Source of the DNA: Leptospira sp.
Lineage (GTDB): Bacteria; Spirochaetota; Leptospiria; Leptospirales; Leptospiraceae
DNA: 64,000 nucleotides
NCBI GenBank assembly: GCA_034439575.1
Contig: JAWXAQ010000002.1
Coordinates: 192,001-256,000, forward strand
Direction of reading: 5' to 3'
The position numbers and the translations under genes were made by a program. The notes under the pieces were generated by a model. That model was not told the origin of the DNA and did not search any database. It worked only from the letters and a program-made list of their open reading frames with translations. Below, in pieces: positions 1-64,000 of this stretch; within the stretch, counting starts at the first letter, position 1; each line of letters starts with the position of its first letter.

Positions 1-499
1 TCACGCGATTGCCGCATACAACGGCCCTGTGTATGTGCGAGTAGGGCGACCTGCAATACCTGTCATAGAAAGAGAAAATTATAAATTTCAAATTGGCAAA
101 GCAGAAGTGTTAGCAGAAGGAAAAGATGTTTGTATCATTGCCTGTGGTGTGATGGTTTCTGAAGCTATGATTGCCGTTGAATTATTAAAGGCAAAGGGTA
201 TTAACGCAAGTTTACTCAATATGGCAACCATCAAACCGCTTGATAAAGAAGCCATTCTCGCCAAAGCAAAAGAATGCGGTGCTATTGTCACTGCGGAAGA
301 ACACAACGTAATCGGTGGACTTGGGTCTGCTGTTTCTGAATTTTTATCCGAAGAATTTCCGGTGCCAATTCTGAAAGTAGGTATGAAAGATACTTTTGGA
401 AAATCAGGTACATGGAGTGGTCTACTTGATTATTTTGGCATGCGCGCCAAAGACATTGTCGAACACGTAGAAAAAGCAATCGCCAAAAAATCAAAATAA
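1..499 (+). CDS. Transketolase C-terminal subunit (5' truncated by window edge)
   Basis: Frame open from position 2 ([16 protein letters not shown]); motifs TIKPLD and [16 protein letters not shown] are typical of the transketolase C-terminal domain. Confidence 0.9.
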
Positions 500-516
500 G
501 AGCCTGGAGAAATTGG

Positions 517-849
517 GTGAACGTATTATCTAATACAGCCCAACCAGGAATCCTCGAAGAAACCGAGGTCTTCATCAAACCAGGGTTTAGTGGACCTTGG
601 CGGGTTGTACTTTGGGATGATGACCATCATACGTATGACTATGTCATTGAAATGTTGATCGATGTTTGTCAAATGTCTCTGGAAAAAGCATTCAAACATG
701 CTATTGAAGTGGATACTCTCAAACGGACCACAGTATTTTCAGGCGAATTAGAACACGCAGAATTTATACATGAAAAAATCATCACTTATGGCCCAGATCC
801 CAGGATGACCACATCGAAAGGATCTATGACGGCTACTTTGGAAAATTAG
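517..849 (+). CDS. clpS: ATP-dependent Clp protease adaptor ClpS
   Basis: PWRVVLWDDDHHTYDYVIEML, AIEVDT..RTTV and AE motifs match ClpS; 110 aa; GTG start with GGAG upstream. Confidence 0.88.
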   Translation: MNVLSNTAQPGILEETEVFIKPGFSGPWRVVLWDDDHHTYDYVIEMLIDVCQMSLEKAFKHAIEVDTLKRTTVFSGELEHAEFIHEKIITYGPDPRMTTSKGSMTATLEN

Positions 850-1138
850 GAAATTCAAATATTCTATTTTACTGATATCTCAATATAATATTGAAAAGAA
901 AGCTGAAATGGATTTTTCCTTGAATTTTAATATTGATTTGGATAAAAAGTATAATTCTTGTTTGGTTGTGATTTTATATATGAATTTGTGAATGATTTTG
1001 AATATGGAAAATTTCGGAATTTTGAAATATTTATCAAATATGTGTAATCGAATTTTACAATATTCCTAATTAAAATTAATTCTAATTTAGAATTCATCCT
1101 AAAATATCTTGCTAAGAGAACGGAATTTAATAAAATAA

Positions 1139-2014
1139 TTAATCTTTTTTCTCCAGTGCAAATAGTCGTGAAGGAACTTCTATAGTTGAGACAGGTTCAT
1201 TTGTATCAGTTTTTACATTTGTCAAAGGGTTGTAGGTATCTAAACTCATTTCACCATCAATGATGAATTGATAATGATAGGCATCTTTTGGTAATAACTT
1301 TTTTTCCAAAACAAAAACGCCGTTTCTATCTTTTTTTAGAAAATCATTTTCTGGATTCCAATCATTAAAATCCCCGACAAGACTTACGACTTCCGCATTG
1401 GGCAAATAAATTTGAAAACGCACAGTTCTTAAATCAAATTCTTCATTATTGGAATCATCCAGAACAATCGAAGAGATTTGTCTATTGGTATCTTTTTTAT
1501 TTAAAATATAACGAGAAATATATGATCCAGATCCATCTTCAATTCGTTCTTGATTTTCAGTATCATAGGTGAGTAACCCATTGACTCTGAATTTATATTC
1601 ATAAATACTCTCGTCTTCATAATGTTCATTGATAAGGGTCGGTTCTATAACAGTGTAATAGATACCGAATTTATTGCGCTTCATGGGTAAACATTCCCAA
1701 TGATTGAAATTTCCACATAACTCAACACTTTCATCGCGAAGACCATTGTATGAAAAAAGGATGCCTCGTTTCAGGAGTTTGTTTGTTTCTAGATAAGACT
1801 CCACATCTAAATACCGGATGTATCTGGGGCTTATATTTTTTTTAAGGCTCTCCAATTGCCAAAGATAATAGACTTTTTCCTGGTCTTCTACCTCTTCTTG
1901 CATCTCGAGTTCTTGCGAAGAGAAACCGCCCACCCAATCCAAGGCCTCTTGGCCAAAAATACCGACAGAAATAAAAAATAGGGCTAATAATATATAAATC
2001 TTTCGTTTTTGCAT
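1139..2014 (-). CDS. Exported protein with two CBM48/AMPK-type glycogen-binding-like domains
   Basis: Signal-peptide-like N-terminus from ATG 2014 (MQKRKIYILLALFFISVGIFG); two repeats VELCGNFNHW...YEYKFRVNG and VSLVGDFNDW...YHYQFIIDG. Confidence 0.75.
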   Translation of the reverse strand: MQKRKIYILLALFFISVGIFGQEALDWVGGFSSQELEMQEEVEDQEKVYYLWQLESLKKNISPRYIRYLDVESYLETNKLLKRGILFSYNGLRDESVELCGNFNHWECLPMKRNKFGIYYTVIEPTLINEHYEDESIYEYKFRVNGLLTYDTENQERIEDGSGSYISRYILNKKDTNRQISSIVLDDSNNEEFDLRTVRFQIYLPNAEVVSLVGDFNDWNPENDFLKKDRNGVFVLEKKLLPKDAYHYQFIIDGEMSLDTYNPLTNVKTDTNEPVSTIEVPSRLFALEKKD

Positions 2015-2130
2015 GGGTTTTAGTTTGTGCTTTTTACATATTTCGGCAGATTTTTGAAAAGAGAATAAGAGCTTTTTTATCAGAATAGATCTGACATAAT
2101 TAAAAAAAAATTCTGCCAATTTTCAGGTAG

Positions 2131-2138
2131 GCCGATAT
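2131..2138 (+). promoter_or_regulatory. Sigma-28-like -10 box (GCCGATAT) upstream of flcA-like gene
   Basis: GCCGATAT followed by RBS AAGGAGG and ATG 2162; no canonical TAAA -35 at 15 nt. Confidence 0.4.
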
Positions 2139-2161
2139 TTAAGGAGGAAACGCATTCTTAA

Positions 2162-5100
2162 ATGGCCGAGCCTAAAGATAACTTATCACCGGAAGAAGTA
2201 CAACAGATCGAAAGTTTACTTTCGGCTTTGAACAAGAATCCGCTTTCATCGGAAGATTTAAATCCGATGGCTCGCTTGTTACGCGAGAAACTTGGTTATA
2301 CCGAACCCATACAAATTCCTGAAGAAGAGACTGAATATGCTGACGAGGATGAATCTTCGGAAACTCCTGGAGATGATTCTTTAGATGCGGATGATCCATT
2401 TGCAGAAAAGCCAAGTGATGAAGATGGCCCGCCTCCATTTCGTGATTTAGAAAGCGAAGATGATGATATAGATCTCGATGCCTTACTTAACGAAGGTGGC
2501 CCGAAAAAGGAACCTGCAGTTAAGGAAGAAGATGATTTTTCATTTGATAGTCCTGCTACAACAGATACCGCCGAACTAGGCTTAGATGATTTTGATCAAC
2601 CACCTCAGCCAACTGCAACAGAAACGCCTGCCGCTGATTTTGGTGATGATCCATTTGCAGATTTAGGTGGCGAAAAAGTAGCAGATGATATGGAGATGGA
2701 TTTTTCTCCACCTTCAAACGAGAAAACGGATGATTCCGATCCCTTTGCCGATTTTGATTCTCCTACAAAGCCGGACGAAACATCAGAACTTCCAGAACCA
2801 TCTGGGGAGGATTCAGATCCATTTGCTGATATGGGCGAAGAATCAACTCCAAACAAATCTGATGCTGGCTTTGATGATGATCCTTTTGCCGATATGGGCG
2901 GAGAAACAGCTGCCATAGGTGATGATCCATTCGCAGACATTGGTTCAGGAAGAGCTGAGACTGGCGGTGAAGATCCGTTTGGTGATCTTGGAAATGAACC
3001 GACAACAAACGATGCATTTGGCGAAGATCCTTTCGGTTCCTTGGATGCAGAAGTTCCGGGAAAAACTTCGACATTTGATGATACTCCAGACCCTAGTTTT
3101 GATGATTTAGGATCGGGCTTTGATGATCCGATGCCAACTACCGATTCAAATGCCGACGAAGGCGGGTTTGATGATCCATTCGGCGACCTAGGTGTTGGAA
3201 TGGAGCCTCCAAGCTTAGATGATGACATGGGTGGTGGTGGAACTTCGACTTTTGATGATTTTGCTCCTTCGCTGGATGATATGCCTGTTTCTTCTATGGA
3301 AGCGGGTGATGATTTCGCAACGAGTGGTGGATTAGAAGATGATTTAGATTCTCTCGGGAAAGAAGAAGAACCTGAAGAAGATTTGGATGCAAGTCTTACT
3401 GATGAAGACCTTGCGATTATCCAACGTGAATTAATAAAATACCCGCCAAAACTTCGCAGAACAATCATTGATGCGATCGTTAATAATCGTGTACCAGTTC
3501 GTAACCAAAAAGAAATTGTAGAACTGATCAAGGCTCAACAAAAGCCTGAAGACATAGCAAGTTTCCTTGGCTCACTACTAGGTGAAAAAGTTGAGCTAAC
3601 AGACACTAGTGGTAAATTTTCTGCAGATGGCGTCCCTATCATTGCGAGCAAAGATGCTTATACTCGCGAAGGTGCAATTCGTCGACGCGAATTAATTCGT
3701 AAAACTTTTTTTGCTTCTGCGGCCGCTATATTTCTTGTCGCAGCTTTAATTTCTTTTTATAGGTTTGTTTATATTCCTCGTATGGCAGGAGCTCAGTACG
3801 AATTGGGCTTGGAACAAATTGACGAATACAAAAAAGAAACTGATCCGCAACAAAAGAAAAAGTTACTTACTGATGCAGAAAATTACTTTAACAAAGGTGA
3901 GGGGATTGAACCTTTTAGTTTGATTTATTTAAATAAGTATTGCGATGCCTATACAAAAATTGGCCAATACGATAAGGCTTTCGAAAAATGTTTTGGTAAA
4001 GTGGAACCTGATTTTGGAATGGAAGCTGGCGACCCACAACATGTTCGGTCATGGGAAAAACGCAAAGAAGTCCCTAATATAAGTATTGCGGATAAATCAT
4101 CTTGGAACGATGCAGGAATTTCCCATGCAGGAAAAATTCCAATTCCTGGAATGAGTGTTAGTTTAGTTTCACAAGACAAAGTCCCAAGAAAAATTATCAA
4201 AGCCGGTGCTTATATAGCATCTAGGTTAAAATATAACATTCATGACGGTGATACATACCTTGCCCTTGGCAGATTTCATTCTTTCAATAGAAAGGATTTC
4301 GTAGAGAAAGCACCTGGTTCTACACAAAAATATTATAAGAACGATGCTTTAGCTATAGAATATTTCAAACGAGTGTTTACCGATGCTGGAAATCCTGATA
4401 ATGTGGATGCTACTTCGGGAATCGCTAAAATTTATTATAATAAAAAAGAATATGGAACTGCTGTTAAATATTATAATGATATTATTGAAAAATTTCCAAA
4501 AGACCCGATAGGTCACGGTGGAATCCTTTCAACTTATATCGAAATGTGGAAAAAAGATAACAATCCTCAATACGTATTGAATCATCATAGACAATTAAGA
4601 AATGCATTAGATATCGAAAGCGATTTATCCATGGCAGTTCTTGCCAAATTAGCTTCCTTTTACATTGGCCTTGATTCAGAAGATGTAAGGATTAAATACA
4701 ATATCAATCCTGAAGATCAAGTATCCGGAATGGAAATTGATGACAACGTAGAATACTTGTTAAACATTATATACGGAAAAGAATACGGAAATCGATTTGC
4801 AGAAGGATTTTACCAAAGAGCGAGATTTTATTTTAAAATTAAAGAAGCTAGTCGCGCCTTAAAACAACTAGAACTTGCTGCAACTTATGATTCTAGACAT
4901 TATTTAGCTGTTTTACTAATGGCTGAATACTATATGAAAGTAGAAAATTATGAACAAGCTCGGAGTTTACTGGCAGAGGCTGAATCCAGATATTCTATTC
5001 ATAGACCAGAATTAGGTGAAAGAGATGAAGATGAAACTTTATTGGAAGGCCAACCAGGAAGAATAAACTATAACCTGGGTAAGATGGCTTTTCTTGAATC

Positions 5101-5782
5101 TGCTGGCATCAACAAAGTTGATAATATTAGAGATTATCCTGGTAAAAAAATATACCCTTCTCGAAGTCTTGGAAAATTATCTGAAGAAGAAACACAAAGA
5201 AGAAATGGATTATTTGTAGCCCAAGAGGAATTTAAAAAGGCAATCGATCCAGAACGTGGCATTCTAACGGACGCTAGTTTGATGCGCGAAGTTAATTTTT
5301 ATCTTGGATGGATAGATTATAACCATAATGAATTTGCATCGGCTCTTGACTATTGGGCTGAGCTACCAGAAGAAGACATATATAATAACGCTACCGTCCT
5401 TCTTGGTAAAGGAAATTCTTTTTATTATACTAAGCAGTACAATGCGGCTCTAGGAAATTACCTTAAACTAAAAGACGATTACGAAGAGCGTGAATTATCA
5501 TTAGGTAGACTTGAACCAGAAAATTCGGATCACCAAGAAATTTATCAAACCTTGACTGCATTGTACAACAATATAGGTGCAGTGTATGAGAAAAAACAGG
5601 ATACGATTAACGCTTTGAAATACTATTGGAAGGCTATGGAAACCGCGAGACGTATTGGCATTGTGAGTGAGATTGCCACTTCCAACAAAGATCTGGTATT
5701 CGCGCGTGCAAGACTTGACAGGGAGCCATTACTAGAAGATTGGTTGCCACCAACCCTTGATAAGATTAAAGATATGAAATGA
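2162..5782 (+). CDS. flcA: FlcA-like periplasmic flagellar collar protein (acidic N-terminus, one TM, TPR-rich C-terminus)
   Basis: Long Asp/Glu-rich region, then LTDEDLAIIQRELIKYPPKLRRTI segment recalled from spirochete FlcA-type proteins, a single TM (FFASAAAIFLVAALISFYRFVYI) and multiple TPR repeats. Confidence 0.65.
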   Translation: MAEPKDNLSPEEVQQIESLLSALNKNPLSSEDLNPMARLLREKLGYTEPIQIPEEETEYADEDESSETPGDDSLDADDPFAEKPSDEDGPPPFRDLESEDDDIDLDALLNEGGPKKEPAVKEEDDFSFDSPATTDTAELGLDDFDQPPQPTATETPAADFGDDPFADLGGEKVADDMEMDFSPPSNEKTDDSDPFADFDSPTKPDETSELPEPSGEDSDPFADMGEESTPNKSDAGFDDDPFADMGGETAAIGDDPFADIGSGRAETGGEDPFGDLGNEPTTNDAFGEDPFGSLDAEVPGKTSTFDDTPDPSFDDLGSGFDDPMPTTDSNADEGGFDDPFGDLGVGMEPPSLDDDMGGGGTSTFDDFAPSLDDMPVSSMEAGDDFATSGGLEDDLDSLGKEEEPEEDLDASLTDEDLAIIQRELIKYPPKLRRTIIDAIVNNRVPVRNQKEIVELIKAQQKPEDIASFLGSLLGEKVELTDTSGKFSADGVPIIASKDAYTREGAIRRRELIRKTFFASAAAIFLVAALISFYRFVYIPRMAGAQYELGLEQIDEYKKETDPQQKKKLLTDAENYFNKGEGIEPFSLIYLNKYCDAYTKIGQYDKAFEKCFGKVEPDFGMEAGDPQHVRSWEKRKEVPNISIADKSSWNDAGISHAGKIPIPGMSVSLVSQDKVPRKIIKAGAYIASRLKYNIHDGDTYLALGRFHSFNRKDFVEKAPGSTQKYYKNDALAIEYFKRVFTDAGNPDNVDATSGIAKIYYNKKEYGTAVKYYNDIIEKFPKDPIGHGGILSTYIEMWKKDNNPQYVLNHHRQLRNALDIESDLSMAVLAKLASFYIGLDSEDVRIKYNINPEDQVSGMEIDDNVEYLLNIIYGKEYGNRFAEGFYQRARFYFKIKEASRALKQLELAATYDSRHYLAVLLMAEYYMKVENYEQARSLLAEAESRYSIHRPELGERDEDETLLEGQPGRINYNLGKMAFLESAGINKVDNIRDYPGKKIYPSRSLGKLSEEETQRRNGLFVAQEEFKKAIDPERGILTDASLMREVNFYLGWIDYNHNEFASALDYWAELPEEDIYNNATVLLGKGNSFYYTKQYNAALGNYLKLKDDYEERELSLGRLEPENSDHQEIYQTLTALYNNIGAVYEKKQDTINALKYYWKAMETARRIGIVSEIATSNKDLVFARARLDREPLLEDWLPPTLDKIKDMK
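2390..3195 (+). repeat. Imperfect coding repeats of (D/E/S)DPF(A/G)D motif in the acidic disordered region
   Basis: About nine DPF-containing units, e.g. DDPFADLGG, SDPFADMGE, DDPFADIG, EDPFGDLG; DNA gatgatccatt/gatccttt recurs. Confidence 0.8.
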
Positions 5783-5811
5783 AAAAAAGATACTTCAAAG
5801 GCTAATTCAAA

Positions 5812-6627
5812 TTAGCCTTTGTATTTAAATCTTTGGATCAACCCAAGTAACAAAAAGTAGACGGTTTCCCACATTCTTCTAATTCGATAAGGCCTAGATA
5901 TAATTCTCCATAACCATGATAAGCCTTTTGATTTAAAATAATCTGGTGCTTTTTTGTCCGATCCAGATAACATATCTAAGGCGCCACCCACTCCAACTAC
6001 TAGAGCTTTACCAAAAAAACCAGTATTGTTTTCAATCCAGATTTCTTGTTCAGGAAAATCCATAGCGAGAAATATAATATCGGGTCCAGTTTTGCGAATG
6101 GCTTCTTTCACTCGCATCTCACGTTGACGATCTAAGTGACCAGCTTGTCTTCCGACAATTCTCACTCTGGGAAAATGTCGTGTTAGGTTAAAGAAAACTC
6201 TCTCTATGATTTCGTCTTTTGATCCAAAAATAAATATAGTAAACTCTTTTAACTCGGCAAGACGAATCAAATCCATCATGACAGCAATCGGAGTCACTCT
6301 TTCTTTAATCCTGCCAGAACTCATCCAATTAATACCAGCACCTTCTACAAGAATCGTACCTGCTTTTTCAGTAATGCGGTGAAGTTGTTTCCCAGGTCTC
6401 ATACGCATCAATTTTATCGGATCTAAAAATAAAACGTAATGCATGGACTCTTTTTTTTCTAAGACTCGAAATAATTTCGCTATAGCTTCGTCTGTTGTAA
6501 CGTTATCTATTGGAACACCCAAAATTTTCAGGGATTCCAATTTAGAGACATCGATATTTTGGTATTCTAGTAGGATGTCTCTTTCTTCCTTTGAGGAATT
6601 GTGAACGATTTCACTTGGTTGCTTCAT
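5812..6627 (-). CDS. WecB/TagA/CpsF family glycosyltransferase
   Basis: ILGVPIDNVT, ERVT, PDIIFLAMDFPEQEIWI, GVGGALD, APDYF..GLSWLWR motifs. Confidence 0.88.
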   Translation of the reverse strand: MKQPSEIVHNSSKEERDILLEYQNIDVSKLESLKILGVPIDNVTTDEAIAKLFRVLEKKESMHYVLFLDPIKLMRMRPGKQLHRITEKAGTILVEGAGINWMSSGRIKERVTPIAVMMDLIRLAELKEFTIFIFGSKDEIIERVFFNLTRHFPRVRIVGRQAGHLDRQREMRVKEAIRKTGPDIIFLAMDFPEQEIWIENNTGFFGKALVVGVGGALDMLSGSDKKAPDYFKSKGLSWLWRIISRPYRIRRMWETVYFLLLGLIQRFKYKG

Positions 6628-6759
6628 CTGAGGTGTGGTTTCCTAGTTTTTCCCATTCAAAAGTGTTGAACGCGGACGTTTTTGTGTCGCCTCTAAATTT
6701 TTCGCAGGTGCTATTTTTTCACTTGGATTTTAAAGGATGAGGCGAAGACTCAATTGAAA

Positions 6760-7782
6760 ATGTATCTCAATTTATATAAAGTTTTAATTGTTTTTTTTAT
6801 TCTAGTTAGCGAGAGTTATGCGGGAAAAGTCAATATATTCGGAACTCTTAAAAATGGAACATTTGGCGGTGTTGGACGTGCTGATTCGATAAAGTTACTC
6901 GCCCTTCAGGGAGCGATGTTGCCCTTAGCGGATTTAGGGCCACAAGTCGGCAATTTTAAGTTTCCCGAACTAGATGCACCAGAAGGTGCACCCATTCTTG
7001 TGCAAGTTGTCTATCAGGGAGTAAATTATAATAAAATGATTCCTCCTGTTCCGACATTTCGTAATGCTTCTCAGGATGTTACAGTTTATGAACTCACTGA
7101 TTCAAAAGAAAAAATAACCATCAAAAGTTTAATGCAAGTTATTCGAGAAAAAAATGGTCTGAGAGTTTTTAAATTATTTTTGATCGATAATCAGAGCAAA
7201 CCGCAAAAATCTTATCTTTCTACAAATTCACCTATCGAATATTATATACCCAAGGATGCTAAGGAAGTTTTTGCACAAGTGCAACAACCAAATTCCAAAA
7301 TGGCGATACCACTTCAAACACCTGAAGGAAAAAATGGCGGCAAAATATTAGATAGAGCTGCACTGCCTGGTATTTCTGAACTACAAGTTTCTTATTTGAT
7401 ACCAAATGATATTGAAATTTTGGAAGAACGACTATTAGTCGAAGGGGATTCCCCATCGTTTCCGATTTTTTTAAAGCCTCAAGATATGAAATTAGAAATA
7501 GTATCAGGTGGCACTCTTAGTAAACTTGAAAAAGATATCCCATCTGGATTAAGTGCATATGCGATAACTGCAACTAGCATACCTAAGGTGATTCGATTTA
7601 CTGTGATCGGTGGTAAACCAATTCCTGCCGCACTCCGAGGAAACCCCGAAATAATAAACGGGACTATCCTGACCACATGGGATACTTCGCTTTTTGCAAT
7701 TGTTGGTTTTCTGGCTTTGTTATTTTCTCTTTCTTTCCTTTTCGTGTATAAAAAATCTTCTTCACAGGTAAATTCCGTATGA
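6760..7782 (+). CDS. Hypothetical protein with signal peptide and C-terminal TM anchor
   Basis: Hydrophobic N-terminus ending ESYA; C-terminal FAIVGFLALLFSLSFLFVY; overlaps the MFS gene start (ATGA). Confidence 0.7.
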   Translation: MYLNLYKVLIVFFILVSESYAGKVNIFGTLKNGTFGGVGRADSIKLLALQGAMLPLADLGPQVGNFKFPELDAPEGAPILVQVVYQGVNYNKMIPPVPTFRNASQDVTVYELTDSKEKITIKSLMQVIREKNGLRVFKLFLIDNQSKPQKSYLSTNSPIEYYIPKDAKEVFAQVQQPNSKMAIPLQTPEGKNGGKILDRAALPGISELQVSYLIPNDIEILEERLLVEGDSPSFPIFLKPQDMKLEIVSGGTLSKLEKDIPSGLSAYAITATSIPKVIRFTVIGGKPIPAALRGNPEIINGTILTTWDTSLFAIVGFLALLFSLSFLFVYKKSSSQVNSV

Positions 7783-9143
7783 CTACAAATTCAAAGAATA
7801 AAAAATCACTTTTGCGATTTCTCGGACTGGAGGAATTGGCCGCACATGGTTGGCGTGGGATTTTAGCATTTTGGGTCATACTCGGTATGGCATTCTTCTT
7901 GTTTGGTGACCAGAATTTGATTGCACCAAATATGAAAAACATCGCCAGTTCTCTTGGAATCACCAATCCAGAAGAAGTCGATTGGAAAATGGGTGGATTG
8001 ATTCCAATTTTATTTTTTATTTTAGGTGGGACCGTTTCTCTTTCCATGGGTTATCTTTCCCAATCATTTTCCAGAAAGAATCTATTACTTATCACGGTCA
8101 TGTTAGGTGAAGTTCCTTGTTTGCTTACTGCATACGCTGAAAATTACAATCAGTTTCTAGTTTTGCGAACTTTATGTGGTTTTGGTTTGGGCGGGATTTT
8201 CCCAATCTTATTCAGTCTGATTGGCGATTATTTTTCTGTTCATTCGAGAGCGGTTGCCACTGGATTTGTTTCATTGGCAATGGGCTTAGGTATTGGGGTA
8301 GGTCAATTGATGGGTGGAATATTTGGTGAAGCTGATCCTGTCAATGGTTGGAGATTATCGTTTATCTATATGTCAGTTCCTTCATTTTTCTTTGCCGCCA
8401 TTTATTTATTGTTTTGTGGAGAACCAAAACGTGGTGGGGCGGAAGGTATTGAGGGTGGTGATGAACTTTCGCATAAAATTACTTTAGACGATTTTAAAAT
8501 TTTATTTCAAAATAAAACTAATTTAGGAGTCTTTTTGCAAGGATTACCTGGCTGCATTCCCTGGGGTGTATTTTTCGTTTTCCTTGTAGACTATTATGAA
8601 AATGTGTATGGATTCGGTAAGGCGGAAGCATCGGGACTTGTAACATTCGCCGCCATAGGTGTGTTTGTTGGAACATTTTTCGGTGGTGTAATAGGCCAAT
8701 GGTTATATAATCGAAATAAAAAATACCAACCTATCCTTTGTATGGTGACGACCATGATTGGCGTGATTCCTGCGATAGCCCTATTATATGCTCAAGGAAT
8801 CATTCATAATTCCGCACTCTTTTTAATTTTAAATATTTTTACTGGGATCTTAATTTCTATCACAGGAGCCAATGTTCGTGCTGTATTATTGAACGTAAAT
8901 GTTCCAAAAGCAAGAAGTGCCATTTTTTCGATTTATAATTTAACAGATGATTTAGGCAAAGGGCTAGGGCCTGCCATGTCTGCAATCATTCTAGGATTGA
9001 CACCTGATCGTGGTTTGGCTTTGTCTTTTTCTATTTTATTTTGGATTCCATGTTCTCTTGCATGGTTACTCATCATATTCAATTATGAAAAAGATGAACA
9101 AAATATGCATAATCAATGGGCTTTGGAATTGAAAGGAAAATAG
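7779..9143 (+). CDS. MFS transporter
   Basis: About 12 TM segments; GYLSQSFSRK (motif A-like), LRTLCGFGLG, LIGDYFSVHSRA. Confidence 0.9.
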   Translation: MTTNSKNKKSLLRFLGLEELAAHGWRGILAFWVILGMAFFLFGDQNLIAPNMKNIASSLGITNPEEVDWKMGGLIPILFFILGGTVSLSMGYLSQSFSRKNLLLITVMLGEVPCLLTAYAENYNQFLVLRTLCGFGLGGIFPILFSLIGDYFSVHSRAVATGFVSLAMGLGIGVGQLMGGIFGEADPVNGWRLSFIYMSVPSFFFAAIYLLFCGEPKRGGAEGIEGGDELSHKITLDDFKILFQNKTNLGVFLQGLPGCIPWGVFFVFLVDYYENVYGFGKAEASGLVTFAAIGVFVGTFFGGVIGQWLYNRNKKYQPILCMVTTMIGVIPAIALLYAQGIIHNSALFLILNIFTGILISITGANVRAVLLNVNVPKARSAIFSIYNLTDDLGKGLGPAMSAIILGLTPDRGLALSFSILFWIPCSLAWLLIIFNYEKDEQNMHNQWALELKGK

Positions 9144-9151
9144 AATTTATA

Positions 9152-9865
9152 ATGAAACACTTTCTTTTGGATATAGAGGGAACGACAGTTCCCATTTCTT
9201 TTGTTCATGATGTGTTATTTCCATTTGCGAGAGAACGTTTATCAAAATTTTTGGAAACTTATAATTTTGAACTGAGTGAATTTACCGAAATTAAACATGA
9301 ATTTGAGAAAGATATAAATGTAGGTTCAGAAGAATTTCTAAAACTTTTTTCTAAAACTGTATCCCTTACTAAAAACGATATTCCAAAATACCTAATTTAT
9401 CTCATTGATATGGATCGAAAATTTGGTCCCTTAAAAAAGATTCAAGGAAAGATATGGAAGGACGGTTATGAGAAGGGTCTATTGAAAAGTACACTTTTTG
9501 AAGATGTGCCAACATTCTTACAAAGAGCTAAAGATAGCAATAACATTTGTTATGTGTATTCTTCAGGAAGTGTGGAAGCTCAGATACTTATATACAAATA
9601 TTCAAATTTTGGTGATCAAACAAATTTTTTTAAAGAATATTTTGATACAGCAATGGGTGGAAAAAAAGATACGCAAAGCTATAAAAACATTGCCCACCAT
9701 CTCAATGTAAAAACCGAAGATATAGTTTTTTTTACTGACATTGTCGATGAAGGTTTTGCTGCAGCTAACGCTGGAATAGAAGCAATTATTTTAGATAGAC
9801 CTGGCAACACAAAACAACCAGATCATAATTTCAAAGTTCTGAAAGATTTACTTTCTTTTTTTTAA
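9152..9865 (+). CDS. mtnC: Enolase-phosphatase E1 / acireductone synthase (methionine salvage)
   Basis: LLDIEGTTVPISFVHDVLFPFA, DRKFGPLKKIQGKIWKDGY, YVYSSGSVEAQ. Confidence 0.93.
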   Translation: MKHFLLDIEGTTVPISFVHDVLFPFARERLSKFLETYNFELSEFTEIKHEFEKDINVGSEEFLKLFSKTVSLTKNDIPKYLIYLIDMDRKFGPLKKIQGKIWKDGYEKGLLKSTLFEDVPTFLQRAKDSNNICYVYSSGSVEAQILIYKYSNFGDQTNFFKEYFDTAMGGKKDTQSYKNIAHHLNVKTEDIVFFTDIVDEGFAAANAGIEAIILDRPGNTKQPDHNFKVLKDLLSFF

Positions 9866-11830
9866 ATTTGGAAGTTTGATTTCTATTGATTTTAATTTAC
9901 TCCACAATTTCTTTAAGGTAAGCTTCCAATCTTCTTTTTCATGCTTCGGCTTTGTATTGTCTGGGATTTGTGGAAGCACTTTTTGTTCTACTGGTGCGAT
10001 CGCCTTAAGACCCAAGTCGATTTTTAAATATTTCTTTTTTATAATTTTAAAATCAATTTTACCATCGAGTAGCCGAACAATTTCTTGAATGATCGCCCAC
10101 TTTACTTTGTTTGGTGTCAATGATTGGTAATTTTCAATCATTTCGTTATAGAGACGATTTGTGACTCTAGGATTTGAATGAAATAATAAAAATCTAAAGT
10201 GAACGTTTCCTTTTAAATCTTGAGTGATGATTAAATCGTTATGCGAGAATTCTAAAAATGGAGGAAAGTCAACTAGCCGAACAACGATAGAATTCACCAA
10301 ATCTAAACTATTATAAATTTCAGTTTCAGGATGAACCTTAATTGAATAAGTAATCTTTTCATCTGGGATGACATCATTTATAAAACTAACAAAATTTACT
10401 TGGTCTTTGAAAGGAACTTCTTTCATTACTTCAAGGCGAGAGAGTTCAATAATATCATCCATAACAGAATCAATAGAATCATGAATTTGAACTACTTCTT
10501 TGATGATAACCCTTTCTTTTGTTTTCTCTTTTATTTCACGATAAGCTTTTAACTTCTCTTTCATCTGAGTCAGAGGCTGACTTATCATAGCATCCATGTA
10601 GAAAAATATTTTTTCTCTTAAGGAATCTGCCTCTTTTAGTCTATCAAAACGCATCTGTAATTTGCGTTTCATGATCAAAAATTGAAATCTTAAAGCAAGT
10701 GTCATTAGCAAAAGATATACGAGAAAACTGGTTTCGAGAGAAGAAACTGCATTTAAGTAACCTCTTTCAATCGATACCTCTTTAATAATCGCATAGAATA
10801 AATATAACAAGGCGATAAGGTGTATCCAAGCACCGCGCCTTTTTTCTTTGAGTTTGTTAAATGTGAGGTAAATCGCATAACCAACGATAAAGAATAAATG
10901 TATATCCCAATAACCGATAAAATTGTACCAAAAAACTGGTTTTGGAACAATGATAAACATCAAAAGAAATACAGATTGAAATAGTAAATAGATCAGTTGT
11001 AATCTGAAAGGTTTTAGCTCAAAGAAATCCTGGATGAATTTGATGAATCCATACGGAATGATAAAAAGAAAACCGTACTCTACGAGCTTGAAAAAAGTGA
11101 AATATTCACCGATAAAAAATCGTGCTTCGTTTCGGGATAATTCAAATGCCGAAAAAATGAGTGCTAGGATTCCAAAGCTGAAATATTCTTTTTTATCAGG
11201 CATTTTAAAATAATTGATAAAGAAAAAAAGTGCAATGAATAGATAGAAACCTACGAATATAAGTTCAACTAACGATTGATAATTTTGGCCTTCTATGGCT
11301 TCTTCGTATGTAAGAACTCGGATAGGTGCCGTTATGATTCCCGCTGATGTGCTAAGGTCGGAATCAATCTTGACCACCAAAACATTTTCACCTTCAAGAA
11401 GTAAATTATGAGGAATAGGATATATGCGCGGTCGGCCAAAGGAGTAATCTTGTGGATTTTCTCCGAAGGGGGAATTTCCTTTTCCAACTAACACACCATT
11501 GATAAAAACTTCATCCGTTTGATAAATTCTACCGAGCTGTATTGCTAAAGTTTTGTCGTGTTGATCTTTTGTTATATCAAAGGATTTTCGAATCCAAATT
11601 GGGCCACGATAATTTTTGTTCAAATTTCTAAAGTTGCCAGGAACAGATGTTAATTCTAGACTATTGATATTAAATTCTGGGCTAAGAATATCTGCACCTT
11701 GATCAAATAATATACCCCAATCATCGCCTTCCAATGATATGGCGACAGCTTTCTCATCTATATGTCGCGTACATTGAATCGAACTAAAAATTGAAATAAA
11801 AATAAGAGAAACGTGAAGTAATGATTTCAT
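9848..11830 (-). CDS. 7TM-DISM-type sensor with sugar-binding-like ectodomain and degenerate kinase-like C-terminus
   Basis: Lipoprotein-like signal (SIQC); WIRKSF..LGRIYQTDEVFING ectodomain; about 7 TMs; HisKA-like helix without His (DDIIELSRLE retained); eroded HATPase boxes. Confidence 0.7.
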   Translation of the reverse strand: MKSLLHVSLIFISIFSSIQCTRHIDEKAVAISLEGDDWGILFDQGADILSPEFNINSLELTSVPGNFRNLNKNYRGPIWIRKSFDITKDQHDKTLAIQLGRIYQTDEVFINGVLVGKGNSPFGENPQDYSFGRPRIYPIPHNLLLEGENVLVVKIDSDLSTSAGIITAPIRVLTYEEAIEGQNYQSLVELIFVGFYLFIALFFFINYFKMPDKKEYFSFGILALIFSAFELSRNEARFFIGEYFTFFKLVEYGFLFIIPYGFIKFIQDFFELKPFRLQLIYLLFQSVFLLMFIIVPKPVFWYNFIGYWDIHLFFIVGYAIYLTFNKLKEKRRGAWIHLIALLYLFYAIIKEVSIERGYLNAVSSLETSFLVYLLLMTLALRFQFLIMKRKLQMRFDRLKEADSLREKIFFYMDAMISQPLTQMKEKLKAYREIKEKTKERVIIKEVVQIHDSIDSVMDDIIELSRLEVMKEVPFKDQVNFVSFINDVIPDEKITYSIKVHPETEIYNSLDLVNSIVVRLVDFPPFLEFSHNDLIITQDLKGNVHFRFLLFHSNPRVTNRLYNEMIENYQSLTPNKVKWAIIQEIVRLLDGKIDFKIIKKKYLKIDLGLKAIAPVEQKVLPQIPDNTKPKHEKEDWKLTLKKLWSKLKSIEIKLPNLKKRK

Positions 11831-13779
11831 TAGGCTTTGATCCCTCTTTCTGGGAATCGGACAGTGAATTTCGCACCCATACCTTCAGCAGATTTTAAAT
11901 TCACAGTACCACCTAAAAAATTTGCCGTTGCTTGAACGAGCGTTAAACCAATACCTGCTCCTGGAATTTCGCTTTTGGATTCTTTGTAGCCACGGACGAA
12001 CTTTTGAAATATTGTTTCCATTTCGATTTGGCTCATTCCTAGACCTTCGTCTGTTACGACGAGATGAAAGAATCCATTTTGAAAATAAAATTCGACACTG
12101 ACTTCTGTTTTTACATCAGTATAAATATACGCATTTTCCACCAGGTTTCTTACCATAACAAAGAGTAGGTCTGGAGATTGGAAAATTTCAAGAGATTCGG
12201 GTTTAACTTCAATGCTTAGGTTTTTACGTTTTTGGCCTAAGTGATTTTCAATAGATGAAATACAATCTTTGATCAATTGTTTTACCGCGAAAGTTTCCCA
12301 TTTTGGTTGATAACTTTTTTCTTCCAATTGTTTCAGAAGTAATGCTTCTTCTACCATATAACCCATATAGGAAATATGATCTTCTGCTTGTTTAACGATG
12401 TCCAATGTGCTAGTCGGTGCTTGTGCTTTTTTCCCTTTCGCCTTTGCCGCAACTTTTGGTGGATTAGAAATCCTATTCATCGCTAGTTGGATTTTTTCCA
12501 TACCTGATTTAAATTCAGCAGATAAATTCAAAAGAAATCCCGTTTTAACTCTTTCCATTTGGATCAATTCTTTTTCTTGATCCATGAAGTTACGTAAACC
12601 TAACACCATGTCATTCGAAAGTTGAATCGAAATCATAACTAAGAAAAGTAAAAACCCGAGATAAATGGTGCCAGGAAAGGAAATGATTTCCAATGCAGAT
12701 AAACTATCTAAAAGAATAGTAGGTAATAAACAAGCTAGACCTATCAAGATATACCTAAGCTTAGAAATCATCGACCTTCCGTATTTGATAAAAATAAAAA
12801 GTGCCAATCCCAAAGCGACGGGCAAAGCATAGTTAAACAATGCGATCACTAAAATCCATGATTTAGGAGTTCTGAAAAATAAAGTCACAATAAATAATAC
12901 GGCTAAATAAACTTCATATCCCATTAATACAAGGTTTCGTTTAACTTTGAGATATTGGTGAAGGAAGTTTAAAAAGAATGCAGGTAAACAAATTAGAATT
13001 AATAATTCCATAACATAGGATGTTGTGAAACTTTCAAAAAGTATATTTCTGTGTTGTGTTCGAATGAGCACATAATAGCCGATAAAGATTGAAAATAAGG
13101 CAAAGAAAAAGTTTTCACCGGTTCTTCCTCGAACAATAGAACCCACAAGAAAGTATATTCCCATAAAAATGAAAACATAACCACAGATCATTGGAAAAAC
13201 TTCACTGGTGAAAAGTTTATTTCGTAGATCTTTTTCTTTTGCGATCACTGGTGCTTCTTTGAGTCCATTGAGATTTGTGGCAGCATAAATTCTTATGGCA
13301 AGTGTATTGATGCCTGGCTTTAAAATATGAGATGGCAATGAATAGATCCTGACTTTTTGAAAATCAACTTCTAACTTCGGTATGACGGATCCAGTCTGAT
13401 CAATGAGAATGCCATTTAGATAAAATTCATCTATATCACGGATTCGTCCTAATTTAATCGCAATCGGTTCGACAGGGACAGAAAAGTTTTCAGGCAAAAC
13501 GAAAGAACAGCGATACCAATGATAGCCTGTTAAGTTTTCTGTTTTTGAAATTCCATAATCAGGAACCGTTCTTTTAACCCAAAAAGTTTCCTCAACACTC
13601 TCGTCACGCCAATCTAAATTGTCACCTTTTCTAAATTGCCAATCGTCAACTAACTTGATCGATTTTTCCCAAGAAGGGATAAAAACTCCACAGGATTCGC
13701 TACGAATTTCTGTGGAGAATCCAATTGAAAATAAAATTAAGGCAAACGAGAGTTTGCCGAAGCCGGAAAAACGGATCAT
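11830..13779 (-). CDS. 7TM-DISM-type sensor histidine-kinase-like protein (H-box His replaced)
   Basis: WYRCSF..LGRIRDIDEFYLNG ectodomain; about 7 TMs; N box NLVENA, G1 DEGLG, F box IFQKF, G2 GAGIGL; H-box reads NLSAEFKSGM. Confidence 0.8.
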   Translation of the reverse strand: MIRFSGFGKLSFALILFSIGFSTEIRSESCGVFIPSWEKSIKLVDDWQFRKGDNLDWRDESVEETFWVKRTVPDYGISKTENLTGYHWYRCSFVLPENFSVPVEPIAIKLGRIRDIDEFYLNGILIDQTGSVIPKLEVDFQKVRIYSLPSHILKPGINTLAIRIYAATNLNGLKEAPVIAKEKDLRNKLFTSEVFPMICGYVFIFMGIYFLVGSIVRGRTGENFFFALFSIFIGYYVLIRTQHRNILFESFTTSYVMELLILICLPAFFLNFLHQYLKVKRNLVLMGYEVYLAVLFIVTLFFRTPKSWILVIALFNYALPVALGLALFIFIKYGRSMISKLRYILIGLACLLPTILLDSLSALEIISFPGTIYLGFLLFLVMISIQLSNDMVLGLRNFMDQEKELIQMERVKTGFLLNLSAEFKSGMEKIQLAMNRISNPPKVAAKAKGKKAQAPTSTLDIVKQAEDHISYMGYMVEEALLLKQLEEKSYQPKWETFAVKQLIKDCISSIENHLGQKRKNLSIEVKPESLEIFQSPDLLFVMVRNLVENAYIYTDVKTEVSVEFYFQNGFFHLVVTDEGLGMSQIEMETIFQKFVRGYKESKSEIPGAGIGLTLVQATANFLGGTVNLKSAEGMGAKFTVRFPERGIKA

Positions 13780-14699
13780 ATCGGTTCGACGTTTCTGATG
13801 GCTTCTTCGATTTCTTTGAGCTGAGTTGAGATCCTAGCATCAATCGCACCAACGTCTGTTTCAATAATAACACCACCACGATCCACTCGTGAATCTTCAT
13901 AGATGTTAACTTTACGTAGTGATTCCATAAGTTTGATAAGCTCATCTTTATGAGCTGTCGTGAGTTCAAGATCTGCGAAGTTAACTCGAATGTCAATTCG
14001 ATCTCTATCTTTAATGCGCTTCATAGCTTCGCGAATATTATTAAGTACGATTTCCTTACGTTCAATGATTTCGTCTTTGATTACTTTTCGTGCAATGACA
14101 AGAATCATTTCTACCATTTGTTTTTCAGAAGCGGCTATCATTTCTTCACGGATGTCGATCGCCTTACCGATGATAGTTCCTAGTCGGTCAATGAGTCGTT
14201 TAACTTCGCCTTGGCCTTTTTTAAAACCTACTTCTCGACCAGCATCATATCCTTTTTGGTAGGCTTCGTGTTCAATCTCAGCCTGTTTCATTTCGGCTTC
14301 TTTGATCATACGTTCGACTTCCATTTTCGCACGATCAAGGATTTGTTCTGCTTTGGCCCTGCCAGAATCTTCTTCGAGTTTTATTTTCTCTTTAGAATCT
14401 TGGATCATTTGGAAGGCTTTGGTTCTGCCTTCTTCTTCGATCGCCTTTGATTGTTTTTTGGCGTCTTCTAAAAGTTGTCTGACTTGTTCTTCAGTTTCTT
14501 GTCTGTACCTTGCGAGCTCTGCTTCAATCTCTTCGATGGAAGGACCTTGGTACTGTTCAATGATGTTTCCTTCTTGGTCAATTTCGAAGTCATCTTGTTC
14601 ATCTGATTTATGAAATTTTTTGTACTTATCAGGAAGTTGAATTTCAACTTCTTCTTGTAAGTCGGCAATTTGAATGGGTTTAAATACTAGCTTTGCCAT
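13776..14699 (-). CDS. fliH: Flagellar assembly protein FliH
   Basis: AYQKGYDAGREVGFKKG GxxxG repeats, IRVNFADL, RVDRGGVIIETDVGAIDARISTQL. Confidence 0.93.
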   Translation of the reverse strand: MAKLVFKPIQIADLQEEVEIQLPDKYKKFHKSDEQDDFEIDQEGNIIEQYQGPSIEEIEAELARYRQETEEQVRQLLEDAKKQSKAIEEEGRTKAFQMIQDSKEKIKLEEDSGRAKAEQILDRAKMEVERMIKEAEMKQAEIEHEAYQKGYDAGREVGFKKGQGEVKRLIDRLGTIIGKAIDIREEMIAASEKQMVEMILVIARKVIKDEIIERKEIVLNNIREAMKRIKDRDRIDIRVNFADLELTTAHKDELIKLMESLRKVNIYEDSRVDRGGVIIETDVGAIDARISTQLKEIEEAIRNVEPI

Positions 14700-14703
14700 A
14701 ACC

Positions 14704-15756
14704 TTACTTCATTCTCCAAAGTTTCACTTTACCTTCTTCGATCTCCTCCCGCAATCGATCCAAGATGCCTTTTTGAGCTTCTTCGATCTCGAGAAGTGAA
14801 ACGGGTCCTAAAGAATCCCATTCCAATCGAATGTCCTTTACAAGCCATGCTTCTAAATGTTCAAAAATAGAATCCTTAAAGGAAGTTTCAACCCCCTTTA
14901 AAGCACAAGCAATGACAAGTGGATGGATCTCTGAAAAAAACCGAGTCAAACTAGTTCGGCCTAAGTGCAAAAGATCTTCCAAACGAAAGTAGTGTTCTAT
15001 AATAGTTTCGGCAAACTCTGGGCTTTTTTTCTGAATTCGTTCAATTAAATTTTGAGAATGTTGAGCTGGAAGGCGAGTGAGTAATTCACCAGCCGTTTTG
15101 GCCTTTCGGCTCCGAACTTTTCCCATTGGGGTTTTATTTTTAATGAGTTCGGATTTGAAACGTAAAAATCGTTCCAATTCGTCTCGCTCTTGTTCTGAGT
15201 GAAAATCAATATGGGAAAGTGAAAAAATGATCTCTTCCCGGAAGGAATCAGGGTAGGAGGCTATGACTTCAGAGGCAGCCTCTGGATGGGAAAACGCCAA
15301 AAGTCGCGCAATGACAAGGGGGGATTCATCGTTGGCCAAGGCCATAAGTTCCGATTTGGAATTTTCTTGCAATTGATCCAAATAGGATGTGGGGCTCGTA
15401 TTTTCTTCCGCCAACATTTCTTCCAGAATCTGCAAAAGTTCTGAATCATTTGGAAGTTGATTCGTTTTTTCTTTAGTTTTCCCTTTAAAGAGGGAAAATT
15501 CTGAAATTTCCTTTTCGGCCAAATGGGACGAAGTTTGTTTTTTAAGGGGAAGCGATTGTTTCTTTAGAAAATCGGTAAAAGATAGAAGGATGCTTTTTTC
15601 TTCCTTCGGAGAAGGTTTGGATTGATTTGTTCCGACTTTTTCGAGTAATTTTTCAATTTCCGAAGGATTGAGATGAGAAAAAACCTCATCAGGAAGGTAA
15701 CGACCCAAAATTTGGTAAGCCAAGGCCGCACGATTTTTTCCCAAATTTTTTGACAT
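14704..15756 (-). CDS. fliG: Divergent FliG paralog
   Basis: FliG-N-like RAALAYQILG..EVFSHL; middle ESPLVIA (EHPQ variant); C-terminal ALKG and LGPVSLLEIEEAQKGIL; directly upstream of fliH. Confidence 0.8.
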   Translation of the reverse strand: MSKNLGKNRAALAYQILGRYLPDEVFSHLNPSEIEKLLEKVGTNQSKPSPKEEKSILLSFTDFLKKQSLPLKKQTSSHLAEKEISEFSLFKGKTKEKTNQLPNDSELLQILEEMLAEENTSPTSYLDQLQENSKSELMALANDESPLVIARLLAFSHPEAASEVIASYPDSFREEIIFSLSHIDFHSEQERDELERFLRFKSELIKNKTPMGKVRSRKAKTAGELLTRLPAQHSQNLIERIQKKSPEFAETIIEHYFRLEDLLHLGRTSLTRFFSEIHPLVIACALKGVETSFKDSIFEHLEAWLVKDIRLEWDSLGPVSLLEIEEAQKGILDRLREEIEEGKVKLWRMK

Positions 15757-15948
15757 TTAGAAGACATAATATCTAAATTCCTATCCACGTACAAATCAAT
15801 TTTTTATTTCGGACTTTTAGTATAGTGGATAGTTTTTACTACATTTTCAGATCCATTTCAATGGTTGTTCGATTATAAAATGGATAAATTCTTAAATCTC
15901 TTTTCCTTTCGGGACAATTATAAATCTAGGTAAATAGTTCAAGGGAAT

Positions 15949-17484
15949 ATGGAAAAAAATTTATTAATTAGAAGAAAGGTAAATTTGGAAATCTTTTCTC
16001 GCAGTAAACATGTGGATTTGATTTTTCTCTATATTTTCTTAGCGCATATACCCTTTGCGATCGGCTTTGCTTATCCTTATGGGATGGTGATACCAACTTT
16101 GGCGTCATCCATTTTTATTTCTATTATATCGTTCCTTGGATTTTTAATGTTTCGCGGAACAAAAAAACTAAGGATATTGAACTCATGTTTGGTGATGCTC
16201 TGGTCAGTCATATTTATCCAAGCCCAACTCGGTCGCATAGAAATGCATTTTCATGTTTTTGTAGGTCTTGCCTTTTTATTGATTTATGAAGATTGGTTGC
16301 TATTTCCTATCGCGGGAGGATTCATCGCAGTCCATCACGTAATATTTAATTTTCTCCAATCTATGAAAATTAAATTATTCGATATCCCGATTGAAGTTTT
16401 TAATTACGGTTGCGGTTGGGATATCGTAACCTTGCACGCGCTATTTGTGATTATCGAGTGCGTAGCTTTGGCTAACTTCGCGTATATTTTTCACAAACGA
16501 TTGTTACAACAAATCTTATCTCTATTTGAAGCCGAAGAAACTGCGATAAACCTAAAAAATTTAGCCAATGAAGCAAAAAATCGATCTGATAAATTTCATA
16601 CTATAAATTCAAACTTAATTAAAACATCAGACAATTGGAATATTAAAAATCAAATTCAGACAAATTCGCTTTCAACCATTGAAGGGAGTATTCATGAAAA
16701 TTCGGAACGAACAAATCTTGTTTATAATGCTGGCATCGAACAATTAGATACAACACATCATTTACAACAGATTACAAATGGTTTTATCCATAAACTTGAT
16801 CAATTTAATTCTGCAACTAACCTTGCTGTACATAACATGAATTTGGCCGTGAAAGAAGCAGATGAAAGTGAATCTGGAATAGGCAATATTGTGCTTAGTT
16901 TTACTAGCTTAAATCAATATAGCAATCAGATGGAAAAAATTCTAAAAGTAATCCGTGATATTGCTGAAAGAGTTAATTTATTGGCACTGAATGCATCCAT
17001 TGAAGCCGCGAGGGCTGGAGATGCTGGCCAAGGATTTAGTGTTGTAGCACAAGAAGTGTCAAAACTTGCAGATTCTACAAAGAATGCCTTACGCGAAATT
17101 GGAACACTTGTGAATGCAATGACAAACGAAATTCAAAAAGGGCAATTGGGATCACACGAAATTGCGAATTTAAATAAAACTTTTACAAAAAAAATCAAAG
17201 ATGCAGAAGTCTCATTACAATCAATAGGTGGCGCTCTTAAGTCGGCTAACACTGATCAGGAGCAAATGCAGTCAAATATAAATAAAGTCGCCAAACAAAG
17301 TGAGAATATAGTAAACTCTGCAAAAGGGCAAGAGATGTTAGTTCATCAAATTGAAGAAGAACTACATCCATTAAAAGACAGTGTCAAAGATTCTAGTTTG
17401 CTTGCCGAACAAATTGTGGGATTGATTTCAGAAACTGAAAAAGGTTTCAAAGAGATGGATCATTTTATCCGCGAAATCACTTAA
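15949..17484 (+). CDS. Methyl-accepting chemotaxis protein with His-rich multi-TM sensor domain
   Basis: [37 protein letters not shown] signalling hairpin; N-terminal TM domain with [29 protein letters not shown]. Confidence 0.92.
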
Positions 17485-17487
17485 GTT

Positions 17488-18009
17488 TTGAAACATATTG
17501 TTTTTGTCATATTATTACTTTCAACATTCGGTGGTTTATTTCTGGGGTCTTGGCTTATCTCTCTTAAATCACCAAACAAAGTATTTGATCATCAAATTCT
17601 AATACCTTTAAGTTCTAATGATTCGATTACCATCGCAAAACAAAATGGATACGATTCTATCTTCTTTTGTGAATTTCGCAATTGTGGTACGATTTGTTCC
17701 AATACATTGCCGATTTTGGAAGCCACTGCATCAAAATACGAATCGAGTGGCTTACGAATTTATTTCATAGATCTGAGCGAATTTTCCAAGGAAGAAAGGG
17801 GGTTTTTGAAACCTGAAGCCTTTCCGCATATTCGATGGATCACAATTCCAAAAGCTCAACAAAGGGAAATTTTAAAAACCTTGGGCTTGGAGCAATGGGA
17901 TAAAAATCACCATTCGAGTCGTTTGCTTGTCCACCTGGCGGGAACAAATGAACTCACTTGGGTAGAAAGTGCCAAAAATGGATTTTATGAAGCCTTAAAA
18001 TTCAAATAA
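17488..18009 (+). CDS. SCO-like / thioredoxin-fold membrane-anchored protein
   Basis: N-terminal TM; CxxxC motif (NCGTICSNTL) and distal HHSSRLLV resembling the SCO copper-ligand His motif; TTG start. Confidence 0.55.
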   Translation: MKHIVFVILLLSTFGGLFLGSWLISLKSPNKVFDHQILIPLSSNDSITIAKQNGYDSIFFCEFRNCGTICSNTLPILEATASKYESSGLRIYFIDLSEFSKEERGFLKPEAFPHIRWITIPKAQQREILKTLGLEQWDKNHHSSRLLVHLAGTNELTWVESAKNGFYEALKFK

Positions 18010-18118
18010 GAACAATTGAATTTTATGTGTTTATTCCCCGTGAATCTAGTTATTTTTGACCAAAAAAATCCTTGTCATACTTCTCTAAATGAACGACAGT
18101 CAGTAAACGGAGCAAGTC

Positions 18119-19597
18119 ATGACACAAGCCACTCTCACCAAAACGCTTACCGAAAATCCGATTCAAAGTAACGGTCTTAAAAGTTTTTCCTCAAATGATA
18201 TATCTCGTATCTTCAATGACCAAAAAAAGAAAGCCTTAGAGCTTCGACTATCAACCGCTAAAGAAAGAATCGCAAAACTCAAAAAATTAAAAGCCGTCAT
18301 TTTTAAATACCAAACAGATATCCAAAAAGCTCTTTTTTTGGACTTTCATAAATCTGCTAGTGAAGTAGATATCTCTGAAATTTTGCCTAGCATTTCAGAA
18401 ATAAATGATGGGATTCGTCATTTAAAATCTTGGATGCGTCCCGTCAGTGTGAGTACGCCTATTACTTTGTTTGGTGCTTCAAGTAAGATAGTTTACGAAC
18501 CAAAAGGTGTTTGTTTAATTATTGCTCCTTGGAATTATCCATTTTATCTTGCTATCGCTCCACTTGCGGCGGCTATAGGTGCTGGAAACACTATCGTATT
18601 AAAACCATCAGAGTTCACACCAAACACAGCACATATTGTAAATACAATCGTCAAAGAGGTGTTTAACGACAATGAAGTAGCCGTTTTTGAGGGAGATGTC
18701 CAAGTTTCCACTGCTCTTCTTGATATGCCATTTGATCATATCTTTTTTACAGGATCAACACCGGTTGGAAAAGTAGTGATGGCTGCGGCATCTAAACACT
18801 TAACTACTGTTACCCTGGAATTAGGCGGAAAGTCTCCATCAATCGTGACAGAAGATGCTGATATAAAACTTGCCGCTCAAAGAATTATGTGGGGAAAATT
18901 TTTAAACGCAGGTCAGACTTGTGTTGCCCCTGACTATATCTTGATTCCAAAATCCAAAGTAAATAGTTTTGTAGAACATGCAAAAGCAGCTACGGAAAAG
19001 TATTTTAATACAACTGAGGAAAATTTTCAATCGAATACTGACTTTTGTCGCATCATTAATTCCAAAAACTTTGCTCGGGTCTCAGGTTATATTGAAGAGG
19101 CTGTAAATCAAGGAGCAAAAATCGCTTATGGTGGAAAGGTAAATGGAAATGAAAATTTCATAGCACCAACACTTCTCGTTGATGTACCGTTAAATGCTAG
19201 GATTATGGATGATGAAATTTTTGGACCACTTTTACCTATCATCACCTATGATAAATTAGATGATGCCATCGGTATTATAAACTCAAAACCAAAACCACTA
19301 GCATTATATATATTTAGTAATAAAAATAAAATTGCGAAATATATTTTGGATAGGACCTCTGCCGGTGGATCCGTGATCAATGATGTGATATTGCATTTAG
19401 TAAATTCAAATCTGCCATTCGGTGGCATTAATCATTCTGGTCATGGAAGTTATCATGGACACTTTGGTTTTAAAGCATTCTCACATGAAAGATCGGTATT
19501 ACAGTCACCGAAACTTTCAATGCCTACTTTAATGTACCCACCTTATACAAATTTTGTAAGATTTATTGTGAATACGACTACGAAGTGGTTTGTATAA
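18119..19597 (+). CDS. Aldehyde dehydrogenase (ALDH3/coniferyl-type)
   Basis: [35 protein letters not shown]. Confidence 0.95.
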
Positions 19598-19650
19598 TCT
19601 AAGAAACTATTCATTAAATTTATTCGAGTTTGTCTTTTCTAATATTAGTA

Positions 19651-19676
19651 AATCACCTAGGCAATACTAGGTGATT
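19651..19676. terminator. Hairpin downstream of aldehyde dehydrogenase
   Basis: AATCACCTAG-gcaata-CTAGGTGATT perfect 10-bp stem; no strong U tract. Confidence 0.4.
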
Positions 19677-20152
19677 GTGCTACATCTCTCTAAGCGTGAG
19701 ATGGAATCCTTACTCGGGCTGGTCTTACTATTATTTTTATTTTATTCCAAATTTGGGAATTCATAATATGATAATAATTTATTAAAAATTTTCTTTTCAA
19801 TCTCATATCAAATTGCTTCGATAAATTTATGTTCGCTGGTAAACCATAGGTCGATTTAAAAAAACTTCCAGACAAATTGTATATCTTGTGTTAAGTCTTT
19901 ATACTTGATGCCAATGGAACTAAAGAAACAAAACTGAATTTTATTTTATGACTAGACTTTCAAAAGTTCAAAATAGAAGACGAAATTATTGGGTGCGGAT
20001 GTCTAAAAGTGACAAATCCATTACTAAGTGATAAAGTACATAAAATTCGGACTTATACGAAGAAAAATAATTGATTCCTTAAAATAAATTTTGGTATCAA
20101 TCTAATGGTTTCGTCAAATGTTGAATGCACCTCATGCTGGAAATAGACCGCA

Positions 20153-21601
20153 ATGCAAGAATCAGTAAGTAGCGACCAACTTGCAAAATTTGAATTTAGT
20201 GAAGACTCGTTAAATAGCTTCAGAAAGAACAAAAATATACCTATCGATTTATATGATCGTGATGGTAAAATTATCATGCCAAAAAAGAAAAATCCTTCTG
20301 AGGATGATTTTGGTAAATTGCTTAAATTTGAACTTCAAGGTGCATATTATCTCGTCTCAGACCAAAAAAAAATGCGTCCGGGCATTTCAGAGACTGATTC
20401 TAGAAATGTAAAATTATTTGATACAGAGAAAACTACAGATTTTGCCAAACAAACTTCCATACTTATAGAAGAATTAAAAAGGGAATCTTTTTCCAACGAA
20501 CATGCGCTAAAGGTTCATAATTCTGTCAGTGGAATTCTTGATGACTTCACTGCAAATCCAGATTTTGAATCAGGTCTTTTTAATATTCTAGAAATTCTAA
20601 GTTCTGCTGGAGTATCTCTTGAATCTGAGTTAATGACCAAACGTACGATAGTTGCCATGGGTATGAAAGTCAGGACGAAAAAGATAGTCGCTGATGAAGA
20701 CAATAAACCAAATAAAAAAGAACATTTAGCAATTATGACTGCCAGTTTCTTAGCGGACATTGGATATTCAAAAATCAATATTCCCGAACGTCCGAATTTA
20801 TCCAAAGAAGAATACGCTATCGTACAACAACATCCTATCTTGAGTTATTTGATGACATTGTCTTCTGGAGACGTCTCAACGGAAATTAGGACATTGGTAT
20901 TAAATCACCATAGACCATTTCGCGGAAGTGGCCTAAATAATAATTTTCCGGATCCGAAAATAGTTTTTTCAAAACTAATGATTGTTAGGGATAAGTTTTT
21001 AAAGGATTTAAACCGAGTAAAAATTGTGGAGGATATTGAAACTCAACTTCGTATCCAAGAAAGTAATGTAACGCCAGTGAATTTTGAAGAGGATGTTGCC
21101 ATCATATCTCTTGCCAGCGAATTTGCTTCATTAACTTCAAATCAATCATGGAGACCGGCGTACTCTTCTGCAGATGCATTAAAGTTGATAGTTAATGATT
21201 CATTTTTTTCCTATAGTAATAAAAACATAAGACACTTGTTAGATTATGTCGGCGCTAGTTTAACAAATAATGAAAACATAATAAATATTGGTGATTTTGT
21301 AATTACAGCTTCCATAGATTCTGAAAAACAGGCGCATTTTGATATTTGCCAAATTTTAGATGTGGATCGTTTTCAAACTCGACCAAAAATTCAACGTATA
21401 TGTTCTATTAAACCTATATTCAACCGAGGCAATCGATATCGAATCACTGATTTTGATACAAACGAAATACGGATGGATAGGCGTCGTGCGATTATAGATC
21501 TAGCAGGCCAAACATCCAGTACACAAAGAATTATTTATATTCTCGATCCAAAATTGAATGAAAAATTGTTCGATGCTGTAGTCAAAATCGCAAAACAATA
21601 A
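20153..21601 (+). CDS. Degenerate HD-GYP-like domain protein
   Basis: ASFLADIGYSKI (HD to AD), LSKEEYAIVQQHPILSY, VLNHHRPFRGSGL (GYP lost), RPAYSSADAL. Confidence 0.7.
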   Translation: MQESVSSDQLAKFEFSEDSLNSFRKNKNIPIDLYDRDGKIIMPKKKNPSEDDFGKLLKFELQGAYYLVSDQKKMRPGISETDSRNVKLFDTEKTTDFAKQTSILIEELKRESFSNEHALKVHNSVSGILDDFTANPDFESGLFNILEILSSAGVSLESELMTKRTIVAMGMKVRTKKIVADEDNKPNKKEHLAIMTASFLADIGYSKINIPERPNLSKEEYAIVQQHPILSYLMTLSSGDVSTEIRTLVLNHHRPFRGSGLNNNFPDPKIVFSKLMIVRDKFLKDLNRVKIVEDIETQLRIQESNVTPVNFEEDVAIISLASEFASLTSNQSWRPAYSSADALKLIVNDSFFSYSNKNIRHLLDYVGASLTNNENIINIGDFVITASIDSEKQAHFDICQILDVDRFQTRPKIQRICSIKPIFNRGNRYRITDFDTNEIRMDRRRAIIDLAGQTSSTQRIIYILDPKLNEKLFDAVVKIAKQ

Positions 21602-21783
21602 TTAGGCAAATTTCGGTTTTTATCGATTTGGTTTTTTGGAATTATAATTGTTCTAATTATAATTCTATCGAATTCAATATATCATTAAGAACCAAAATTT
21701 GAAATCAAATACTTCAAAATAAGTTTTATACTATATATTGATATTTGTTTAAACTCTAATCATAGAAAATCTAATGACGGTGA

Positions 21784-22914
21784 ATGAGTGATTCATGTCA
21801 TGGTAACAAAATGAAAATAGACGAAGTCAAACACGTCGAATCACTCAAAAAAGTTTGGAATAGTGAACCTTTCTCGCTTGGCATTCCTGTCATTGACTTA
21901 CAACATTTATGGTTAGTGAATTTAATATTAAAACTCGAAGAAACACTAACAGATGTCACACTTGGATCATTTTCGGCTGAGATAAAATCAACTTTTACAC
22001 ATGCTTTGGAATACGTTTCAGAGCATTTTTCATTAGAAGAAGAAATATTAGAACATTTTAATTACCCAAATTTTGATCAACATGTTCGTGGACATCGGAG
22101 TTTCGTAGCGAAACTTGCAGAAAAATTCAATCACTCTGAGAATGATGAAGTGGCGGCCCTGGGATTACTTCAAATTTTAAAAAAATGGTTATTTCAACAT
22201 ATTTTACATGAAGATTCTGACTATGCGAATTTTTTTAAAAGCAAAGATGTTAGGTTAAATTTATTTTTAACTAAACTATTAAAAGAAAACAAATATAGGG
22301 TGACTAAAGAACAGATATTATTGTATAAAAATATTTCTACTCCAGAAGAAATTTCTGCAGTCGAAACTTCTGAAACTCATGATAGTATAACGGACATTAA
22401 GAAAATCTGGAAAACATACAATTTATCAACTAACATTCCTATCATTGATTTGCAACATATTTGGCTTTTGAAAATAATTGTTGAGTTAAGTTATGCATTA
22501 AATTCTGGAGAGGTACCAAAAGATTTTTTGCAAAAGTCTATAAACAATGTGATCGCTTACACAAAGGATCATTTCTCAGTCGAAGATCGTATTATGAGAC
22601 AATTTCGATTTAACGATTTTGCGAATCATATGTCTCAACACAAACGATTTATCGAATTTGTACAATTGCGACACGAGGAAAATCGGTTAGGTGAACATCA
22701 TGTGGCATCTCACTTAATCCAAGATTTGAAAAATTGGCTACTTTCTCACATTGCCTTTGAGGATAAAAAAATTGGTATCGCATTTGCTTCAAAGGTAAGG
22801 GAGTTATCGGAATTTACAAAAACTTTGCATCAAAACGGTGAAGTTACAATTTCCGCGGAGCAGAAAAATCTCTATAAAGCGATTTTACAAGACGATTCCG
22901 AACCTTCCATTTAG
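21784..22914 (+). CDS. Bacteriohemerythrin with two tandem hemerythrin domains
   Basis: Two copies of IDLQH...HFS(L/V)E(E/D)...H...H...WL..HI..ED iron-ligand pattern. Confidence 0.9.
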   Translation: MSDSCHGNKMKIDEVKHVESLKKVWNSEPFSLGIPVIDLQHLWLVNLILKLEETLTDVTLGSFSAEIKSTFTHALEYVSEHFSLEEEILEHFNYPNFDQHVRGHRSFVAKLAEKFNHSENDEVAALGLLQILKKWLFQHILHEDSDYANFFKSKDVRLNLFLTKLLKENKYRVTKEQILLYKNISTPEEISAVETSETHDSITDIKKIWKTYNLSTNIPIIDLQHIWLLKIIVELSYALNSGEVPKDFLQKSINNVIAYTKDHFSVEDRIMRQFRFNDFANHMSQHKRFIEFVQLRHEENRLGEHHVASHLIQDLKNWLLSHIAFEDKKIGIAFASKVRELSEFTKTLHQNGEVTISAEQKNLYKAILQDDSEPSI

Positions 22915-22964
22915 GGTTTTTCAATTGCCTTCTGGATTTTTCATAGAAAACCTGTATCTAGACC

Positions 22965-24431
22965 ATGGAATACGAAGTAATTATCGGACTAGAAGTTCAC
23001 GTTCAATTAAACACCAAATCAAAGATTTTTTCAACGGCCACAAATGAATTTGGTGGTTCTCCAAATACCCATATTTCGACACTTTGTGTCGCCCTACCTG
23101 GCACCTTGCCCGTATTAAATGAAGTAGTTTTGGAAAAAGCTGTCCGGGCAGGCCTTGCTCTTGGATGTGAAATTACACAATTTACAAAATTTGACCGTAA
23201 AAATTATTTTTATCCTGATTTACCAAAAGGTTATCAGATATCACAATTTGACAAACCTTATGCGACAAAAGGTGGCCTCCATGTAAAGTGGAAAGGTCAG
23301 GAAACAGAAAAATTTGTTCCACTAACGCGTATTCATATGGAAGAGGATGCTGGAAAATTAATACACTCTCATGATTCTTCTGTCAATCGTTCTTATGTTG
23401 ATTACAATAGAGCAGGTACTCCACTCATTGAAATAGTTTCTGAACCAGACATCCGATCTTCAGACGAAGCTTATGCATATCTCAATGAATTAAAAACTCT
23501 GCTACGTTATGTGCAAGTTTCGGATTGTAATATGGAAGAGGGCTCACTTCGTTGTGATGCGAACGTATCCATTCGCCCAATAGGTGAAAAGGGTTTTAGA
23601 ACGAGAGTTGAAATTAAAAACCTGAACTCGTTTAAGGCCGTAAAACAAGCAATAGACTATGAGATAGAATGGCAAAAGGATGTTTATTCCAGAGGTGAAT
23701 CATTCAAACAAATGACAAAACTTTGGGATGCTGCACTTTTAAAAACGATTCCGATGCGTAGTAAAGAGATGAGTCACGACTATCGCTATTTCCCAGAACC
23801 AGACCTTCCATCACTTGTGATTACTGACAAATATATTGATGATATTCGTAGGCATTTGCCAGAACTTCCTCGCGCCAAAAAAGAAAGATATATTAAAGAA
23901 CTAGGATTACCCGAGTATGATTCAGAAGTTTTAACAAGCGAAAGAGAAATTGCTGAATATTTTGAAAAGGCATTAGAAATTTCCAAAGATGCCAAAAAAA
24001 CATCTAACTGGGTAAAAGATGAAGTATTGGGCATCGTTAATAAAGAAAGTATTACAATCAATGAATTTAGTGTTGGACCAGAACGAATTGGAAAGTTAGT
24101 CGCCCTGATTAACAGCGGTGAGATTTCTGGAAAAATTGCAAAGACTGTCTTTGAAGAAATGTTAACATCCTCTGATGCCCCAGATAAAATTGTCGAAGCC
24201 AAAGGATTAAAAGTGGTTCGTGATGACAAAGCCTTGGAAGAAATCGTTATACGGGTGTTAGAAACTCAAAAGGAATCGGTGGAAGCTTGGAATAATGGAA
24301 AAGATAGAGCACTCGGTGCCATTGTCGGAGCAGTGATGAAAGAAACAAAAGGAAAAGCGGATCCGAAAATGGTGAATGATTTAATATTAGCGAAACTTGG
24401 ACCACTTGGCGAAAAAAAAGCCAAAGAGTAA
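22965..24431 (+). CDS. gatB: Asp-tRNA(Asn)/Glu-tRNA(Gln) amidotransferase subunit B
   Basis: [45 protein letters not shown]. Confidence 0.98.
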
Positions 24432-24437
24432 AAATTT

Positions 24438-24995
24438 TTATAAATAAGTAACAGAACCAAAATCTATTTTCATGCGAAAAGCCTTCTCTAAAGGGAGGCT
24501 TTTTTTATGACATATCAATACTCGAATCGGTGCTGAATGGGAAACAACCAACAATTTTTGGATTCCTAATTTTTTCATTTTGGGCAATTCTTGATGTAAC
24601 CACCATTCGTTGGCAAAATCCATCACTCTCGTTTGCAGTTCTACAAAGGATTCTCCGTTAGGTGCATTTAAATTTACAAAATCATCTAGCCATTTAGATG
24701 TTTCTGTTTTTGGAAGTTCTTCCCACATTTTTCCTTCCCAATCTCCAAAATGCATTTCCATCAAACGTTCGTCAGTTTCCAATTCCTTGATTCCAAAATG
24801 CTTTGCGATTTCATCCGCCAGCCTTTTGGCTCTGGGGAGGGGACTCGAGATAATGTAATCAGGTGCATTTACCAATTGGGAAACAACCTTATCCTTAGTG
24901 ATTGAAGGAGATTCTTTTAATTCTAAGTCCAATCTACCGTAACACATCCCTTTCGGTGCAATGGTTTCCGGATGTCTCACCAAAATGATTTCCAT
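24438..24995 (-). CDS. Histidine phosphatase family protein (CobC/alpha-ribazole phosphatase-like)
   Basis: From ATG 24995: [43 protein letters not shown]. Confidence 0.85.
24477..24506 (+). terminator. Intrinsic terminator for gatB lying within the antisense phosphatase CDS
   Basis: AAAAGCCTTCT-CTAAA-GGGAGGC-TTTTTTT starting about 45 nt after the gatB stop. Confidence 0.6.
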
Positions 24996-25139
24996 TTCAT
25001 TCCCCACGTATTTTCCAGTTTTTGCGGTTGGATTCTGACATCCATTCCAAGTTTTGGTCAATCGGCTCAAATTTTCCTTAAGAGAAATTTCAAGCTGACT
25101 TTACGCCCAAAGCCATTTGAGCCACTATGTCACTTGACC

Positions 25140-28100
25140 ATGGACGATTTTACTCATCTTCACCTTCATACTACGTACTCAATGCTGGATGGAGCGATCC
25201 GTATTCCAGATTTGATGAAAAAAGTGAAGGAATTGGGTATGAGTAGTGTCGCTATTACCGATCACGGAAATATGTATGGGGCTATTGAGTTCTATAAAGA
25301 AGCAGTTAAACACGATGTCAAACCGATCATAGGTTGTGAATTTTATGTGACTCCTTCCCGTTCTGCAGAAACGGAGTTAGACGAAATTGCAGATGGGGGT
25401 GCCTATCACATTATACTACTTTGCAAAAATGAAATCGGTTATAAAAATATAATTAAACTTGCAAGTAGATCTTTCACCGAAGGATTTTATCGAAAACCAA
25501 GAATCGACTACGACCTGTTAGAACGTCATAGCGAAGGTCTTGTGTGTTTGACGGCTTGCCTTGCTGGCGAAGTAAACAGGAAAATCCTCGAAGGAAAAGA
25601 AGACAAAGCATATGCGTTAGCTGGTAAGCTTCATGAAATTTTTCGCAAGGAAGATTTTTATCTTGAGATTCAAGATCATGGTATCCCTGAACAAAAAACA
25701 GTGGCAGAAGCCGTCATTGGATTTTCTAAAAGAACAGGCATTCCCTTAGTATTAACAAATGATTCTCATTTTTTAACAAAAGACGACCGTGAAGCGCAAG
25801 ACATTCTGCTAAGAATCGGAATGCGAAAAAATATTGATGATGAAATGCGATTTGGATTCAATCAAAATTTTTATGTAAAGAGTCCGAAAGAAATGTTCGG
25901 ATTGTTTCCTGGACATGAAGCCGCATTTTATAATACATTAGCCATCCGTGATAAATGTTCTTTAAATTTCCAATTTGGAAATCCACTTTTACCACCTTTC
26001 GATGTACCAGCTGGTTACGATACGGATAGTTATCTTGAAAAATTAGTTTGGGATGGCATCAAAGAAAAATATCCTGATATGTCTCAAATTATAAAAGAGA
26101 GAACCGAATTTGAAATGCAAACGATTCGTAACATGCATTTTGCGGGATACTTTTTAATCGTACAGGATTATATCAATTTTGCACGTCATACGGGAATTCC
26201 TGTTGGTCCAGGACGAGGTTCTGCAGCTGGAAGTATCATTGCATATGCATTAGGAATTACGAATGTAGATCCAATCCGTTACAATCTACTATTTGAACGA
26301 TTTTTAAATCCTGACAGAAAGGATATGCCTGATATTGATACAGACTTTTGTGTGGAACGTCGCGAAGAAGTCATCAATTACATCAAACAAAAGTATGGTG
26401 AAAATAGAGTAGGCCAAATTATAACATTTGGATCCCTGGCGGCAAAGGCTGCCATCAAAGACGTCGCTCGTGTTTTCAATGTTCCATTTTCAGAAGTAAA
26501 TGAGATGAGTAAACTATTTCCGAAAAAAATCGGAATCACCATCCAGGAAGCAGTAGAAACTTCTAAAGACCTTAAGGATCTTTCTGAAAAATCTGAACTG
26601 AATAAAAAAGTATTTTCCATTGCACAAAAGCTTGAAGGTAATTATCGTCAAGTGGGCCGTCATGCGGCTGGTGTTGTTATCGCACCGATCGCTCTGGAAG
26701 AGATTGTTCCTTTATCGACCGTTAGTGAACCTGGGCGAGATGGACGTTCTATAGTCACTCAATTCGACAAAAATATGTCGGAGCAAGTGGGTCTTATAAA
26801 AATGGATATTTTAGGTTTAAAAAACCTAACAACAATTCATCATGCAGTCCAATTGATCAAAAAACGCCATGGAATCTTGCTTGATTTAGATAAAATTCCA
26901 TTAGATGATCACAAAACTTTTAGTTTGCTTCGTAAGGCCAATGTCCTTGGTATTTTCCAACTGGATTCTTCTACAGGAATTCGAGATCTTTTTGCAAAAG
27001 CCCAAGTCCAAAAGTTTGAAGAGATCGCCGCATTGCTCGCGTTATATAGACCAGGACCAATGGGTTCTGGTATGTTGGATGATTATTTAGATAGGAAAAA
27101 CGGAAAGAAAAAAGTACAATTCCCTCATGAGAGTCTTGCTGAAGTTCTTTCCGAAACTTATGGAGTTATCGTATACCAAGAGCAGGTGATGGGAATATCG
27201 CGTATTATGGGCGGATTCTCAGTAGGTGACTCGGATGTACTTCGTAAGGCGATGGCCAAAAAGGATAAGTCAAAATTACCTGCGCTCAAAGAAAAATTTG
27301 TGAAAGGTGCCGCAGAAAATAAAATAAATGAAAAATTGGCCACTGAACTTTTTGAGACATTAGAAAAATTTGGTGAATATGGATTTAATAAATCACACTC
27401 TGTAGCTTATGCCTTCGTAACGTATCAAACCGCCTTTTTAAAAGCAAATTATACTATTGAATATCTCACAGCACTTTTGTCAGGTGATCATTCTAAGATC
27501 ACAGATGTCGTAAAATACATTAACAATGCTAAGGAAATGGGGATTCGAATCCTTGGACCAGACCTTTGTGAATCGGGATTGTCATTTGAAATCACAGATG
27601 ATAAAACCATTCGTTTTGGTCTATCATCTATCAAAGGTGTTGGCGAACTTGCCGCAGAAAATATTTTAACCAATAGACGAAAGTTAGGTGTTTATAAGTC
27701 TATAGAAGATATAGCCAAACATTTGGACACAAGACTTGCCAACAAAAAAGTTATGGAAGCCTTGGCACAAGGTGGCGCTTTCGATTCATTCGGTTTTACT
27801 CGAAAATGTATTTTTGAATCCACAGATTCCATTTTATCTTATGCACAAAAAAAACAGGCGGAAGAAAAAGATGGTCAGTTTTCTTTGTTTGGTGGCACAA
27901 CAGGTGTGGCGGATGGCTATGTCTTAAACTTACCAAAAGACGGCATCGAATGGGAGTTTGATGAACTTTTAAAAAAAGAAAAAGAAACTACTGGTCTTTA
28001 TCTTTCCGGACATCCACTCGATAAATATGCAGAACAATTAAAGACTTTAAAGCCGATCCTGATTGAAAATTTAGAAAACGTAAAACCAAAATCAAAAGTT

Positions 28101-28640
28101 GAAGTTGCTGGTGTATTATCAAAGAAAATGATAAAACTCACGAAAAAGAAAGAAGAGTTTATCAACTTTATGATTGAAGATCAAACTGGCGAGATTGAAT
28201 GTGTAGCCTTTCCACGAACTTATGCCGACTTCAAACCTCTATTTTTAGAAGATAAAACTTTATTTATTAAAGGAGTATTGGAAAGAGTAGATGTTGAAGA
28301 ATCGGAATTAAAAGGTCAAATTATTGTAAATCAAGTCGAAGAACTAAATAAAATTACAATCGAGAAAAAAATGGAGAAGGCTCTCCATTTAACGATCGAT
28401 ATGCTTGAGGATAAAAATAGAGAAATCATATTAAAAATTCAAGATCTGTTTTCTGTGCATAGAGGAAGCTCAGCTGTATTCTTTCATTTGGTGAGTGATG
28501 GTGATGAAAAGAAAGTCATTCGAGCTCATGATCATTTTTCTATCGAGATAACCAGTGACCTTATGAAAATTTTATCAGAAATGTTAGGGAAAGGAAGTGT
28601 GCGTTATACAATCGGAGAAGAAGTCAGAGTTTTTGGTTAG
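25140..28640 (+). CDS. dnaE: DNA polymerase III subunit alpha
   Basis: From ATG 25140: [15 protein letters not shown] (PHP domain), [28 protein letters not shown]-fold C-terminus. Confidence 0.98.
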
Positions 28641-28650
28641 GTGATCGCAT

Positions 28651-29748
28651 TTGACTTTCATCAATGAATTAAATATTTTAGAATTTCTTTGGCTTGGTTC
28701 TGGTGGCATTGTTTGTATCATTTGGGCGATTCAGCAATATATAGAAAATCAGAAAAAAGAAAGTTTTGTTTGGTCAATCATTCTGTTTTCCACCGGCTTT
28801 TGGTTGTTATCTGGATCTTTTTTCTTTACGGGACTATTTCGGTTGTTTCCTTATTTTAGCGTCATTCATATTCCCATGGTATTTTTATCTGCTACGTTTC
28901 TCTATGAATACTTAAAGTTTGTATTTTTGGAAATTAAGATTCAATTTCGTTTGTTTCATTTTTTTCCTTTTATAGTTTCTATATTACTTATCATTCCATA
29001 TTTTACTTTGTCCAAAGCAGAAATGGTTTCCCTTTTTTTGCCAATGAATGATGAAATTTTTCCTTCTATCATTAGAATTCTTAATCTTTCTTTAAAATTA
29101 TCCATTTTCGTTTCTGTTGGATTATTTTTATTTAAAGATTGGCTACCGAATGTAAAACTAAGATTATTTTTACAGAAGAACGCAATCTATACACTAGCTT
29201 TTATTATATTGATATGGCTTGATCTAATCATCGGCATATTTGGTTTCTTTTTGCAAAGGGAAGAATTGAAAAAAATAAGTGCTTATCTTTTACCATTAAT
29301 TATGTATTTTTATTTTTTTACGAGGTCACTTTGGTCACCGTTTCTTTTTGATTTAAAGGAAAATATTCAGAAAAATAAATACCAAAAAACAAAGTTAGCT
29401 GGTATAGATTTAAAATCAATCGAATACAAATTGCAAAAACTCATGAAAGAAAAAATATTCTGTGATGAAGATTTAAGTTTATCCGATCTAGCATTACTTG
29501 TGGGTATCAAACAAGGACAATTGTCTGAATATTTTCAAAAACAGTATGGTTACGGATTTTATCATTATATAAATAAATTTAGAATCGAAGAAGCAAAAAT
29601 TTTACTTGGAGAGTCGAGTCATAGATCTGTTTTATCAATTGCAGATTCTGTGGGTTTTAATTCTAAGTCTACATTCAATCGAGTGTTTTTGGATTTAGTT
29701 GGTAAAACTCCGAGTGAATATAAAATCCAAATTTCCCATAAACAATAA
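28651..29748 (+). CDS. Membrane-anchored AraC family transcriptional regulator
   Basis: Multi-TM N-terminus; C-terminal DLSLSDLA...YINKFRIEEAK...IADSVGFNSKSTFNRVF. Confidence 0.9.
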   Translation: MTFINELNILEFLWLGSGGIVCIIWAIQQYIENQKKESFVWSIILFSTGFWLLSGSFFFTGLFRLFPYFSVIHIPMVFLSATFLYEYLKFVFLEIKIQFRLFHFFPFIVSILLIIPYFTLSKAEMVSLFLPMNDEIFPSIIRILNLSLKLSIFVSVGLFLFKDWLPNVKLRLFLQKNAIYTLAFIILIWLDLIIGIFGFFLQREELKKISAYLLPLIMYFYFFTRSLWSPFLFDLKENIQKNKYQKTKLAGIDLKSIEYKLQKLMKEKIFCDEDLSLSDLALLVGIKQGQLSEYFQKQYGYGFYHYINKFRIEEAKILLGESSHRSVLSIADSVGFNSKSTFNRVFLDLVGKTPSEYKIQISHKQ

Positions 29749-29763
29749 TTTAAATCTTTTTTT

Positions 29764-29788
29764 GTCCTAGAGAATTCTATAGGACGAC
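29764..29788. promoter_or_regulatory. Near-palindromic candidate operator between araC-like gene and acyl-CoA synthetase
   Basis: GTCCTAGAGAATTCTATAGGAC (22-bp inverted repeat, one mismatched pair) followed by GAC. Confidence 0.45.
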
Positions 29789-29836
29789 TAAGGCATCAGC
29801 TTCTATTAAAATTCATATAATTTAGGGGTTAATTGT

Positions 29837-31729
29837 ATGAACAATTTAATTGAATTTTATTTAAGCTTAAAAACTAAATATAAAGATAAACCAGCATTCG
29901 CTTCGAAGTTACATGGAAGCAAACAATTTCAAACAAAATCTTACGCAGAGTTAATCGATTTATCATTAGCTTTTAGTGAGGGTATTTCTTTTTTAAATGT
30001 CGGGGATAGAGTTGGGTTTTTCGCTGATAACAGTTTTGAATGGATGGTTACTAGTATAGGAATTACTTTCGCTGGTTGTGTCGATGTCCCAAGAGCTAGT
30101 GATGTAACAGAACAAGATATTGAATTTATTCTGAATCATTCGGAAGCGAAACTCGTGGTAGTTGAAAATACAAATCTAGCACTTCGTGTTTTAAATCTTC
30201 AATCAAAATTGAATCATTTAAAATACATCCTGATATTGGATGGCGACTTACCAAAACAATCTTCTAAATTGGAAATACTATTGTACAAAAATATAATAGA
30301 GACTGGTCAAAAGAAATTAAATATCAGTAATTCAAATATCCAAAATATTATAAATCAAGTATCTCCGAATGATTTATTTACTTTGATTTATACTTCTGGA
30401 ACGACAGGAACTCCCAAAGGTGTTATGCTAACTCATGCGAATTTATTATCGCAAATAGAACGTACGCCTGTTACATTATCAACCCAAGATTGTGCAATAT
30501 CAATTTTACCTATCTGGCATATATTCGAACGAACATTTGAATTATTTTCAATGGCAAATGGAGTATGTACGTATTATACAAATATTAGAAGTCTCAAAGA
30601 GGATTTAGCCATTGTTAAGCCTACATTTATGGCATCAGCTCCTAGATTATGGGAAAGTATATATGGGGGAATCCTTGGGAACATTAGCAAGTCTCCAAGA
30701 ACCAAACAGGTGATGTTTGAAATTGCCACAACTTTAGGAAAAATCCAGTTTCAGACAACGCAGATATTATTCGGAAATGATTTACGACTAGATAATCTTT
30801 CTATATGGATTCGTTTATATTCCCTATTCACAGCATTTTGCTTATGGGCATTTACCTACCTACCATACTTATTATTTGATGCACTTGTCTTAAGCAAAAT
30901 TCGTAATGCCACGGGTGGCCGATTGAGAGGTTCTGTTTCAGGCGGTGGGGCTCTCCCATTTCATATTGATGAATTTTTTAATTCGATAGGGATTCCTGTT
31001 TTAGAAGGTTATGGTATGACGGAAACCTCTCCAGTGATCGCAGTGAGAAGCTTTTCTTCGTTAGTTGCTGGAACTGTGGGTCCATTATATATAGATACTT
31101 CTTTAAGACTAGTCGATATAAAAACTGGTGAAGTTTTTCTAGATACAGAGATCGGAAAAATAGTGTATGGAAAAAAAGGAGAGATCCATGTCAAGGGCCC
31201 GCAAGTTATGGCTGGCTATTATAAAAATCCAGAGGCAACTAACAAGGTATTGAAGGATGGATGGATGAATACCGGGGATTTGGGTTTAATGACTGCAAAT
31301 GATTGTCTAAAAATTGTAGGTCGGACAAAAGAGACAATCGTGTTACTTGGTGGGGAAAATGTGGAACCTGTTCCCATTGAAGCAAAACTTTTAGAATCGG
31401 AATGGATTGATCAGATTATGGTCGTTGGTCAAGATAGAAAATTCTTATCTGCTTTAGTGGTTCCAAATCAAATTCTAGTACAAAATCTAGATGTGGATTT
31501 ATCGCAGGGAAAAAATATAAATAAATTAAAAGAAAAAATCCAACAAGAAATTAAATCAAAGATCAATGCTGATACTGGGTTTAAAAGTTTTGAAAGAGTT
31601 GTTGATGTTTCCATTCTCACCAAACCTTTTGAAGTCGGAGATGAATTGACAGCTAAATTGTCCCTGAAACGTCATGTCATCCTTGAAAAGTACCAAGACT
31701 TGATAGAAAATATTTATAAAGGGAAATAA
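29837..31729 (+). CDS. Long-chain fatty acid-CoA ligase (AMP-dependent synthetase)
   Basis: IYTSGTTGTPKGVML, EGYGMTE, GWMNTGDLG, GENVEPVPIE. Confidence 0.93.
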   Translation: MNNLIEFYLSLKTKYKDKPAFASKLHGSKQFQTKSYAELIDLSLAFSEGISFLNVGDRVGFFADNSFEWMVTSIGITFAGCVDVPRASDVTEQDIEFILNHSEAKLVVVENTNLALRVLNLQSKLNHLKYILILDGDLPKQSSKLEILLYKNIIETGQKKLNISNSNIQNIINQVSPNDLFTLIYTSGTTGTPKGVMLTHANLLSQIERTPVTLSTQDCAISILPIWHIFERTFELFSMANGVCTYYTNIRSLKEDLAIVKPTFMASAPRLWESIYGGILGNISKSPRTKQVMFEIATTLGKIQFQTTQILFGNDLRLDNLSIWIRLYSLFTAFCLWAFTYLPYLLFDALVLSKIRNATGGRLRGSVSGGGALPFHIDEFFNSIGIPVLEGYGMTETSPVIAVRSFSSLVAGTVGPLYIDTSLRLVDIKTGEVFLDTEIGKIVYGKKGEIHVKGPQVMAGYYKNPEATNKVLKDGWMNTGDLGLMTANDCLKIVGRTKETIVLLGGENVEPVPIEAKLLESEWIDQIMVVGQDRKFLSALVVPNQILVQNLDVDLSQGKNINKLKEKIQQEIKSKINADTGFKSFERVVDVSILTKPFEVGDELTAKLSLKRHVILEKYQDLIENIYKGK

Positions 31730-31755
31730 AATTTGTTAAACAAAATGAACTAGGA

Positions 31756-32703
31756 TTAATTCCCAGAGCTAATCCTAGTTACATTCACACTAATGGTTCT
31801 TTCTGAACTTTGACCACTAAAGTCAGTAGCTTTTGTTTTAATCAGATTTTCTCCCGTTTTTAAATTCACTACACCTACAAGATATCTATCCTTAAAAAAC
31901 AAATCATCAAACGTATAACCATTATAAGTTTTCCATTTCCCCTTTTCAAAATGGATGCTATCAAACTTAGTTTTTTTAACAACCTCGCCATTAAAAATAA
32001 ATTCTAAATCACGAATCCCACGACGTTGGCTATTTTTCATTCCCCCATCAAATATACTCACTGTTAGTGGGAATGCTTTGGATACATTGATATTATCACC
32101 ATCGTTAATATTGGTGTATGTTTCGCCCACGTGAATAAATAAATTCGCAATTTGAGGTGGCATGATATCTTCTAATTTTGGCAGATAACTGAGAGGATCT
32201 AGGAGTGTTTTACCATAGTCTTTACCGAGGACAAAATGAAGGTGTCCACCACTTGAGTGCCCAGTATTTCCTGAAATGCCTATCGGATCTCCAGATTTAA
32301 TAGTTTTGTTTGAGCGAATATTCTCATGTCGTGAACCGGCCAAGTGATAGTATCCGCTAATATAACTATCTTTATGAGCGATCCAAACGATATTCCCTGA
32401 CCCACGTTCATCTTCGAAAGGATTGTCTTCGGCATAACGAGAATACAACACATAACCGTCTGAAAGACTATGTACTGGCTGTAAGACGGACGAAATATCC
32501 AAACCATTATGAAAGTGGTCTTTACGTGATTCTCCGAATGTGCTTGTAATCAGTGGGGCGAGGTCTAAATCTTTAATCGGCCATTGAAAGTTAGGTTTGG
32601 TATCTTGAGCAAAAAGACTATAAAATGAAAAATAAACAGAAAAGGAGATTAAAAAGAAAAGAAAACTTGCCACTTTGAATTGATATAGAACACTACTTTT
32701 CAT
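31756..32703 (-). CDS. M23 family metallopeptidase
   Basis: HFHNGLDI (HxxxD), GYYHL, GNTGHSSGGHLHF; hydrophobic signal segment; exact start uncertain. Confidence 0.88.
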   Translation of the reverse strand: MKSSVLYQFKVASFLFFLISFSVYFSFYSLFAQDTKPNFQWPIKDLDLAPLITSTFGESRKDHFHNGLDISSVLQPVHSLSDGYVLYSRYAEDNPFEDERGSGNIVWIAHKDSYISGYYHLAGSRHENIRSNKTIKSGDPIGISGNTGHSSGGHLHFVLGKDYGKTLLDPLSYLPKLEDIMPPQIANLFIHVGETYTNINDGDNINVSKAFPLTVSIFDGGMKNSQRRGIRDLEFIFNGEVVKKTKFDSIHFEKGKWKTYNGYTFDDLFFKDRYLVGVVNLKTGENLIKTKATDFSGQSSERTISVNVTRISSGN

Positions 32704-32748
32704 ATTTATGAAAATCTTTTCTTCGGGTTCATTTCGGGAAACAACATA

Positions 32749-33666
32749 ATGTCTTTGGTGACTCATTCAAATGAAGAAATATTGCAATTGGTCCAAAAGT
32801 GTGGGACAGGTGATATTGAGGCCCTTCGCCGATTTTTCGATTTATATTCAAAGGATATTTACAACTTTCCCATTCGTGTCTTTCACCTTGCAGAAGATGA
32901 CGCATCCGATTTTTATATTTATGCTTTTGAAAGGTTAAAATCTGGAAAACGATTCAATAGTTTTGTCGGAAAATCGAGTTTTAAAACTTGGTTTTTTTCA
33001 GTCCTCCGCAATCTGCTGATTGATTGGCAGAGAACGAAACGAGAATTAAAAATTCAATCCCTCAATAAATATAATAAGGACGGAGTAGAATATAACACGA
33101 TCGAAGATGAACCTGATTTACGTCCTGACGCTCGTCTCAAAGCTGAGGCACTTTCTGAAAAATTTCAATTTGCCATTCATGATATTAAAATAGAAAACAG
33201 AATCGTTTTCAAACTATCTTTTATTTATTATCTACATTTAGATCCCGAAGAAATACAATTTATCGCTTCAAAAAATGGGATTTCCATCGAAGAAGTCAAA
33301 TTGGAAATTCTTCGTTTAAGGGAAGTTATGTCAGAGAAGGAAGAAGAGAATATCAAACTTGAAGACAAGATAACTTCCTTATATTTGAATATACTAGATT
33401 TAAAAGAACAACAAAGATTAAACGCCAATGGCAATTCTTCAGAAGCGATTCATTTACGGGAAAGATTGGAACACTCTCTTCATAAGAAATATGAACAGAG
33501 AAAGAAATTGATCGAAAAAAAGCAAAGAGGTCATTTTTTAGTACGAACACCTTACCGTGAAATTTCCCGAATTTTGGGTGTTTCTGAGGGCGGAGTGAGC
33601 GTAACTTTGCTTAGAGTGATGGAAAAAATTCAAAAAAAGTACAAATTTTTTAATGAAGAATCCTAA
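32749..33666 (+). CDS. ECF-type sigma-70 family RNA polymerase sigma factor with large region-4 insertion
   Basis: Region 2: GDIEALRRFFDLY...DDASDF...SSFKTWFFSVLRNLLIDWQR; region-4 HTH: PYREISRILGVSEGGVSVTLLR. Confidence 0.88.
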   Translation: MSLVTHSNEEILQLVQKCGTGDIEALRRFFDLYSKDIYNFPIRVFHLAEDDASDFYIYAFERLKSGKRFNSFVGKSSFKTWFFSVLRNLLIDWQRTKRELKIQSLNKYNKDGVEYNTIEDEPDLRPDARLKAEALSEKFQFAIHDIKIENRIVFKLSFIYYLHLDPEEIQFIASKNGISIEEVKLEILRLREVMSEKEEENIKLEDKITSLYLNILDLKEQQRLNANGNSSEAIHLRERLEHSLHKKYEQRKKLIEKKQRGHFLVRTPYREISRILGVSEGGVSVTLLRVMEKIQKKYKFFNEES

Positions 33667-33707
33667 AATTTTTCGTCATAATATCTTAAGATTGGAGTAG
33701 GCAGAGA

Positions 33708-34439
33708 ATGAAAAAAGCAGATATGTGCGATACCGATTGCTCCAAAGAGAAAATCCGTGAGTGGTTTCTTTCAGGGAAAGAAATTTCTAGTGAATTGTTA
33801 GTTTCTTGTGATGAATGTTTCCAGGAATTTACGGCTTGCGAAGAGAGCATAGTATCCCTATTTCCAGAGCATACAATTGTAACTTCTTCGCCCCAATTTG
33901 CTGCGTTCTATGAAGAACTAGATTTAGCAAAGGCAGAGAAGGCCATGTCAGTCACACACGAACTTCCCGATTTTTTAAAACACTATACTTCGGAAAATTT
34001 GGCTTTGCCTGAACGTAAAGATGCGCTACTGATTCGCCTCTCTCAAAAAGGAATCCAAGTCATAAATTCGCTTTTAGAGACAGTAAAAGTAGTGGAATCA
34101 ATGACTCCAATGCCGATCCTTCGCAATGCCGTAGATGCTATGTCACCTGACCATACTTCGGTGATCTTTGAAGAAACCGTTTCCAATGACCAAATATTTT
34201 ATTACCAAATTGTCAAAGAAACATCTGATGACATTTATCTAAGTGTGAAAGCTCAATCTAGTATTCCGAATTTGTTTCATCAAGTGAACCTTCGTAAGGA
34301 TGGAAGATTTATTTTATCGAGTAAAATTGCAGTAGATGGAATGGCAAGTTTTGCTGGTCTAAAAGCTGGGAATTATACTATAGAATTTCAAGGTGATGGC
34401 CAAGCAAAATCATTTGACTTAAGTATACTTGTAGGGTAA
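33708..34439 (+). CDS. Putative soluble anti-sigma factor (N-terminal Cys/zinc-finger-like, C-terminal beta-sandwich)
   Basis: Immediately downstream of the sigma gene with GGAG RBS; N-terminal C-x3-C ... LVSCDEC; no TM; C-terminal DGMASFAGLKAGNYTIEF. Confidence 0.5.
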   Translation: MKKADMCDTDCSKEKIREWFLSGKEISSELLVSCDECFQEFTACEESIVSLFPEHTIVTSSPQFAAFYEELDLAKAEKAMSVTHELPDFLKHYTSENLALPERKDALLIRLSQKGIQVINSLLETVKVVESMTPMPILRNAVDAMSPDHTSVIFEETVSNDQIFYYQIVKETSDDIYLSVKAQSSIPNLFHQVNLRKDGRFILSSKIAVDGMASFAGLKAGNYTIEFQGDGQAKSFDLSILVG

Positions 34440-34449
34440 TCTGCTATGT

Positions 34450-36267
34450 ATGCTTTCTCTTATCATTGATCGCGTTGGGAATGTAAATATTTTCAATGTT
34501 CTAGACGGAAATATTCCTGGAGAAGAGTCACACATTCAATCAACGATCGACGATGATCTGATTTTAGAATATATCAATGAAGTTGAGAAACTCGTTCGAG
34601 TTTCCCAAGCAGTTCTCAATCATTCAAATAACATGGTCAATGCGGATATCCTTCAAGATCTGCGTATTTTAGGCGAAACTTTTTATAAACAATTTTTTCC
34701 TGAGTCCATCATACACAAGTTAAAGACCACACAAAGAAAAAGCATACATTTTAATATTGATCCCACATTGGCACTAATTCCATGGGAGTTGCTTCATGAT
34801 GGAAATTCGTTTTTATCTGATCATTTTCGCATTGGCAAAACGATTCGAGGAGGTGTTCACAAATCACCTCATCGCCCGAACCAAATCATTAAAATGTTAA
34901 TCATTGCGGATCCTACAGAAGATTTGCCTGGAGCACAAAAAGAAGGGGAGGCGTTATTTACAATTTTAAGTCAAAAAGTTCCTTCTCATTTACTAGAATT
35001 GGAATATATCGGCGGTCGGCAAGTCACCAAACTAAAGTTACTTTCTTTGATTAAAGACAAACATATCATTCACTACTCTGGACATTTACATTTTTCGGAC
35101 AATTCTTTAGAGAATGGATGGCTTTTATCTGATGATAAAATTTTGAAAGCAAGAGAAATCAAATCATCAGGAATTAGTACAGATCTCGTTTTTTCAAATT
35201 CTTGTATGTCCGCAAAGACTTCTGGAAAAAAAATAAATACTGACATTTTAAACCAACATGCAGGTGCTTTTTTAACCGCTGGAATCAAATCGTTTATTGG
35301 AACCAATTGGGAAATACTGGATAACCAAAGAACGATTGATTTTACCATCAGATTTTATACTTCACTTTTTGCACAAAAATCAGTGGGTGAATCATTGTAC
35401 TTAGCTAAAGAATTTGCGAGAAGGAATTTTTCATCACATGACCTAACATGGGCAAATTATTCTCTTTTTGGAAATCCTGATTTTGCATTAATTTCCGAAC
35501 AAAGTTCCATACTACCTTTACAAAAATTTTTGAATCCTTCGCAAGTTTGTGATTTATATCCTACACCCATTGCCAAAGCATATTCTAAATTTCTAATGAA
35601 ACAAAAATCAAATTCCGCCGAATTAGAAATCCTCGAATCTGCAGTTAAGGTTTTTGAATCCTTAAGCCAAGTCGTTGGATTGATCGTATTTAGTGATCAC
35701 AAATTTCATTCTATGGATAAAGCGATTCCGAATAACCCTGATGATGCGCTTAATTTAAGAAAATGGTGGGAGTTGGTATATAGCTGTTTATGGGATTTTC
35801 AAAAATTAAAAATCTCCACTTTCATGGACGCCATCACTGAAAAATTAAACCAACAAAAAGATACTATTTTTAAAATTGTGAATTGGCTTGAGTCCTGGGA
35901 AGATAAAAAAATTCAAAAGGAAGAATATGAATCCTATTTGATAATATTTCAATTTTTCATTGATAATTTATTATTCGATTTGAAAGAACTTGAGAATGTT
36001 AACATCTTACTCGTTTCAGAAAATCAAAATCCACATTATTATTTTAAGGGCATCAAACCTACATACGGATCGATCTCAAATCCAGGTGCCAAATCTTCTT
36101 TGAATGATTTGATCTCGGTTTACAAAGGTTCGCTTGTACTGTATCATGATACAAAAAAATGTATCATACCCTACGCCACTTATTTTAAAGAAAGAAAAGA
36201 ATCGGGTGATTTGGAATTGGTTTTTAATGGTCTACTGCCATCAAAAATGGAGAAAAGTTCGGCTTGA
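34450..36267 (+). CDS. CHAT domain (caspase-like, clan CD) protease
   Basis: LALIPWELLHDG, LIIADPTEDLPGAQKEG, IIHYSGH (H212), LVFSNSC (C252), FIGTNWEI, WANYSLFG. Confidence 0.9.
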   Translation: MLSLIIDRVGNVNIFNVLDGNIPGEESHIQSTIDDDLILEYINEVEKLVRVSQAVLNHSNNMVNADILQDLRILGETFYKQFFPESIIHKLKTTQRKSIHFNIDPTLALIPWELLHDGNSFLSDHFRIGKTIRGGVHKSPHRPNQIIKMLIIADPTEDLPGAQKEGEALFTILSQKVPSHLLELEYIGGRQVTKLKLLSLIKDKHIIHYSGHLHFSDNSLENGWLLSDDKILKAREIKSSGISTDLVFSNSCMSAKTSGKKINTDILNQHAGAFLTAGIKSFIGTNWEILDNQRTIDFTIRFYTSLFAQKSVGESLYLAKEFARRNFSSHDLTWANYSLFGNPDFALISEQSSILPLQKFLNPSQVCDLYPTPIAKAYSKFLMKQKSNSAELEILESAVKVFESLSQVVGLIVFSDHKFHSMDKAIPNNPDDALNLRKWWELVYSCLWDFQKLKISTFMDAITEKLNQQKDTIFKIVNWLESWEDKKIQKEEYESYLIIFQFFIDNLLFDLKELENVNILLVSENQNPHYYFKGIKPTYGSISNPGAKSSLNDLISVYKGSLVLYHDTKKCIIPYATYFKERKESGDLELVFNGLLPSKMEKSSA

Positions 36268-36968
36268 GTCTATGCCATCCAGATGAGGGTTCTGTATCCT
36301 GTGGTGCTTGTTGTGGACTTTTTAATTTAAAGCTAGATACAAACGGATATAAGACCTTACTCTCCGAGCGCACGTTAAACTTCCATTCATCTGTAAATTT
36401 TAATGAACGGCATACCATAGCCGCATATAGACAAGATCGTGAAAAAATAGAACAATCATTTTTAAAAAATGATGAAACTACATACAATTGCCCTTACCTT
36501 GGTTATGTGGACAAAAAGTCATCAAAAATAGGATGTATGATACATCCTATTTTCACAGGTGATCCCAAAAGTCAGAATTTTTCCATTTATGGAACATCCA
36601 TTTGTCAAGCCTATGATTGCAAAAACAAAGAACACCTTGCCTCTACACTAATTGAATCATTTATTAATAGAGTCGCGAGAGATAGTGTGGAATATTCGCA
36701 TCTTGCTTCAGACCATATACTTTTCTTTGTGATTCAAAATTGGTTAAGTATAAAATCTTGGAGTTTATCGGAAGGGTTTTTGAAATTTGAAAGTTTGATA
36801 TTAGAGATTTTAGAATTGAGACTAAAGAAAATTTCTAAATATTTTCCCACATCCTTTGAAATTCGTTTTGAAAATTTCATTTCTGAAGAGGAAATTTATT
36901 CTTATTTTTATGAGTTGTTAGGGGAAGATATGACAGCTAAAATGAAAAATGCCCCAGCGAGAGTTTAA
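36264..36968 (+). CDS. Cysteine-cluster protein (YkgJ/CxxCxxCC-like Zn/Fe-chelating)
   Basis: LC...SCGACCG, CPYLG, GCMIHP, ICQAYDC; TTG start overlaps the CHAT stop (TTGA). Confidence 0.6.
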   Translation: MSLCHPDEGSVSCGACCGLFNLKLDTNGYKTLLSERTLNFHSSVNFNERHTIAAYRQDREKIEQSFLKNDETTYNCPYLGYVDKKSSKIGCMIHPIFTGDPKSQNFSIYGTSICQAYDCKNKEHLASTLIESFINRVARDSVEYSHLASDHILFFVIQNWLSIKSWSLSEGFLKFESLILEILELRLKKISKYFPTSFEIRFENFISEEEIYSYFYELLGEDMTAKMKNAPARV

Positions 36969-36981
36969 CACTCACCAGGGC
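36945..36981 (-). terminator. Intrinsic terminator of the phasin-like gene
   Basis: Minus strand GCCCTGGTGAG...CTCGCTGGGGC, an 11-bp stem with three G-U pairs that form only on this strand, followed by ATTTTT. Confidence 0.7.
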
Positions 36982-37006
36982 TTTGCTTACAATCCAAAAG
37001 ATTAAA

Positions 37007-37273
37007 TTAAGCTTTTGAAGTTACAGAAGAAACTTTTTGTTTTGCTTCTTCTACAGTAGCATTTACTTTTCCAGCTAGAACTTCTAATTGAGAAATTCCT
37101 TCTTGAAGGTATTTTCTAAGGTTAACAGAAGTTTCGCTTTGGTCTTGTGCACCTTTCGCTGCAAGAGTTTGAAATTCAGTGTTCAATTTTGAAATCGCTG
37201 ATTCAGTTTCAGTTTTTACAGTAGTTACTGCGCCTAAGATAAAGTTTAATCCGTCTTTTACAACTTGTTCCAT
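37007..37273 (-). CDS. Small phasin-like helical protein
   Basis: 88 aa amphipathic; LNFILGAV...FQTLAAKG pattern; GAGG RBS; own terminator. Confidence 0.6.
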   Translation of the reverse strand: MEQVVKDGLNFILGAVTTVKTETESAISKLNTEFQTLAAKGAQDQSETSVNLRKYLQEGISQLEVLAGKVNATVEEAKQKVSSVTSKA

Positions 37274-37389
37274 TTTTCGGTTCCTCGTTTAAATGTTTGT
37301 GCATTGCACTATTCCTTTTTGTGCACTGCACCGAAAACGTCAACCTTATTTTTAACTTTTTTTACAGGCCTCAGAAAAAAAAATGTCAT

Positions 37390-38463
37390 ATGCCCAATGA
37401 GCCTTTTTTACCCATTTCCTGGACAAATTCCTCACTTCAATTATTGGACCAAAGGCTTTTGCCCCTAAAGAAGGTTTTTCTACACATTGAATCCCTAGAT
37501 GAGACAGTGTTTGCAATTAAAGAAATGGCTGTTAGGGGAGCTCCAGCCATTGCCATCACTGGAATTTTTGGTCTAGCCCTTGGTGCCAAGGCGAAATCGG
37601 GAAATGTAAGTCCGACTGATGTTAAGAACTTAATCAAAAAAATACATGAGTCTCGTCCGACGGCTGTTAACCTTAGTTATGCCTTAAAAGAAGCAGAAAT
37701 CCGCATTCAAAACAGTACTACTTGGGACTCCATTTATACAATTTGGGAAGCATTTGGCAAAGAGTTGATGTTAAATGATCTAAGCGACAATTTAAAATTA
37801 GGTGAAAATGGAATCAAATTGTTTGATCCATCGAACGAAGAATTTCATATTATCACTCATTGCAATACGGGTGCTCTCGCTACGGCAGGACATGGGACTG
37901 CCCTTGGTGTCATTCGTTCTCTAAGAGATGCTGGAAAAAAAGTAATCGTATACGCAGATGAAACTAGACCATTTTTGCAAGGTTCCAGGTTGACTGCATT
38001 TGAAATGATGGAAGAAGGTATCGAGTGTTATATCATCACCGATGGTATGTCTGGTTGGCTTATGAACTCACGTAAGATTGATGCCGTTATCGTTGGTTGT
38101 GACCGTGTGGCACAAAATGGAGACACAGCTAACAAAATTGGCACAATGAACTTAGCGATAGTCGCTAAAAACTTCCAAATTCCTTTTTATGTTTGTGCGA
38201 CAAAAGATAGTTTTGATCTGAATTTAGAATCAGGAAAAAGTATCCCGATTGAAATGCGAAGGGAAGAAGAAGTGACAAGGTTTGATTTTATTAAAAAAAG
38301 TGACGGTGAGGTTTATATGGAAGCTGGCATGACTTCACCACTTGGGGCAAGAGCCTTGAATCCTTCTTTTGATGTCACACCGCATTCGTTGATAACTTCT
38401 TTCATAACAGAATTTGGCTGTTTTCCTCCATCTGAAATTTCAAATCGTCTAAAACAAAGGTAA
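37390..38463 (+). CDS. mtnA: S-methyl-5-thioribose-1-phosphate isomerase
   Basis: LLDQRLLP, MAVRGAPAIA, SRPTAVNL, THCNTGALATAGHGTALG, ETRPFLQGSRLT. Confidence 0.95.
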   Translation: MPNEPFLPISWTNSSLQLLDQRLLPLKKVFLHIESLDETVFAIKEMAVRGAPAIAITGIFGLALGAKAKSGNVSPTDVKNLIKKIHESRPTAVNLSYALKEAEIRIQNSTTWDSIYTIWEAFGKELMLNDLSDNLKLGENGIKLFDPSNEEFHIITHCNTGALATAGHGTALGVIRSLRDAGKKVIVYADETRPFLQGSRLTAFEMMEEGIECYIITDGMSGWLMNSRKIDAVIVGCDRVAQNGDTANKIGTMNLAIVAKNFQIPFYVCATKDSFDLNLESGKSIPIEMRREEEVTRFDFIKKSDGEVYMEAGMTSPLGARALNPSFDVTPHSLITSFITEFGCFPPSEISNRLKQR

Positions 38464-38466
38464 TAT

Positions 38467-38976
38467 ATGGAAGAAATAGCAACACTTGGGGGCGGATGTT
38501 TTTGGTGTGTAGAAGCCGTGTTTATTCGAATCCCTGGAATCATTTCACTTACTTCTGGTTATGCTGGGGGAAAAACAAAAAATCCCACGTACAAAGAAAT
38601 CTGCACGGGAACGACAGGACATGCCGAAGTCATTCAAATTAAATTCAATAATACTATGATCAGTTATTCGCAAGTATTAGATATTTTTTGGCATGCACAT
38701 GATCCCACAACTTTGAACCGTCAGGGCAATGATGTGGGAACTCAATATCGATCAGTGATATTTTACCATGATGAAAAACAAAAACTCATCGCTGAAAATT
38801 CTAAATTAGAATCAGCGTATTTATTTCCAAAACCTATCGTTACTGAAATTTCCCCGCTTCCTGAATTTTATCCAGCGGAAGATTACCATCAAAACTATTT
38901 TGAAAATAATCCAACAAATCCATATTGCAATTATGTGATATTGCCAAAGTTGGAAAAGTTGGGATTAAAATTATAA
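38467..38976 (+). CDS. msrA: Peptide-methionine (S)-S-oxide reductase
   Basis: [39 protein letters not shown]. Confidence 0.97.
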
Positions 38977-38979
38977 AAT

Positions 38980-40470
38980 CTATTTTGACGCTTTAAAAGC
39001 CGTCATCATAGCTTTGTCTTGATTTGGAAAAAAGTTCATGACAAATGAAGATTGGGATTTCGAGATTTTTTCAATCTGTCTTCTGTATTTGATCACAGCT
39101 CCAGGGTGAGCTGTATTGCGCACTACCACTTTCACATTATCAGTGCTATACCGAGCAGAGCGTAGTTCTTCCACTTTGGATTTTAATAATTCCAAAGTTT
39201 TTGATTTTTTTGAATACGCATCAAAAACATCTTTGAACTTTTGTTTCCTCGCCTCATCTAGGTTACCGCGCATTCTTTGAACTACTTCTTTGATTTTGTG
39301 AATTTCAGGTAAAACAGCTTCCAATTCTTTTTCTAATTCGATGAGTCTCGCCGAACCTTCGTTTAACAATCGATCATTTTTAAAATGGAATCCTACTTCG
39401 ACAGAAGTATCCATTTGTGCTGGTGATCCGAGGGAAGACATAGTAATTCCTTTATAGGCAATGACATCAGATCCGATTAAAGAAGAAGTTTCACCAGTAA
39501 GAACAATATTTCCTAAACAGTAAATCTTTGAGCCAAGGATAAAGTTTTCAATGATGCAATCTCCATCAACTTCAAGGATCGCATTTTCCACAAATTTTGT
39601 GCGAAGTTCTCCTTTGATCCTTATGACACCTTTCCCTTTGCCTTTCACGCCACCCTTAACTTCTAAGTCTTCACCAACAGTAACTTCAGAAGACTCAACA
39701 TTCCCTTCCAAATATAAAGAACCAGAACAAACAAGGACTGCTCCTTCTTCAATAGTTCCTTTCACTCGAATGGTTCCGTCAAAATTAATATTTCCCGTAC
39801 CTAATCCGATACTAGATTCAATGTTTAACTCTGGTGAGACGGTAAGTGAATTGTCAGTAGAAAATACCACACCACTAAGTGCCGCGTAATATTCTTTAAT
39901 TTGAAGACTTGGATTTTCAGGATCTGGAACAGTTTTTGGTAAAACATTTTTTCCGAGAGTGAGCTTGGGTCTATCAATGGGATTTGGATAAATCGGTTTT
40001 CCCTCTACGTCAATTCCTTGTTCGCCGGGAACTCCTTCAAAAAGGGAAGCTAATTTATCACCTTCATTAATGTGAATGTATTTATTAATATTTCTAAAAT
40101 CGGCACTGCCATCTTCTTTCAGAACAACTCTCTGGGCTCTTTGAAAAAAGAATTTAATCCATCCATTGATTCCTTGTTTGGCGGGAATGCCCTTGGCAAC
40201 AACGAACTCTAAAGTTGCTTTTTGTTGTTCCGTATCTTTTAAGGCAACTTGAATCGCTCGAGCCGCTTCTTCGACAGCTTTTAATTCAATACGATCTCTA
40301 TGTACTCCGCTGGATTCTACATATTCAAGTAGCACTAAGTGGTTTAATTCTCCACCCATGAGCCAAAGCGGTTTTGCTGTCATTATACAGCTAAGGCGGT
40401 CATCGGATATTTTGAAATTAAGTCCCCGACCGGGATTGAATTCTTGTGATGGACCTGGTGCTGAACTCAT
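38980..40470 (-). CDS. FapA / DUF342 family protein
   Basis: VAKGIPAKQGING, DGSADFRN, TGNINFDGTIRVKG beta-helix repeats, C-terminal coiled coil and HPGAVI. Confidence 0.85.
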   Translation of the reverse strand: MSSAPGPSQEFNPGRGLNFKISDDRLSCIMTAKPLWLMGGELNHLVLLEYVESSGVHRDRIELKAVEEAARAIQVALKDTEQQKATLEFVVAKGIPAKQGINGWIKFFFQRAQRVVLKEDGSADFRNINKYIHINEGDKLASLFEGVPGEQGIDVEGKPIYPNPIDRPKLTLGKNVLPKTVPDPENPSLQIKEYYAALSGVVFSTDNSLTVSPELNIESSIGLGTGNINFDGTIRVKGTIEEGAVLVCSGSLYLEGNVESSEVTVGEDLEVKGGVKGKGKGVIRIKGELRTKFVENAILEVDGDCIIENFILGSKIYCLGNIVLTGETSSLIGSDVIAYKGITMSSLGSPAQMDTSVEVGFHFKNDRLLNEGSARLIELEKELEAVLPEIHKIKEVVQRMRGNLDEARKQKFKDVFDAYSKKSKTLELLKSKVEELRSARYSTDNVKVVVRNTAHPGAVIKYRRQIEKISKSQSSFVMNFFPNQDKAMMTAFKASK

Positions 40471-40480
40471 TCTGTAGCTA

Positions 40481-40488
40481 TTATCGGC
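40481..40488 (-). promoter_or_regulatory. Sigma-28 consensus -10 box (GCCGATAA) upstream of FapA-like gene
   Basis: Exact GCCGATAA on the minus strand 10 nt upstream of the ATG; -35 weak. Confidence 0.45.
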
Positions 40489-40517
40489 ATCCCTAACTTA
40501 AAAACATAGTATTTAGT

Positions 40518-41552
40518 CTAGGATTTAAGCCAATGCAAAAAACTTCCGAAGGTTTTTAAAAGACCGGGAATCCCAGTAATTTGTTCGTGTAGAGGTAGAT
40601 TGTCACCATGGGTAAGGGCAGTTGATGTGCGAAATACATACGTATGCCCCTTTTCTTCGAAATACTTTGCTAATTTTCGTGATTCGTCTGGGGAAATGAC
40701 GGGATCAGAATTTCCATGTAAGAGTGAAACGGGGGCTTTTAGCCCTTCCATTTGATAGTAGGGGGAAAAGGATTTTGGAAGTTCGATGGGATAGGTTTTT
40801 TGTAGGTCCGATGCTAATTGTTTTCGAAACGCTTCTGATTCCATAATTTGATTAAAAAAGTCTCTCGAGCTTTTATTTACTTTCGCAAGTAACTTAGGGG
40901 CAATGGCATCCTCACCCGTGCGATACAGAGCATTGTCTTTAGCGGCTTCAAAAAATACCATTTTCAAATCTTTGCTCAACTTTTTGTCTAGGCGATCTAT
41001 AATATTATATAAGAGAACCATCACACCATAATTATCGATATGGAAGTTTTGAAATACAAAAGGAAAAGTATCTATAAAATCGCAATAGCCACCAACCGCC
41101 ATAATCGATGTTACACGCTCAGAAAGGCCAGGTCTAGAGCATGCAATAAGTCCCATCCCACTAGAAAAACTTACCGAAAAAAATCCCATTCGATAACCAT
41201 CATACCAGGTTTTGTTTTCACTCAATTCCAAACCGACGGATTCTATATTATCAATGGTTTCCACTGACATAATTAAATTTGTAACTTCAGTTAACTCAGG
41301 TAAGATGACACTAAATCCGCAATGTGCTAAATTTTCTGCCAAATCAATGATACGTTTATCATCGATCCCAAAAATACTTAAACCATGTTGTAAGTAAATA
41401 CCTGGGAGATTTGTCTTTTCTTTTTTGGAAGGCCAATAAACCCTAGCACGTCGGTTATTTTTTAAAATGACCTTTTCAGAATTTATTTTTTTATCTTTAA
41501 CAATTCCACCATAAGTGAAAACAAGAGGAAGGGAGAGGAAATAAGGCCTCAT
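40518..41552 (-). CDS. Alpha/beta hydrolase fold protein
   Basis: YLQHG, FSVSFSSG nucleophile-elbow variant, LLHGNSDPVI, LTHG. Confidence 0.7.
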   Translation of the reverse strand: MRPYFLSLPLVFTYGGIVKDKKINSEKVILKNNRRARVYWPSKKEKTNLPGIYLQHGLSIFGIDDKRIIDLAENLAHCGFSVILPELTEVTNLIMSVETIDNIESVGLELSENKTWYDGYRMGFFSVSFSSGMGLIACSRPGLSERVTSIMAVGGYCDFIDTFPFVFQNFHIDNYGVMVLLYNIIDRLDKKLSKDLKMVFFEAAKDNALYRTGEDAIAPKLLAKVNKSSRDFFNQIMESEAFRKQLASDLQKTYPIELPKSFSPYYQMEGLKAPVSLLHGNSDPVISPDESRKLAKYFEEKGHTYVFRTSTALTHGDNLPLHEQITGIPGLLKTFGSFLHWLKS

Positions 41553-42076
41553 TCTTCTGACATTGAATCAATCTTTGGAAATTTTTCCAACAACAAAATG
41601 GTATAAAGTCGTCCTAAGTATTCTTCTTCTCGCCTATCTTTCAAAAAGAATATCAATATATATTGGCGGTATCTCTCAAGGGAGATCGGAACCAATTTAT
41701 TATTTAAATTTTCTGGAGGAGCGATGTCGATTTTATATCTTCCTAGTCTCATTTCGCTAATTAAATGCCCACTTATCTGATTTGCAAATTCCATCATAAT
41801 AGAAGAGGAATGGGCACGCGATGTAGGATCGATTTGAAAGCTATGTGCAATTTTTGGAAGTAACTTTAGTTTGGTGTAACCATCAAGTCCTAAATAAAAT
41901 TTTCCATTCAAATCACCGTAAAAATCCACGCAGGTGCAATTTTCAAAACAAAGCCCTTCATTTTTTGAAGGTCCATACGCTTCTCTTTCTGCTTGGATCA
42001 GAAGCAATTTCTGGAAATGTTCAGGTAGAACTTGCGAAATCGTTAATATAAATTTTTCGTCAAGAAGTGGATCCAT
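41549..42076 (-). CDS. CheX-like chemotaxis phosphatase
   Basis: VDFYGDLNGKFYL, ExxN motif MMEFANQISG, IDIAPP. Confidence 0.7.
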   Translation of the reverse strand: MDPLLDEKFILTISQVLPEHFQKLLLIQAEREAYGPSKNEGLCFENCTCVDFYGDLNGKFYLGLDGYTKLKLLPKIAHSFQIDPTSRAHSSSIMMEFANQISGHLISEMRLGRYKIDIAPPENLNNKLVPISLERYRQYILIFFLKDRREEEYLGRLYTILLLEKFPKIDSMSEE

Positions 42077-43219
42077 TTAAGCCGCATTAGAAAGAATACT
42101 CGACTCAAGTGAGATAAATGTTTGTTTAATCCATTGGTCATATTTCCCTGATATAGTTTTATTCCCTGAATGACCGATCGCGATTTCACATTCATAACCT
42201 AGCTCTTCTAGTTCTTGGACAAAGCTTTGTATAAAAAGGGAAAAATCTTGTATGTTATGGTTCGGTAAAAAACAAGCGATAAGCTGGTCTTCTATTTGAA
42301 AAAAACCTAGATCAGAAAAACCCAAAGACTTTGATTTTTGATTTAGACAAATCGCATATTCCAAGTTATGTTCTGGTTTTATAAACTTGAGTAAAATCAT
42401 AATTTGTGTTTCTTGCGATGTAAACTTATCTTTTGACGTAGTATAGAAGTGAGATTTGTTAAAGAGACCAGTTCTCCCGTCGTGAATCACTCGGAAGTAT
42501 TCATATTGTTCGAGTAATTTTTCAGATAAACTAATTGTTGAAAGCCAAAGTGCGTTGATTTCCGATTCACTGAAAGTCAACTTAGTTTGCATACAAATCA
42601 TTCCCAAAATTTGTGAATTCACTACCAATGGTAAAAATAATCTTTGTCTACTAATGGAAAGACATGGAGTTCCTTTTTTAACATTAATTTCTTCAAACTC
42701 TTCCCATTCGATTTCGTTAGGTTCCGAATCGATAAGTAAATTTCCTTTTTGCCAAACACTTTCCGTAAACCCTATGCCATCGAAATTGGCATATAAAATA
42801 GAACTGATTTTACTATTGGAAATTGAAATAGCTGAGCCCTTTACTATTTCTGAGAATCTCTGTCTTTTTTCATTTTTTAAAATTTGATGAGCCAAGACGA
42901 TTGGATCAGTACCTTCCAGAATATTTTCATATTTATGTTGGGATGAGTTAACAGAATTTATATTTGGTTCGCTCAGACCTTTGATCACAGGATCTGGTAA
43001 ACGTAACGAAGAAGGGCGTTCATTCTTAAGAATATGATCATGATCTTCGTTGGAAACATATTCGGGAAGGTTACTCATTTCACTTAAACTAAAAATGAGT
43101 AAACACAATAGTAAGGTCGATGTGACAAGTAGCCCCAGTGTGATCCAGGAGAAATAGAGCCAAAATTGAAGCAGAATTCCAACAGTGAAAAAAATAATAG
43201 GAATTAAATATCGTTTCAT
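42077..43219 (-). CDS. Membrane protein with GAF-like and degenerate GGDEF-like domains
   Basis: Two N-terminal TMs; LFLPLVVNSQILGMI..FSESEINAL (GAF-like); HDGRTGLFNKSHF (GGDEF-domain start) but no GG[D/E]EF. Confidence 0.55.
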   Translation of the reverse strand: MKRYLIPIIFFTVGILLQFWLYFSWITLGLLVTSTLLLCLLIFSLSEMSNLPEYVSNEDHDHILKNERPSSLRLPDPVIKGLSEPNINSVNSSQHKYENILEGTDPIVLAHQILKNEKRQRFSEIVKGSAISISNSKISSILYANFDGIGFTESVWQKGNLLIDSEPNEIEWEEFEEINVKKGTPCLSISRQRLFLPLVVNSQILGMICMQTKLTFSESEINALWLSTISLSEKLLEQYEYFRVIHDGRTGLFNKSHFYTTSKDKFTSQETQIMILLKFIKPEHNLEYAICLNQKSKSLGFSDLGFFQIEDQLIACFLPNHNIQDFSLFIQSFVQELEELGYECEIAIGHSGNKTISGKYDQWIKQTFISLESSILSNAA

Positions 43220-43293
43220 GGTATCTTTGCCGTTACTATAGATAACGGTTGATTCTTATTATCTCTGAAATGATTTTCAACAAATGCCAGTAA

Positions 43294-44034
43294 ATGAAAC
43301 TATACACCGAACTTGCTGAATATTATTTCACGATCGAAGAGGTTGGCAGAAAATTCCACGAAGAAGTGGAATTTCTGAGAGAGACCTTTAAACGCCACAA
43401 AATTCAAACTATAGTGGATATCGGCTGTGGCACAGGCGAACATGTCAAAGAAATGCAGGCTATGGGTTTCAAAGTTTTGGGCGTAGATGGCTCCAATCGA
43501 ATGCTTGAGATCGCAAAAACTAGGTTTCCGCATTGCACATTTGAATATGGTAGATTGGAAGATTATTACGCAAAACAACCAGTAGACGCTATTACATGCA
43601 TATTTGGAACTTTTAATTATTTATTGGATGACAATGCAGTGATCACTTTTCTAAGAAACACTCATAGAAATCTGAAACAAGCAGGCCTTGCGATTTTTGA
43701 GATTTGGAATGCGGATCCAATTTATCGTATCAAACGAAAGCCATTAACTACTGTTAGCAATGTACGACAAGGGAACGTTTCCATTCGTAGAAATCGGGGC
43801 TTTCGTATGACAAGAGCAGATGATGTTGCCATTGTCGAAGTCAATTATGTTTACAACCTCAATCACAAAGACCTAAAAGATAGACATACGATGCGAGTTT
43901 TTAATTTTCCGCAGATTCAAAGTTTTCTTGAAGATTCAAAATTTGAAGTGCTCAATGTATATGGAAGTTACGCTGGAGATAAATATCTCAAAACGGGAGC
44001 TCGTATTCTCGTTGTGGCAAAAAAGAGGTCTTGA
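43294..44034 (+). CDS. Class I SAM-dependent methyltransferase
   Basis: IVDIGCGTGEH, GVDGSNRML, DAITCIFGTFNY. Confidence 0.88.
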   Translation: MKLYTELAEYYFTIEEVGRKFHEEVEFLRETFKRHKIQTIVDIGCGTGEHVKEMQAMGFKVLGVDGSNRMLEIAKTRFPHCTFEYGRLEDYYAKQPVDAITCIFGTFNYLLDDNAVITFLRNTHRNLKQAGLAIFEIWNADPIYRIKRKPLTTVSNVRQGNVSIRRNRGFRMTRADDVAIVEVNYVYNLNHKDLKDRHTMRVFNFPQIQSFLEDSKFEVLNVYGSYAGDKYLKTGARILVVAKKRS

Positions 44035-44076
44035 CTTTCATTTAATCTTCTATATCCCAATCTCTTGGGAGTTTAT

Positions 44077-45504
44077 ATGACAAACACAGCAAAATTTCAG
44101 GTCGTAGTCATCGGTGGAGGTCCTGGCGGTTATGTCGCGGCAATTCGTGCAGCCCAATTAGGATTTGAAACTGCGGTCATTGAAAAAGAAAGACTTGGTG
44201 GTGTTTGTTTGAATTGGGGATGTATTCCCACAAAAGCTCTGTTAGAGAGTGCCCATATCTTAGAACACTTAAAAAAAGCAGCGAGTTTTGGTTTAAAAGC
44301 AGATAATGTCTCTGCAGAATTTGAAGCCGTTATCAAAAGGTCTAGGTCTGTAGCAGACCAAATGGCCAAAGGTGTTGAATTTCTTATGAAAAAAAATAAG
44401 ATCAATGTCCTTTCTGGAACCGCGAGTTTATTAGATAAAAATACCATCGAAGTTAAAAATGAGAAAGGGGAAAGCCTGACGTATGGTGCCGATTTTATCA
44501 TCATTGCAACAGGTGCTAAAAATAAATCACTTCCCTTCCTCCCGTTTGACGGAAATAAGGTGCTCAATGCAAGGGATGCGATGATTCAAAAATCAGTTCC
44601 AAAAACCCTTGCCATCATCGGTGCGGGTGCCATCGGAGTTGAGTTTGCTGACTTTTATGCTTCTATGGGGGCAAAGGTTAGCATTATAGAATTCCAAGAC
44701 CATCTTTTGCCAAATGAAGATGTCGAAATTTCTCAAATTTTAGAACGTTCCTTTAAAAAAAGAGAAATCGAACAATATCTAAGTTATGCGGTTGAATCAG
44801 CTAACATAAACAAAGATGCGGTTGAACTTATATTACAAGATAGAAAATCTGCTAAAAAAGAAAAGTTAAGCTTTGAAAGAGTCATTGTGGGTGTTGGAAT
44901 TTCTGCTAACACAGAAAACATTGGCATCCAAGAAATTGGTGTGAAAACCAAAAATGGTTTTATCGAAGTAGGAGCAAATTACCGATCCACTATCGATCAT
45001 ATTTATGCGATTGGTGATTGTATACCTACTCCGAGTCTTGCTCATGTTGCCAGTGCCGAAGGAATACGGGCTGCAGAAGATATTTCCATCCGAACAGGAA
45101 ATCCACACAAATTGAACATTCATCCTTTAAACTATGATTATATTCCAGGTTGTACGTATTGCCATCCGGAAGTAGCAAGTGTCGGCCTTACAGAACAAAA
45201 AGCCATTTCATTAGGATACGAACTTTCTATAGGTAAGTTTCCTTTTACAGCAAGTGGTAGAGCCCAAGCGCAAGGCGATACAACAGGTATGGTAAAAATT
45301 ATTTCTGACAAAAAACATGGGGAAATATTAGGTGCCCACATTATTGGGGGAGCCGCCACAGAGATGATCGCCGAACTGACACTTGGTGCTAATATGGAGA
45401 TCACCGTCAAAGAACTTGCATCGACGATTCATGCGCATCCAACTCTTGCGGAAGGTGTGATGGAAGCCGCAGCTGCCGTACTCGGAGAAGCGATCAATAT
45501 TTAA
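44077..45504 (+). CDS. lpdA: Dihydrolipoyl dehydrogenase
   Basis: GGGPGGYVAAIRAAQLG, GGVCLNWGCIPTK redox disulfide, HAHPTLAE. Confidence 0.96.
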   Translation: MTNTAKFQVVVIGGGPGGYVAAIRAAQLGFETAVIEKERLGGVCLNWGCIPTKALLESAHILEHLKKAASFGLKADNVSAEFEAVIKRSRSVADQMAKGVEFLMKKNKINVLSGTASLLDKNTIEVKNEKGESLTYGADFIIIATGAKNKSLPFLPFDGNKVLNARDAMIQKSVPKTLAIIGAGAIGVEFADFYASMGAKVSIIEFQDHLLPNEDVEISQILERSFKKREIEQYLSYAVESANINKDAVELILQDRKSAKKEKLSFERVIVGVGISANTENIGIQEIGVKTKNGFIEVGANYRSTIDHIYAIGDCIPTPSLAHVASAEGIRAAEDISIRTGNPHKLNIHPLNYDYIPGCTYCHPEVASVGLTEQKAISLGYELSIGKFPFTASGRAQAQGDTTGMVKIISDKKHGEILGAHIIGGAATEMIAELTLGANMEITVKELASTIHAHPTLAEGVMEAAAAVLGEAINI

Positions 45505-45569
45505 TTTTTCAAATAAAAGGAACCGAATCGGTAAAAGCGTTTTTGATTAAGTGATTTGATTATAGATGA

Positions 45570-45593
45570 ACTTGGCGAATGATTTCGCCAAGT
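45570..45593. terminator. Hairpin between convergent lpdA and PuuD-like genes
   Basis: ACTTGGCGAA-tgat-TTCGCCAAGT perfect 10-bp stem. Confidence 0.6.
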
Positions 45594-45608
45594 CATTGTA
45601 TAGTAAAA

Positions 45609-46226
45609 TTATACTTCTGTGCTGATAGAACCTGATTGTTTGATCGAGAACCAAACAACTGCTGAGCCGATACCACCAGCAAGCAAGAGTACTACGATAC
45701 CATCAAGAGACAAGAAAGGAACGTTTCCGCCTGCATGGCGACCAAAGCCCATAAAAAACAACATAGGAACAGAAAGGAAAGTGTTGATTCTTGAAAAAAG
45801 GAGAGCCTTTTTTGGAATCGAAGCATCTGCTGGAGTTCCACTTTTGACTCCGTTAATGATCTTTCTTTGTGCCGGCCAAATCACAAACCAAACATTGAAC
45901 CACATAATGGTTCCAAGTAACATTCCGAGTAAAATCCAAGTTGACCAATTTGGTGCAGAGGCTCTAAGACCACCCATCTCAAAAAGAAGAGCATAATATG
46001 TTAATCCGGATAAGAACGTAACCATCGCTCCCCAACGAAACCAGAAAAGAACTCTCGGCATAAGTTCTGGTGTAAGAACTTTTTTAACTCCTGCATCAAG
46101 TTTACCTTGAACAGGTACGTTTACTAAATTTAGGAAATAAAGTAATCCTATCCAACAAACACCTGCTACGTAATGAATCCAACGAACTGAGTACAGTCCA
46201 AGGGCATTAAAATCTAAGTTTTCCAT
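45609..46226 (-). CDS. PuuD/urate oxidase N-terminal-like membrane protein (no cytochrome c domain)
   Basis: RWIHYVAGVCWIGLLYF, LFWFRWGAMVTFLSG, GTIMWFNVWFVIWPAQRK, SRINTFLSVPMLFFM. Confidence 0.75.
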   Translation of the reverse strand: MENLDFNALGLYSVRWIHYVAGVCWIGLLYFLNLVNVPVQGKLDAGVKKVLTPELMPRVLFWFRWGAMVTFLSGLTYYALLFEMGGLRASAPNWSTWILLGMLLGTIMWFNVWFVIWPAQRKIINGVKSGTPADASIPKKALLFSRINTFLSVPMLFFMGFGRHAGGNVPFLSLDGIVVLLLAGGIGSAVVWFSIKQSGSISTEV

Positions 46227-46326
46227 GTGTTACTCCAAAAAAGTATATCTATAGATGATATATTTATTTGATAGAATAATTCTAATTTTGACAAGTGATA
46301 AAAATAGAGACTTAGAAAAAGCGAAT

Positions 46327-46605
46327 CTAAAGCGAACGTTTGTAGATGACTTTTGGTTTACGAATGTTTATAAAACCATTATGGTTTTCTGAGAGAATTG
46401 CGGAATCAAATTGAAATCTATGAGTCGCATCATAAAAAACCACCAATATATCTGATCCAAAATCTGGAGCGGATGAAAAAGACTCCAAACGAATTTTCAT
46501 TTGGGAAGGCTCCATGATTTCAAAATAAGCCTTCCATGATTTTTTAGAATCATTTGTGTCAGTTGGAAATATCGTCAGAGGTAGAGGTTTTTTAAATCCG
46601 GACAT
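46327..46605 (-). CDS. Small hypothetical protein resembling a stand-alone YcgR N-terminal (PilZN) domain
   Basis: VVFY...RFQFDSAIL...INIRKPKVIY beta pattern; 92 aa; directly downstream of the preceding gene. Confidence 0.4.
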   Translation of the reverse strand: MSGFKKPLPLTIFPTDTNDSKKSWKAYFEIMEPSQMKIRLESFSSAPDFGSDILVVFYDATHRFQFDSAILSENHNGFINIRKPKVIYKRSL

Positions 46606-46609
46606 ATAC

Positions 46610-47443
46610 TTATAGCGGATCGGTCTCTTGCGGAACCACAGGTCCGTTAGGTTCTGTTTTTGGTGGATTGTTAATTGAATTTTGTGTATTTGTGCTAGGT
46701 GGTGATATCAAATTATCATTCGTATTTTGCGTAGAGGGAGTATCAGATTCTGCAGAGAATGGATTTTTAAATCCATCTACGGAATTTAACCAATTGTCAT
46801 TTTGACTAGAAGTTTGTTCCGTATTTCCTGGGTAACTTTCGATCGGTCTAATGGTGATGGAAATGTACTGTATAGCTTTTTCATCTCTGATCGGATCAAG
46901 ATATGCTAGACTATCATTTCTCCATCTAGTTCTAACGCGAGGTTCCATGCGAAAGGTTTTCATAATCATGTCTAAATCGCGAGAGTAGGCTTGGTAACGA
47001 CTTCTGGGTGTTTTGGATTGTAAAACGTAGTACATTCCTCCCTTTTTGTGAAAGAGAAATCGGTTTGAAATGATAGTTTTGTTTTCTGTATAATGCAAAA
47101 CAACAAACACCGATTCGTCGAATCCAGGGATTTGATCTTCGAGCATTTTTTCCCGTACTACTTTTAGATCAGTATATTTTTTTAAGAAGGTATCTATCGT
47201 TTCTTCAATAAATCTATCAAGGTCGTAATCTTTTGATCTGCGAACAACATCAATCTGAAGCACAGCTTCTCGATTTGATTTAGCAAATTGAATGCGAACA
47301 GTTTCAGAATTTCTTAATACTGCTTTGTTCCAACCCCTAGGAAATTCAAAAGCGAATCCTAAAGAATCTTCGATCCAAGTTCCTGCGAACAAAGAACCAG
47401 TTGATAAAAAGACAAGGAAGATAAAGATGATACGCGCTTTCAT
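46610..47443 (-). CDS. Exported hypothetical protein with Pro/Thr/Asn-rich tail
   Basis: Signal peptide from ATG 47443 (MKARIIFIFLVFLSTGSLFA); GFAFEFPRGW (PsbP/Mog1-like start); low-complexity C-terminus. Confidence 0.65.
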   Translation of the reverse strand: MKARIIFIFLVFLSTGSLFAGTWIEDSLGFAFEFPRGWNKAVLRNSETVRIQFAKSNREAVLQIDVVRRSKDYDLDRFIEETIDTFLKKYTDLKVVREKMLEDQIPGFDESVFVVLHYTENKTIISNRFLFHKKGGMYYVLQSKTPRSRYQAYSRDLDMIMKTFRMEPRVRTRWRNDSLAYLDPIRDEKAIQYISITIRPIESYPGNTEQTSSQNDNWLNSVDGFKNPFSAESDTPSTQNTNDNLISPPSTNTQNSINNPPKTEPNGPVVPQETDPL

Positions 47444-47473
47444 TGTAATTAGTATCGGCAAATGACTAGGTCA

Positions 47474-48439
47474 TTATTTATACGGAAAGATTCCTTTTCG
47501 CAAGTCCCATTTTGGTTCTATAGCTAATTCTTTCCAAGAATTTTCATCATAGATTTCAACTGCCTGTAAGATCGGAGTTAAAGGGGAATCATGATAGGGA
47601 ATGCCCTTTAGTTTGCATTTGATTTTTGCCAATTTGTTAAAAATGGGGACTAATACGGGGAAAATAGGAATCCCAAGTCCTTTGAACCTTCTTTTCCTTT
47701 GCGTATGAAAGGTTCCAATCACTTGAGATATGGTGACAGATTCTGGGTGAGATAAGACATAAACAGTTCTAATTTTTTCTTTGGCGATGACTTTGCGACA
47801 CCACGTAGCCAAGGCATAGGCCACATCTTCCACATGTATAATTGATTTTTTGGGATCATTTTTAAGATATGGGTAAAATCCTTTTTTGTATAGGGAAAAT
47901 AATTTTGAAACAAAACTCTTTGTTCCTGTCCCATAAACAGATGCTATACGAAAAATGGAATAAGGAATATGAGATTTCTTTAGGTAATTTTCTGCTTCTA
48001 TTTTGGACCTCGCATAAACAGTTTTCCCGGCCCTTTCACTTTCTAATTGCAGTTTTTGATTTTGATAGCCATAAACGGAAACAGAACTTGCAAGGCCAAT
48101 TCCTAGACAATGAATCTTTTCTGCAAATTCTAATAGGATTTTTGTGGATTCGGCATTAATTTGAAAAAAATCTGATTCATTTAATTTTGAACCAGAAACT
48201 GCACCTGCCAAGTGTAAGATGATATCCACAGGTTCAGAAATAGAAAGGTCTTTTGGTGTTTTTATTTTAAGAAAGTCTCTTTCATAAAATTTAAAATTCT
48301 TATGATGACGAATCTCTTCTGGAATCCGGCTATAATCTTTTCCTATGGCGATGATTTTAAATTCATTAATGATTTGAAAAGAAAGCAAACGTCCGATGAC
48401 GCCCGAAGCACCAGTGATTAAAATAGTTTTTAGCTTCAT
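47474..48439 (-). CDS. NAD-dependent epimerase/dehydratase (extended SDR)
   Basis: ILITGASGVIG, ILHLAG, SSVSVYG, YARSK (YxxxK). Confidence 0.88.
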   Translation of the reverse strand: MKLKTILITGASGVIGRLLSFQIINEFKIIAIGKDYSRIPEEIRHHKNFKFYERDFLKIKTPKDLSISEPVDIILHLAGAVSGSKLNESDFFQINAESTKILLEFAEKIHCLGIGLASSVSVYGYQNQKLQLESERAGKTVYARSKIEAENYLKKSHIPYSIFRIASVYGTGTKSFVSKLFSLYKKGFYPYLKNDPKKSIIHVEDVAYALATWCRKVIAKEKIRTVYVLSHPESVTISQVIGTFHTQRKRRFKGLGIPIFPVLVPIFNKLAKIKCKLKGIPYHDSPLTPILQAVEIYDENSWKELAIEPKWDLRKGIFPYK

Positions 48440-48453
48440 TGGAAATGAATTTC

Positions 48454-49671
48454 CTATAATAAAAAAATCTGACAAAAACCAACAAGCGCACCCAATGCGG
48501 CACCAACGAGGATCAATAAAAATTCATCTTCTTGGAATGCAGAGCGCAATATAGATTCAAATTCAGGTGCAGGTAATGCGGTCATTCTTTCACCCATTGT
48601 TTTTTCTAACTCCAAAGCCTCACCAAGATATTTTTCTAATTGTGAAGAATTGGTGATGGCATGTTCCGACATCTTAAGGGCAATACTTTCACGCACATTT
48701 TCATACTGTTCCAGACGTCCACTGGCAAATAACAAAGGCTTTGCGATAAATGTCATTTGGTCGACTTGCTTTGTGATGGCATCTTTTACCATTTTCAATA
48801 TTTCTTCTGCCGCATTTCCAAATATTAACTCTTGTAATACGTTTTTCGGGGTAAGTATTTTTTCAGCCACTAGTTTCGCATACAAATGTGATACTTCCGT
48901 CTGCCTTTTTAAAAATAAACCTTGGTATGTAAAAACCCCTAAAAATTTTTTTGGAACTAGGGGACGAAAGATCATTTCGAGTGCCAAATAATTTGTTAGA
49001 TAACCAACAATGACACCTTGCAATGGTAAGGTCCACCAAATTGGAAAAAATATATAGAAGACCATCTGCACTAGGCCAAGTAAAAATCCAAAATAAAATC
49101 CAGAACGTTCTATAAATTTAAATTCGGGAGCCCCAACTTCTTGGAACAATTCAACCACAAGACTTACATTGTTTCCCGAAAGTTTTTTTAAAACCAAGGA
49201 CTTAACGTCAAATAGAGTTTTAATATCTAACTGTAACTTGCGTATGACGTTTCTAATTGTAAATCCACATTCTCGTTTGACTTTGTGATAGATTTCTTTT
49301 CGGACCACTTCTGGAAGCATAGCCCATAATTTAGGATCTACGCTGTTTGCAAATTCGACCATCGTGTCTTTGATGGCACCTTCTAATGATGGCAAAAATT
49401 CCTTTTCTGCCCGTGCGGGATCAATCTTGGCAAATACTTCTTGGACATTCATTAATTTGCCTGTAATGATATCCACGGACTTACTCGCCATTTTATGTGC
49501 CTTTCTCGGAATGATCCCTTGCCAGCCCAAATAAGGAGGATAGCCCCAAAACTTAATCGGGTAAAAAGTCATTTTCAATGCCAGCCAATTGGTAACCCAG
49601 CCTACAAAACCATAAGTAAAGGGAATGAGAAGGATTTTGAAGTCGCTTGGCACAAAATTAAATTCAAGCAT
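48454..49671 (-). CDS. DUF445 family membrane protein
   Basis: Internal duplication: GWVTNWLALKMTFYP...WQGIIPRK and GYLTNYLALEMIFRP...YQGLFLKR; C-terminal GAALGALVG. Confidence 0.85.
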   Translation of the reverse strand: MLEFNFVPSDFKILLIPFTYGFVGWVTNWLALKMTFYPIKFWGYPPYLGWQGIIPRKAHKMASKSVDIITGKLMNVQEVFAKIDPARAEKEFLPSLEGAIKDTMVEFANSVDPKLWAMLPEVVRKEIYHKVKRECGFTIRNVIRKLQLDIKTLFDVKSLVLKKLSGNNVSLVVELFQEVGAPEFKFIERSGFYFGFLLGLVQMVFYIFFPIWWTLPLQGVIVGYLTNYLALEMIFRPLVPKKFLGVFTYQGLFLKRQTEVSHLYAKLVAEKILTPKNVLQELIFGNAAEEILKMVKDAITKQVDQMTFIAKPLLFASGRLEQYENVRESIALKMSEHAITNSSQLEKYLGEALELEKTMGERMTALPAPEFESILRSAFQEDEFLLILVGAALGALVGFCQIFLL

Positions 49672-49911
49672 CTATTTCCCTAAACATTCAGCAAATTGTA
49701 GAATTGAAATCCATTTCTGTTTCCAAAAAGCGAAAAAAAAGGTCAAAATTCACCTGATACGACATAATAAGGTCAAATTTTCGACACAATTACAAAAAAA
49801 AGTTTGTCATGAAAATCATGATATGCAAGAATAAGCGAGAATAGGGGAGATTCTTAGGCATTTCCCTTAGTTTAATTTGTAAATGAATGCGAATATTTTT
49901 GAGGTGACTTT

Positions 49912-52900
49912 ATGCTTAAACGAGGGCTCTTTCTCTTCGTTTTAATTCTATCCGTGTTGGTTGTTGACTGTTCAAAAAAGTCAAAATCGGCACCATTCTG
50001 GTTTTTGCTTGGTGCGGGTGGCGCTGGAAATGCCTCTGATAGCGCTGGCAATTCTGAAACTGCGAATGATTCAAACGGTGTAGCCTTACCCGCTTCCAAC
50101 GAATCCGTAACGACTGCTTCTTCCGGCGAAGTGCCATCAAACTCAGCTGTCCAAGAAGTTCCGACTTCGGGACCTGCCAATGTTGTGGGCACTATCCAAG
50201 CGACAGTTTCAGGAATTCCTGCTACTGATGTTTGTGGATTCCCTAGTGCCCCTGCGGCACCAAATTGTTTGGATCTCACCCAGATACAAGTTCGCATCGA
50301 AGTCGCAAATGGTGGAAATTATACTCTCGTGGCATCAACGAATGCGAATTCCGATGGTAGTTTTTCCTTTTCTATCGATGACCTTCCTAACAATAATTAC
50401 AGAGTCTTAATCAATAATGGCAATGGCTTAAATTATACGTACCAAGACTTTACTTTCGTTTTTGATCCGACACAATCTGGATCCACACTCGTAGATGTAG
50501 GAGTATTATATGCAGAAAGATTGTACTATACTTCTGGCCCCGCGAGCATTTCGGGAAGTGTTTCTACGACTGGTTTTTCTGGAGATGGAGTTAGTGTTCC
50601 CAGCGGAAGTTTAAGCGGTCTCACCGTAATCATAAGAGATAACGAAGGAAATACGGTCGCAACAACTACCACTGCTGGTGATGGGACCTATTCTTTTAAT
50701 ATTCCAAATTTACCTAACGGAAATTATACTGTCGTTTATGATGGATCTACGGTCAATGCGAGTGGTCAAAACTTCGCTACAAATTCTGATACGATTCATT
50801 TTACATTTCAAGGAACAAATCCATCTACGACCACAGTTGTCAATTTAGGGGACTCAAATCTTCCTTGGCTTGCCGCTACTGAAAGTAATATCACTCTCAA
50901 TGGTTCTGTAAGAAACGGTGCAGTCGCTAATGATAATTCCACTGTATTTACAATCAAACTAAAGAACGAGCAAGGCGCAATTGTAGATACAACAAGTGTT
51001 AATGGAAATGGATCCTTCCAACTTTCTGCTTCTGGTTTGCCTGCTGGTGTGTATTATATCGAAGTATCTGGACCGAATTTTTTTACCGTCTCTCAGTCCT
51101 TTCTTTTTTCTCCAGCCCCAGATGGTGGAAACAAAACAGTCACACTTGGAACACCGATTGGTATTGTTGCAAGACCTTCGAATGTCGTGGGTTATGTGAG
51201 AGATGGAAATGGTTCGCATGTTTCTGGTTCAGTGATCAATTTCCGACCTGATAGAACACAACCTCCATCCAATTTAGTATATCTTCTGAATGACCCACAA
51301 ATTGGCAATGGTGTCAAACTTTGGATCATAGAAGCTATGAGTGGAGTTGCCGGAGTTAATTGTGCTACTAATCCTGCCGCCTCGCCAACGATCTGTTCTT
51401 GTGCTTTAGCACCGACGACAGCTTGCCTTTTGACCTCGCAAGGATCAGGTCCGTGGAATTATTCCACTTGGGGCAACAAAGTATATGAGGTTCGGTCGAC
51501 TGACAGCCAAGTGTATTTTACCGCAGCGGCTGGTACTTGGTCTTATTATATTTCTGCACCAGGTTTTGAAAATTGGTGCAACGGAAATGTTTCGCCTTGT
51601 TCTTCCAATCCACTAACAATTGTTCTGAATGGAAATGATTTTAATGCGGGCAATATTTCTATGACTTCCATAGACAATCGTGCACAAATTGCAGGAACCA
51701 TAAGTGTCAGAGATACAGCTCCTTCAAATCCTAACATTCACAGTAATCAATCTGGACTATTTGTCGTCCTACTAGGAAACACTACAACAACTGGATCTGC
51801 ACTTGCTCATATTGCAGTGACATCTGGTGGAGCTTATTCTTTCAATGGATCTTCTTATGTTGTGACATTACCTGCAGGATTAACATCTGACACACAAAGA
51901 GTTGGTTATGCGCTCCAAACCCTAGCTTCTGGCGGAGCATCAACTCTCGCTAATGCAAATTCTATCGCGATTGATGATGATGTGACTGCATCTGTCACAG
52001 TGAGCAATGGAACTCAGTATAACTTCCGTCAGTCTTCTTACCAATTGATCGTGGTTGATACAACTGTTTCTAGCCCAAGAGCGAGTTACCTTTCTCCAAC
52101 CTCTCTTAGTTTAGATATTTCCTCTGTAGCTACAAACCAATTCGCTACAACACCAGTGACTTATAATCACAACGGCACAGCAGTTCACAATGTGAGAGCG
52201 ACTGTTGGTGGTACGGTAACAGATGCTATATCGACCTCACCAGTTTCTGGTGCGACATTGACTCTTGGAAGGTTTGATGGTGGCAATTTCATCGCGGATG
52301 TTCGTCGAGATTGTTCTGGTGTATTTGATAATACGTCTTGTTCCGTGGCAAGTGTTCGCCAATCAGGCCAAGACCAAATCATCGGTTCACTCACTTCGGC
52401 AGCAAATGGTAGTTATGCATTCCAATTCGTACCTCAAGGCTCATATAGTTTACGAATTGAAAAAAACGGTATCGTGACTTATTTCCCTGTGGAAGTGGGT
52501 TCATCTGGCGGATCAATTTCTGTCAATACACCTATTATCACAAATACAGGACGTGGTCATTTATCAGGCTCTGTCAAAACACCGGGCGGATTTGCCTTCT
52601 CTGGAACTTATTCCTTGGAAGTTGTAGATCCAAATACTGGACTCATTCGACCAACAGCTGGAGTTCAACCAGCATCCATTGCTACTGGATCAACTAGCTT
52701 TACCAATGCGAGCCAGTACACAATTTTTGATATCAATGCGGGTCGTTGGAAAGTCCGATTTGTGGCAAGTGGTTATAAAACTGTAGAAGGTATCGTGGAC
52801 ATCCAAGCTGGGGCCACAACAAATTTTGATATCATCACTTTTGTTCCAGGAACCCAGACTCCAGGTGCGATTTCGGGACGAGCACTTTCTGCCCTTTACA

Positions 52901-53637
52901 ATACTGGAGTTTGTGATCTAACAGCGCGTATCCGACCAGGGGTAAATGTGAAGTCTGGTCCTTATGCCATCGATGAAAATGGAGCTACCATCGCAAGTGT
53001 CAAAACCGCAACTGATGGATCTTATGCGATTCCAAATGTTCCACCTGGCAATTACACATTGGAGGTTTCTGGCTCTGGCAAAAGAGGGAATTGTACAAGT
53101 TCTTTAGAACTTTATTCAACCACCTATCGCACTGTAGTGGCTGCTGGGTCTGAGACTCCATCAAATCAGAATATTTTGGTTTCTCCAGTTCTTGGTGATA
53201 ATGAAATGCGAGTTGTCCTTTCCTGGGGTGCCTCACCACGAGATATTGATTCACACCTCCAATATAGCGCGACTGACAGTGGTTCAAGAATCGTTTGGAA
53301 CCGTAAAGCGCCTTTAGGTGTTAGCAACGGAGAACTTGATTATGATATCACAACGGGTTATGGACCTGAAACGATTAGTCTAAAAGGATCCATTTGGTCG
53401 CAACAAGTTCGTTACTATTCACTCTACAATTGGTCGGGCGAAGCGAACATGGGCATATCAGGTGCTAACGTTAGAGTTTTTAAAGGTTCGATTGGAGAGG
53501 TTAGAAATTATTCTATTAACCCGAATCACTCAAACCGTTGGTGGAAAATATTCTGTATTTCGTCTGATAAAATCATAACAGATGTCGGGAGTGCTGGTTG
53601 TAGTGCGTCTGGCTTCTTAGAAAGAACAAAATACTAG
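49912..53637 (+). CDS. Large surface lipoprotein with repeated carboxypeptidase-regulatory/CnaB-like beta domains and YfaP-like C-terminus
   Basis: Lipobox-like VVDC; repeated T..DG.YSF..LP.G.Y modules; C-terminal RVVLSWGASPRDIDSHL...LDYDITTGYGPETI. Confidence 0.8.
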   Translation: MLKRGLFLFVLILSVLVVDCSKKSKSAPFWFLLGAGGAGNASDSAGNSETANDSNGVALPASNESVTTASSGEVPSNSAVQEVPTSGPANVVGTIQATVSGIPATDVCGFPSAPAAPNCLDLTQIQVRIEVANGGNYTLVASTNANSDGSFSFSIDDLPNNNYRVLINNGNGLNYTYQDFTFVFDPTQSGSTLVDVGVLYAERLYYTSGPASISGSVSTTGFSGDGVSVPSGSLSGLTVIIRDNEGNTVATTTTAGDGTYSFNIPNLPNGNYTVVYDGSTVNASGQNFATNSDTIHFTFQGTNPSTTTVVNLGDSNLPWLAATESNITLNGSVRNGAVANDNSTVFTIKLKNEQGAIVDTTSVNGNGSFQLSASGLPAGVYYIEVSGPNFFTVSQSFLFSPAPDGGNKTVTLGTPIGIVARPSNVVGYVRDGNGSHVSGSVINFRPDRTQPPSNLVYLLNDPQIGNGVKLWIIEAMSGVAGVNCATNPAASPTICSCALAPTTACLLTSQGSGPWNYSTWGNKVYEVRSTDSQVYFTAAAGTWSYYISAPGFENWCNGNVSPCSSNPLTIVLNGNDFNAGNISMTSIDNRAQIAGTISVRDTAPSNPNIHSNQSGLFVVLLGNTTTTGSALAHIAVTSGGAYSFNGSSYVVTLPAGLTSDTQRVGYALQTLASGGASTLANANSIAIDDDVTASVTVSNGTQYNFRQSSYQLIVVDTTVSSPRASYLSPTSLSLDISSVATNQFATTPVTYNHNGTAVHNVRATVGGTVTDAISTSPVSGATLTLGRFDGGNFIADVRRDCSGVFDNTSCSVASVRQSGQDQIIGSLTSAANGSYAFQFVPQGSYSLRIEKNGIVTYFPVEVGSSGGSISVNTPIITNTGRGHLSGSVKTPGGFAFSGTYSLEVVDPNTGLIRPTAGVQPASIATGSTSFTNASQYTIFDINAGRWKVRFVASGYKTVEGIVDIQAGATTNFDIITFVPGTQTPGAISGRALSALYNTGVCDLTARIRPGVNVKSGPYAIDENGATIASVKTATDGSYAIPNVPPGNYTLEVSGSGKRGNCTSSLELYSTTYRTVVAAGSETPSNQNILVSPVLGDNEMRVVLSWGASPRDIDSHLQYSATDSGSRIVWNRKAPLGVSNGELDYDITTGYGPETISLKGSIWSQQVRYYSLYNWSGEANMGISGANVRVFKGSIGEVRNYSINPNHSNRWWKIFCISSDKIITDVGSAGCSASGFLERTKY

Positions 53638-53653
53638 AATGAAAAAAATGGAA

Positions 53654-53690
53654 ATCTTGGGAAAGTAATCTTTCCCAAGATATTTTATTT
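53654..53690 (+). terminator. Intrinsic terminator after the lipoprotein gene
   Basis: ATCTTGGGAAAG-taat-CTTTCCCAAGAT 12-bp perfect stem followed by ATTTTATTT. Confidence 0.75.
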
Positions 53691-53822
53691 CTAAAAAATA
53701 TAATAAAATTTTGATTAAATATTAAATAAATCTTTATATCCGCATATCTTATTATAGTTAATTCAATTGTTTACTATGCTTTTTCAAACGTCTCTTGCAC
53801 AATACATGAATATCATTTTAAT

Positions 53823-54614
53823 TCAAATATCATAATATACGATTGCTCGATTTTTGCTAAATGTTACTGATAAATTTAAATCATAAAGATCGGAAAGATG
53901 TTTCTCTGTGAGCACATCCATTTTATTTCCACTTGCGAGTAATTTGCCTTCTCTGATAAGGATGACTTTATTAAAATTTTCGGGAATCTCTTCGATTCTA
54001 TGAGTGATCAAAATGCGAGTAAGGTTCTGATTCTGGCTTTTTAAGACACTCAAACTTTTCTCAAAATCATATCTTGCTGTTAAATCGAGAGTCGCGGTAG
54101 GTTCATCAAGAATTAGTATTTTTTTGTTTTCACCTAATGCACGTAAAAGTAAAATTTTCGTTTTTTCGCCCGAAGAAAGGCTCGTATACAATTGATCTTT
54201 TTTTAATAAAAGTCCGAGTGATCTAAGCTTATCTTCTGCAAGTTTAATTTGTTCATTTGTGACTTCGCGATACAAGCCGATCGTATTATGAATCCCTGTA
54301 ATGACGACTTCCAAAGCTGTCAAATTTCTTTGCAGGAGCTGTTCTTGGTGAGAATTTTGTAAAATTCCTATTTGGTCTTGTATGGGTTTGATTGCTGTAG
54401 TGCCATATTCTTCACCTAATACGAATATAGTGCCAGATGTAGGCCAAATATATCCATAGAGTAGGTTGATTAATGTGGTTTTCCCTGCACCATTTCGCCC
54501 AACGATTGCTACACTGTCACCTTCATGGATTTGAAAGGAAACGTTTTGTAAAATCGGAGTTTGATTTCTATAGTAATTTACATCCTGGAAACGGATGATT
54601 TCATTTGTTGGCAC
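53823..54614 (-). CDS. ABC transporter ATP-binding protein (ModF/YlmA-like)
   Basis: Walker A GRNGAGKTT, signature LSSGE, Walker B ILILDEP, ITH. Confidence 0.88.
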   Translation of the reverse strand: MPTNEIIRFQDVNYYRNQTPILQNVSFQIHEGDSVAIVGRNGAGKTTLINLLYGYIWPTSGTIFVLGEEYGTTAIKPIQDQIGILQNSHQEQLLQRNLTALEVVITGIHNTIGLYREVTNEQIKLAEDKLRSLGLLLKKDQLYTSLSSGEKTKILLLRALGENKKILILDEPTATLDLTARYDFEKSLSVLKSQNQNLTRILITHRIEEIPENFNKVILIREGKLLASGNKMDVLTEKHLSDLYDLNLSVTFSKNRAIVYYDI

Positions 54615-56073
54615 TTTTGTAAAGAGTCTCGACTTTTTTTACAGCTTTTGTAAAAGTTTCAACATCATCTAATCCAAATTTTGCGAGAAGGTTTTTATCA
54701 ATCGCATAAAATCCTTTTTTGGACTCTTGAAAATCACTCATCATATTTGCCATATAAACGATTTCTACTAAGTCGCGAAGGTCTGCTGGTGCCATAAATG
54801 GTTTATGGTGGTATTCGATCGCCACACGTAAGTCAGCCGGGAATTCCCATTTTTCCGCGAGTAAGGCACCAAGTTGTGGGTGACTGAGACCAATCGCCAT
54901 CTCTTCTAATAAAGTTGAGTTACCAGAATCAGAGCCCCTTTGGAAAGTTTCAATTTTTTTAAAGAAAGAGCGATCTACAGATAACAATAAAAATTTACCG
55001 ATGTCATGAAGAAGTGCGCTCACTGCGATAATATCAGCTAATTTATTTGTAACAGTGTGGTCAGTTGCAAGGTATCGTGCATAAAAACTGCAACGATTGG
55101 AATGATCCCAAACATCCATCATTTTGCCGTATTGGCCGTCCATAATCTTACGAACACCAGAAACATATAATAAGTTACGTAAATTTTTGAGTCCTACAAC
55201 TTTGATTGCTTGTATAATTGATCCCACCTGACTACGGTTAGCAAAAAATGCGGAGTTTGATAATTTTAATAAATCGGCAGATAGTGCCGGATTTTTTTCT
55301 ATTTCACTGGCGATCATATTGAGATCTGAATCCGGATTGTTACACAATTGGATGATCTTTGTGAGAGAATGCGGAAGTGGTGGTAAACCATCTATCTCAT
55401 TCAATATTTTCGTTTTGAGAGTCGTTGTGATTTCCAGAGGAGTTGTAATTTCTGGAACACTTAGTGTTGCTCGTGTTAGCTTGTCATTTGTATGAATTCT
55501 AAAACGATCTGAACCAATTCCTGAATTTTTAAGCAATAGTTGAATAAGGACGAGACCAAGACCTGCTGATTCTGTGCTATCGGAAACATCAGCAAATGCA
55601 TCAGAAAGATCATTATAATTTTTAGCGACTTCTATGCGTTTGTTGACGCGAGCCAATTCTTCTGTTGTTATGGGTGCATTGTTTTCAACGGCGAAGTGAA
55701 TGTTTTTTCCTTCAACTTTCATAAGCAAACTGATATAAAAATTTCCACCATCCAAATGCGCCAATTGTTCATTCCATTTTTGAATGATGTTTTCTTGGAA
55801 ATGCGCCATCCCTTTGATATAGTCTTTTGGGTTTTGGATATCGAGATTTTCGCGCGTGAAATAATCACGTTTGGCATTTGCCTTATTGGCATTCATCAAA
55901 AGTTCTTTTAGGACGGTAAAGACAACTTCAACTAGATATAATTTATCCATATAGCCCATAACATGGACGAGAAGGGCGTATATTTCTTGGTTTTGCTCTT
56001 CGGTAACGAAGTAGTAATTGATCCGAGATTCTTTGGAGGTTTCTAATTGAGAGATAATTTCCTGAAAGTTCAC
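54601..56073 (-). CDS. HDOD domain protein with N-terminal HATPase-like domain
   Basis: VLKELLMNANKAN and SAGLGLVLI; LPPLP...LSADLLKLSNSAFF, ALLHDIGK, HPQLGALLAEKWEFP. Confidence 0.85.
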   Translation of the reverse strand: MNFQEIISQLETSKESRINYYFVTEEQNQEIYALLVHVMGYMDKLYLVEVVFTVLKELLMNANKANAKRDYFTRENLDIQNPKDYIKGMAHFQENIIQKWNEQLAHLDGGNFYISLLMKVEGKNIHFAVENNAPITTEELARVNKRIEVAKNYNDLSDAFADVSDSTESAGLGLVLIQLLLKNSGIGSDRFRIHTNDKLTRATLSVPEITTPLEITTTLKTKILNEIDGLPPLPHSLTKIIQLCNNPDSDLNMIASEIEKNPALSADLLKLSNSAFFANRSQVGSIIQAIKVVGLKNLRNLLYVSGVRKIMDGQYGKMMDVWDHSNRCSFYARYLATDHTVTNKLADIIAVSALLHDIGKFLLLSVDRSFFKKIETFQRGSDSGNSTLLEEMAIGLSHPQLGALLAEKWEFPADLRVAIEYHHKPFMAPADLRDLVEIVYMANMMSDFQESKKGFYAIDKNLLAKFGLDDVETFTKAVKKVETLYKSANK

Positions 56074-56119
56074 TGATACAATTCTTCCTTAGTAAATCAC
56101 TCTTGTAAATTGATAAAGA

Positions 56120-56146
56120 TGTTCGGCAATAGAATTATTTTTTTTA
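56120..56146 (-). promoter_or_regulatory. Sigma-28-like promoter for the HDOD gene
   Basis: Minus strand TAAA-N15-GCCGAACA, matching the TAAA-N15-GCCGATAA spacing. Confidence 0.55.
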
Positions 56147-56207
56147 ACCAATCCTTGAGATTTGTCCTAGTACCAATGCATAATTGATTCTAGAAAGGAG
56201 CAAATGT

Positions 56208-56429
56208 ATGCAAGTCAAACAGAACAATGAGAATTATAAAGCGAGTCTAAACGAGGATGAGAGAGAGAAACTGCACTTACTTATGGAAGAACGCTTAGAA
56301 AAAATATTAATTTCCATAGGAGAGAAGAAGGAAAAGAAAAAGTTAATGGGTGCAAGTTTCAGAAAACCGGCAAATCAGGAAAAAGCAGTATGGAATCTTA
56401 GCGAAATTCCTATACTTTTCGGAGCATAA
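56208..56429 (+). CDS. Small hypothetical protein
   Basis: Strong RBS AAAGGAG before ATG 56208; 73 aa, charged. Confidence 0.55.
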   Translation: MQVKQNNENYKASLNEDEREKLHLLMEERLEKILISIGEKKEKKKLMGASFRKPANQEKAVWNLSEIPILFGA

Positions 56430-57692
56430 TCAAAAAAACCATTTTCGAAACGTCTCATCAGCGATTGCATCGGGAAATTCTTGGAAAGCCCTTTCCCACA
56501 TTGCCAATGTAGTAGATTCGGGAAATCCCTTAGCTTCACTTAAAGATGGATAGTAAGATTTATGGTCTATTTGTTTTTCAGATTCTAACAAACCGCTTGG
56601 CACTTCATTTAAAGAAACAATAGAAAGACCTTTTTCATTTTCCCAGAGTTTATCCCAGGCTAGTTTATTTTTCCCTTTTTTCCCCACATACAAATTTGTA
56701 TGATTTAATTTTTCCCAAGTATTCTTTCGATTAACAAATGGTAAACGGTAGCTTTCATAGCCAGTACCTTTGCAATGAGACTTGCCTTTCTCATCTTCAA
56801 AACTTATACCAGACAATATTAATTTTTTAGCTCCTGCAAATTTAGCCAAAGATTTTGCCATACCTCCTAAGTTGAGACTAGGATTTTTTAAACTTGGCCA
56901 ATGTTCTTTTAAATTGTAAGTTATCAACTGATCCATGGGAAAATCAGTATTGATGATAAAAAGAGGATTTGGCAATGAGAATATATATGAGGAACCACCA
57001 AACCAAGTGATGATTGGAATTGTATCTGGAATTTTTGGTAAAAAATGATACAAGGTTCCGCGACCAGAGTCTATCGATAAGATGAAATCGGGAAGGATAC
57101 CTTCTGAAATTACATATTGCGTAGCGGTATCACTTGTAATGATAATGAGTTTATCTCTGTATTTTTTTAATTTTTGAATTTCCGATTCCAAAGTGGGACT
57201 TGCCCCGACAAAGACAACTGTTAGCTGTGAAAAATTTAATTTAGTTAATAGGTTAATTCTTATTCTATTTGACTCAAGTTGTGATATATTTTTAAGATAA
57301 TTTTGTGTCCAAATCCTTCGGAAATAATTTTTAGTTTGCGAATTGACATTCGAATTACCCTTAGAAATTGAATTTAAAAAATCTTTGAAATTTTCTATTT
57401 CTTTGGGAACAATACGAGTATGGCCAGGGAAAATCAAAGTTTCGATTGATGCTCGTTTGGTGGACAATAGAAACGATTTAATTTGATCCGGCCAAATTTT
57501 CGAATCAAAAGAATTAAGTATCAGAAATGGGACATTTCTTTCTGTTAGATGATTACATATACTCTGAAATTGTTTTTGAAATTCAATTTGGTTCGCGATT
57601 TCAGATATCGGTTCCCAAAATATCAAAGGAGGTAATGAATCATTTTTTAGTTCTAATAGGGAATTTAAATGATGAAGGGCACCGAGTCCCAC
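56430..57692 (-). CDS. Motility-associated factor (Maf/DUF115, MptE-like) family protein
   Basis: VFVGASPTLESEIQKLKK, IITSDTA...GILPDFILSIDS, LAKFAGAKKLILSGISF, SHCKGT. Confidence 0.75.
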   Translation of the reverse strand: MGLGALHHLNSLLELKNDSLPPLIFWEPISEIANQIEFQKQFQSICNHLTERNVPFLILNSFDSKIWPDQIKSFLLSTKRASIETLIFPGHTRIVPKEIENFKDFLNSISKGNSNVNSQTKNYFRRIWTQNYLKNISQLESNRIRINLLTKLNFSQLTVVFVGASPTLESEIQKLKKYRDKLIIITSDTATQYVISEGILPDFILSIDSGRGTLYHFLPKIPDTIPIITWFGGSSYIFSLPNPLFIINTDFPMDQLITYNLKEHWPSLKNPSLNLGGMAKSLAKFAGAKKLILSGISFEDEKGKSHCKGTGYESYRLPFVNRKNTWEKLNHTNLYVGKKGKNKLAWDKLWENEKGLSIVSLNEVPSGLLESEKQIDHKSYYPSLSEAKGFPESTTLAMWERAFQEFPDAIADETFRKWFF

Positions 57693-57737
57693 AAAACAAA
57701 GAATATTTTTTTCTGAAATTTGTAGTGAAGATACAAA

Positions 57738-57770
57738 TCGCGATCCTTCCTTTGCAGGATCGAATCGCGA
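57738..57770. terminator. Hairpin downstream of rpoZ-like gene
   Basis: CGATCCT-tcctttgc-AGGATCG stem, with an alternative TCGCGAT/ATCGCGA pairing. Confidence 0.4.
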
Positions 57771-57856
57771 ATGTAGATAAAATTGAAGATTGGGATTGTA
57801 GAAATTAGAAAGTTTGTGATCTGAAAAAACTGGTTCGAATGAAATGGAGAAACCTC

Positions 57857-58336
57857 TTAGTCTTCTTCCTCTTCTTCTACTACTTCAGCATCATCATCAA
57901 AATCGTCTTCATCATCATCGTCGTCTTCTTCCTCTTCTTCTTCAGCTTCATCACCAAACTCGTCTTCGAATCCGTCTTCATCGAGTGATTCTGGTTTGCG
58001 TGCTTCTTCTTCAGGAATAAAATCTTCATCTATATCTTCTTCTGCATGAGGGGCAAAAGAAGTACCTTGAGTCGAAGAAACACCTGCGATTTTGTCTTTT
58101 TCTTCTTGGATTTTATCTCTTTCCTCTTTAGAAAGATATTTCCACTGAATCGAATTGTTAGTTAAGGCATAAAGTGCTTGTACTGTCAGCTTACGATTTT
58201 TAAGCTTCTTAGGAAGGGTGATTTTATCGATTTTGTCGATGGCACCGAATCCAGCGACACAGGTTTCGTATATTTTTTCACGGCAGAGTTCAATTAAGGA
58301 TACGATGTCGAAGTCTTCTTTGTTCGGTTGGCTCAT
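57857..58336 (-). CDS. RNA polymerase omega-subunit-like protein with long acidic tail
   Basis: KIYETCVAG...RKLTVQALYALTNNSIQWKY resembles omega NRYELV.AA...K....AL.E....I; C-terminal ~60 aa mostly Asp/Glu. Confidence 0.5.
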   Translation of the reverse strand: MSQPNKEDFDIVSLIELCREKIYETCVAGFGAIDKIDKITLPKKLKNRKLTVQALYALTNNSIQWKYLSKEERDKIQEEKDKIAGVSSTQGTSFAPHAEEDIDEDFIPEEEARKPESLDEDGFEDEFGDEAEEEEEEDDDDDEDDFDDDAEVVEEEEED

Positions 58337-58375
58337 GTATTTAATTCCCCAGGGATAGGAATGGAATGTTACGCC

Positions 58376-58403
58376 AGTTTGGTAGAAACGCCTCCCGTGT
58401 CAA
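58376..58403 (-). promoter_or_regulatory. Sigma-70 promoter for rpoZ-like gene
   Basis: Minus strand TTGACA-N16-CAAACT. Confidence 0.5.
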
Positions 58404-58468
58404 GGGAAAGATTTAAAACGGACTTTACAGCCTCGTTCTTTACCCGATGATGGGATCAAAGACACCTA

Positions 58469-59062
58469 ATGGGACATACAATTTTCCCCGCCTTCTTATC
58501 ATTCTGTTTACTTGCCTTTGGTCAATGTGCCCCATCTAAATCTTCATTTTTTGGAGAAATGGAGTGGAAGGCAGTCGGGATCGATGGAAAGAACATAAAA
58601 CTTTCCGAATTGCCAGTCGACCTTATCGCGATCAATGTATATTCGCCTGACTGTGTTCCATGTTGGAAAGAAATTCCTACTTTGAACTACTTAAACAAAG
58701 AGATTCGAGAAAAATACAAAAATCAGGTTTTATATTTAGCCGTTGATCCTTACCAAATGGTTCCAGATCTTGCTTCGGATGCGAGTTGGGGGGAGGCTTT
58801 TGGAAAAGCGAAAGTGAGAATGGAAAAAGAAGCCAAAGATCGCAACATTGAACTCACACTTCTTTTTATGATGCCACCATTTTCAGTCAATGAAGGAAAT
58901 TTCATCACGGGAACACCTGAAACTTTGTTATTGGAGAATCGCCCTTTGCGTCTATATTATAATTTTATAGGTTCCCTATCTGAAGAAACGGATTTAGATA
59001 AAATTATTAAGGATCCTAAGGTAAATTTTTTCAAACACCAATTTGGTATGCATTCGAAATGA
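58469..59062 (+). CDS. TlpA-like thioredoxin-fold lipoprotein
   Basis: Lipoprotein-like signal (AFGQC), INVYSPDCVPCWKEIPTL (CxxC), GTPET. Confidence 0.8.
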   Translation: MGHTIFPAFLSFCLLAFGQCAPSKSSFFGEMEWKAVGIDGKNIKLSELPVDLIAINVYSPDCVPCWKEIPTLNYLNKEIREKYKNQVLYLAVDPYQMVPDLASDASWGEAFGKAKVRMEKEAKDRNIELTLLFMMPPFSVNEGNFITGTPETLLLENRPLRLYYNFIGSLSEETDLDKIIKDPKVNFFKHQFGMHSK

Positions 59063-59748
59063 GAGCTTTAATTGTACGTTTTCTTGATTGTGAAGGTCCA
59101 GGAATTTTAGAACCCATACTTCGAGAAAAAGGATACCGCATAAGTTATCATAATGCGTATGACAAACGTTTGACGCTTATGCCCGAAGCACATTTGAATT
59201 TTTCTTTGATCGTTCTTATGGGCGGACCGATGTCAGTGGCAGATGAATCCGTCGATCCTATGCTTTCTCCTTATATAGAACTTGTGCAAAATGTATTAAA
59301 TACAAATGGCCGTAAACTAATTGGAATTTGTCTTGGTGGGCAAATTATAGCGAAAGCATTGGGTGCCAGAGTAAATAAAGGTGATAAAGGCCCAGAAGTA
59401 GGTTTTTCACAGGCGAAGATAGTGGATAAAAATGATCCCATATTTTCTGGAATCCATGAGGAAGAAATCCAAGCCTTTCATTTGCATGAAGATTTGTTTT
59501 CATTGCCAGAAGGCGCAAAGCTGTTGCTCGCTGGGGATTTTTATCAAAATCAAATGTTTTCTTATAAATACAAGGCTTTTGCTTTTCAAACTCATATCGA
59601 ACCAACATTAAATATGTTAAATGTATGGTTTGAATTTCATAAGGATTTTATATCCAAGGGCAAAGGAGATTTTTCTAATGTTTCTGAAAAACAACAGAAC
59701 ATGGAATCCTCCGCTAAAATTATATTTCGCAATATTCTAAATATCTAA
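59059..59748 (+). CDS. Type 1 glutamine amidotransferase
   Basis: MGGPMSV, GICLGGQ (catalytic Cys), FQTHIE (His/Glu). Confidence 0.9.
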
Positions 59749-59758
59749 TGGAAAGATT

Positions 59759-62518
59759 ATGTTTCAAAAATTTTTAACACTATTATTCGGCAGTAAATAT
59801 GAACGTGACCTCAAACGTTTAACACCTATCGTCACTGCTATCAATTCTTTCGAATCCAAGATTCGAGAAATGTCCGACGAAGAACTTTCAGGTCAAACAT
59901 TGATTTTCAAAGAGAGAGTCGCCAAAGGTGAGTCACTCGATGATCTTTTGCCAGAGGCATTTGCGACGGTGAGAGAGGTCGCTTATCGTACTCTTGGTAT
60001 GAGGCATTTTGATGTTCAGATGATGGGCGGTATTTCACTCCATTGGGGAAATATTTCAGAAATGAAAACGGGAGAAGGTAAAACCTTAACTTCCACATTG
60101 CCGATTTATTTAAATTCACTGTCTGGCGAAGGTGTTCATGTTGTTACGGTAAACGATTATTTGGCGAAGCGTGATGCCAATTGGATGAAACCGATTTACG
60201 ATTTTTTAAAAGTATCTGTAGGTGTGATTCAGCATGATATGGATCATGAGGAACGAAAGGAAGCTTACAATTCGGATATAACATACGGAACAAATAACGA
60301 ATTTGGTTTTGATTATTTGCGCGATAATATGGTTTCCTATCTTGAACATAGAGTACAAAGGTCACATAACTTTGCAATAGTTGACGAGGTGGACTCTATT
60401 CTTGTCGATGAGGCTAGAACTCCACTCATCATTTCTGGACCCGCAGAAGAATCCACAGATAAATATATCAAAGTAGATAAAATCATTCCAAAGCTTATCG
60501 AAGGTGAAGATTTTGAAGTCGATGAAAAGGCAAAGAATGTTATACTAACGGAAGCCGGAGTTCATCATGTAGAAAGTCTTCTTGGTGTAGAAAATCTCTA
60601 TAATGCAGATAATATCGAACTTGTTCACCATGTAAGCCAATCTCTCAAAGCTCATAAATTATTTTTCAAAGACAAAGACTATGTAGTTCAAAGCGGAGAA
60701 GTGATCATCGTAGATGAATTCACTGGTCGATTGATGAAAGGGCGCAGATATTCTGACGGTTTACATCAATCCTTAGAAGCAAAGGAAGGTGTACCAATTG
60801 CACGTGAATCACAAACTTTAGCATCTATTACATTTCAAAATTATTTCCGTATCTATAAAAAGTTAGCTGGTATGACAGGAACAGCTGATACGGAAGCCGA
60901 AGAATTCAAAAAAATCTATAACTTAGATGTGATTGTCATTCCTCCTAATGTGAAAGTAAAAAGGGATGATCTTCCGGATAGAGTGTATAAAACGGAACGC
61001 GAAAAATTTGATGCAGTCATTAAAGATATCAAAGATCGTTCTGCTAAAAAACAGCCTATACTCGTCGGAACCATTTCCATTGAAAAGTCAGAAGTTTTAT
61101 CAAAATTATTAACTACGAATGGCTTGGCGCATAACGTTTTAAATGCGAAACAACATGAGCGTGAATCAGAAATAGTTGCCAATGCGGGAAAACCAGGCGC
61201 TATTACGATCGCCACAAATATGGCCGGTCGAGGAACAGATATTGTTCTTGGTGGAGCGGCAAAGTACAAAGAAGATTTAGAAGAACTAGATGAAAAGGCT
61301 TCAAAACTAGGTCTTCATTCAAAATCGGAAATGGATCCTATTTATTATTTCCGTGAACTGCTCATCAAACAAAAGTTTGATGAAGCGTCCAGTTCACTTT
61401 CGAATATAGTAAATTCCGAAATTAAAAAAATATGCACTGAGATTTTAGAATCGGCTAAAAAATGGAAAAAAGATCATGATTTAGTCATAGAATCTGGCGG
61501 ATTACATATCATTGGATCCGAACGTCACGAATCACGACGTATCGACAATCAGTTAAGAGGTCGATCCGGAAGACAAGGCGACCCGGGATCTTCTAGATTT
61601 TATCTTTCACTTCAAGATGATTTGATGCGAATATTTGGTTCTGATCGTATAGCGCGCATTATGGATACTTTGAAGATGCCAGAAGGCCAAGAGCTAGAAC
61701 ATAGTATGGTTTCAAATGCCATTGCCAGAGCTCAAAAACGCGTTGAAGGTCACAACTTTGATATCAGAAAACATTTATTAGAATATGATGATGTTATGAA
61801 TCGTCAAAGAATATTTATTTATGGGATACGGAATGAACTATTAGAAAAAGGTTCGATGTCTGAAAAACTTCTCGAATTTATCGATGAAGTCGCAGAAAAT
61901 CAAATTATCCTAAACTGTGAAGGAAACAACACCAGTGGTTGGTTAGTTGAGAATCTTGAGGAGTGGTTATCATCTCTTGGAGTGAATTTAAGCATCACAA
62001 CAGAAATTTATAGAAAAGAATCAAATCCTCAACTAAAACTTTTCGAAAATGTTTCAAAGGCGATCCGAGATACTTACCAAGCAAAAATCGAAAGGGTAGG
62101 GGAAGATATCTGGAAATCTCTAGAACGCAATGTATTCCTTGATATTTTAGATCATCGTTGGAAAGACCATTTGTATGCAATGGATCATTTGAAAGAAGGG
62201 ATCTGGACGGTTGGATATGGTGAAAAAAATCCGCTCATCGAATACAAATTGCAAGGATTCAAACTTTTTGATCAGTTAGTTGATAATTTAAAAATGGAAG
62301 TGATTTCCTTTTTATTAAGAATCGAAGTAACAGATAATGATAAAAATACAGTGAAAGATGTAACGCCAAAAGAATATAAAAAAATTGGTGAAGAAACTCG
62401 AGGCGAAGTAGATATGTTTGGCAACGAAGTCAAAAAAAATCAGAACAAATCTCAAGTTTCGACTATCACAAGTTCGGGTGGCGGCTCTGAGAGAAAAACT
62501 AGTCGACGAAAGAAATAA
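59759..62518 (+). CDS. secA: Preprotein translocase subunit SecA
   Basis: [64 protein letters not shown]. Confidence 0.98.
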
Positions 62519-62519
62519 A

Positions 62520-64000
62520 TTATTCCGTCTTAAATTCGTTAGCGATTCTATTGATTGAATCTGAAACATGATTCAATTTTTCGCTAAGTAGTTTTAAGTC
62601 TTCTGCATTCATAGCTAAAGACTGCGCACCACCTGACAAAAAGTTGATCGAGGATACCATATCCTCTGATGCTTTTTTCTGTTCTCGGCTAGAAAATTCT
62701 ATCATCTCCGCCATATCTTTCAAACCGACAAGTTCCTCATTGATAAGTCCTATACTTTCTGTCTGGACAACCATTTCTTCTTTGAGGTAAGCTACATAGG
62801 TTTGTACATCATCTGATTTTTCTACGATTTTACTCAAAGCAGAAACAGTTTGATCTACGTGATTAGCGCCATTTGAGACAGCGGAATTGCTTTTTTCTAC
62901 CAGTTTTTTGATATTTTTAACACTATCTTTTGTTTTGTCAGCTAACTTCGATATTTCTTCTGCTACGACTGCAAAACCTCGACCAGCATCTCCTGCTCTT
63001 GCAGCTTCGATGCTTGCATTTAGCGCAAGTAAGTTGGTTTGTTCTGAAATATCATTTATTAATTCTACGATACCGCTGATATCTTTGGTCACGATACTGA
63101 TTTCATCCATCGCTTGGTCTGTGTTTTGAACGGATTCATTGCCAGTCTTTGCTAGTTCAAAGGAAGAAACCGCCTGGCCATCCAAATCATTTAATTTAAT
63201 TTCCATTTTTGATATGGAAGCTTCGATATTTTTCATTTCAGCTACGATCTTAAAAATATTTTTTGTTTCACTGGAAATCGATTCGAACATGATTTCGAAG
63301 CTTGTCGTTAATTCTTCTAAGGACGCGGCTGACTCTTCGGATGTAGCGGCGAGCTCTTGTGCAGAATCAGAAACAGATATGGCTTCCGTATGAAGTGAAT
63401 CCGAAGCCTTACCAGAATCATGCGATGCCGCTTTAAGATCCAAGACTATGCCATTTAATTTTTTCAAAAATTGGTTGATGGAAGCGGCAATTTTTGAAAT
63501 TTCATTTTTGCCTAGGACTGGTAACTTTTTGGAAAGATCTGCTTCCCCACTGGATAACTCTTCAACTTTTTCTAAAACCGAAGTTAGGGGGCTATTTATA
63601 CTTTTAATGATAAATATTGTGAGAAAAATAGAGAGGATAAATAATATAGACACAAATACCAATGAAGAAATTTTTGCTGATTGAAATTTACCCGTACGTA
63701 TTTCAATCAATCTTCCCAAATGGAAGATGGAAGCTTCTTGGACGATTTTTCCTAAGTATGTGCCTTTATGTATCCTTTCAAATGTGGCATCTATATCTTT
63801 TGGTTTCGCTGGATTTTCTAAAAAAAGTTCTGACAAATCTTTTGTTAGCTGGTTCGCATTCTTTCGAAAATCCGCGTCAATCTTCCCAAGATCAACTTCT
63901 AAACTTGGATTCGCATTGATACTTTTCTGAAATGCATAATGAATGTCTGACTCAATTTTCTTTAATTGTTCGATAGAGATAAGGGCGCGAGCTTGGTTGG
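62520..64000 (-). CDS. Methyl-accepting chemotaxis protein (5' truncated by window edge)
   Basis: Frame open to the window end; TM, HAMP ([15 protein letters not shown]...NEI), [37 protein letters not shown]. Confidence 0.93.

Follow-up and report, generated by a model that had tools for sequence, protein, structure and literature searches.

Can a CHAT-family protease control an ECF-type sigma factor outside CRISPR defence? This question is raised by a four-gene locus of Leptospira sp., found in a window of 64,000 nucleotides (the whole stretch of DNA that was analysed). An earlier note on this DNA had described four co-directional, tightly spaced genes and had proposed that the protease cuts an anti-sigma factor and thereby frees the sigma factor. 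The list of open reading frames of the window bears out the arrangement, with spacings of 41, 10 and -4 nt (Table 1).

Conservation of the locus

The cluster is more than a chance arrangement: The same order of the four genes recurs in 19/19 fetched loci that bear the trio of sigma factor, gene 2 and CHAT protease, which come from 12 of the 14 genera of the family. The M23 peptidase gene adjoins the sigma gene in 17 of these 19 loci. Its true start is likely at 32703 (MKSSVLY..., with a hydrophobic N-terminus), and a regulatory tie to the sigma factor would be a guess.

The trio as a whole, and gene 2 and the CHAT gene each, were detected in 80/81 genomes sampled from the family. In the genome designated G016, exactly the sigma gene, gene 2 and the CHAT gene are gone, and gene 4 and both flanking genes are kept, ~220 bp apart. 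Gene 4, which encodes C4 plus C13-x2-C16-C17, is present in 81/81 family genomes including this one; in the Atlas it falls into the cluster “YkgJ family cysteine cluster protein” and it has no match to Pfam PF03692. Since gene 4 remains where the trio is deleted (locus L051), it is a linked neighbour and not an obligate member, which corrects the earlier note.

Table 1 Positions in the window of the genes of the locus and of their observed and predicted features.
Feature	Position	Strand	Details
M23 peptidase, divergent conserved neighbour	31756..32766	-	PF01551, 63 bits
Gene 1, ECF-type sigma factor	32749-33666	+	305 aa; ATG start
Sigma-2 region, about aa 20-100	32806..33048	+	aligns to SigW of PDB 5wuq
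Unusual sigma C-terminal half	33181..33639	+	TIGR02937, Sigma70_r4_2, alignment
Sigma-4-like segment, aa ~145-200	within 33181..33639	+	
Helical/coiled stretch of sigma, aa ~200-255	within 33181..33639	+	
Second sigma-4.2-like HTH, aa ~262-297	within 33181..33639	+	Pfam r4_2 at residues 267-294
Gene 2, soluble anti-sigma candidate	33708-34439	+	243 aa; ATG start
Cys cluster C7, C11, C34-x2-C37, variant ZAS zinc site	33726..33818	+	sequence positions
Predicted sigma-binding helical region, aa 14-120	33747..34067	+	complex-model interface; LDLxKAE, LPxYLKxY motifs
Low-confidence loop, aa 132-146	34101..34145	+	pLDDT <50; candidate protease site
Ig-like beta-sandwich domain, aa 151-242	34158..34433	+	model pLDDT 86-95
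Gene 3, CHAT cysteine protease	34450-36267	+	605 aa; ATG start
Catalytic dyad His212 (35083-35085) + Cys252 (35203-35205)	35083..35205	+	codons checked
CHAT C-terminal domain, aa ~363-591	35536..36222	+	helical bundle plus beta part; pLDDT mostly 80-93
Gene 4, YkgJ-like Cys-cluster protein	36264-36968	+	234 aa; TTG start

The sigma factor and its candidate inhibitor

Profile searches identify gene 1 as an ECF-type sigma factor, as claimed earlier: it scores 116.1 bits against NCBIfam TIGR02937 (cut-off 42.9), with the Pfam Sigma70_r4_2 and Sigma70_r2 scores of 20.9 and 18.2 bits lying under the gathering scores of 25.7 and 24. Sequence clustering makes it the orthologue of LIC_10225 from L. 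interrogans, a factor left unclassified in a 2025 review: the gene 1 orthologue at locus L036 falls in the same 90% cluster as AAS68853.1 (= LIC_10225). A strong orthologue of the sigma factor was found in 80/81 family genomes. The YNFP and VLRN..IDW blocks of the sigma-2 region are invariant in the alignment. SigW-type models stop near residue 197, and the 165-position TIGR02937 profile is stretched over residues 24-297, which leaves the protein with about 100 residues beyond ordinary ECF factors. We infer from the sequence that this C-terminal half contains a duplicated HTH.

Gene 2 matched no family in Pfam and NCBIfam, with weak Pfam matches to CarboxypepD_reg and SdrD_B at its Ig-like domain, for which Foldseek returned generic Ig folds only. 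It contains no hydrophobic segment (maximum KD19 1.01), in agreement with its earlier description as soluble. Zinc-binding anti-sigma (ZAS) factors, with RsrA and ChrR types, are represented by zf-HC2 (PF13490). Gene 2 resembles them in its N-terminal helical zinc-site domain, in its position right after an ECF sigma gene and in having relatives that match zf-HC2: the HxxxCxxC anti-sigma zinc motif is found in 22/48 wider relatives, one of which, P0145, is the sole scorer among the 48 against Pfam zf-HC2 (E 5.1e-13). We therefore propose that its N-terminal domain derives from a ZAS domain. Unlike ZAS factors, the gene 2 protein of this genome lacks the His and the canonical HxxxCxxC and does not match zf-HC2; its conserved beta unit, Arg loop and Ig-like domain are absent from descriptions of ZAS factors. 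The zinc-finger-like Cys of the earlier note thus stand only in part, as a variant site in this genome (the Cys residues are 7, 11, 34, 37 and 44 only), as the CxxC is kept in just 6/19 Leptospiraceae sequences and is gone from the same-genus relatives at L047 and L048.

The four Cys placed as in a zinc site (C7, C11, C34, C37) and the ZAS motif in 22 of the 48 relatives could also be taken to mean that gene 2 is an RsrA-type thiol/zinc redox sensor, from which Cys oxidation frees the sigma factor and to whose signalling the protease is irrelevant. We consider this improbable: The CxxC is mostly lost, even within the genus, while the rest of gene 2 and the protease stay conserved, which excludes redox sensing as the general mechanism.

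Gene 2 lies directly after the sigma gene in 19/19 fetched Leptospiraceae loci, in 6/7 loci of other spirochaete families, in 3/16 loci of Leptospirales MAGs and, with a 4-nt overlap, on the metagenome contig L116. A model of the complex of sigma factor and gene 2 scored 0.83, against 0.00 for the best of 3 controls; the score mark is met by 58/80 solved complexes and 2/110 mismatched pairs, a rough calibration given that our own alignments were used here. Across runs at least 69% of the contacts agree and the partner pLDDT is at least 74. The model sets the N-terminal helices of gene 2 onto the sigma factor, with the sigma-2 region as the chief surface touched and further contacts to the extra C-terminal part, which is conserved. 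The tightest contacts are predicted for gene 2 P87, L90, D72 and K75, the first two invariant and the last two nearly invariant in the Leptospiraceae alignment. The pass may be partly due to resemblance to solved sigma/anti-sigma complexes; the SigW of PDB 5wuq is related in sequence. Taken with the adjacency and the ZAS motifs of relatives, the complex model suggests that gene 2 probably acts as the cognate anti-sigma factor, as had been proposed.

Between the predicted sigma-binding region and the Ig-like domain is a loop that is modelled as disordered and lies outside the predicted sigma interface. Its Arg139 (codon 34122-34124) is invariant in 19/19 Leptospiraceae and 48/48 wider sequences, and the loop is a putative cleavage site.

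The CHAT protease

Gene 3 matches Pfam CHAT PF12770 over residues 74-342 (E 1.4e-25, 90.7 bits). The HYSGH motif ends at H212 and SNSC at C252, and both residues are invariant in 19/19 sequences, where mean column identity is 62%. Foldseek returned SAVED-CHAT 8tl0 as the best match for the CHAT core (E 2.9e-7), and also Csx29 7zoq, DdvA 8rw5 and separase 5fc2. Gene 3 is thus a caspase-like CHAT cysteine protease, competent by its predicted dyad and fold, and the dyad named earlier is upheld.

The N-terminal 143 residues are strongly conserved and modelled poorly. As the earlier note had remarked, there is no TPR module. The C-terminal domain matches no known family, and an Atlas search gave no informative match; a sequence search returned 34 matches, every named one from Leptospira or Leptospiraceae. 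In CHAT relatives its place is taken by TPR, SnoaL, cyclase, kinase or REC domains, and the domain is a candidate sensor or docking module.

Coupling of the protease to the sigma factor and gene 2

We surveyed 301 genomes of the phylum: 50 encode both gene 2 and a CHAT protein of this type, 3 gene 2 only, 1 CHAT only and 247 neither; kin among them are not independent, and the both-bearing genomes span four families. The three genes are adjacent in the same order on the unrelated metagenome contigs L116 and L118, and the CHAT gene adjoins the pair in other gene orders at L087, L088 and L089. Turneriella-type genomes keep all three proteins (5/5 tested) though the genes are dispersed. The metagenomic protein P0317 joins a complete homologue of gene 2 (hhalign 99.0%, E 2.3e-18; zf-HC2 E 2.2e-8) and a CHAT part of this subfamily (99.9%) in a single chain, its domains running ZAS, Ig, CHAT, TM-like, TPR; this is one record on a 3.9-kb contig, where loss of a stop codon or faulty assembly could give the look of a fusion. 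Co-occurrence, synteny repeated in several lineages and the one fusion support the earlier claim that the CHAT gene is coupled to the sigma/gene 2 pair.

The coupling could also arise if the sigma factor and gene 2 were an ordinary pair, and the CHAT and YkgJ-like genes were outputs in the sigma operon or regulon with other substrates. Downstream genes of ECF operons are often targets, and synteny cannot tell regulators from targets, according to the available portion of PMC7826278. Such outputs would fit the pairs without an adjacent CHAT gene at L083-L086 and L090-L092, and the Turneriella-type CHAT gene, which lies apart from the pair and directly downstream of an acyl-CoA synthetase gene. 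We nevertheless find this explanation unlikely. It gives no role to the invariant exposed Arg or the conserved Ig-like domain, it would leave an anti-sigma factor that has lost its Cys (13/19 Leptospiraceae sequences) with no input, and it sits poorly with gene 2 and CHAT as a single chain in P0317 and with a CHAT gene upstream of the sigma gene in two spirochaete lineages. Two genomes speak against control of gene 2 by the protease: In G040 the CHAT gene is broken and the adjacent sigma gene and gene 2 are intact; in G113 (88% complete) the pair is present and a CHAT of this type was not found at E 1e-5.

In 13/16 Leptospirales MAG loci gene 2 is away from both sigma and CHAT genes, and a REC-HATPase_c protein follows it in five such loci by ORF list and two by ORF scan, which hints at other inputs. 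The Turneriella-type gene 2 beside REC-HATPase_c is reminiscent of partner-switch modules, and one could imagine that CHAT pulls gene 2 off non-catalytically, or that it acts on the sigma factor itself, for example by trimming the coiled/second-HTH part in the style of a pro-sigma factor, for which the extra residues would provide the material. We consider both improbable: the invariance of the dyad argues for catalysis, and the conserved extra part, with its predicted contacts to gene 2, is more in keeping with a lasting structural function than with a removable propeptide.

Proposed mechanism

The in silico evidence covers the identity, conservation and coupling of three proteins and a predicted interface between two of them. 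From it we infer an action of CHAT on gene 2, a cleavage site, a signal and a regulon, and read the locus as a wholly cytoplasmic, CRISPR-independent, three-protein transcription switch, to which we assign a probability of about 0.5. The N-terminal helical domain of gene 2, lying across sigma-2 and sigma-4, would hold the sigma factor inactive. The CHAT protease would be the input device through His212/Cys252, and its lineage-specific C-terminal domain would probably sense the signal. The protease would then engage gene 2 via the conserved Ig-like domain and cut it within the exposed loop, either at Arg139 or next to it. As a cut there spares the predicted sigma-binding region, the scheme needs a further round of degradation, in which housekeeping proteases would clear the leftover sigma-bound fragment and set the sigma factor free.

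The independence from CRISPR, which the earlier note had also put forward, is supported by our searches, in which we found no tandem array within the window and no Cas1 in the genome (99.98% complete); a PADLOC search gave only a Cas5 match (E 0.033), in which none of the matched stretches passed. The cluster might still be an anti-phage defence module, like the CRISPR-linked protease-sigma systems in purpose and form, as every experimentally studied CHAT-sigma link in the papers cited here serves defence. That is very improbable, because the cluster belongs to the core genome and keeps the same neighbours across 12/14 genera, unlike a variable island, and because we found no PADLOC families, no Cas1 in the genome and no arrays in the window.

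Comparison with known systems

The following comparisons draw on the available portions of the cited papers. The arm of type III-E Craspase formed by Csx29, Csx30, Csx31 and CASP-sigma (PMC10028731) likewise has a CHAT protease and a soluble inhibitor with its N-domain on an ECF-like sigma factor. Csx29 cuts Csx30 C-terminal to the sigma-binding N-domain, and the authors suggest that the fragment is then degraded further and the sigma factor released, which is the sequence of events proposed here. In contrast to Craspase, the Leptospira locus lacks Cas7-11 or a crRNA as activator (Cas1 was not found in the genome, nor an array in the window), has no Csx31 counterpart and is a core gene cluster instead of a defence island. 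Csx29 is TPR then CHAT, whereas CHAT is N-terminal here and the C-terminal domain is non-TPR; gene 2, for its part, is probably ZAS-derived and has an Ig-like domain. In the type III-B CalpL-CalpT-CalpS and SAVED-CHAT/PCaspase/PCc-sigma systems (bioRxiv 10.1101/2023.06.23.546230), a signal-activated protease also cuts a sigma-bound partner. Those proteases are activated by cyclic oligoadenylates via SAVED domains, whereas we saw neither a SAVED domain nor a cyclase here.

Links between CHAT and sigma factors outside CRISPR are already in print, which makes the idea less new than the earlier note implied. In Myxococcus xanthus DdvA-DdvS (PMC11506125; PDB 8rw5/8rot), a zinc-binding anti-sigma domain traps sigma-2 and sigma-4 and is linked with a CHAT domain that bears a His-Cys dyad, with proteolysis as the proposed trigger. 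DdvA spans the membrane as a single chain whose TPR-CHAT part is periplasmic, and RseP cleavage comes next; the Leptospira locus instead encodes two soluble proteins that lack a hydrophobic segment, and only in the metagenomic P0317 are the two fused. In the ECF54 proposal (PMC8999054), carboxypeptidase-, subtilase- and CHAT-domain proteins neighbour ECF factors, and CHAT proteins were suggested on bioinformatic grounds to regulate them by proteolysis. ECF54 is described as actinobacterial and without an anti-sigma factor, and the 2025 review leaves LIC_10225 unclassified.

If our reading is correct, an arrangement of sigma factor, inhibitor and CHAT protease that has so far been met mainly in CRISPR defence would here form part of the core genome.

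Organization and conservation of the cluster

The locus comprises genes for an ECF-type sigma factor (gene 1), a soluble anti-sigma candidate (gene 2), a putative CHAT protease (gene 3) and a YkgJ-like protein (gene 4), separated by gaps of 41, 10 and -4 nt, with start and stop codons checked.

Coordinates of the cluster genes and their neighbours in the window
Feature	Position	Strand	Length	Remarks
Gene 1, sigma	32749-33666	+	305 aa	ORF listing
Gene 2	33708-34439	+	243 aa	ORF listing
Gene 3, CHAT	34450-36267	+	605 aa	ORF listing
Gene 4	36264-36968	+	234 aa	ORF listing; TTG start
M23 peptidase	31756-32766	-		PF01551 match; divergent; likely start 32703
AMP-binding acyl-CoA synthetase-like gene	29837-31729			Upstream of M23, two genes upstream of sigma
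88-aa gene	37007-37273	-	88 aa	No Pfam family; conserved downstream neighbour

The longest M23 open reading frame overlaps the sigma start by 18 nt (window 32703-32766), and the ATG at 32703 is the likely start because the conserved part and the hydrophobic N-terminus begin there. With only about 45 nt then separating the two genes, the promoter of each must sit inside the other. Scans of 32400-37400 gave 21 promoter candidates (shuffled sequence: 17.1 +/- 4.6) and 4 terminator candidates (2.9 +/- 1.9), both within expectation, and no shared ECF-type promoter was recognisable by eye upstream of the sigma genes. No RNA data set was listed as containing the sequence. Four runs from one wastewater study, labelled metagenomic RNA-Seq but possibly DNA, contained 12-20% of the words. 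Contigs from these runs, 95-99% alike, overlap each of the four genes in part, and in 4/4 runs one spans the gene 2/CHAT junction, although contigs cannot show a transcript. They are deepest over gene 2 (window 33703-34742), and in three runs a contig ends at 33703-33711, beside the gene 2 start codon, though a contig end is no evidence of a transcript end.

The named relatives of the cluster proteins are from Leptospira species. Our Leptospiraceae sample consisted of 81 genomes from 14 genera, the source genome included: CHAT, gene 2 and a strong sigma orthologue (E 4e-73 or better) are each present in 80 of the 81, and gene 4 in all 81. Loci were inspected in 20 of the 80 other genomes, chosen across 12 genera; for the remainder, coordinates were compared by eye in a few. 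The order sigma, gene 2, CHAT, gene 4 on one strand is found at 19/19 loci bearing the first three genes (the trio), with the M23 gene divergent upstream at 17 and the 88-aa gene kept at 15. The earlier note had proposed that an activated CHAT protease cleaves the anti-sigma factor to free the sigma factor, and had looked to synteny of the trio in other genomes; that synteny holds throughout these loci and recurs on the metagenome contigs described below. The one exception, G016 (95% complete), retains gene 4, the M23 gene and the 88-aa gene (locus L051, G016:C16:22000-32000), with gene 4 and M23 only about 220 bp apart: precisely sigma, gene 2 and CHAT have been cleanly lost.

Several individual copies are interrupted. 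CHAT is broken into two pieces with stops in G040 (G040:C35:38946-40753); sigma is split in two frames in G014 (G014:C1:3028427-3029315) and G061 (G061:C20:548104-548986), has an internal TGA in G029 (L035 3161-4078) and also contains a stop in G015; and gene 4 has a TAG in G008 (L042 449-1159).

Gene 1 encodes an extended ECF sigma factor

Gene 1 scores 116.1 bits against the NCBIfam sigma70-ECF model TIGR02937 (cut-off 42.9), and its profile finds SigW of PDB 5wuq at E 3e-7, which identifies it as an ECF (group IV) sigma-70 factor. Of the domains named in the earlier note, CHAT (PF12770) and an ECF sigma match, here through TIGR02937, were confirmed, while the Pfam r2 and r4_2 models stay below their gathering scores on gene 1 and zf-HC2 was not found on gene 2. 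Ordinary ECF factors are compact two-domain proteins of about 170-200 aa; gene 1, at 305 aa, carries about 100 extra residues. SigW-type models and SigW of 5wuq align from its N-terminus to about residue 160-200, and the Pfam r4_2 match covers residues 267-294. The sequence alignment suggests that residues ~145-297 (33181-33639) contain a sigma-4-like segment followed by a long helical stretch and then a second helix-turn-helix of sigma-4.2 type. The extra part is also kept in the metagenomic 323-aa sigma of locus L116.

The sigma orthologue at locus L036 falls in the same 90% cluster as AAS68853.1, which is the 301-aa LIC_10225 of L. interrogans (PMC6941012). In a 2025 review (PMC12655853), LIC_10225 stands as unclassified under the ECF Hub scheme: alone among the ECF factors of L. 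interrogans it is given as left out of the ECF re-classification, and two others are ungrouped. Table 2 of the review marks only LIC_12490 as common to the saprophyte L. biflexa; an orthologue of LIC_10225 is nevertheless present in all 14 sampled genera of the family. We found no functional study of LIC_10225 in the literature, and in the accessible portions of full texts searched for LIC10225, LIC10226 and LIC10227 only LIC_10225 is mentioned, in tables or lists. A lic10225 transposon mutant was included in a Tn-seq pool (PMC5100919). SigX of L. interrogans was considered and rejected as this sigma factor: it is a different, pathogen-only protein with a membrane anti-sigma factor (PMC7708080).

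Gene 2 is a predicted anti-sigma factor with an invariant arginine loop

No Pfam or NCBIfam family matches gene 2. Its AlphaFold2 model (mean pLDDT 78.4) has five N-terminal helices (residues 13-99), a small beta unit (106-129), a loop with pLDDT below 50 (132-146) and an Ig-like sandwich (151-242, pLDDT 86-95); Foldseek returned generic Ig folds and no anti-sigma fold. Searched with a profile, 1.84 billion representatives yielded 395 matches at E 0.001 or better. Many are giant Ig-repeat proteins matching in their last domain only; a further series, 210-310 aa long, shares the build of gene 2, and a 48-sequence alignment was made from it. The loop arginine is present in 48/48 of these relatives in the context (V/P/I/A)-(A/S/P)-(V/T/L/F)-R-(S/G/N/A), and the invariant positions among 19 Leptospiraceae sequences include R139 together with P87, L90 and sandwich residues.

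The window copy has zinc-type residues C7, C11 and C34xxC37, with no His at -4, and so lacks the ZAS combination of HxxxCxxC with a PF13490 match. Among the 48 relatives, 22 have the HxxxCxxC anti-sigma motif and 27 a CxxC; PF13490 matches two of the 48 when scanned per member at E up to 10. One of these two was identified as P0145, which matches Pfam zf-HC2 at E 5.1e-13, whereas ten others scanned at E 0.1 gave no zf-HC2 match, and a profile of the ZAS-bearing relatives found chance-level matches only among PDB sequences (FGF2, E 0.026). Cysteines of this type would allow gene 2 to act purely as a redox sensor, a reading we consider improbable; the cluster is kept in only 6/19 Leptospiraceae sequences.

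Gene 2 lies beside and co-oriented with sigma at 19/19 family loci, at 6/7 loci from other spirochaete families (in each of the six directly behind a long-type sigma), and at L090-L092 and L116. We modelled the complex of the two proteins from their alignments, A3 for sigma and A1 for gene 2, with three controls. The models score 0.83, 0.83 and 0.81, and the best control 0.00. The mark they pass is reached by 58/80 solved complexes and 2/110 mismatched pairs, counts that hold only roughly here because custom alignments were used. Contact agreement among runs is at least 69% and partner pLDDT at least 74. Modelled contacts place gene 2 residues 14-120 on sigma residues 23-100, 142-217 and 248-299. 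L90, P87, D72 and K75 of gene 2 take part in the pairs that are best defined, and loop 132-146 lies outside the interface. The model supports, but does not prove, binding of gene 2 to sigma-2 and sigma-4. In the model, the interaction implied by the earlier note scores above the controls, with the reservation that part of the pass may reflect likeness to sigma/anti-sigma complexes already solved.

Gene 3 is a CHAT protein with a conserved dyad

PF12770 matches residues 74-342 of gene 3 (90.7 bits, E 1.4e-25). Across 19 CHAT sequences, whose mean column identity is 62%, neither H212 nor C252 varies. The structural model has a mean pLDDT of 67.7: residues 1-143 are poorly modelled, and the C-terminal part, 363-591, is a well-modelled helical bundle plus strands. 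The best Foldseek match in the PDB is SAVED-CHAT 8tl0 (E 2.9e-7), followed by Csx29 (7zoq), DdvA (8rw5/8rot), separase (5fc2) and metacaspases. By domain match, His-Cys dyad and caspase-like fold, gene 3 is a CHAT protein with putative proteolytic activity. Sigma itself could be the protein that is processed, or CHAT could switch partners non-catalytically; we regard either as improbable.

The Pfam scan matched no TPR in gene 3, bearing out the earlier note on this point. A sequence search with the C-terminal domain gave 34 matches, all the named ones from Leptospira or Leptospiraceae, and an Atlas look-up of the same part returned only unnamed clusters (scores 0.83-0.85) and no lead. The genome encodes another CHAT protein, unrelated and 452 aa long (L002 1225-2583, G000:C30; PF12770 E 1.2e-13), with a hydrophobic stretch in its C-terminal part and no sigma gene beside it.

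No PF03692 match to gene 4 was found at E up to 1. The Atlas places it in a cluster named 'YkgJ family cysteine cluster protein', one orthologue carries the UniRef name 'Zinc/iron-chelating domain-containing protein', and a PF03692-bearing Atlas cluster scores 0.77 against it, which is a lead only.

The trio beyond Leptospiraceae

Among 301 genomes sampled from the phylum, 53 carry a relative of gene 2 (E 1e-5 or better) and 51 carry this CHAT (E 1e-20 or better): 50 have both, three gene 2 only (G086, G101, G113), one CHAT only (G100) and 247 neither, counts in which kin are not independent, the genomes with both coming from four families. G113 (88% complete) has no CHAT at E 1e-5. At loci outside Leptospiraceae, CHAT adjoins the pair in three cases, in varying positions: L087 has a 750-aa CHAT plus TPR protein downstream of gene 2, L088 has CHAT upstream of sigma (Pfam 24.2 bits, cut-off 24), and L089 has a probable CHAT upstream, with an hhalign probability of only 37% but aligned His and Cys motifs. 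A full-length CHAT orthologue lies elsewhere in the genome in G250, G089 and G103.

A genome-collection scan found 16 gene 2 loci in Turneriella and other Leptospirales MAGs, with sigma adjoining in three and CHAT in none. In five Turneriella-type loci with ORFs listed, a 410-439 aa protein directly follows gene 2; it is a REC-HATPase_c protein in both loci scanned, a hint that the same anti-sigma factor may also receive a different input. At L101 (5998-10939), the only locus scanned for it, the third gene is a penicillin amidase; L093, L094, L096, L098 and L105 are also of this build. Elsewhere in each of the five Turneriella-type genomes searched lie a single sigma orthologue (E about 1e-64 to 1e-73) and a single CHAT orthologue of full length (E about 1e-148 to 1e-152). 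The dispersed CHAT (L111-L115) directly follows an acyl-CoA synthetase-like gene, the same one that lies two genes upstream of sigma in the window.

Three metagenome contigs carry P0145 or near-identical copies (94-97% identity) within a complete trio. The first gene encodes a 323-aa sigma that aligns to A3 over columns 2-285 (hhalign 99.7%), a reach that includes the extra sigma part; the second is the zf-HC2 gene 2 homologue, overlapping sigma by 4 nt; and after 15 nt follows a 697-aa CHAT protein (PF12770 E 7.1e-32; hhalign 99.9% to columns 2-350 of the CHAT alignment A2). It has 208 relatives at E 1e-20 or better; among the best 120, few are named, those being from Deltaproteobacteria and Candidatus Binatia. 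What follows the CHAT half differs among these relatives: TPR, SnoaL-like, adenylate cyclase, protein kinase, AAA or REC modules. Six further weak metagenome loci (L119-L124) show 28-36% identity over parts.

One relative of the 697-aa CHAT, P0317, is a 983-aa protein known from a single record on a 3.9-kb contig. Its residues 13-271 are a complete gene 2 homologue with the Arg loop (hhalign 99.0%, E 2.3e-18, to A4, the alignment of wider gene 2 relatives; 29% identity to P0145, E 2e-25), directly followed by a CHAT module (hhalign 99.9% to A2), a hydrophobic stretch and TPR repeats. If real, this fusion would be evidence of the Rosetta-stone kind for joint action of gene 2 and the protease. 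A search with P0145 for longer proteins found no further fused forms, but was insensitive, as it did not recover P0317 either.

A candidate protease-gated sigma switch

Protease-gated release of anti-sigma factors is classical. For the trio, we propose that gene 2 holds the sigma factor, that CHAT would bind gene 2 and cut it at the exposed, invariant Arg loop, and that degradation of the remnant would free sigma; we put the probability of this whole mechanism at about 0.5. Csx29, Csx30 and CASP-sigma likewise involve a cut C-terminal to the sigma-binding domain, with further degradation invoked (PMC10028731). The main rival makes the protease an output of the sigma factor instead of its input. 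We consider it unlikely: it is disfavoured by the P0317 fusion, by the invariant loop of gene 2, which it leaves unexplained, and by the fact that most Leptospira have lost the Cys sensor.

The trio differs from Craspase, which is defined by Cas7-11/crRNA, the TPR-CHAT order, csx30 and csx31: Cas1 was not found in the genome (99.98% complete), no repeat array was found in the window, PADLOC gave nothing beyond a Cas5 match at E 0.033, and gene 3 lacks TPR. This agrees with the earlier note, which saw no cas genes or arrays in the window. A role in phage defence was rejected on the lack of PADLOC, Cas1 and array signals and on the core status of the cluster, and is very improbable. DdvA is a single transmembrane chain of ZAS, TM and periplasmic TPR-CHAT, whereas here there are two separate genes; the maximum 19-residue Kyte-Doolittle means of gene 2 and CHAT (1.01 and 1.37) indicate no membrane segment in either, and by this measure all four proteins lack a membrane-like segment (maximum at most 1.37).

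CHAT-sigma links have been shown for type III-E systems (PMC10028731) and proposed for DdvA (PMC11506125) and for ECF54 neighbourhoods (PMC8999054). In our literature search we found no paper describing this cluster of Leptospira, nor one describing a soluble ZAS/Ig anti-sigma factor paired with a separate cytoplasmic CHAT protease, and 'CHAT' is absent from the main text of the ECF reclassification paper (PMC7826278).

More tentatively, the trio may be a free-standing housekeeping counterpart of the CRISPR caspase-to-sigma relays, combining an Arg-directed CHAT, a ZAS-derived Ig anti-sigma factor cut at its invariant loop, an atypical ECF sigma turned on by that cut, an interchangeable signal-reading module and a core regulon; the signal reader would then be the C-terminal module of CHAT, whose place is taken in relatives by TPR, SnoaL, cyclase, kinase or REC. 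Mutations in the invariant Arg loop, in the dyad or at the predicted interface would test the model directly, and for LIC_10225 the trio yields a first concrete hypothesis. A soluble version independent of CRISPR and fixed in the core genome of the family would show that the relay serves signalling in general and not immunity alone. If the housekeeping reading is true, CHAT-gated sigma release would be an old, general cytoplasmic principle later borrowed by defence, and it would govern a core regulon in all Leptospira, pathogens included.
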